From the NCBI RefSeq assembly GCF_028641065.1, contig NC_073378.1, positions 108,314,001-108,378,000 of the forward strand: a DNA stretch of 64,000 bases, written 5' to 3'. A model generated the notes under the pieces. The model did not search any database. It was not told the origin of the DNA and was given only the letters and a program-made list of their open reading frames with translations. Origin of the DNA: Leucoraja erinacea. Lineage: Eukaryota. The position numbers were made by a program, and so were the translations under genes. Below, in pieces: positions 1 to 64,000 of the stretch (the stretch's first letter is position 1; every line of letters begins with the position of its first letter).

Positions 1-776
1 GCCGGTGAGGCAGCATCTATGGAAGAAACATTGTCTGAAGAAGGGTTTCGACCTGAAACATTGCCTATTTCCTTCGCTCCATTAATGCTGCCTCACCAGC
101 TGCGTTTCTCCAGCATTTTTGTCTGTCTGTATATTAGTCACTGAAAGTACGCATGCAGGTACAACAGGAGGTGAAGAAAGCTAATGACATGTCGACCAGA
201 GTTGTGAATTTGTGGAATTTTCTGCCTCAGAAGGCAGTGGAGGCCGATTCACTGGATGCATTCAAGAGAGAGTTAGATAGAGCTCTTGGGGCTAGCGGAA
301 TCAAGAATTATGGGGAGAAGGCAGGAACGGGGTACCGATTGTGAATGATCAACCATGATCACATTGAATGGCGGTGCTAGCACGAAATGCCAAATGGCCT
401 ACTCCTGCACCTCTTGTCTGTGTACCTATGTCATCCATTGTTTTTATCCAGAGATGCTGCCTGACCTGCTGAGTTACTCCAGCACTTTTTGTCTATCTCA
501 AATTTATTGGCTTCCGTAAATTGTCAATAATGTGTAGGATAGAACCAGTATACAGGTGATCGACCGTGGGCCGTATCATTGAACTAAACTAAAGATAGAC
601 ATAAAATGCTGAAGTAATTTAGCAGGATGTGCTGCATCTCTAGATAGAGAAGGAATGGGTGATGTTTTGGGTCGCGACCCTTCTTCAGACTGATTCAGGG
701 AAGAGGGAGATAAGGAAAGAAAAGGTGTGAAAACGAGACAAAGGGGGTGACACTCCACGGGACGGTCCGCCCCTAC

Positions 777-940
777 CTGCGCCATCGCGTATATTTACTG
801 GAGCTGGGGATGGCCGGAGGAGGTCTCCAACCAGACACAATTTTCGATGCTGCGCGGAGTCAGAGGCGTTACCAAACGGAACGCGGCGACTCTGATCTCG
901 GCGGAGAACGACCAGCTACAAGCGCCCGCTGTGAGTCCCC
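777..940 (-). other. Putative first exon of a divergent gene running off the left edge (coding part ATG GCG CAG = MAQ, 785-777)
   Basis: CpG-rich patch; strong Kozak gcgATGG followed by CAG|GTAGGG donor on the - strand. Identity cannot be determined from three codons. Confidence 0.4.
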
Positions 941-1261
941 ATCGCACTGCCAGCTCCAGCCCCTTCCCCTCTGGTCTCCCTCGCTGGCTCTTGCCCCCCT
1001 TTCCCCCATGGCTCTTCCCCATCTTTTCTCCGAGCTCTCTCCCACCACCCAGCCCCCTGCCCACACCGACCCTTCGCCCACATGCCAAACCCGCCCACCC
1101 CCTGGGCCCACACACCCGCCATGCCCACACACCCCTCCGCGAAGTAAGGAAGGAAGGAAAGAAGGAAAGAAGGAGGAGAGAAAGTAGGAAAAAAGGAAAG
1201 AAAGTTGGAAAGATGGAAAGAAAGAAAGAAGGATGGACTAGCCATTGGCGAAATTCTAGCG

Positions 1262-1668
1262 GCTAGAATTTAGAAGATTGAGGGGGGATCTTATAGAAAC
1301 TTACAAAATTCTTAAGGGGTTGGACAGGCTAAATGCAGGAAGATTGTTCCCGATGTTGGGGAAGTCCAGAACAAGGGGTCACAGCTTAAGGATAAGGGGG
1401 AAATCCTTTAAAACCGAGATGAGAAAAACATTTTTCACACAGAGAGTGGGGAATCTCTGGAACTCTCTGCCACAGGGGGTAGTTGAGGCCAGTTCATTGA
1501 CTATATTTAAGAGGGAGTTAGATGTGGCCCTTGTGGCTAAAGGGATCAGGGGGTATGGAGAGAAGGCAGGTACGGGATACTGAGTTGGATGATCAGCCAT
1601 GATGATATTGAATGGCGGTGCAGGCTCGAAGGGCCGAATGGTCTCCTACTCCTGCACCTATTGTCTAT
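1262..1668 (+). mobile_element. CR1 LINE 3' end (young)
   Basis: RGDLIETYKILKGLDR...RTRGHSL...FFTQRV...WNSLP; ctattgt tail. Confidence 0.9.
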
Positions 1669-1746
1669 GTTACTGAACGTGCTCAGGGTTTCAGCACCTG
1701 TTGTCTCTACACTGCCCCCTGTGGCAGCCACTCGCAACGTAGTGGG

Positions 1747-1782
1747 CAAAGATCCCGGAGGAGCGCTCCTCTAGGATCTTTG
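1747..1782. mobile_element. 36-bp palindromic micro-element (hAT-like), 8-bp TSD gtagtggg
   Basis: caaagatcccggaggagc/gctcctctaggatctttg flanked by identical 8-mers. Confidence 0.75.
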
Positions 1783-1947
1783 GTAGTGGGTGACGTGACG
1801 GACGTCCGGCGGAAGGGTTTTCCGTGCGTGCCGCGTCATTAATCCCGTGGTTTCGCCCACGCCCACGCCCACTGTGCCGCTGCCGCTGCCGCCGTCGCGG
1901 GGTCGGGTGAGGATTTGTTTTGCTCTCGTCGCCCCATCTCCGTCGCC

Positions 1948-19970
<18,023 letters not shown>

Positions 19971-21805
19971 CTAATGGCTCTCAAGCAAATTTGTAATTAA
20001 ATGATTTTTTGTACATATGCCATTTCTTGAGGTATTATTTCAAATCAAAATGTCATGACCTTCACTGCATTATGGAATGTGGCTTGGAAAACATATTTGA
20101 TATCATAACATGGGTTTCTATTTAATTCCTTTAAATAATGTGCAAGAAATATCTTGTAGAATTTACCTCTTAAAGTCTGTGTACTTTGATTAACACGTGT
20201 ACTATTTTGCTTGCAATGGATACTAAGCATGATTATACAAAAACTGATTTGTGGAAAATACGTGGGATCGCAATTTGCTGACGTACTTTAATAAACTGGC
20301 TGCAGACAAATTTTTAAGCTCTGTAAATCTATCTTCCTTATTATTACAATAAATAATTATTTTCAGACAATTGTAGCCTTTAATTAATAAACACACATTT
20401 ACAACTAAAGAACTGACTTTTAATCAGTTTTGCTGAATTGAATGAAACTAATTTATGTAAAATATTGAAAATCTATTTGGTGTGGTTGAAATAAGTTGCA
20501 CTTAGATGTTGGCTTGACCAAACAAGCAAGATGAAAGGATTTTGTGACACCAGTTTTGACTGTGGCTCTCCGATTCTGTTTAAAATATGCTGGCAGTGAT
20601 TGATTCTGAAATATTTTAATGTACAGGAGCATTGGCTCAACATGGCTTTTTTTCTTCATGAACGCTGTCTTTTTTCAATCAATTGACCGATTCTTCCCAT
20701 AATATAGGTGATATTTGTCAAATCTATTTCATCTAATTATTTTGTGGGAAACTAAAGTCAGTGAGTGATCTGAAGCAGGAGCACATTAATGCGGGAATCA
20801 AGATGATGGTGTGATTCAAACTAAAGCAGAGTTATTTTACATCTGACATAATTATTTCTTATGTTGGGAATATTTTATAACATTGGTGTAATCCTGTAGT
20901 ATTAATATATAGCCTTGTACAAAAGCCTACTTTATCAACTTGGATTAATGAAAAGATTGTCTACCTAAAATGTTTTAAATGTAAAAATAAAAAAACTTAG
21001 ACATGCCAAAGGTATTTATTTTTATTTGAACTTGAGTTCCGTTTCTTGCACACAATTATTTTGCGACGTTTATGATAGATTTGAATAAATGGTGGTTCAG
21101 AGGTTTGAATTTTATTGCAATGAAACAAGCCTAATGTCTGTAGTAAGAATGTTGCTGGAGAGAATTCTGACAGATAAGATTTGCATGTATTTGGGAAGAT
21201 TGGGGTAGATTAGGGATAGTCAGTCCTGTCTCGTATCTTAGTTTTTGAATAGGAGACCAAGAGGATTGACATGGGCAGGCCGTTAGACACTGTCTATTTG
21301 GAGTGCAGCAAGGCCTTTCACAAGGTCCTGGAAAGATCAGAAAGTTGAATCTCATAGTATCTAGTGAGAGCAAGCCAGTTAAACACAAAATTGATTTGGT
21401 AGGTGGTAGTGGAAGCAAGGAGCCTGCAGAGGGACTTGGACAAGTTGGGAGAATGAGCAAAGAAGTGGCAAGAGGACTACAGTGTAGCAAGGTCATGTAC
21501 TTTGCTGGAAGGAATAAAGGCATTGACTATTTTCTGAATGGTGAGAGGATTCTGAAATTGGAGGTGCTATGTGACTGGATTACTGGTGCAGAGTTCCCAA
21601 AAGGTTGATTTGCAGGTTGAGTTGGTGGTCAGGAAGGCAAATGCAATGTTGCCATTCATTTCCAAAGGACTAGAATATAAAAGCTATTAAGTAATGCTGA
21701 GGCTTGATAAGGCACTGGTCAAAGATTTGCTGACGATGGAGAGGATCCAAATGAGGTTTACAAGAATGATCCCGTGGGGGTTAATGTGTAGGAGCGTTTG
21801 ATGGT

Positions 21806-21939
21806 CTTCTTGCGTAGGGCGTGCACTGCCTAAAGTTGTAGGACAACCTGTTCTATTGATCTTATTTGATTGTGCACGCCGGGTTGATTGCATTCGTCAA
21901 AACAGGGCGGACCACGTGAAGGTTACAATCTTCCACTCT
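21806..21939 (-). mobile_element. Short non-autonomous retroelement with HDV-like ribozyme 5' end (copy 2)
   Basis: 12-bp TSD gcgtttgatggt (21794-21805 and 21940-21951); GAAG tail. Confidence 0.85.
21886..21939 (-). ncRNA. Predicted HDV/CPEB3-like ribozyme (copy 2, one P1 mismatch)
   Basis: AGAGUGG AA GAUUGUA ACC UUCACGU GGU CCGCCCU GUUUUGA CGAA UGCAAUC. Confidence 0.62.
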
Positions 21940-22949
21940 GCGTTTGATGGTTTTGGGCCTGTACTCACTGGAATTCGGAAGGATGAGGGAGGATCTCATT
22001 GGAACATCCCAAATAATGAAAGGCATAGAGTGGATCTGGAGAGGATTATTCAGTAGTGGGAGAGTCTAGGACCAGATAGTATAGCCTCAGAATAAAAGGA
22101 CGTATCTTTAGAATGGAGATGAGGAGGGATTTCTTTAGCCAAGGTGGTGAATCTAGAATTTATTGCCACGGGAGACCACATCATCAGGTATTATCAAATT
22201 GGAGATTGATAGGTTTGTGACTAATGAGAGTGACAAAGGTTATGGGGAGAAGAATAGAGAATGGGGTTGAGAGGGAAAAATAGATCAGTTATGATTGAAT
22301 GGCAGAGCAGACTCAATGGACCAAATGGCTTAATTCTGCTCTTATGATCTTATGAAAATGCAGCAGTTCAGAGATGATATTGGGTTTGTAAGTGCAAAAT
22401 TAGGCTATAAAGTTGCAGATGAAATTCAATAATTGTATAACAACATGAATTTTTGAAAGAAGAATAAGGAGATATGATGTAAATTAAATAGGTTAAATTT
22501 AATTACAGGAGAATGGAGAGCTGAGACATTGGGTATAACAGCTATTGGGCAAAATTCTTAATGCCGGTTGGTATATCTATATTACTAAAACTCTGTTCTT
22601 GACCGCTTTTGGCGATCTGTGCTGCGATTTCCAAGAGAACGCCTCCACCTACGGACGTCATTTTTGGCCACCTCGCTCAGAGCCCCCCTCCGCCGCATGT
22701 GTACCGAGGATTTTTCCAGCCGATGAAAAATGACAGAGATATTAATGATTTTACAAAATTCCCCATTCTCTCTGCTGTCCCCGCTGGCGGCAGGGGGGGA
22801 GGGACTATAAAACCAGGAAGTGGTGTGCCTCACACACTCTTCAAGATGGAGGAAGGCAGAGGGTCACGTTTCTCTGAGCTGTGAATAACACTGAACACAT
22901 GGATACTAAAATGTAAGTGTCCTTAGTGGTTCTAAAATGCTTGCAGAGT

Positions 22950-23597
22950 GTGCCTATTGGTTCTTAAGCTTGCAAATCAATGTCTATTGGTTCTAAAGCT
23001 TGCAAAAAAATGTCTATTGGTTCTAAAGCTTGCAAAAAGTGTCTATTGGTTCTAAAGCTTGCAAAAAGTGTCTATTGGTTCTAAAGCTTGCAAAAAAAAT
23101 GTCTATTGGTTCTAAAGCTTGCAAAGAAATGTCTATTGGTTCTAAAGCTTGCAAAAAAATGTATATTGGTTCTAAAGCTTGCAAAAAAATGTCTATTGGT
23201 TCTAAAGCTTGCAAACAAATGTCTATTGGTTCTAAAGCTTGCAAAGAAATGTCTATTGGTTCTAAAGCTTGCAAAAAAAAATGTCTATTGGTTCTAAAGC
23301 TTGCAAAAAAATGTCTATTGGTTCTAAAGCTTGCAAAAATATGTCTATTGGTTCTAAAGCTGGCAAAAATATGTCTATTGGTTCTAAAGCTTGCAAAAAA
23401 TGTCTCTATTGGTTCTAAAGCTTGCAAAAATATGTCTATTGGTTCTAAAGCTTGCAAAAAGTGTGTCTATTGGTTCTAAAGCTTGCAAAAAATGTCTATT
23501 GGTTCTAAAGCTTGCAAAAAGTGTCTATTGGTTCTAAAGCTTGCAAAAAAATGTCTATTGGTACTAAAGCTTGCAAAAATGTCTATTGGTTCTAAAA
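22950..23597 (+). repeat. Minisatellite, about 22 x ~30 bp (aaatgtctattggttctaaagcttgcaaaa)
   Basis: Directly visible tandem units differing mainly in A-tract length. Confidence 0.97.
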
Positions 23598-23946
23598 TGG
23601 TTCATAATAGCTCTTCAGAACATGATTCCCTAGCGCTTCCCACCAACCCAACAACCCCACTCCCCTGGTTGGCTTGGCTTGGGTGTGTCTTGAATTTGAA
23701 AGGCACTACTTACTGCAAATGGTGGCTTGGTTGCTTTGGCTTGAAGTTGAAAGGCACTACTTCCTGCAAATTATGGCTTGGGTGTGTCTTGAAGTTAAAA
23801 AACACACTGCAAATGTGTTTCAATCAAATGGCTTCATTGATTGTATATTGATTTCAGATAAAACGCTACCACTTGCCGTGTGATTTTTGGCCATCTTACT
23901 CAGTCCCCCTCCGCTGAGCAGATGCAGAGAATTCTTCCCATCAATG

Positions 23947-24167
23947 AATAATAATAATAATAATCTTATTTATATAGCACATTTTTAGTCAACTTGCATT
24001 GACCCCAAAGTGCTTCACATAATTACATTACATTTACACACAGGCAAAGGTGGGTGAAGTGTCTTGCCCCAAGGACACAACGACATTATGCACTCCAAGC
24101 GGGATTCGAACCGGCTACCTTCCGGTCGCCAGCCGAACACTTAGCCCATTGCGCCATCTGTCGTCCC
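23947..24167 (-). mobile_element. tRNA-derived SINE nested in the Helitron
   Basis: A box tggcgcaatgg, B box ggttcgaatccc and (ATT)n tail on the - strand. Confidence 0.8.
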
Positions 24168-24902
24168 AGATGAAAAATAAAAAGCGTTATTAGTTTTTTT
24201 TTAATGTTGAGAATCTCTCTCCTGTCAATCACTCCATGAAAGCCACACCTTTTCCGGTGGGGGGGAGGGGTTATAAAACCCTGAAATGTGGGTGTGGCTC
24301 AGTCTCTGCAAGATGGAGGAGGGAGTGGTCACGACTCGCTGTCTTTAGTGGTTTGCACCCTACTTCAAATGGTATGAAACTGCACTTGAATTTGGTGGCA
24401 TTGCACCCTGCTAGAAGTGGTAAGAAACTGCACTTGAATTTGGTGGCCTTATACCCTGCTTGAAATAGAATTAAGGATTAGCTGTGAGTCAACTACCAGC
24501 CCACCAGCCGTGAGTGAGTGAGTTTCCAGCACAACAGGCTTGATTGACTGAGACGCCAGCCCAAAATCCATTTGGCGCACAATTTGCATACTAGCCCTCT
24601 GGAAACCAGTACATTTAGTACATTGCTGTGTTGTTCCCAATCATATAAAATAGTTTAATATTATCAGTTTGCAAAATAATTTAAACACAGCTACCTAATG
24701 CCCAAGACTGAACACAATGTGTTTACTGTTCTCAAATGGGTATAATTTTGAATTAGATGCTGGTTTGGTGAAAGAACATTTGAAAAACATATACTTATGA
24801 AAACTCTTTGATAGGTGTTAGTGACTTAGAATTCTGCAGCTGATTCATTTAATTGCACTCTAAATTATTCTATATGCTTAGTATATTACTATATATACTT
24901 AC

Positions 24903-25025
24903 CTTGGTGCTTTTTATTGACTTTTTGGTGGAAGTGCTCTTACTTTTTCCCGATTTTTCCTTTCTGATGGGTTGTGTGCTCTTTCCTTTTGGTGAAAATT
25001 CCACCAATGGCCCCTGACATTTCCA
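24903..25025 (-). CDS. Cys-rich gene exon 3 (basic tail)
   Basis: tttctttattctcttgaatttatag acceptor; AAG|GTAAGT donor; 123 nt open. Confidence 0.8.
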
Positions 25026-28000
25026 CTATAAATTCAAGAGAATAAAGAAAAACAAATCAAAAATTCCCTTTGAAGGAACAAGACCTGAAAAGAATCATTG
25101 CTGGAAAATAAATATTTTCAATTAGTCTTTTTAAGAATTATGGAAGAGCTATGTTCAATGCTTCCACTTTTCATTATGTAATCAGCCCACTCTTCTCCTT
25201 ACAGCTCATGGAATCCAATCACGCAGCATTTAACTCTATAATGGTTGTGATTGGAGATCCAAACTAAACAGCAAATTTAGTGTCAGGCTCGGCTAATTTT
25301 CTCACCCAAATCCTATTTAAATGGCTCAGTACTGTATGACAAAGAGAATTCCTCAGAATTGAAGGAGGTTGGAAGAATTCACTACATATAAATTCGGAGT
25401 GAGTTCAGCATGTTTTAGATTAGGAAAGGAGAGCAATCCTCCATGTCTGCAGAAAAGTGATGAAGTGAATGGGAAGTAGTGGAGGACAGCATTAATATTT
25501 CCAAAGTGCATTTTTAACAGACTATATATGAACAAATAGGGCTGAATTTTACGCTGCTTCCTATCGACATGGTGCGAGTGAAGAGCTATGACAACTCATT
25601 TGTTAGTGGAGTTAAGATACAACACTGGTATTTTAAACGTAGAGAAGGGCAACCATGGGAGCATGAAAAAAAGAGCTAGTTGAAGCAAACGGTTAAGAAA
25701 TAAATCAGATGCATTTAAGTGGTTTTTTTTATTATGTAATAAATAAATGCGTTTCAACTCAAAATAAATTCGATGGGGAGAACTCAGTCGACTGTTATTT
25801 AAAGCAGTTAAAGAGTGTATCACATTGAAAGAAAATACATATGAATACACATATATCAATATATTGTCAAATCTTCTGATCTGCCACCCTGTGTCAAAAA
25901 TGACTAGATTAATAAGGTAAAATTAGAGTACAAGATAAAACTAGCTAAAATAATAACTTTAAAAAATATACTTAATATTATCACAGAGCTTTGTTCCTTT
26001 AGAAAGTGAGTCTGAACAACAAGTAGCAAAAAAGATCAGGCAGATGAGATATATAGGTATTTGTATCAGTTTTGTAAGAATTGAAGCAACATCACAGAAA
26101 TAGATATAAACTAGGAATTGGGAACTAAGAAACTCGGGGAAATGATACTGATGGAGCTGAGTGCTCATTAGTCTTTGGATCCTGATGGATTTCATCCTCG
26201 GGTCTTAAAAGTGGCTAATAAGATAGTTGGTGTATTGTTTTTCGAATTCTGATAAAAAATCCGTGAATCTGGGTAAAGTTCTATTCAATTGGAAAATAGC
26301 AAATGTAATTCTTTTATTACAAAAGTAGGAAGACAGAAAGCATGAAAATAAATGTCAGCTTGATATCCTTCATAGGGGTAACATTGGAAGGTAATATTGA
26401 ATTTGCTTTAGCAGGGCACTTATTATAGTTCAAAGAATCATGTAAAGCCAGTGTGAATTTGCAAAATCCAATTTGTTCAATTTATTGAAGATCTAACAAA
26501 TGGTGCATGTATGATACTTAATTTCCAAAAAACACGATGTAATGCCACTTTAAAAGGTTATTGCAGAGAATTAAGAGATTTATAAGGAAGTAATATATTG
26601 ATATGGATAGAAGATTTGCTGACAAACAGGGAATTGGAGAGCCTCCAATGGGCCATTTATTTGGTTGGCAAGTTGATATGAGCAGTGTGCCACAATGGTT
26701 AGTGTTGGGTCAATAAATCTTTACCATTTATATGATGGATGTGGAAGAAGCAAATGTATTGGTGCTACATTTGCTGATGATTCAAAGCTTGGTAGAATAA
26801 TGAAGAGGCCAAGGAGGTAACAAAAAAAAAGCAGATACAATCACAATGTAAAAAAAAAAGGCATTTGGACATTTACATGGATAGAGGAACAGTGAAATAG
26901 GCTAAATGCAGGAAATATGATGAGCGTAGACAGGCATCTCGGTTGGCACGGATGAGTCGGACTAAAGGGCTTATATTCATGCTGTACAAGACTAACCCAT
27001 GAGAGAAGGAATGGGTGACGTTTCGGGCGATCAGTCTGATTAAGGTTCTCGACCCGAAACGTCACACATTCCTTTTCTCCAGAGATGCTGCCTGTCTCGC
27101 TGAGTTCCAGCATTTATGTCTACCTTCTAACCCATGTGGTTGGGAATAGGTCTGCCAAAGTGTAAGAAATACATTTATAAATACCAACACATAAATAGTA
27201 AACGGCACAACCTATTTATTACCCAATGCCATTTAAAATATATATCTTCACTCAAGTAGACAGCGGTCTGGTCAGGAAATATTTGATTTTGGCTGGAATT
27301 GCAGGTTGCATTGATTTTGATTTTTTTCTCACCTCGAAGCATACTCTGCATTTAGTTGGTGCGGACATCTCGCCGACAAATTCGCCCTTACCACATTCTT
27401 TACAGTAGCGGGTCCCGCACCATTTACACATATAGGTCTGAACAAAAAGAGGAAGAAGTGACAGTATATATAGGATCCTGCTTTAATATCAATTGCATTT
27501 CATATTTCAGCCCAGGTCACAAATAATTAGCATTTGCGAGTGTAACATCATTTTTATATTGTATTGCAATGTTGCTATTTTCATTCTGCTTTCATTCTAT
27601 ATCTACTCTTTTCATCAGGTTAACATCTTAGCTACCTTTGCAACCTAACATATAAATTCTTCTCTCCTCCATCGTGTATAAAACTACCCTCCCTGTATGG
27701 AATCATCCCCTTTATGTCCATTCCCACATATGCTGCCTGATCCGTTAAATTCCTCCAACACTTTGTGGTTTGTTCCATGATTCCACCATCTGCAGTTTTT
27801 CATGTCGCTGACCCTCAGATCTCCTAGAAGCTCAGTGCAATGTTGACAGTGAAGACACTTTGGAGATGTTTTGTAATGCTCAAGGTGTTGTAAAAATTCT
27901 AAAGAAACCCCCGTTCGAATAACACACTTCAATTAACTGAACGCCAGCAACAGTGTTTCAGTATGAACCTTCTCAAACCTCTTCTAAACAATTATCAGAA

Positions 28001-28601
28001 TATCTGCGCTTCTGCATGTCAACGTGTTTTCACATGTGCTATCATAAGCGTGTGGTCACCTCTGGCTGTTGTTCTTCCTTTTCCAACGGTGTTTTCTACG
28101 GCAATCGATGACCTGCACTTTGAAACATTGGTATAAAGAGTAACCAGATCTGATTTGTACAAGTTCTTAAACTTTATGAAGTTCCACCCGCTGCTGATTC
28201 TGAAGGGTCCCGGACAGAAACATCGACTCTGTCAATTTCCTCTACAGATGCTGCCTGATCACCGACTGACTCCATCACTTTGGGTTTTACTCAAGTTTCC
28301 ATCTCCTTGTGTCTGCAGAATCGAGTATGACTCCTCTCTTGTTGACGAAATATATTCACCCATTTCCGTTCTATATATAAACATTAATCCCCGAGGTAAA
28401 AAATCTTTATCTCGTTGTAATTTATAAGGTTCCCAGCTTGCCTTTAATCACTACAGAAATAGGAGCACTCGCATTCATTGGTTCCGTGTTAAATTATAAC
28501 ATGTGCCTAAGAGACATAAAGATATTTACCGTGTTTATTTCGGTGCAGCCCCACCTGCACATTTTAAGGCAGTTGTCTCTGGGCCGGGCGGTAGTCAGCA
28601 T
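24903..28601 (-). CDS. Uncharacterised small Cys-rich (putative zinc-binding) protein with Lys/Ser-rich tail, at least 100 aa; last exon unresolved
   Basis: Three phase-0 exons with consensus splice sites (28601-28530, 27437-27333, 25025-24903) give MLTTARPRDNCLKMCRWGCTEINT-TYMCKWCGTRYCKECGKGEFVGEMSAPTKCRVCFE-WKCQGPLVEFSPKGKSTQPIRKEKSGKSKSTSTKKSIKSTK with no stops. Confidence 0.8.
27333..27437 (-). CDS. Cys-rich gene exon 2 (three CxxC pairs)
   Basis: cttcttcctctttttgttcag acceptor; GAG|GTGAGA donor; 105 nt open. Confidence 0.85.
28530..28601 (-). CDS. Cys-rich gene exon 1
   Basis: ATG at the edge of a GC-rich patch; ACG|GTAAAT donor. Confidence 0.72.
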
Positions 28602-29799
28602 TTGTTGAGAGCGGGGCTTGGGGCTGGGGCCGGGCCTGGGGCGGGTGCAGTGCGAGCCCTGGCCCTGAGCCGGCTTGATGCTGAGCCAGTGCGGTCTGTG
28701 TCGGCCGCTGCCGCTGCTGCTCAAGACTGGCTTTCACCTCAAAACAGTCTGTGACGTTCACACCGACATGGCGCCGGTGGTGTGAACATATCGACAACTT
28801 GATTTATTTCACAGAAAGGCAAATGGGAGTCGCAACATGATCCGTCCAATATTTTGGTGCATTTCAAATCCGTGTTCAGCACGGCACAGTGGCGCAGAGG
28901 TAGAGTTGCTGCTTCACAGCGCCAGGCACCCGGGTTCGATCCTGGCTTCGGGTGCTGTCGGGTTTGCATATTCTTTCTGTGACCGCGTGGGTTTCCACCA
29001 AGTTTGTAGGTTGTAGATGCGAATAATGCGAGCATTGGGGTAACGTAGAACTAGTGTGAACGTCTGCTTGATGATGGGCATCGACTCGGTGGGGCGAAGG
29101 GTCTGATGTATCTTTTGATAAACTAATGTTGATAACCCTCAATGCAGCACGGGAGATCCAGGAGCTGCTGAAGACCCAAGAGTTTTCCCGCTGGAGAACA
29201 TGGAAAGTCAAAGCGGGAGGAGGAATAGTTAATGTAGTTTAATATAGATAAGTGTGAGATTTGGCATTTTGGGAGATCAAACTTAGGCAGCTCCTCCACA
29301 GTGAATGGCAGACCGCTGGGGGGGGGGGGGGGGGGGGGGGGTTATAGAGCAGAGCGATCTAGTAGTGCAGGTGCATAGTTCCTTGAAAGTGGCGTCACAG
29401 GTAGATAGCGTCGTCAAGAAGGCTTTTGGTACTTTGGCCTTCGTCAGTCATGGTATTGAGTATATAAGTTGGCATGTTATGCACAAAAAAAGCTGTAGAT
29501 ACCAGAAATCTGAAATTAAAAAAAATATTTTTCGCAAATATTGTCTGACCATCTGACTGATTTTGACATTTTCTGTTTTAATTTCAAATTTCCAGCATTT
29601 AATTTTATGTTTATATTTGTTAAAAAAAAAAAACATTATTTGATTTTGTAGTTTTTTAAATTGTAATTGTCGCTGTTTGGTTCAAAATTGAATCTGAATC
29701 TGAATCTGAATCTGTTTGGTGAAGGAGGACGTGATGCCTAGAACAGTTGCTCTCCTTGTTTGTGAGGATGCTGGGCTGCATGGACCAGGAAACCCTTTG

Positions 29800-30380
29800 C
29801 CCCCTCCACTCCACTCCCCCATGAGCGCCCGGGACCGGGACTGGGTCTGCCCCGCACAAAGATGGCGGCCACTCCACTCCCCCATGAGCGCCCGGGACCG
29901 GGCCCGGGACTGCCCCACACAAAGATGGCGGCCGCTCCGGAGCTCCTTCAGGTCCGCGCGGCCCATCATTTCCGCCACGACGCCGGTGTGGGCGCGGAGC
30001 AGCGATGGCCGGCGACGTGGTGGGACTGACTCTGATACACGGTAATGATGCCCAGGCTCACAGTGGGGGCCGTGCATTGCCCACGGTGACTCTCCTTCCT
30101 GCTGCAGCAAGAGCTGCCGTTGCCGAGTGAGCACAGGGCGGCAGCAGCAGCAGCGCGTGGGCATGACCCGGGGACCCGGGGACCCCCAGCCCCAGCCCCA
30201 GGGCAACTCCAGCTCCAGCTCCTGCTCCAGCTAAAGCTCCAGCTCCTGCTCCTGCTCCTGCTCCTGCTCCAGCCCCAGGGCAGCTCAAGCTCAAGCTCCT
30301 GCTCCTGCTCCTGCTCCTGCTCCAGCTCCCGCACCCGGCACAGCTGCAACACTTCTGCAGCAGAGGGCGACTGGTGCAGA
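29800..30380 (+). promoter_or_regulatory. BAG1 CpG island with a 63-bp tandem duplication, each copy carrying a YY1 motif (AAGATGGCGGC)
   Basis: Units start at 29806 and 29869; (ctcctg)n-like low-complexity tract at about 30200-30330 in intron 1. Confidence 0.7.
30005..30041 (+). CDS. BAG1: BAG1 exon 1
   Basis: gcgATGG; [12 protein letters not shown](G)|gtaatg. Confidence 0.85.
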
Positions 30381-31112
30381 AACTAATCTGCATTTGAGGA
30401 GAGAGATGGAGGGGTACTCTGGGGAGGCTGAATGCTTAAAGGTGGTGTAAACACTGGGCATAAAGCCGTCCATCCATTTGTCGCCGATGGAATACTCGTC
30501 GTAAAATATAGGGACACGGGCAAAAATACACTTACACCTGTTCATTAAATGTCATTGTGTTTGCAATATATGGGAATTGTGCCGCAGAAATATACATTGC
30601 AAAATTAGTAAATGTGATAAGTAATAAAATGCAAAGATGTCTACTGATGTGGATGTGTGTGTTTCATTGTTAGGTAGTTCGAAACATAAGATCGAGATTG
30701 CAGCAGAACGGGAAGGCGGTGAGCCAACGCTACAGGACATGGCAGCAGTCATTGCGCAAGTTACCGGGGTACCCCAGCAATTGCAGAAACTGATCTGTAA
30801 AGGTCTGTGTGTTTTACTGGTAGGATGCACGGTGTATATGCTAACTTGCCTTGACCGTTGTCCCCTTGTTCTGTGTTTCCAAATTGGGCTGATCTGTGAA
30901 TTAATGATGAGGATATTCAGATATAATTGAGTGGATGGATGTTGTATACGTGGATTTCAGGAAGGCTTTTGATAAATGGCCTCATGGTAGGCTGTTGTAG
31001 ACGATGAAGATGTATGGGGTTCACGATGACGAAGACAGAGGGTTGTGATGGAAAGTTGCTATTGTGGCTGGAAGTCTGTGACCAGTGGAGTTCCACAGGG
31101 ATCTGCTGTTTA

Positions 31113-31158
<46 letters not shown>

Positions 31159-34100
31159 ACCTTGATGTAAATGTAGATGGGTTGGTTACTAAGTTTGCTG
31201 GTGACAAAATTGGAGGAGATGCAGACAGCGAGGAAGGCTATCAAAAGATACAGTGTGATATAGATCAGTAGCAGAAATGGGCGGAGAGGTTGAATGTAAG
31301 GAGAGAATATACAATAATGGCACCTTTAACAGCATTGATGTGCAGAAGGATCTTGGAGTCCAGGTTATAGCTCACTAAAGGTGGTAACACAAGTAGATAG
31401 GGTGGTAAAAAAGGCGGACGGTATGCTTGCCTTCATTGTTAAGGGTATTGAATATAATAGTCAAGAAGTCTTGATGCAGCTCTATAGGACTTTAGTTAAG
31501 CCGCATTTGGAATATTATGTGCAGTTTTTGTCGCCCTTTTACAGGAAAGATGTAGAAGCTTTTGGGTGCGTACAGAGGAAGTTTACCAAAATGCTGCCTG
31601 GATAAGAGGGTTTCAACTACAGGGAGGGACTGGATAGACTTGGATTGTTTTCTCTGGAACGTCAGAGGTTGAGGGGAGAAAAAAAAAACAAGGTCCACCA
31701 AGGTTCATGATTTGAGGAAGGACATTCTTGCTATTAAGGGAGTGCAGCGTAGGTTTACGAGGTTAATTCCCAGGATGGCGGGACTGTCGTATGCTGAGAG
31801 AATGGAGCGACTGGGCTTGTATACCCTGGAGTTTAGAAGGATAAGAGGGGATCCCATTGAAACATATAAGATTGTTAAGGGTTTGGACACGCTAGAGGCA
31901 GGAAACATGTTCCCGATGTTGGGGAAGTCCAGAACCAGGGGCCACAGTTTAAGAATAAGGGGTAAGCCATTTAGAACAGAGACGAGGAAACACTTTTTCT
32001 CACAGAGAATTGTGAGTCTGTGGAATTCTCTGCCTCAGAGGCCGGTTCTCTGGATACTTTCAAGAGAGAGTTAGATAGGGCTCTTAAAGATAGCGGAGTC
32101 AGGGGATATGGGGAGAAGGCAGGAGTGGGGTACTGATTGGGGATGATTAGCCATGATCACATTGAATGGCGGTGCTGGTTCGAAGGGCCAAATGGCCTAC
32201 TCCTGCACCTATTGTCTATTGTCTATTCACATTTATTTGTCACATGCACCAATTAAGGTACAGTGAAATTAGTTACCATGCATCCATATAATTAAATAGA
32301 ACACAACACACAATAGAATTTAACACAAACATCCACCATAGCATTCTTCACTGATGGAAGGTAATAAAGGTGAGTTGGTCTTCCTCCTTTGTTCACCCGT
32401 GGTCATGGACCTTGACCGTCTGTAGTCGCCGCTACGGAAAGCCCGATGTGCAAGCGTCTTGCCGGGATGATCGAAGCTCCGATGTAGGGACAGATCGAAC
32501 ACACTCCGCGGCTTTGAGTCTAATTCCATCTAATTTAATGCAGACTTCATTGATAGGCTGATTTTTCTTTAAAGCTGCAATGTGTTCAATGCGTTTTGAA
32601 CTCAAGCAGTCTTGATGTCGCTTGTAGTGGCCTGGTCCATTGGTTTGCAGATTACAAGTCTTCAAGTGCACATGCAATTACTTTCTAAACAGGGTAAGTG
32701 TTTCTATTGCTACCCTTTCTGCATAGCGTTTTGGACCACAACCACTTTCTAATGTTTAGAAGTTTACACGTTAAGATTTAAATTGTGTTCATAACACATT
32801 GCAGAGTAAGCACTCAATCCATCTTGCATTTTAGGCATGATAATATGAAACAAACTTGCTGGGGCGGGGTTGCAGGTGCCTCTCAGCTCCACTTCCCAAG
32901 TTTTATGTTTAGCTTCAATGTTAACTGTTGAGTTTGTGCATACTCCATGTAACTGTGTGTGTTTTTCTCATGTGCTTCAATTTCCTCTCATCCTGAAGAT
33001 GTGCTAGTTTATATCTTAATTGCCACTGTAAGTTACATTTTAGTTGGTGGCAAAATCATCAGAGAGAAGAGGTTCCAGGGAAATAAACACTGCTGTTTTC
33101 TACATGGTGAAACCAAAATGTATAAAAATAGCCTTTATTAAAATCTGACAATGTGCACTTTAACCACATGTGATTTTTTTTTTTCTATTACAAATCTCAA
33201 ATTGTGGAATACAGAGGCAAATAAATAAATGATGGGTCTTCGTCCCAAACATTATGGAGGGCACTGTATCCCAACATTTTACTGGATAGCTAACAAAAAT
33301 GACTTTTCACTCTGTCTGGACCACCAAATTGCCTCATGTCCCAAAACAAAATACTGCAGTTGCTGAAAATCTGGAATTAAAAATAGAAAATGCTGGAAAT
33401 ACTTGATAGATAGGTAAGGCGGAATTGGTTTACAGCGAATGGTTCATATGGTTCAGGTCATTGACTTTCCTCAACCTAAAAGATTAATCATATTTCTCCC
33501 TTCACAGATGTTGCCTGATAACATTTTCTCTGCATGTTCTGTTATTTCAAATCACTAGGCTGTACTTGATAAGATCATCCATCTTTTTGGAATACCATTC
33601 CTTTTATAATTCAAAGACACGCTGAATATTAATGCAGCACTGTAACAGACAGGGTGCCAAAGGCTTTTATATAATTCAAATATCACATGCAAATGATCAA
33701 CAAAATTGTTTCCTAAAATGTGTGAGTGGAAGTAACAACATTTTAATGTTTTTTTGTTTCTGTCATATAGGTAAATCTCTTAAAGAGATGGACCAACCAT
33801 TGTCAGTTCTTGGTGTTAAAAATGGCTGTAAAATAATGATGATTGGTAAAAAGGTACAAATCTATCTTTCTATGTTTCGTGGAATGTTTTCGAAAACCTT
33901 GCCTGCGATTTGACCGTATAATTTATGTATACCTATTTAAGGAAATGCTTTTTGATTTCTGTTCCTTCTTCTTTGTTTACCAGGGCTATCTTATTTGTTT
34001 TTGTCAGTATACACATGGAAACTATCTGATCTAATGCTCTAAGTTCATAAAGTGAACAAGGATAATCTAGAGTGACAAGGTCTGTGACTTCTTCCTATTG

Positions 34101-37100
34101 CCGTAGTGAAGCACAGCATCACTGAAAGTCCAACTTATCGACTCGCACAGTTATAATGTCCAATCCAATGGCTATATGTTGTACACAGTAACTGCGAGAA
34201 TTAATTAATAATTAACCCCATAATTTGTGCTCTATCTGGCATTTTATCCAGCTGAGAATCTATCATGCCCCTTTTTGGTGAGAAGTAAAGTGAAACAATG
34301 CTTTAAATAGTAAACAATTGGCGTACTTTCTTTCTACCATGAAACAAAGTTAGTTAATGCGTAGGTGCAGCAAACATTAAGAAGAGATAGGCAACGTTGT
34401 CTTTTATTGCAAGTGTGTTAACATTGAGTACAGGTTCAGGAAGTCTTGCTGAAAAGAGTATGTACTACTGTGCACAATTTAGTCACCATACCCAAGGAAT
34501 GCTACTCCTGGTGATGCAGCAGAGCTTTGCCAGATCCCTGGCATGAGGAGAAGTTTAGTGAGATTGGCCTATGTTGATTGGAGTTTAAAAAAATGTGAAA
34601 CAATCTCACTGAAATATATAGATTCTGAGAAGGTAAATGCTGGTATGTTGTTTCTGAGACATCTGGAACTGGAGGCAGAATTTCTAGACAAGAGATTTAT
34701 TATGTGGTAGAGGAAAGCGGACATATTTCTTTACTCAGTTGGGTTACTTTGAATATCCCTGCACCAGGGTTCTGTGGATATTCAGTCGTTGAATATTTGC
34801 AAAGTTGAGAGTGATATATTTTTGGACACTGAAACACTGAGGATTTTCGGGAATGTGGGTGTGAGTTAGAGGACACACTTGTTGGATCAAGTTAAGGAAC
34901 TGCATGGACAACTCCTGTTTCTTGTGTTCTACATGTCAGCTTATTCATCAATACAATTAATTTCTAAAATTGGATGTTTGATTTTCAGAATTTAAAAAGT
35001 ATCTCTTTTACAATCTATCAGGATGTTAAAACTTATTTTGATTAAAGAGCCAATGATACTACAAAGTCAACTTGTTTCTTTTACTGTGTCATTAAAGCTC
35101 CTGAAAGTGGTTTACATATTCTGATCTTCCTGCAACTCTTGTAAGTTCATGGTCACTAAATTAGTATTAATGGCAGGACAGGTTAATTTATTGACAAATA
35201 TGGTGTTTTGCTTTTGTTTATATGTAGCTCTTGGGCCTCTGAATGAGAAGGATACTATGTTGATTCAAATTTGTGGGGGTTTAGAAGGGCTCCATGTATG
35301 TGTGAAGGTGCAGGCAGTTATTTGGGTTTTGTTTTGTTATGGGATTCTATAGCTGGTGGAATGTACTTAAAAAAAATCAGTGAAAAGCAATGCTTAAGAA
35401 GAGCCTTGTTTTAATGGTTTTACTAGCAAGTTTATGAATGATAGAATCATTGTGATTGAAAGCTGGACACATGGATTAGCTGACTGAAATATTTTATTTA
35501 GTAGGTTTTATTCAGCTTGTTTGTGATAGCTTTCCCTTATGTTGATGCATTTTCTGGGCCATTATTTAGGCTGGCACTTCATGTCAGTATAAGAGGTGAA
35601 TTATTAAGATACCATCCCACAAATTAAATGATAAACTAGGGCCTAAAGTCTATTCTATTGTTTATAGGACAGTAAGAAAATTAATTTGGATAATAAAGAA
35701 ATTTGGGGCAATATTCTAACGTGGCCAAATTTCACCAAAAACAGATGTAGTTTTAATTTTATCAGAGTGTGTGTAACGTTTTACTTGAATGTGCATACAT
35801 AACAATTATATTTTTCTGAACGCACTATTTTTAGTTCTTCGAGTTTCAATGCTAAGTCCTTAATGAACTAGGCTGCCTGATTGGATTGTTTTCTCTGAAT
35901 TCACAGAACAGTCCAGAGGAAGAAGCTGAATTAAAGAAGTTAAAGGAGTTGGAAAAATCTATAGAACAGTTATCACGTAAGCTTGAAGAAATTAATGTGG
36001 AGCTGACAGGCATTCAGAATGTGAGCATATTTTTTTGCTTTCACCTTTTGGTATCTGAAAAGAAAATAATAAAACTGCTGTTATTTTGTTTCTAGTGTGC
36101 AAATAATTGCTTCCATATTTAGCTCACTAGCAGTGGTGTGAATACATGGTTAAAAGTTTCACTGCTTTTGGGAGCGGTATACAGACCTGAAAAGACACAT
36201 TGCTAGTCACTCAGCAGCATCTCGAGAGAACACGGTTCCTCCAGACTGAAGAAGCAGCCCGACCTGAGATATCATCTAACCTTCTTCTCCAGAGATGCTG
36301 CCTGACCTGATGAGTTACTCCAGCACTTTGTGTCCTTTTGTGCAAACCAGCATCTGCTGTTCCTTGTTTCTTCTGTATAATGACCTGGATTTATTAAACA
36401 ATTGAGCATTTTAGTGGAAAATTTACATTTGGGTAGATAACTATAGCTTAGTCAAAGAGCTTAATTTATAAGAATGTTTAAATAGGGGAGAAATGCTTTG
36501 AAAATCAGACCTTCAGGGCTGCAGAGCTGCAGAAAGCATTAAAAATAGTATGCTTATTTACCTCGGAGCCTAGTTGAAATACACAAGTAGATGAAGAAAC
36601 TTACACTTTTGATGCTGTTACCAAGGGAAGGTACGTAGATGAGAAAGAAATAAACTTATCAGCATAAGAAGAGAAGCTATGATTGGTTGCAAAATAAGTC
36701 AATAAACTGCTTGTACTTGTTGGTTTTGTAAGTGGAGGAGATGGGTTTAATGATGCATTTGCAGCTGAGCAAATATGGCATTATAAGTGTAAGTCAGGCT
36801 CAATATCCGGTAATATAGGTTCCCTACCATGGTCATGATACAGGGTCTGATGCCAAGTTCCTCCAGTAGTTTTGTTTTCGGTTTAGCATGTTATGTTGGA
36901 TGTTTAGGGGAAGAATGTTGAGTTGATATTTTTTATTCTCATGTCACCCAGGGGTTCCTAGCCCGTGATCTTCGATCTGCTGCATTAAGTAAATTAGAGA
37001 AGAAAGAGAAAAGCATAACCGAACAGTATATGAGGTTTCTTGAACAGATTGATGCTATGGTGGGTAAGAGTAATGACTGCATGTTAATGATTTGTCCATA

Positions 37101-40100
37101 TAATTGACCTTAGAAGGCAAATGTTGTTCAACTAAAAATGAGTGTTTCTCATTAGCTTAAATTATCTATTTTTCTATTTAAATCATTGTTTAAACTTTCA
37201 TTCAGACACTTGCTTTTGCGTTCAAATGGACAGGACTTTGATTAATTAGTTAGTTTTCAAGCATTTGTGACGGGAAAATGTTTGAGATGCTATGTCTGAG
37301 ATTGTGCTACAATTAACTATTCGCAGACTATAATTTTCTAGATTTTAGGTAAATAATTGTAGGTCTGATCATTGTTATTGTCTAGCTAAGTAGCATTTCT
37401 TTCTGTTTAAATAACATTTTTGCCTCCCTGAAATGTCCGTATTTTGGAAATTAATTTTATTGTAGATGTTTGACAAGAGAAATATAACTGATGTCAATTT
37501 AGTTAAATCATGCAGATTTATGTGGAAATTGTAATTATGTAACACAAAGGTGGTTTGGATTTGCAGAGGAAGAGTAAATTGTGCACATTTGGCATGGTTA
37601 AGTTATGTGCATGGGAACAGCAACCAGATAGTGGGAAAATTGAAAGACATCAAGGATTCTTGAAGGGCAAACTAAGTATTTTCTAAATGGTGAGAAATTA
37701 GGTGCTCTAGGGACCCATGATATTACATATTTACAAATTGGATCCAAAATCAACTAAGTAGTAAGTAATTATGGATGGAATTGGCATTCTCAAGGTTCGG
37801 CTAATAATCCAGAGATGTGTTCAAATCTCATCATGTCATCTTAAGAATTTACATTTAGTTAATTTATAAATGTTAAATAAAATGCTAGCATCAGTGTGAA
37901 ATTACTAGATTGTTGATTCAAAATCCACCTGGTTCACTGATGCACTATGTATAGACCCACAGTACTGTGGTTGATTCGGCTGATCTACCAAAGCAAACAG
38001 TTGTATCAAACTGCTGCAAGCAAGCAAGCAAGAAGGGGGCTCCCCACCAGCACATCAAGGCAAAAACAGATGGACAATAAATGCTGCCCCTTCCTATAAG
38101 AAAGCTGAAGGAATGTTGCCATCCATCTCCAGTGCTGGAATTCAAAACTGAGGAGGTAATACTAACCCTTCATTAGGACTCGTATAAACCAAAATAGGTA
38201 AATGGAGTTGAGGTACTCTATTTACCTATTCCATAATCTGGTAGACCGGTGAGAAGGGCTTGAGAACCTGAGGGTTTCCTTGATTATGATTTGTCTCCAT
38301 TTCAGTTCTATTCATGATCCTCAATTCCATTTATCAACAAACCATGTATTGTTGGGCATTATTTTCAGAGGACTAGTCTGCTATTACTTTTTTTTTCCAA
38401 TTTTTTTTTTTCCCAAACATTTAGTGCACTATGTGCAATAACATTTTAAAAGCAATAATGTGACTTTTTTTTAAGGAAGCCATCTTTCTTGGTACTAGAC
38501 AAACTGATTGTAATGAATCTCACTACTTATCTTTGGTTGATTGATATACAAATATACACAGTAATATAACTTGTATTTTACCCCAAAAGCTTTTGCTACA
38601 ATTGTAAATCTGGGATTGGTACTATGATTTTGTATGACTTTAAACTAAATACCATGCGTGTTGATTAAACATGAGATGGTGGAAGTTTCTTATAAATTAT
38701 GAAACTGATGGGCAATTTATAGCGAGGAAGGTTTTCTGAGGCTACAGCAGGATATAGATCAGATGGAAAGTTGGGCAAAGCAGTGGAAGATGGAATTTAA
38801 TGTTGACAAGTGGAAGGTGATTCTTTTGGCAAGTCAAAATTGGGGTAGGATATATACATGAATGGTACAGCACAACGGAAGGTTGATGAACAATGAGACA
38901 TACGGCTCGAAGGCAATAGTTCCCTGTCAGTGACAATACCAGTCAATAGGGTGGTGAAAGTGGCCAAGGGTGTGCTTGCCTTCACAGGTCAGGGGGCATA
39001 GAATATAAGAGTTGAGATGTTATGTTACAATTTTACAAGACTGGTTAGGCCATACTTGGAATTCTGTGTGCAATTATGATTGCCACATCGCCACCCTTTA
39101 GGAAGGATGTGATTGTGCTGGAGAGAGAGAGAGCAGAAGAGATTCACTAGGAAGTTGCCTGGATTGGAAGATTTTAGTTATGTGGAGAGATTGGGTAGGC
39201 TCGACTCTTTTTTTACTAGCAGTGTCAAAGGCTGGGGGTGGTGGAGATCCAGGAAATCTCTAAGGTAGGAGTTGATTTGTGTCATAACCAACCACCCGAC
39301 GCACCTCATCACAATGGACGTATGTGCGGCACGTTGGTAGTTGTTGAGGCACGTCACTTTGCTCTTCTTGGGTACTGATATTATGGATGTCCTTTCAATG
39401 CAGGTAGCAAGACAGAAGGATAGTCTCTATGAGGGCAAATAGAATTAGTGTAGATCAGCAAAAACGTAGGCTTGCACATGATGGGCTTAAGGGCTTATTT
39501 CTGTGCTGTACTGTACTGACATTAATAATGAACATATTGAGAAAATGATATTTGTATTAACTAGAGATTTTGTTTCATATGGATCAGTGCTGTTTTGATT
39601 CATTGTAGTTTGGAGGAACATAGATATGGATATAATCTCAGCAGATTTTACAAAAAACATATCAGATAGTCACAGTGAATTGGTCTCTTTTAGGAATGTC
39701 TAAACTACGCTTCATTTTTAAACGGGACGTGTGCAGTTTGATTTTTATTTCTTACAAATAAAATATTACATTTTTATGTTCAGAATTTGCCAGATGAATT
39801 TACTGACTGCAGGCACAGAAGAAAAGGTCTAGTGAAGAATATCCAGGTGAGATTTTCTTTTTGTATACTGAGTTTGTGGGTTTGTAATCCTAGTGTCAGG
39901 AATTTATAGTACAAGAAAAAAAGTTAGTTTGGTTTCTCAGCTTGTAAAAGGTGGATCCCAAGAGGTGATTATGGAAATAGATAAGAGTCAGGAAATTTTT
40001 AATTGAAAGATTAGAAAAAGAGAAAACTGCTTCAATTTAAATGATAAATTTAGAACTAATTCAGGAAATTTGAAAATCATGCAATGTGCTCAGATTTAGT

Positions 40101-40813
40101 AATGATAAAAATCCTGGAATAAGCAGCATTTACTTTTACCAACATCATCCATGTATCTGAATATCTCAGATTTCCTACTAAGGTACAGTATTTGATCTGG
40201 ATGGGAACAATTGTTAGCTATATTTCCCAAATCATGGCAGAAGAGATCTCTGGATTAGAGCATATTCAAATATTTAGTTAATAAAGTATGAGACCTGAGG
40301 AAATTTGATATTGCACTGGTTTCCCCAATACATCATACTCAATCGGATATTGCCGCTCATTCCATATAAGCAAATGGTGTCTTCATCCTACAACAGCCAC
40401 AACTGGATGACTATACAATTGTTCTGCTTAGCCAGCAGCCAAACGTGTTGCGGATAAATCTGTGCACTGTGTGCAATCTGGCATCAGAATGGGTTTGTGC
40501 CTTATAGACTTTCACATTTGTTGACTAATAAGAAATAGAATGAAACTCATTCATAATGTCATAGAAAAAACAAACAAACACAATAGCAAATTTCTACTGT
40601 TGGTATAGTAGCCAGCGCACAAAACTTTCAACATTTGGTCTTTTTTTTTAAAGTAACCAAAATAATGATGTTACCAAATTATTTTACTTTTATTGGTGAT
40701 GCATTAATTTGTTTTGGCAACAGACTCACTTGGCCCGGTGTGATGTCATTGAAACACACATCTCACAAGAAATGGAGAAACTTCAATCAAAGAATCTTGC
40801 TCTTGCTGACTGA
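30005..40813 (+). CDS. BAG1: BAG family molecular chaperone regulator 1 (ubiquitin-like + BAG domain), 7 exons, 207 aa
   Basis: Exons 30005-30041, 30674-30802, 33771-33853, 35907-36020, 36952-37059, 39784-39846 and 40724-40813 join in frame (624 nt): [21 protein letters not shown]...[18 protein letters not shown]...[16 protein letters not shown]...-GFLARDL...[28 protein letters not shown]...NLALAD*. AATAAA at 40911. Confidence 0.95.
30674..30802 (+). CDS. BAG1: BAG1 exon 2
   Basis: UBL domain; [28 protein letters not shown]. Confidence 0.93.
30915..32226 (+). mobile_element. Two adjacent CR1 fragments in BAG1 intron 2
   Basis: Older copy 30915-31680 with (TA)n; younger copy 31709-32226. Confidence 0.85.
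33103..33266. mobile_element. Tc1/mariner-like terminal fragment
   Basis: Ends in ...ggagggcactg|TA (CAGTG-type TIR with TA target). Confidence 0.5.
33771..33853 (+). CDS. BAG1: BAG1 exon 3
   Basis: [27 protein letters not shown]. Confidence 0.93.
35907..36020 (+). CDS. BAG1: BAG1 exon 4
   Basis: [38 protein letters not shown]. Confidence 0.93.
36952..37059 (+). CDS. BAG1: BAG1 exon 5
   Basis: [36 protein letters not shown]|gtgggt. Confidence 0.9.
39784..39846 (+). CDS. BAG1: BAG1 exon 6
   Basis: [21 protein letters not shown]|gtgaga. Confidence 0.93.
40724..40813 (+). CDS. BAG1: BAG1 exon 7 (stop)
   Basis: [29 protein letters not shown]. Confidence 0.92.
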   Translation, partial: THLARCDVIETHISQEMEKLQSKNLALAD

Positions 40814-41351
40814 CGTTTTGAAAATAATGCAGTTATAAGCCTGCCAATCTACAGAACCTAAATTATTTACAAACTGGTGTAAATAATAATTTGAAAGCAG
40901 GAAACTTTGCAATAAATGTAACCAACTACTTTCCTGGACAATAATCTGTGTCTATTCTAATTTTGTCTTCTATTCTGACTCCTTAGATTACTTCTGTTCC
41001 TGGGTTTATTGTAAAAAATATCTCTGTGCTAGTTATGTCCAATACCTGAACTCACGACCAAAGAAAATGTCACCATTGCTTTTATTGTAGCAGTATGTTA
41101 GTGTATACATATAGTAATTCAAAATACAATCTGCATTTAATAAAATATTTCATTTTATTAATTCATTTGTTCATTGATTTAAAATATGGTAAATAATCGA
41201 AATCACAATTATATGCTCATCTGAAACATTGGTACTTATTATTCATCCTGTAGAGTTGCCGTGCATCAGATTTTAATGGAGTGCCGGTTTGCACGTGTGC
41301 CTTCATTTGTGGTCTCCTAGTAGACACTATGGTTTGAGATGGTGGTTGACT

Positions 41352-41450
41352 TTACCAAGCAAGTCTGTAGCTGTGTGGAAATATCTTCTTGTGAAGATAT
41401 TCTACCATCTCCTTTTGGGTCTGCAGCTTGTCAAATTCATAGAATGGAAT
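41352..41450 (-). CDS. FASTKD3: FASTKD3 last exon (end of RAP domain)
   Basis: tccag|[32 protein letters not shown]. Confidence 0.9.
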   Translation of the reverse strand: MPFYEFDKLQTQKEMVEYLHKKIFPHSYRLAW

Positions 41451-44400
41451 CTGGATGAAACAAATTGCAGCTTTTTACATCATGCATAAGGGTGCTTAAT
41501 AGTTTTGTATTTTTTTCTCGAAGATGGAGGTATCTAACTAGAGTGCAAACCTGTACAACATCGACATCAGCATGAGCATTGCTGTCTAGTTTTGTATTTC
41601 TTATCTGGTTTCCCCAATACATGAGGGATATTCTAAATTCCTAGCCGATCTTGCCTCTTGTCAATTCTGTACAATTCCTGCCCAGCAGCCGCAGTTGCCT
41701 ATTAAATTGACAGATTTTGTTACTCTTCAGCCAAGGATTTTGCGATTTTTGACTTATTTAGAATCTCTCTAGTCCATCAATGGCACATGACATGTAGGCT
41801 CATTGTTATCTGAAACAAAACGCTCACAATAAACTATTATCTTTTTTTTGGAACTCAGATTTTTTGTCACTGGTTAGTAAATTAAAATTTGAAGCAGGCC
41901 AAGTGTCTGATTAGACAATTTTTTTCCGACAGTAAATATCTATTCTGACCAACATATGATTTATCTAATATTAACAAACTATTTGTGGGCTATGTATATT
42001 GAAATTGGATACAAAAAAAATAAAAAAAAGTCTGCACTTTTTGACCATAATCTTGGAACATTGTTAATTCATGCACATGTCCGTATAAGGAGGCGGTTTT
42101 TCCTGGCAGTCCACTAGTCCTTTGAGATGGTATTCCATTTAACCATCTCCTTTTGTATATTTCATATAAATGAGAATTTGAGCAAATTCCAGCTTTTACA
42201 CAAGGCTTAAGCACTTCCAAGAACCATTCCCTAGAGATGAGGGTTATCTAATAGAGTAAAACAACATCACAGTTGCCTCTTTTTCATAGACCTTTTATTT
42301 GGCCACAATTCTTCTCTGGTCATCAATGCACAGTGCTATCTGAAACAAAACGTTTTGTTATCTTTTTGGAACGAAAATCCGATTTTTGTCAAATTAAGCC
42401 AAGTGTCTGATTAGAATATATTCCACAGCATTAGGGCTATGGTATTTGAAATTGATGCAAAAAAAAAAACTAGTCTGGTTTGACCATAAGGCTGGAATTC
42501 ATGACATGGATCATTGTTCCATTCTGAATTCAATATCTACATTTAAACCATCTCCAAGATATAGAATATAAAACAGTACTGCACAGGAACAGGCCCTTTG
42601 GCCACAATGGTCAAATTTATCTGCACTGAATATGATGCTAAGTTAAACTAAACTGCGCTGCTGCACATTATCCATATCCCTCCATTTCCCACTTATCCAT
42701 GTGCCTATCTAAACAGCCTTAAATGCCAATATCGTATCTACTTCCACGACCATCCCTGGCAGTGTTCCAGCTTTCTTTTTTCATCCATTTAAATTACCAT
42801 GTTCCTTTTCCATATGCCACCTTTATTATTCCCTTACTATCTTGCACTCCGATGAAGAGAATTTAAAAAAAGTTGATGGCCAACAGTTCCACTATTTCAA
42901 ACAAATTAAGACTCTAACCTCCTGAATACCTCATCACGCCAGGAGGCAGGGAGCACATATCCTTCTTCATCCAGTTGAATCTCTGCGTCTAAAAAAAAGA
43001 TGAGATTTCTTTCACGAAAAGGTAATGATAAAATCAAAGTGTTCGTTCATTTCATACAGACGGTGATAAATAAATCAAGATTGTGTATGGGCATATTCAG
43101 TCCAGCTACATCAAAACTATTACTAAAAGTGATCTTGACCACTTCCTATCTACGTTGTAAATAAATTTTAGAGAAAAACACTACCCTACATCGCTATCAT
43201 TTTTTTTTTCGCCATCTTACTCACTGTCCTCTCCAACCGTCACAAGGTTTTTTTCCGATCGGGTGAAATAATAATAAAAAAAGAATGTTTAAAAAATTGT
43301 GAGATCAGCAGTTGGTTTTCACGCATGTCAGTCACCATGATGAAGGTAACGCCCCTTCCGGGGGGCCAGGAGAATAAAGCCCCAGAGGCCGGACGTGAGT
43401 CAGTCACCCCGGAAGACCGTGAGTGAGAGTTGAGTCCTGAACTGTGAGTCAACGCTGTGAGTGAACTGAACTGTGAGTCTGCACTGTGCTGCTTGAACTG
43501 AATGGAAGGGCTGGTCTGCACTGTGCTGCTTGAACTGAATGTCGCGCTAAATCCGGAAGTCCCGCTCACTGCTGAAGTCCCGGTCAGGGGAGAGGCCGCG
43601 CTCAACCACGTGAGTAGATTCAAGAGAGTTTTACTGTCATATGTTGTGTGTGAGAGTGTGTGATGGATGGTGTGAGTGTGTGTGAGAGATGGTATGTGCG
43701 TGAGATGGAGGGTGTGTGTGTGAGAGAGATGGAGGGTGTGTATGTGGGTGTGTGATGGAGGATGTGTGTGTGAGCCTACCAACCGTGAGTGAGTCAACTG
43801 CCAGCCCACCAGCCGTGAATGTGTTGGCTGTCAGCCCACCAGGCCCGAGTGACTGAGCTGCCAGCCCACAAATCCATTAGGGCCCACAATGTCCAAACTA
43901 GCCCTTAAGAAACCAGTCCCTTCGGCACACAGCACCCATACTAGCGCTCCAGAAAGCCCCACCCACTGGCCACCAACATTGGAATTGGTGGAGAGGTGGA
44001 ATATTGTGTTGGGGGACCATCCCTCCTGTGTGAACATGGGACCCAATGGATCCCACGTAGTCTAGTTTAGTTAATAAAAGAGCCTTTGTTGAGCAGATTC
44101 CCAAGATGGAAAGGATGGGGAAAAGAGTTATTTCTTTTGCAAACCTGTTTCTAAATTATTACAGAACAGATTTGGCAGAAGGCCTGTGAAGAAATAAGGG
44201 CGGCACGGTGGCGCAGTGGTAGAGTTGCTGCCTTAGAGCATCAGAGACCTGGGTTCAATCCTGACTACAGGTGCTGCCTGTACGGAGTTTGTACATTCTC
44301 CTCGTGAGCTGCGTGGGGGTTTCTCCGAGGTCTTTGGTTTCCTCCCGCACTCCAAATGCATACAGGTTTGTAGGTGAATTGCCTTGGTAAAAATGTAAAT

Positions 44401-47400
44401 TGTCCCTAATGTGTGCTGAATAGTGTTAGTGTGCGGGGATCGCTGGTCAGTGCGGACTCAGTGGGCCGAAGGACCTGTTTCCGCGCTGTATCTCTAAACT
44501 AAACTAAATACCTATAGTTTTGACCCTGTACAAAAAATCAAAGTAGTGGAGAAACTCAGCAGGTCAAGGAGTGGAACTAAAATGTCAGACAAAATATTGG
44601 GTCAGGACCCTTCAGACTGGTAAAGAGGGGAGAAAGTTGGACCAGGCAGTTGAGGGAAGGGGTGGGGGAAAGAACTGGCAAGTGATCAGTGGATTCAGGT
44701 GAGGGGTGATTGGCAGATGGGTGGAGATTGCAACTAAGGCTACAGGTAAGAGGAGAAAAAAGTTTGCAAATACGGAATCTGATAAGATGTTAGATGGGGA
44801 GTAAAATGTAGAACCAGAAGAAAGGATTGTGGGTGAAAGGGAACAGGAGAACAGGGGAGGGGAATTGAGGACCTCAGACGAGGGAGGGGTGGTAGATGAC
44901 TGCCTGGAAGAGGAAGGGAACTGCATGATGGGGACAGGGGAAATGGAAAGAAGGGTGTGTGTCCAGGAGAGGGTGGTGGAAGGAGCGTAATTACCTAAAA
45001 CTGGAGAATTCAATTCAATGTTCATATGTGTAAGCTACACGTGGAAGATGATGGATGTGCCTTCCTTCCAGTTTACGCAAGGCATCACTCGGGCAATGAA
45101 CGAGACCGAGGACAGAAAGGCAGGTATGGGAATGGGATGTGGGGTTTAAATGGTTAGCAACTGGGAGATCCAGCAGACCCTGGCGGACACGAGTTCAAGC
45201 GTACAGCAAAACGGTGCCCCACTACAGCTCAACTGACAGAATGGACAAGGGAAAAGGAGACAATTTTTTTTTCTTTTTTACATTTTGAGAATAGTTCACT
45301 GCTGTTTCAAGATTGGGTTATAAACAAACACATCTCATTGTTGAAGATAATAGTTCACCACCAGAAAATAAACAAAAATGGGTGAACTGGCATGTGGATT
45401 CATATTTAAGAAAGGACTGCAGATACGGGAAAAATCGAAGGTAGACAAAAATGCTGGAGAAATTCAGTGGGTGAGGCAGCATCTATGGAGCATAGGAATA
45501 GGTGACGTTGTGGGTCGAGAAGGGTTTCTTCAGAAGGGTCTCGACCCGAAATGTTGCTTCTTCAGACAGAAGAAGGGTCTCAACCCGAAGCGTCGCCTAT
45601 TCCTTCGCTCCATAGTTGTTGCCTCACCCGCTGAGTTTCTCCAGCTTTTTTGTCCACTGTGGATTCATATTAATCCATTCTTTCCCCTCATATTTGTTTA
45701 TGACAAATATTCAACTTTTTAAAAAAGATTTATCTTTTATGCCATTTTGATTTAAAGAAGTGGCAACTTTCCTTACATATGTACCAGCATGCAGGTTATC
45801 CTACTGAACCCTACAGAAATCCTATGGTTTTTTAGATCTGTATGTAATTCCAAATAACTGGCAAATGCTTGCAGTACCTAATGTATAGCCATATGGTGTC
45901 AGCACTCGAGAAGCAAAGTAATTCCTTGCTCCTAGAAGGTCAGTCAGAGCATTCCTCACTTTGCCATAGAGATGTTCATCCACCAAGCTTTCTATCGACT
46001 GTCCTGCTGTTAAAAATGATTTTACCCGATACTTGGGAGGAAGGCTGTGACCCTGTTGAGAAACAGATAGCAATGTTTGTACATTTAAAATGCCATTAGC
46101 AAACTATTAGGTTATTGCAATACAGAGCAATCTTATTGCTACAAGCCAAAAACTATTAAACCATAGTTTTATCAGCAAATGAAATTGATACTTTGAAGAT
46201 TTATATTGGCAGCATATAAAAATCACAAAACAGCACATTGTGAATGAGACCACAGAATGTAATATGCTTCCAATATGCTACGGAAGACTGAAAACTTCCA
46301 CCCAGTAACAGCTCTGGGCAGTATTTGTGGAGCAGGAAGGGAGGGAGAACAACTAGCCTAGAACTTTCTGCTTCTACACTTACCTACTTCTACTTCTTAC
46401 AGGAGTCAGACATCAACAGAGCCATCTCCATCATCAAAGACCCTTACCACCCATCGCATGACTTTTTCACCATCCTCCCATCTGGGAAGAGGTACAGGAG
46501 CATCAGCTGCAAAACCAGCAGGATGCTCCTCAGCTTCTTCCCACAGGCTATAAGACTGTTAAATGAACTTTCCCCCCTGCCAAGTATCGCGCACAAACCC
46601 CCCACACTGCAGCAGAGCCACTGTTGTGCCGCTGCCGGTCGGAACGGCTGTTGAATGTTATTAGAGGGTTAAATTGTTCATGACATGTATTTTAATTTTA
46701 ATTGCTATTTATTTTGTAACGAAAACTGAATGGACACTGGTTGAGAAACGTTTTTTTGTTTCCTCTGAGTATGCGAATACTCAGGAAATGACAATAAAGA
46801 TTTACAATTACAATTACAATTACAATTACACAAGGACTTCTACCATCCTTTCTGATCTTTCCTACACTGCTCCACCACAATGTCCTCCTCATTCTTCCCC
46901 TTGTGTTCATATCTAAATGCATTCCAAACCTTCCATAATATGAACATTTTTGCTTTGCCGCTTCTTTCTCTGCACATATTCTTTTGGACCAGGAGTTTCC
47001 CCTGACGTTTCCCCCAGTACATTGGACTGCAATGGTATTAGTTCATGAACCCACGCAAAACGAAGAATATATTTTACTGTCGGGTTCCACCTTGTTCTTG
47101 CCGTTGCAGACGCTTCCCTTCCCTTTCTTCAATTTTACATCTCCATCTTGGGGACAGCCTCGACGTCCACAGATGTTACTTCCTCCCACCCCAACCACCT
47201 GGAGACAGCATTTGGTCTTAACTTCACATGAGCAATGCACAAGGGAAAAAAACCGACTGATCATTTAACAAAAACCTTACCTCATAAATTCGGCACTCTA
47301 GTTTCATTGTCATGAACAGCTGGGTTAGTTGGGCCAGAACAAATTTGTCTAGTCCAGTTCCTTGGGCTATTAAAAAATAGAAACTAAAATTAAAATCAAA

Positions 47401-50400
47401 CCAACTGAGAGAACTTGCACTATGTGATTATTTATCTATTCCACCCAACCCTCCCATGCACACACAGAATTTTCACTGGAGCGCTTTTTATTCCATATTT
47501 TGGATTCTTTGGTTGTGATTTGTGAAACCTGTCAGGGCAAATTTGAATTTTATAATTAGCTACAATTGGGTAACTAACTAATTATATGCTTTAATTTCAG
47601 GTCATCCAAGTAAGATTGTCTCATATTTGTTTCAGAATGCTTCAATCTATAATAACTGAAAATTTCATTCAGTTCTCTTAATTTTTAAGAAAGTTATGGG
47701 CTTTTGACTGTCCTTGAGCACAGCTTTTGAATTAAGTCAATGGAAAAGCAACAGGGAACAAGATGCTAATTTCAGTATGAAAATGGCCATAACTTTTTTA
47801 ATACTGAAGATATGAAAGTGTCAAATTAAACTTCTTTTTCTGCTTTATCTGATGGCATAAATTGCAGACTTGATTTTTAAAATCTCACAATTTTGTAACA
47901 TTGCTAATATTTGTAGACTTTTGAAACAACTATTTGTAATGGATGCAAGAGCACTGGAGAGTAGAAGATTATAGATCCCACCACTTGGAAAATTTCAAAG
48001 CACCCCTTTCAGGCTGGATATGTTACTTCCCAGAAATAATGTTGAGTCAGTATTCTTTGTGGGTTTTGATGAAAGGTCACTGAGCTGATACATTAACTTA
48101 ACCACTCTATCCACATATGCGCACCGTTAGTGCATTATCAGTTTCAATGGTTGGAACTTGAGTAGTAGGTCAGAAAGGGGGAGGAGTGATAGGAAAGTAG
48201 AAGTGTTGATCAACAAGACTCAAGGGAGGGTAGGCAGGGAGAGGGAGGAATGTTGTAACGCTGATGCGGTGAAGTATGTTCACTTCAATCCAAGGAGGAT
48301 TGTGGAGAAAGCAAATTAACCTAGAGCTTGGATCAGTGCCTTGGAATATGGTGTGTGGCCATTGGAGAAATGTGTTGTGAGAGGGACATGACTGGCAGCT
48401 CAATGTTCAGGGGTTTAGATGCTTCAGACGTGATTGAGAGGAAGATAAATGAGGTGGATGTATTGCGCTACTAATCAGAATGGCTGTCACGATGATACTC
48501 AGGATATACTGGAGGATTTGTTTCCTGAGGCAATATGGGTATAGCTCAGAAATAAGAAAGATGCAAGTCCTCTAATGGGATTGTACTATAGCACCCCCCC
48601 CCCCCCCCCCCCCCCCCTTCTCCCCGCCCCCCATTAGTGAGCGGGAGATAGAGGAACAGATATGTAGACAAATTACCAAAAGAAGCCACGGCAACAGACT
48701 TTCTGCAGTGTATTCAAGAGGGGTGGACCTTGCGGGAAAGTGCCAAATTGGAGCAAGGTAAGCTACAACTTTTCGGCAGGTGCTCGGAAGGGTATACTGG
48801 GAGCAATTTTTATTGGGCAAGACCACATCTGATACGCGGGAGTCATTTAAAGACCAGTTGATCAAAGTTCAGAACCGGCATGTTCTAGTGAAGAGAGGGG
48901 TAAGGATATCAAAGAGAACCTTGGATGACCAAAAAAGTTGTAAATCTGGCCAATAAGAAAAAGGAGCACATTCAAAGTTTAAGAGGATGGAATCAGATGT
49001 GGACTTTGTGGAAAATAGTGGGGGGGAAAGAACTCGAGTGGGGGATCAGAAGGGCCAACAAGGGCCATAAAATTGCTTTGCGAGTCAGATTAAAGGAAGT
49101 CCCAAAGCTATTTAACCTAAATTAAAAACACGAGGGTAAACAGGGAGAAGGGATGACCACTCAAAGATCAAGAAGGAAATGTGTGTGTCTGGGGAAAGTA
49201 GGCGAGGTAGTAAATGAGCACTTTGCATCTGTTTTACCTAAGGAGAAAGACATGGATGACAGTGAGATTAGTGTGGAGAATACTTATATGCGAGTGCAGT
49301 AGGATATTAAGGAGAAGGTGTTGGGGCTCTTGAAGAGCATTAAGGTTTTAAATCTAAAGACCTAATAGGATTTATCCAAGGTTATTGAGAGAGGCAAGAA
49401 AGGAGATTGCAGGAGCCTTGACAACCATTTTTGCACCTTGTCCAGCCACAGGCGAGATCCCAGAGGATTGTAGTGTAGTTAATGTTGTTTCTTTATTTAA
49501 GAAGGAGAGTATCCATGGAATTATAGGACGGTGACTCTCGTGCCAGTGGTTGGAAATCAATTGGAATGAACATTTGGAAAAGAGTGGGCTAATTAGGGAT
49601 AGTCAGCGTATGTTTGTACACAGCAGGTTGTGTCTTCCGAACTGGATTGAGCTTTTTGAGAAGATTGTGAAAGTGATGCAATCGGATAGGGCTTTGGATG
49701 TTGTCTACATGGATTTTAGTGGGGCATATGATAAAGTCCCCCATGGTAGGTAGGATGATCCGGTAGATCAAGATGCATGGGATTAATAGCGACTTGGTTG
49801 TATGGATTCAAAACTGGCTTATTGATAGAATAGATGTAAATGTAGATGGTTAGAACATTTGCAGAAGACACCAAGACTGCTCAGGTCGTGGACCATGAGG
49901 AAGGCTGTCAACGTATACAGCAGGATATAAATCATCTACAAGTTGCTACTTTCAGGGAACTGCAGACTCGCATCCAAGATTCTTCAGCACATCTTCGTTC
50001 CTCACGGTCCTCCTATTTACTGTATGCTTTGCTCTTGTATTTCTCTCCCCAAATTGCTTTACCTCAAATGTCCGGGTAAAACTCAATATGCCATATCTGT
50101 ACTCAAATTTCTAACTGCCATTGTATCCAATGACAACCTACTTCACTATCTGCAATTCCACCCATTTTTGTGTAGTTTGCAATCTTACTAATTAGACCAC
50201 TGACAGAGATCCCAGCATGGTTCCTTATTGGGCATTTGCATACAGGGCAAATAGATCAACAGAGGATGCCATCTCTCTGGCTCTTCACACTGTCCTGACT
50301 CAACTGGACAGACAGGGCACGTACGTGAGGATGCTCTTCATTGACTATAGCTCTGCATTCAATACGGTCATCCCCACCAAGCTCACCACCAAACTCCACA

Positions 50401-53400
50401 AGCTAGGCCTCAGCTCGCCGATATGTGATTGGATCCTGAACTTTCTGACGGAGTGACTGCAGGCAGTGAGACTGGGCCCGCACCTGTCCTCCACTATCAC
50501 CCTGAGCACTGGCACACCACAGGGCTGTGTACTAAGCCCCATGCTCTACTCCCTCTTCACTCACGACTGTGTTCCTGCATTCGACACCAACACCATCGTG
50601 AAGTTTGCAGACGACACACCAGTGATTGGGCTGATCACCAACGGTGATGAACCAAAATACAGAGCGGAGGTGCAGAACCTGGCGGACTGGTGCGCACGTA
50701 ACAACTTGTCACTAAACACCTCCAAGACCAAGGAGCTGATTATTGACTTCAGGAGATCCCATAATGGAGAATATGCACCAATCTCCATTTACGGGGAAAG
50801 TGTGGAGTGTCCAGCTTTAATTTTCTGGGCACCCACATTTCAGAGAACCTCACATTGTCCACCAACACCGCTGCGCTGGTCAAGAAGGCACAGCAACGAC
50901 TGTTCCTGAGGACATTAAAAAAGACTGGTCTGCCCCAACAGCTGCTGACAACGTTCTACCGCTGCACCACAGAGAGAACGTATGGCATCTCTGTGTGGTA
51001 TCTCAGCTGCACGGAGGCGGAGAGGAGAGCTCTTCAGCGCGTCGTCCACAGAGCGCAGAGGATCATAGGGACACAGCTACCAGCCTTGGAGGGCATCTAC
51101 CACACACGGTGCCTCAGGAAGGCCGTCAGCATCCATAAAGATTCCTCACACCCTTGTAATGGACTGTTTGAACTACTTCCCTCCAGCAGACGTTACAAGG
51201 CCTTCTACGCCCGAACCTCCAGACTCAGAAACAGCTTTATTCCCAGAGCTATAGCGGCTCTGAACCGGCCCTGCTGAGTGCCCCCCGCCCCCCCGGACTG
51301 TCTCCCTCGGATGGTCACGTCACACAGCTTATTTATTTATTTTACTTTTCTTTTACATCGGTTGGAAGCTGCATACTAAATCTCGTTGCACTGATGTGCA
51401 ATAACAATAAAAGATATTATTATTATTATTATTATTACCACTGATCGTAGACCTCGAATCACAATAATATTCCCTGTTACTGTTGCCCTACATCTTCTTT
51501 GATCAATTTTGAATCCAATATACAACTCATCATGGATCACATGTGACTTAAACTTCTAGATCAGCCTACCATAAGGGATCTTGTTAAATGCTTTATTAAA
51601 GTCAATGTAAACAACATCCACTGTCCTAATCTTATGAATCACCTTCGTCATCTCCTCGTACACAAAGCCCTGCTGCTTTTGCTTAACACCCGGTTTTCCC
51701 AAATACTAGTGAATCCTGTTCTTAAGAATCTTCTCCAATAATTTCCCAATCACTGATGCAAGGCTGACTGGACTATAATTTCCTGGTTTGTCCCCATTGG
51801 CCTTCTTAAACTGCCTATTCTCCAGTGTTATGGGTCTTTGCTGCATTTAAACAAGGTAAAAAGATCTCAGCTGAGGCCCCAACAATCCGTTCCCTTGCTT
51901 CCTTCAGTATCTTGGGATAGATCTCATTAGGCTATGGAGACATATCCACCTTAATGTTCTTCAAAAGCCCCAATATCTCCTCCTCCTTAATATCACCAGC
52001 CCCCTCCCTCCCTGATCTCACTGTCATCGGTGTTTTCCCCTTGGTCAATATCGATGCACAGTACTCATTTAGTGCCTTGCTCACTTCCTCTGGCTCGAGG
52101 CATAAATCCCACCCTTTGTTTTTCCGTAGACCTGACCTTTTGCTGGCTACCCTCATGTATTTAATATATGTAAAATGTCTTGGGAATGTTCTTAATCCTG
52201 TCTGGGGAATGGGATGCCCTAGGCATTTTAGCTCTTATGGGTGCTTGTTTAAGTTCCTTCCTGGTTCCTTAAAGGTTTTGCCCAAATTCAGCTTCCCAAT
52301 GCATTTACATCCCAGCTTACATATCCATTTTTTAATTGTTTTGACTAAATTTACAACATCTCTTTACTATACTTTAGACTTGAATCTCTTGTCATCCAAG
52401 ATTCCAGAAACTTATCAGCCTTATCTTTTACTTTTGTTGACATATGCTGGTCCTGAATTCTAACCAACTGGGCTCTAAAAGACTCCCACGTCAGTTGTAG
52501 AATTTACTCAAAAACAGATGTTCCCAATCTATTTCCCCAGTTCCTGTCTAATATTGTTGTAGTTAGCCCTTCCCCTGAAGTGTAATCAGCACTTTCCCCT
52601 GAAGTCCAGTCTCATCTTTATGGATTACTATCTTAAAACATACAGTTATGATCATTGTTCCCAAAGTGCTCCCGCACTGAAACTCCAATCGACTAGTTGG
52701 GCTCATTTCCCAATACAAGGTGCAGTAAGGCCTCTTCCCTGGTTGATACTCATTGGCTACCACTGCTCCCCCTAATATTATTTTCTTTCCCTAAGATGGG
52801 ATATTGTTTTAAATATGCCTCTTGCTGAAATGCCCAGTAATTAAATGCAGCCTTCATGAGTGAAACTTCAAATTTCTCAGCTTTTCAAAATTGCTCTCTT
52901 TTATATTCTGCACTCTGTTGCTGTTCTCTTTTGCATTATTGTAGCTCGGTACATATAATAATAATAAACTAATACCTTTCCAAATCAAGTTGCAGATGCA
53001 TATTAGTTTGATTTTTAGTTTTAGCTTGTTACTTTAGTTTGTATAGTCTTTACTTTGACTGGATAACATGCAAACAAATGTTTTTCGCTGTGCCTCGGTA
53101 TACGGGACAATAATAAACCAAACTAAACATACGGGGAAATTGATTTTGTCACATCACGACTACTAAATAGTTCAGGCAGGGTGAGGAAGTGGAATTGGAG
53201 GATATCTTGCATTACAAAATTCACAAGGATGCAACGATTAAAAAATTCACACCATCAGCTATAGCATGATAAACCAATGTACACTTATGCAACTGAATTG
53301 ACTAAATAAAACCTCAGGGCTAACTTTCAAATCTTCCAAAACGCTCCAATTATCTAATAATCAAAATATTACTTTACATTTTCTAAACTGAAATAATTAA

Positions 53401-54966
53401 TATTTCACAATAAAATAATTACTTTGGTAATTATTTTTATTCAAGAATGAATGAAAGATGACTTTGGTACCCCTGAACCTGATGGTAACTAAGGTATGAA
53501 AAGGTTGTAATAAAACAAGTAGGCTCACCTTCCAGCAGCTGCAGAAAGTAGGGACTAAAGATTTTGGACACAAAATTCACAGGAAATCGTCCTATTAATA
53601 TACAGGAGTGAAGTAAGTTCAGTAGAGTTCGAGGCTGGAATTGTGAAAATCGTCCCCTTAATAGGTCTTCAATCTTTCGAAACAGCTGACCTACATTTGG
53701 AGGCAAATAATTTAACCTGCCAAATGGCATTATTTGTAAGGCAATTTCTTTAGTTGTAAAGTTGTCTGAATTGTAAACAAAACTCTCAGCAACTGCATCA
53801 AATATGGGTGGTGAAAGGATCCGCTGCTGGTTGCAATGTTGCATCATCTTACTGATTGCTTCGGGCTGCATGACAAAGGCTTTTTTCGGGATATTTTGCT
53901 CCAGGGCATTAATAAAAAACCTGTCGCTGAGTCCAAAGCATATTAGAGCGTTCAGTACTATTATGAGCTCCCGGTCTGAGAAATGAGGAACATGTCGTAC
54001 TGAATGTTTGCAGAGATTAATTACCAAAGGAATTGCTTGGGTTTGCTTGAGAACAACCATTGCATTGAGTATGTCGCATTTGGCTTTATGGCTCATTCTG
54101 GAAGCTAAATGAAGGGAACGAGAATTCATTTTGTTTAGCAGCTCCTGGTATTTTCCTCCTTTTCCCACGCCAGCCACCAGCAGGTTATAAACCATTGGTA
54201 GCTCTTCAGATGTCCAGTTCTCCAATGTCTGTCCTTGAACTTGCTCCATTATTTCCTTTAATGTTCCACATTCTGGGCCCTCCAAATTCAGCAGAGCCTC
54301 ACCCAGCAAACACAAGTCCTTAATGAGCATCTGACCTTTGCCAAGCCGCTCTTGACTTTCGCACAACATTCTCGTCATAAGTCTGCTTTGCGGGTCAACG
54401 TACAATTGGATACAGGCATACAGTGCAGTAACCAACGCCGTGGTGCTCAGCCTCTGAGACTCCTGCTCAAACTGGAAGCACAAAGCCTTGACTGTCTCAT
54501 TCTCCAGCAGGATTGCAGACTTTCCCAGCTCATTCTCATCCGTTTCAACCTGTGATATTTTAAGCAAGGCAGAAGCAGCCATTGTGTCTGTAATGGACTT
54601 TGAGGATTTCAGTAGTTTAAAGATCTGTTTGGCTGTTTTACTAATGTTCAAATATTTTAAAAAGTTCTGTTCGTAGGACAACTGTTTGCTGCCCATCTCC
54701 AAATTGGCCGCAGCATCTCCATGAAGGCACACTGTCCCTGAAGTGAAATCAGGCTGATCCCTGATCACACTGTGGTATCCGTTATGAGGGACCCATTGAT
54801 GGCACATCTTTAGACATCCTGTCGATAAAATCGGGCCATATTGCGGGTACAGAATTTTGTTAAAACGTTTGCAAGGGTACAATTTCCATTTCATAATTTG
54901 TAAGATGTTGCAGGTTTGAAATTTAGATGAAAGGAAATCAAAGAATCTTAACAAATTCAATGCCAT
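41352..54966 (-). CDS. FASTKD3: FAST kinase domain-containing protein 3, mitochondrial
   Basis: Coding exons 54966-53529 (479 codons; [20 protein letters not shown] motifs), 47366-47281, 46052-45878, 42988-42919, a corrupted exon at about 42339-41550, and 41450-41352 ([24 protein letters not shown]...W*). Non-coding first exon ends at 56980 (CG|GTGAGG). Confidence 0.9.
42919..42988 (-). CDS. FASTKD3: FASTKD3 exon
   Basis: [23 protein letters not shown]; donor position uncertain. Confidence 0.8.
43111..44065 (+). mobile_element. Non-autonomous Helitron
   Basis: 5' A|TC...tattactaaaa; 3' hairpin gggaccca-a-tggatccc (44038-44054) followed by CTAG|T; no TSD. A further isolated 3' end lies on the - strand at 62044-62066. 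Confidence 0.75.
44198..44508 (+). mobile_element. HE1-like V-SINE of sharks and rays
   Basis: tRNA-like head (ggtggcgcagtgg; ggttcaatcc), central tgcgtggg..tttctcc block and (taaac)n tail; an internally deleted copy lies at about 28877-29125. Confidence 0.75.
45878..46052 (-). CDS. FASTKD3: FASTKD3 exon
   Basis: [15 protein letters not shown]...[20 protein letters not shown]. Confidence 0.92.
47281..47366 (-). CDS. FASTKD3: FASTKD3 exon
   Basis: [29 protein letters not shown]|gtaagg. Confidence 0.9.
48300..52760. mobile_element. Degenerate CR1 fragments in opposite orientations (+ 48300-49940; - 49950-52760, interrupted by the Rex1-like LINE)
   Basis: [16 protein letters not shown]-like and endonuclease remnants. 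Confidence 0.7.
50232..51437 (+). mobile_element. Rex1/Babar-clade LINE, 5'-truncated, RT with a stop and a frameshift
   Basis: [13 protein letters not shown]...[11 protein letters not shown]...[10 protein letters not shown]...KFADDT; AATAAA + (ATT)n tail; other fragments at about 6230-6730 (-), 39270-39410 (-) and 46398-46828 (+). Confidence 0.88.
53529..54966 (-). CDS. FASTKD3: FASTKD3 large first coding exon
   Basis: ORF-track 509-aa ORF, ending at donor G|GTGAGC; acceptor 12 nt upstream of the ATG (exon begins 54978). Confidence 0.93.
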
Positions 54967-56559
54967 AGCAGCAGCTTCCTATGACAAAAAAGGAACAAAA
55001 ATGTGCTTTAGGAATAGCGAAAAGGTCCATGCACAAATGCACTGTAGTTATAATTTGCAGTTATTTTTAAGAAAGTCAAAGGATGTAAGTTGAAAACAAA
55101 TTACATACTCTTAGATATTTCCATAATATAATGGCCTAAACTCAAGATTTAATTAATAAGTAATGACCAAAAATATATCTCCATATAATCTTTATCACAA
55201 TAATTTACAATTTCATTTGTACAATCATTGCTGATAGAGAATCAATAACCTGGCCCAACATTACAGCATGGAAATAGGCCTTTCTGCCCAACTCATCCTG
55301 GCCAACAAAGACGCCACATTAAAATAGTCCCATATGCCTGTGGATGGCCCATATTCCTCGAAATCCTTTCTTTCCAATGTACCTGTGTAAGTGGTTTAAA
55401 TGCTCTTAAAGTACCTCCCTCAACTACCTCCTCTGACAGCTCATTACATATAAACCAGTATCCTCCGAGTTAAAAAATTGCCCTTCACTTTCTTTAAATC
55501 CTTTCCCTCTCATCTTCAGCCTGTGCCCTTCTTGATTCACTGATCCTGGGAGAAATGAGTTTAAATATCTCTATAAGAGCACCCGTCAGCCTCCTGCACT
55601 ACAAGGAATAAATTCCTAGCCAACCAAACCTTTCCAGAAAGCTCAGGACCTCGAGTCCTGGCAACATCCTCGTAAATTTTCTCTGCACTCTTTCCAGCTT
55701 AACAGCACCCTTCCTGTAGCAAGAAGACAATTCTCCAACTGAGGCTCAACAACATCTAGTGCAACTGTAACATAATATCCCAACTTCAACTTCATGTTCA
55801 ATTTTCAGGTGATGTGAAAACTGGTTGTGCTGGTGATAATGTGGAGGGTAGTCTTTGCCTCTAAATGAATTGGGAAGACAGAGCAACAGCAGGTGGAATT
55901 TAATCCTAAAGTGATCTAATGCATATTGGAAAGAATCCTTAGGCTAGGATATATGTGATGAATGGTCAGACCCGAGGAAGTACTGTGGAACTGACACATC
56001 TTCAAATAGATGCCCAACAATCCCTGAGAACAGGTAGATAACGGGTTTTAAATGAATATTGGGTATTTGCTTTCATTAGGAATAGAAAGAGTACGTAATG
56101 GTGCAATCTTTGGTTGGACCTCAGTTGGAATATTGTGTGCAGTTTACGTGCAGCACATTACAGGATGGGGATGAGTGCATTGAAAAGGGAGCAGAGTAGA
56201 TCCTCCAGGCTGTCACCTGGGATTGAGGGGGGACTGGATGTTTCCCTTGAGGCAGACATGGATCCTGGTACAAGTTTACAAAATGATGTGGGGCATGGAT
56301 TGGGTACACTGCAAGAGGCTTCTCCCCCACCAGTGGGAACAGGATTTCGGTGAGGATTAGAGATCTGAGGATTAGAAGATTTTTTTTCAGTGGGATGAGG
56401 CTGTGGGTTGAGGGTGTGGTTGAGGCAGAGGCTTTGCGATATATCTGGACATTGACATTGGAGGAGATGGATCAGCAGTGGGTTGGCATGGGGATGATGG
56501 GGATAGGGCCTGGACCGCTCGGATTCTCTCTCCATGGATGTTGCCTGAACTAGTTGATG

Positions 56560-56945
56560 TAACCCCCCCCCCCCCCCCCATTTCTCACTCAGACCACCTC
56601 TCTCTCTACCCCACCACACCCCCCCAAAATCCCACCTTCTCCCCCAACCCCCCCCCTCGCCCCCACCCCATCATGCCCGATCCACCCCCATCCGTACTCC
56701 ACCACCAATGCCCCGCTCCTGCCCCCAACAGTCCCCCACCCCATCCCTACTCCACCCCATCCCCACTCCACCCCCCATCCCTACTCCACCCCACATCCCC
56801 ATCACTACTCCACCCCATCCCTACTCCACCCCATCCCTACTCCACCCCCCATCCCCCATCCCTACTCCACCCCCCCATCCCTACTCCACCCCCCATCCCT
56901 ACTCCCCCACCCACCCCATCCCTACTCCACCCCATCCCCCATCTC
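56560..56945. repeat. C-rich minisatellite (ccccatccctactccac)n in FASTKD3 intron 1
   Basis: Directly visible; source of the spurious Pro-rich ORF. Confidence 0.9.
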
Positions 56946-57105
56946 ACTCCAAACCCCGCACTCGTCCCCGGATCCTCACCGGTGCATCCGCGGCGCCGAC
57001 GGCCAACCGATAGCCTTCCCCGAGTTCCGCTCCTCATGTCCATAAACTGAGCGTTTCCCCGGAGTTTACAGCGCGGCGGACTGACGGCGTTCCCGCAGTT
57101 TACAG

Positions 57106-57125
57106 CAAAGATCATAGAGGCTTTG
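57106..57125. mobile_element. 20-bp micro-element of the same family, TSD gtttacag
   Basis: caaagatcatagaggctttg; perfect 8-bp TSD. Confidence 0.7.
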
Positions 57126-57165
57126 GTTTACAGCGCGGCAGGCGGCGCTGTCTCACAGTCCCCAA

Positions 57166-57199
57166 CAAAGATCCTAGAGGAGCTCCTCTAGTATCTTTG
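57166..57199. mobile_element. 34-bp palindromic micro-element, TSD gtccccaa/gtccccac
   Basis: caaagatcctagaggag/ctcctctagtatctttg. Confidence 0.72.
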
Positions 57200-57225
57200 G
57201 TCCCCACACCAGCCCCCGTTGGAAG

Positions 57226-57242
57226 CAAAGATAGGATCTCTG
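57226..57242. mobile_element. 17-bp micro-element of the same family, TSD gttggaag
   Basis: caaagataggatctctg; perfect 8-bp TSD. Confidence 0.65.
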
Positions 57243-57992
57243 GTTGGAAGTTGCTTCCACCAGGAGTTATGGTAAAAAAAAACACTGTTGGAGGAACTCA
57301 GTGTCGAGAAGCAAATGTGAAGGCAAAGGGTTGATCAACTTTGCTGAGCGCTTTCACACGAGAAATAAGGCGCCACACGGTGATCTGAAGGAGAGGGATT
57401 TAACAACCAAATTAGTGAAATACCAGCGTAACCCAAATAATTCAGCACTCCTTTGCAGCTATTGCATTCTCTGTCTTTGCGGTCATTGCAACAGCAGAAG
57501 ATACTCACAATGCACGTTTGTGCTATACATTTCATCTAACATGAAGACACAGGAGACTGCAGATGCTGGAATCTTGATCAAGAAACAAAGTGCTGGAAGA
57601 GCTCAGATGGTCTGACAGCTTCCGTGGAAGGAATGGGCAGATGCCGTTTTGAGTAGGGATTCTTCATCAGACTGATGGAGTGGGGCCTCAAGTTCGGTAA
57701 GAAGTAGGTGTAGGACAAAGCCTGGCAAATGTGGGCTAAATGGCCTGTTCCTTCCTCTACCTTACCGTTCCACATGATACAGGTGAGGAGTGTTTGATGT
57801 TGGTTATCAGATGGGTGATAGGGGTTACAAAAGATGGAAACATAGAAACATAGGTGCAGGAGTAGGCCATTTGGCTCTTCGAACCAGCACCGCCATTCAA
57901 TAAGGTGATTTCACGAAAGGTCACTGGAGCGTAGATCCGCACCCACGTGACCGAAAATTTGAAGTCAGCTGTCAGCTGTCAATTGGACAAAA

Positions 57993-58237
57993 TTAGGACA
58001 TTTTATTATTTTCCAAAATATATTTCTCAATGTTTCTTGTTTAAAGCCTGCACATGCACATTCACCCAAACTACTTATTTATTTATTTCTTTACCATCGA
58101 ATACATTCCATGCTGCAGGCTTGTCTGTTATTAGATGATAAATAAATAAATAAATAAATAAGTAGTTTGGGTGAATGTGCAGGCTTTAAACAAGAAACAT
58201 TGAGAAATATATTTTGGAAAATAATAAAATGTCCTAA
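57993..58237. repeat. Long near-perfect inverted repeat (~90-bp arms) inside a DNA-element insertion that interrupts a CR1 tail
   Basis: ttaggacattttattattttccaaaata... versus ...tattttggaaaataataaaatgtcctaa. Confidence 0.85.
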
Positions 58238-58499
58238 GCCCTAAGAGGTAAATCTAACTCTCTCTTGAAAACATTCAGTAAATTTGCCTCCACTGCTTTC
58301 TGTGACAGAGAATTCCACAAATGCACAACTCTCTGGGTGAAAAAGTTGGAAGATGAGCTTCATTTACGGATCATGTTAGCACGGAAAACATTCCGCCCAC
58401 CCGGCACACAGATAAAACTCCAGCTGTTAATATCTTCAAGGTATGTGTTGGCTCACTCTGTACTGCCTGCATCATTTGGCATATCTTCCCGCATGTTTT

Positions 58500-58940
58500 A
58501 GCAGAAAAGTTACAGATAACAGCGCCCTGCACCGCCCGAGATAGCCCCAGCACCTACGTCACTGATCCTTGCCGGGAACTCCCGACACCCGCCTGACGTC
58601 ACCGCGCTGCACCCGCCTCCCCTTCGCTCATTGGCTCACTACCGTCGTCCTCCAGACGCGATTGGACAGTGGTGCTGTCCATCAGGGGGTGGGCGGGCCA
58701 TTGCGCACTTCCGCCTGGTGTCGATGTTGCGAGTGAGTGGAACGTTGAGTGTATCCAGGGGGAGTTCCCATCTACTCTCACTGCTCACACACAAGCCGCT
58801 CATCACCAGCCGTGCCGCCCACTGTCGTCTCTCTCAACCCAGCGGGGTTCACTATTGTATATCGTTTCTCAGCCTGAGGGCACTTCTTCCCGCGGCTCCC
58901 ACGAAAAGGACATTTGTCGTAATCAGTCCACCAACGTAAG
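58500..58940 (+). promoter_or_regulatory. Promoter and probable non-coding first exon of a divergent + strand gene (possibly MTRR, which is head-to-head with FASTKD3 in mammals)
   Basis: Full CRE tgacgtca at 58594, two ATTGG boxes, GC box, ETS cacttccg; donor AAC|GTAAGT at 58936. No MTRR coding exon was recognised in the window. Confidence 0.5.
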
Positions 58941-59179
58941 TAACACACGTGTAGGAAAGGAAGTGCAGATGCTGGTTTACACCGAAGAAAGACACAAAGT
59001 GCTAGAGTAACTGGCAATAACTGGAGTAAGTCAGGGTCGGGCAACATCTCTGGAGAAAAGGAGTAGGTGACATTTCGGATCGCGACCCTTCTTCACCTAT
59101 TCCTTTTCTCCAGAGATGCTGTCTGACCCACTGAGTTACTCCAGCTTCTTGTGCCTATCTTAAGTGACAAGGTTTCAAG

Positions 59180-59207
59180 CAAAGATCCTATAGCTATAGG
59201 ATCTTTG
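59180..59207. mobile_element. 28-bp perfect palindromic micro-element, TSD gtttcaag
   Basis: caaagatcctatag/ctataggatctttg. Confidence 0.75.
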
Positions 59208-59241
59208 GTTTCAAGGCCAGTTTATTGTCACATGTACCAAT

Positions 59242-59608
59242 AAGTGAGTTTGGTATTCCGAAAAACGCAAGGAATCATGGGATTTGTCAAAGGTCACTCG
59301 CGATAAACACCCCCCGACAACCGTGCCGCCGCATGCACATGGACCCGCGCCCAATCACAGCCAGGTCGAACCGCCACTGTACCGTCCCCGTTCCGGCCCC
59401 CGGAGCGCACCATTCCCGTCCGGGGGCGACCGGAGACGACAGGGCCACCCCGGACATCCATGGCCGCCCCCGGACAGGGACGGGACACCTGGGAGGGGAC
59501 GGGTACAGCCCAGCAGCAACTCAACAGTGCCAGAGACCCAGGACTGAGAATGATTATCGCGAGTGACCCATGATCTGAGCATGTGCAGTCGGAATACCGA
59601 ACTCGCTT
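59242..59608. mobile_element. MITE with 20-bp TIRs and AT duplication (ISL2EU/PHIS-like)
   Basis: TIRs aagtgagtttggtattccga / tcggaataccgaactcgctt; inner 15-bp IR at 59292-59306 and 59554-59568; the uninterrupted host site accaattaaggtacag is seen near 32248. Confidence 0.65.
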
Positions 59609-61044
59609 ATTAAGGTACAGTGAAATTCGAATTACCACATGTTGTTTCTGACGTACTGACGGCTGCGGTTTATGCTGCATTGAGTTTGGGATTGTCGATG
59701 ATGATTTGCCAGGGTCCACTTGTCATAAAGAATTTACACTCGTTTGAATCACACTGTAACTTAATAAATTGCAAGGGTTATGCCTCCAATTGTGTAGGGA
59801 GTGTGTAAAACTAGTGTGTGAATGGATGATGATTGATGGTGGGGCATGAACTTGGTGGGCCGAAGGGCCTGTTTCCATGTTGTATTTTTAAATTAAACAC
59901 CACCTCTTTTTACCCTTTCACCTCTGCTTTATTCAGCTTTACTACAATCAGTACCAGGAAAGGTTCCCAACCGAAACTTTGCCGGTTCATTCCCTCCACA
60001 AATGCCGCCTAATCCACAGTTCTTTTAGCAGTTAATGTTTTGCCAGCTGTATTACTTTATTCAACCAACATGAATGATGATTACAGACGATTTTTATAAT
60101 AAACTACAAATTATTTAACAAACTGCAGTATTATGTAATTTCAATTGATCAATATGGATGTCTTTATGTATTTTGGGGAGATTAGTGAATTGGGCGGGGA
60201 AGGGAACACTGAAGGAAAGGAGATTCAGACATGGGAAGGATTGGTGATAAGACAGAGTTGAAATGAGGGTACACAAAAATGCTGGAGAAACTCAGCGAGT
60301 GCAGCAGCATCTATGGAGCGAAGGAAATAGGCAAAACTTCGGGCTGAAACCCTTCTTCAGACTGATTTTCCAGCATCTGCAGTTCCTTTTCAAACACAGT
60401 TGAAATGAGGGTGGGCAGTGTTCTGTTTCTGATCACTGTTTAAAATATTTAGAAATAACAGCTGTACACATTTCAACTGTACTGAGTTGAAATCTGACCC
60501 AGTTTCTTCAGCGCTGTGTGGTACTGTAATAGATGTAACTTATCATCTCAGAGCTGATGTGTTTATTGTTAGTAGATGCACAGCAGTATCAGCCAACATT
60601 CATCTGGGAGAACTTTTCTCTCTGATTGTTGGAATTTAAGACTTGCTCCAGAGAAGAAAGAGCTTGAATCCAGGCAGCAGACTCCAGTATGGGAATGCCA
60701 TTGTTTTGGAGATGTCATTTTATACATGAGGTTTTTCAATTGAGTTTCTAATGATCGTTTGGCTCGCGTGGAAGATTTTATGGAGATAATTCAACAGAAA
60801 ATGTGGCATAATTTTCTACAGCATTCTTCGCAAATTAGTTGAACACCACAGAACTTTACACAGGGCAATATTCATATTATTTAATAGTGAACACAAGGCA
60901 ATACTCCAAAAATGTGTTGAAAGGAAGCGGCTCTAAGGAGAGTAACAAAAACATGGACAAAGGCCATTCTGCCAAGGTAGCTAAAAACATGGCTATCGAT
61001 AGAAGGTTGATTTTGTTTATTACTCTGCTAGTTTTATAATTCTG

Positions 61045-61735
61045 TTTAAACCAAGCCAGGATAGACACAAAAAGCTGGAGTTAACTCAGCGGGACAGGCA
61101 GCATCTCTGGAGAGAGGGAATGGGTGACATTTCGGGTCGAGACACTTCTTCAGACTGGTTGGGGATAAGGGAAACGAGAGATATAGACAGTGATGTGGAG
61201 AGAGAATGAACAATGAATGAAAGATATGCAAAAAAGTAATGATGATGAAGGAAACAGGCCATTGTTAGCTGTTTGTAGGGCGAAAACGAGAAGCTAGTGT
61301 GACTTGGGTGGGAGAGAGATAGAAAGAGAATGAATGCCGGGGCTACCTGAAGTGAGATAAATCAATATTCATACCACTGGGCTATAAACTGCCCCAGCGA
61401 AATATGAGATGCTGTTCCTCCAATTTTCATTTAGCCTCTCTCTGACAATGGAGGAGACCTAAGACAGAAAGGTCTGTGTAGGAATGGGAAGGAGAATTAA
61501 AGTGTTCAGCAACCGGGAGATCAGGTTGGTTCACACTGGATGAGCGAAGGTGTTCTGCAAAACAATCGCCCAGTCTGCGTTTGGTCTCGCCGATATATAA
61601 GAGTCCACATCTTGAACAACGGATCCAGTAGATGAGGTTGGAGGAGGTGCAAGTGAACCTCTGCCTAACATGAAAGGATTGTCGGGGTCCCTGGACAGAG
61701 TTGAAGGAGTAGGTATAGTGACAGGTGTTGCATCT
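61045..61735 (-). mobile_element. Penelope-like element 3' fragment (GIY-YIG endonuclease remnant plus terminal repeat)
   Basis: 61735-61343 translates to RCNTC...RQRFTCTSSNLIYWIRCSRCGLLYIGETKRRLGDCFAEHLRS...HFN...LEEQHLIFR...GMN with stops. Related fragments at about 44540-45220 and 62110-62435, plus many short terminal-repeat pieces. Confidence 0.85.
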
Positions 61736-64000
61736 TTCCTCCTCCTCCCTCGTTTGTTTATTTCCTTCTCCCTCGTCTCTGCACCTGCAGTTCCTTCTTA
61801 AACCAAGCCTGGGTTCTTATGATTTTTCATTACCTGATCTGGAGGCATTTGCAGAAAACCTGAGAAGAACTCTTGCTCTACTGGGTGTGCATTACGGTAA
61901 ATCAAGAACAGAGGATTCACAGTCACACAGCTTGGAAATAGACAGTTTGGCCCAACTTTCTCATACCGACCAAGACGCCTCATCTATTCTAGTCCCACCT
62001 GCCTGCGTTTGGCCCTTATATTCCTCTAAATCTTTATTATATACTAGACCAAGTGGGACCCGTTGACCTCCCCCCCCCTCCTCCAACAACAACAAAGCAA
62101 ACATAAAATGTAGATGGGGACAGTTAGACCGGTCAGAGAACTGGGAAGGGGGAGGGATGGAGAGAGAGGAAAGTAAGGGTTACTTGAAGTTAGAGAAGTC
62201 AATATTCATACCATTACGGTGTAAGCTGCCCAAATGAAATATGAGGTGCTGTTTATTTTCACACCTTACACTTCCTTATCCATGTGTCTCCCTCTCCCCT
62301 GACCAGTCTGAAGAAGACTCGACCTGAAACGTCACCCATTCTGTCTCTCCAGAGATGCTGCCTGTCCCGCCGAGTTACTCCAGCTTTTTGTGTCGATCTT
62401 TGATTTAAACTAGCATTTGCAGTTCCTTCCCACACAAAAAGGTGCTTTTATTGAATTGATATGACAGATTAATTGCAAAGTATATACAAAGTACTGAACT
62501 TATTTACTAAAGACAAAGATTGCAGGCTGTCAGTTCACAGTGCAAGGCCACATAAGAGATTTGCTCGGCAAATTGACAAGGCAATATTTTCTATTTATAA
62601 TTGTACAACTTTCAGCTGTTTGAAAAAATATATATCCATTTCTAATTAGTTAAAGTACCAACTTCCTTTTTTGCCTACAATACAATCAGAATCCATAGTG
62701 TACAGAGGGTGCACTGTGGAAACATTACCATTCAGAGAAAATATTTCACACAGGAATGTATCTTCACATCATATGGGATTCAATAGGAGGGAAAATGGTT
62801 AGCATTTAAAAAAATTGTGATTATGGACCCCTTCATATTCATAGTTTTCAGAGGGTAGTTGATAAGGTGCTAAAGAAAGGTACTCTGAGAATATTAAAAG
62901 CTCATGTTAATGTGTTGTGGGTGGAAGATTAGCGACCTGACAGAAAACAGTTTATTTTTTGTTTAGTCTTTGGCACCAAATGATATGCCACAGGGTTTGA
63001 TGCTGGGTACCTAAAGTTTCATAATTTATAAAATGACTTGTATACAGGCAACATATATAGTTATGAAATTTGCTGACAGGTAGGAAGATGCATTGTGAAG
63101 AGATCACAGTGAGGTTACCAAGGCATGCATGTTGCTTGATTAAGTGAGTGGTGGTAAAAACAGCAAGATTTTCATTGTACCCGTACCTCTCAGTTCTAGT
63201 GCATATAATCATAAACATAAAACTTGTTTTGATTGTATATTAATGTAGCTATATTGAACAAGTGGCATCACAGTGATGATACAGTGCAAAGCGTTTAGCT
63301 GCATCCAATGCACTCAACTGTTTTTGATATTATATGTTGTTTTTAATTGACTGAAGTCAGCCTTCAATAATGGTCAGCTTTTTAGGAAGCGTTTGAAATA
63401 GATCATTCTACTCAAAATCTTTTCTTGTAAGTGCTCTGGTCTTATTTTTCATTAACACTTTGGATTTTGCCACATGTTGAAAGTTAGAATGTTCTGGAGC
63501 CTCCTAACTCCAATGCCCTACCCCCACCCCAGTTACTCAAAATCTCACGTTATTTAATTGTCCACAACGATCAATGAGATCCAGCAAATCTACATTAAAA
63601 TGAAGGATCAATAAGCATAGACAATAGATTTGAATTACAGGAGCCCATAACTTTCAAGTGAGTTGTTGAAAGGCTGCAGGAAATTACTGAGATGGGAAGC
63701 TCATGGAGGGGTTTGGGAAAATAAGGTTGAGAATTTTAAAATTGAGCTGTGCTTAATCAATGGCTGGATTACTGAAACAAGGTATTGAGTCATTTCCCTT
63801 AATGGTACTTGAAGGACCAAAACCGCAGCTACCAATTTGGCTTGAGCAAATTGTTCGTGCATTTTCAGCACTGCAATATTGACTACACTTAAACAGAACT
63901 TCAGGATATTATTTTTTATTAAGGCTGCCATTGGGGTGCAAGTTTATTTTTTGCATGCATTGCATTTATTGAATAAAGTTCTGCAACTGGCTCAATGGTT

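Follow-up and report, generated by a model that had tools for sequence, protein, structure and literature searches.

The window analysed here, a 64-kb stretch of skate DNA, contains FASTKD3 on its reverse strand. The identification was confirmed by a 513-aa frame (53437–54978) with 92% identity to Rhinoraja longicauda, 84% to Pristis and 78–80% to other rays. Exon 1 splices from 56980 to 54978, as judged from the N-terminus of a 99%-identical protein (P0001), and a transcription start was not found in the ~5% of RNA run X24 that was read. Within exon 1 (57006–57041, minus strand), upstream ATGs lie in a different frame from the main ORF and, judged from sequence, make uORF control of FASTKD3 possible; an in-frame TTG in the same exon would lengthen P0001 by 11 residues. 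The start of intron 1 is occupied by a C-rich minisatellite with a 16–18-bp unit (56560–56950), G-rich on the transcribed strand, and a 30-bp minisatellite of 21.5 copies lies elsewhere in the window (22954–23596).

The 5′ part of FASTKD3 falls in a CpG island (Table 1), and ~1 kb away lies a second island (58251–59900) with a donor-like GTAAGT near 58936. This second island is probably the promoter of a divergent gene, possibly MTRR by synteny; the stretch 61722–62063 had no match in the PDB. Between the two islands stands a 245-bp foldback element (57993–58237) with arms of ~100 bp (67 nt at 99% and 39 nt at 97%), which is MITE-like and unrelated to the inserts described below. Towards the start of the window, a Snf7-family gene, presumably CHMP5, has its ATG at 1948; a PDB match for its 23-aa exon was spurious. 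Further CpG islands (28401–30250) lie upstream of a BAG1-like exon. Rfam gave no match in 56000–60000.

Table 1. Inserts and associated features, in coordinates of the window
Feature	Position	Strand	Description
Scar 1	57098..57133	no strand	20-bp remnant 57106–57125, TSD GTTTACAG on both sides
Scar 2	57158..57207	no strand	34-bp palindrome 57166–57199, TSD GTCCCCAA / GTCCCCAC
Scar 3	57218..57250	no strand	17-bp remnant 57226–57242, TSD GTTGGAAG on both sides
Scar 4	1739..1790	no strand	36-bp palindrome 1747–1782, TSD GTAGTGGG
Scar 5	59172..59215	no strand	28-bp perfect palindrome 59180–59207, TSD GTTTCAAG
Copy 1 of ~34-bp tandem duplication	57046..57079	no strand	single GTTTACAG; empty paralogue of scar 1
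FASTKD3 first coding exon	53437..54978	-	open frame from acceptor at 54978
FASTKD3 exon 1, 3′ part	56980..57035	-	splice donor after 56980
CpG island with scars 1–3	56501..57500	no strand	from the CpG-island scan of the window

Three short inserts between 8-bp direct repeats (scars 1–3) sit 126–262 bp upstream of the FASTKD3 exon-1 donor, with bases and positions exactly as an earlier note on this DNA had given them. Two more were found in the window, scar 4 at 166 bp upstream of the ATG of the Snf7-family gene and scar 5 inside the island 58251–59900. All five carry an 8-bp TSD and CA..TG termini; the TSD pairs are perfect in four, and that of scar 2 has a mismatch of one base. Scar 1 lies in copy 2 of an old tandem duplication, and copy 1, which has no insert, reads as an empty paralogous site, so that the former proposal of a motif at 57064 as the empty site for this insert is plausible.

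A family-agnostic scan (12–60 bp, CA..TG ends, at least 5/6 terminal bases inverted, 8-bp direct repeat with at most one mismatch) returned six matches in the 64-kb window, namely scars 1–5 and one unrelated match at 41432, and five of the six start with CAAAGAT. Block-wise dinucleotide shuffling (n = 100) gave 0.51 matches on average and 3 at most, with zero matches starting in this way.

All five scars fall in CpG islands, which make up 12.2% of the window (p ~0.002 when scars 1–3 are counted as one of three independent clusters, a value that describes one window only). The islands at 28401–30250 have zero scars. The suggestion that the parent element targets promoters agrees with the placing of the inserts in promoter CpG islands, on evidence drawn from this one window.

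To place the inserts in a wider context, contigs of three related organisms (A, B and D) and RNA reads of organism A (4 of 24 runs) were aligned to 56950–57540 at 80% likeness. In organisms A, B and D, 284, 288 and 224 contigs aligned, with depth by far greatest on the 34-mer of scar 2. Unrelated flanks end exactly at 57166 in 66, 56 and 55 contigs, respectively, and the eight letters before this position have the consensus GTTTTGAC, GTTTTAAC and GTCCTGAC, equal to GTnnnnAC in the three organisms. Among the contigs in the four loose-end rows listed per run, the 3′ flank continues with GT in 38/77, 46/71 and 28/53 (A, B and D), the GT background in the window being 5.7%. The window copies start with GT in 5/5 cases, with T at position 2 in 5/5, A at position 7 in 4/5 and C at position 8 in 0/5. 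The genome-wide family envisaged in the earlier note was thus recovered, dozens of different flanks piling up on the 34-mer in three related organisms. Peak-to-locus depth ratios were ~1090, 690 and 1110 (A, B and D), to be read as an order of magnitude only and not as copy number. We conclude that the family is genome-wide, with a GT...AC target preference and a copy number very roughly of 10^3. The 34-mer is the prevailing form in the pile, without a centre indel reaching 5%, in an alignment that favours the reference length and gives no length distribution; recurring end variants (n = 3) have CC, AC or TA at positions 8–9.

RNA of organism A contributed 186 aligned reads; nearly all of them cover the 34-mer and derive from other transcripts. 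The dominant transcribed copy is flanked on either side by ATATGAAC, so that the RNA reads supply an independent 8-bp TSD. In our own reading, repeat-looking sequence comes after the most abundant RNA copy, so not all copies need be promoter-linked. A sequencing or assembly artefact was rejected because the insert family is found in the DNA of three organisms and in RNA. One contig in each of A, B and D (at 57181–57200) contains a complete right end, ~10 letters and another right half, which suggests a shared locus with two adjacent scars and the existence of other hotspots.

At the FASTKD3 site itself, a single contig of organism B spans the stretch with 13 substitutions and 48 gap letters (net +28), and contigs of organism A cover 57173–57540. 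Organism D, at ~5% substitutions, shares scars 2 and 3; at scar 1 its contigs stop matching partway through, leaving 33–50 letters unaligned. Contigs of organisms A and B with 57240 C>T render the right end of scar 3 perfect. No empty orthologous allele was seen among the three organisms. Since scars 2 and 3 are common to relatives, these two insertions predate the splits and are therefore old. Orthologous inserts in distant species had been put forward as a sign against insertion, and such sharing was found in part, for inserts 2 and 3 in relatives of ~95–99% identity; as the sharers are close relatives, it dates the events and does not refute insertion. In organisms B and D the scar 1 site seems to be longer, and its 20-bp form may be a later deletion. 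A contig of organism A fits only the TSD, a 19-bp insert and the TSD of scar 1, with its flanks absent, and a contig of organism B has the same one-base gap in scar 1; these 19-bp-insert contigs possibly come from another locus that carries a scar much like it.

Each insert consists of two transposon ends (at most 17–19 nt each) placed head to head, and internal sequence occurs in none of the five window copies. Their lengths are 17, 20, 28, 34 and 36 bp and they comprise two end types, scar 5 having the second. The ends of the 34-mer divide as 17+17 blunt or, with a common GC at the centre, as 18+18. The 36-mer can be split into 17+CG+17 or into 19+19 with CG in common, the 28-mer into 14+14 or into 15+15 with GC in common, and the 17-mer into ~7+12 with AT in common. 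The 20-mer reads as 15+5, with ~15 nt of one end and 5 nt of the other. Because the CG centre of scar 4 is also present in an organism-B contig, a templated CG is favoured. With the parent TIR absent, tail length is 17 or 18–19 nt depending on the reading, and some metagenome arms reach 24. Good hairpins are formed by the 28-, 34- and 36-mers (z −8.7, −4.9 and −4.0) and poor ones by the 20- and 17-mers (z −1.3 and −0.2).

We propose, with a probability of roughly 0.65, that the inserts are end-joining excision scars of a promoter-homing element of the P superfamily (THAP9-like). Excision scars were one of two options in the earlier note, and they are the best reading of five copies that all have two short ends between TSD copies. 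Under this proposal, a cut-and-paste P-superfamily family would have been active in the germline of a skate ancestor. Insertion at GT...AC-biased sites, five of them in the CpG islands of this window, created the observed 8-bp TSDs. Re-excision with a long staggered cut, modelled on the fly enzyme, would then leave 3′ tails of ~17–19 nt of each TIR. End joining would fuse these tails, usually through 2-bp microhomology at a palindromic dinucleotide, which in the junction shapes observed would be GC for 34 and 28 bp, CG for 36 bp and AT for 17 bp, with the 20-bp form arising after trimming. The resulting scars would be immobile, and three of them in 150 bp would mark a repeatedly struck insertion hotspot.

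The fly P element offers the closest published counterpart. According to the passages cited, its transposase makes a 17-nt staggered cut (PMC7776569, PMC10983969) and prefers ATRGTCCGGACWAT as target (PMC2577343), and it prefers promoters (PMC7776569), a habit that may be mirrored by the location of the five window scars in CpG islands. Fly P junctions consist of the 8-bp target, at most 17 nt, an overlap or insert, at most 17 nt and the 8-bp target again (PMC2895639, Table 1). In the same table, palindromes with AT and TA overlap, represented by 14 and 5 isolates, are the commonest outside the long-microhomology class, and the skate 34- and 36-mers parallel them. Both systems keep the two 8-bp target copies with short TIR pieces head to head (PMC2895639, PMC7776569, as excerpted), and both have frequent 2-bp microhomology palindromes, CA..TG ends and a GT..AC-type target (PMC2895639, PMC7776569, PMC2577343, likewise). 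Unlike the fly junctions, the skate scars are natural, old, shared between species, vertebrate and many-copy; their TIR sequence is different, their arms may be 18–19 nt rather than 17 nt, and no transposase was seen in the sequences searched.

The same ends were sought in metagenomes with a pattern comprising the exact outer 11 bp on both sides and at most 30 bases between, which is blind to remnants of >52 bp. This yielded 51 loci in 38 flank clusters. With at most one mismatch, the TSD is 8 bp in 11 loci and 7 bp in nine, two of which share flanks, and one locus has an exact 9-bp repeat; the background rates are 0.09% (8-bp) and 0.29% (7-bp), and 30 of the 51 loci have no clear TSD. TSDs of 8 and 7 bp are those known from the P superfamily, which favours the P proposal. 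TSD length tracks end type: in the 8-bp group the end mostly runs on into TAGGCC, in the 7-bp group mostly into TAGCG or GAGCG. Eukaryotic genes (tetraspanin, DC-STAMP, PHD) lie near several loci, and at least two loci (L046, L047) are bacterial or phage DNA, probably matched by chance. Perfect arms of 23–24 bp (L007, L012, L025, L035) may mean that other P-like families cut with a longer stagger; arms of 24 bp exceed the 17 nt of the fly and so call for a longer cut or a measure of repair synthesis. These long arms, the loci with no clear TSD and the small number of flank clusters weigh against the P proposal.

Other metagenome loci (L011, L024, L026, L030, L038, L043, L048, L051) have the same 11-bp ends around telomere-like TAACCC repeats of variable number, with similar flanks and the TSD absent; here, repair perhaps captured telomeric sequence inside a multi-copy repeat. 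Shared flanks further place remnants inside other repeated elements (L001, L003, L023, L033 and L034; L005, L009, L017 and L049), so that a scar can gain copies passively. Single ends matched 30, 0 and 5 times in viral contigs, where the search with 0 matches covered one of the two metagenome end types only; a further 31 viral matches were paired look-alikes, and prokaryote genomes gave 17 single-end matches. A TSD-flanked pair of ends occurred at 0 of these 83 viral and prokaryote loci, which were accordingly taken as chance matches, and a looser pattern found a TSD in 0 of the 31 viral look-alikes.

Pfam searches covered 122 of the 129 window ORFs of at least 84 aa, FASTKD3 and six overlapping frames being left out, and 92 of the 167 ORFs of the metagenome loci. 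They detected no P, THAP or hAT domain; the single MULE match among the metagenome ORFs searched was in L050. The parent element was not found in the 64-kb window or in the metagenome, viral and prokaryote loci searched.

Two further groups related to P were compared. Zebrafish Pdre2/THAP9 is likewise vertebrate, with a CA-starting TIR and an 8-bp TSD, but its 13-bp TIR differs from the skate ends beyond CA, and the cited parts of its description deal with full-length and internally deleted copies, not with TIR-only scars (PMC10983969). In cell assays, zebrafish THAP9 produced larger flanking deletions and no integration (PMC10983969, same parts), which counts against the P proposal. Galileo/1360 resembles the skate family in its GT..AC palindromic targets and, through its 7-bp TSD, some of the metagenome remnants, whereas the skate copies all have 8-bp TSDs and the long foldback TIRs are absent (PMC4168063, PMC3698922, in the portions cited).

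Among the other explanations, we judge it unlikely that the 34-bp palindrome moves as a unit of its own, a micro-MITE made up of TIRs only and amplified in trans, of which the shorter forms are deletion products. Such an element would agree with the >200 contigs per organism that contain the full 34-mer, sharply bounded and without a centre indel of at least 5%, although the alignment selects for reference length. The 34-mer is also a stable hairpin, and the longer scar 1 in relatives indicates that secondary deletion may happen. Against this stand the forms of 36 and 28 bp, which differ in centre and end type, and junctions at palindromic dinucleotides, as end joining predicts. A MITE would be expected to have two TIRs split by internal sequence, which none of the five copies contains, and fly P transposase first binds internal 10-bp sites that are absent from the 34-mer (PMC10983969, in the part cited). 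The minimal mobile hairpin proposed in the earlier note may apply to the 34-mer; the 17- and 20-mers do not match it.

It is likewise improbable that the parent was a hAT or other element with an 8-bp TSD whose remnants, the outermost bases only, come from abortive gap repair off the sister chromatid. The 8-bp TSD, predominant in hAT elements (PMC5499845, as excerpted), the nTnnnnAn bias and the CA..TG ends are all hAT-like. These features fit hAT and P equally, P making 8-bp TSDs and Galileo/1360 7-bp ones (PMC3698922, PMC4168063, in part), and it weighs against the P reading that TSD length and bias do not separate the two. The repair pathway itself exists, incomplete synthesis followed by end joining being common after fly P excision (PMC2895639, in the section cited). 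However, hAT enzymes hairpin the flanking DNA upon excision (PMC5499845, as above), so TIR ends should not remain at the donor site, and all five sites keep them; flank hairpins should also disturb the TSD, yet four of five pairs are perfect. Abortive synthesis should, as we infer, give broad lengths rather than arms of at most 19 nt in 5/5 copies, and the metagenome relatives with the same ends include 7-bp TSDs. The hAT label given in the earlier note is probably wrong, as the order TSD, short TIR, short TIR, TSD is that of the published P excision product (PMC2895639, same section).

Conserved transcription-factor sites or chance palindromes can be set aside as very improbable: inserts 2 and 3 do occur in related organisms and the five copies do lie in CpG islands, but each copy has its own 8-bp duplication, which already contradicts this explanation, dozens of unrelated flanks stop at one base, shuffles never yield the family and an empty paralogue lies next to scar 1.

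Returning to excision scars of a P-superfamily element, such products are already known from fly experiments. Searches of the open literature, outside subscription journals and Repbase/Dfam, gave no account of similar scars in skates or other vertebrates, and the 11-bp end matched in four papers, all with unrelated titles; the parent family may be catalogued in Repbase/Dfam or in subscription journals. The wider reading, in which ~10^3 fixed P-type scars are concentrated at CpG-island promoters in skates and retain a readable, family-specific overhang, is more doubtful, and we put it forward tentatively. If true, the scars would form a fossil map of germline open chromatin and show directly that integration and re-excision with a long staggered cut were both the work of a vertebrate P/THAP9 transposase. 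The overhang would then be ~19 nt in skates, ~24–25 nt in the metagenome families and 17 nt in flies, so that the cut position of P would vary, and the scars would constitute a steady, unmasked source of promoter sequence. Remnants of 17–36 bp are probably below repeat-masking thresholds and may, as a result, be mistaken for lineage-specific promoter motifs in work on skate gene regulation. A natural vertebrate scar set would extend the long staggered cut and promoter homing beyond flies, reveal the cut position with no need for biochemistry and preserve the way in which a vertebrate germline repaired long non-complementary 3′ tails.
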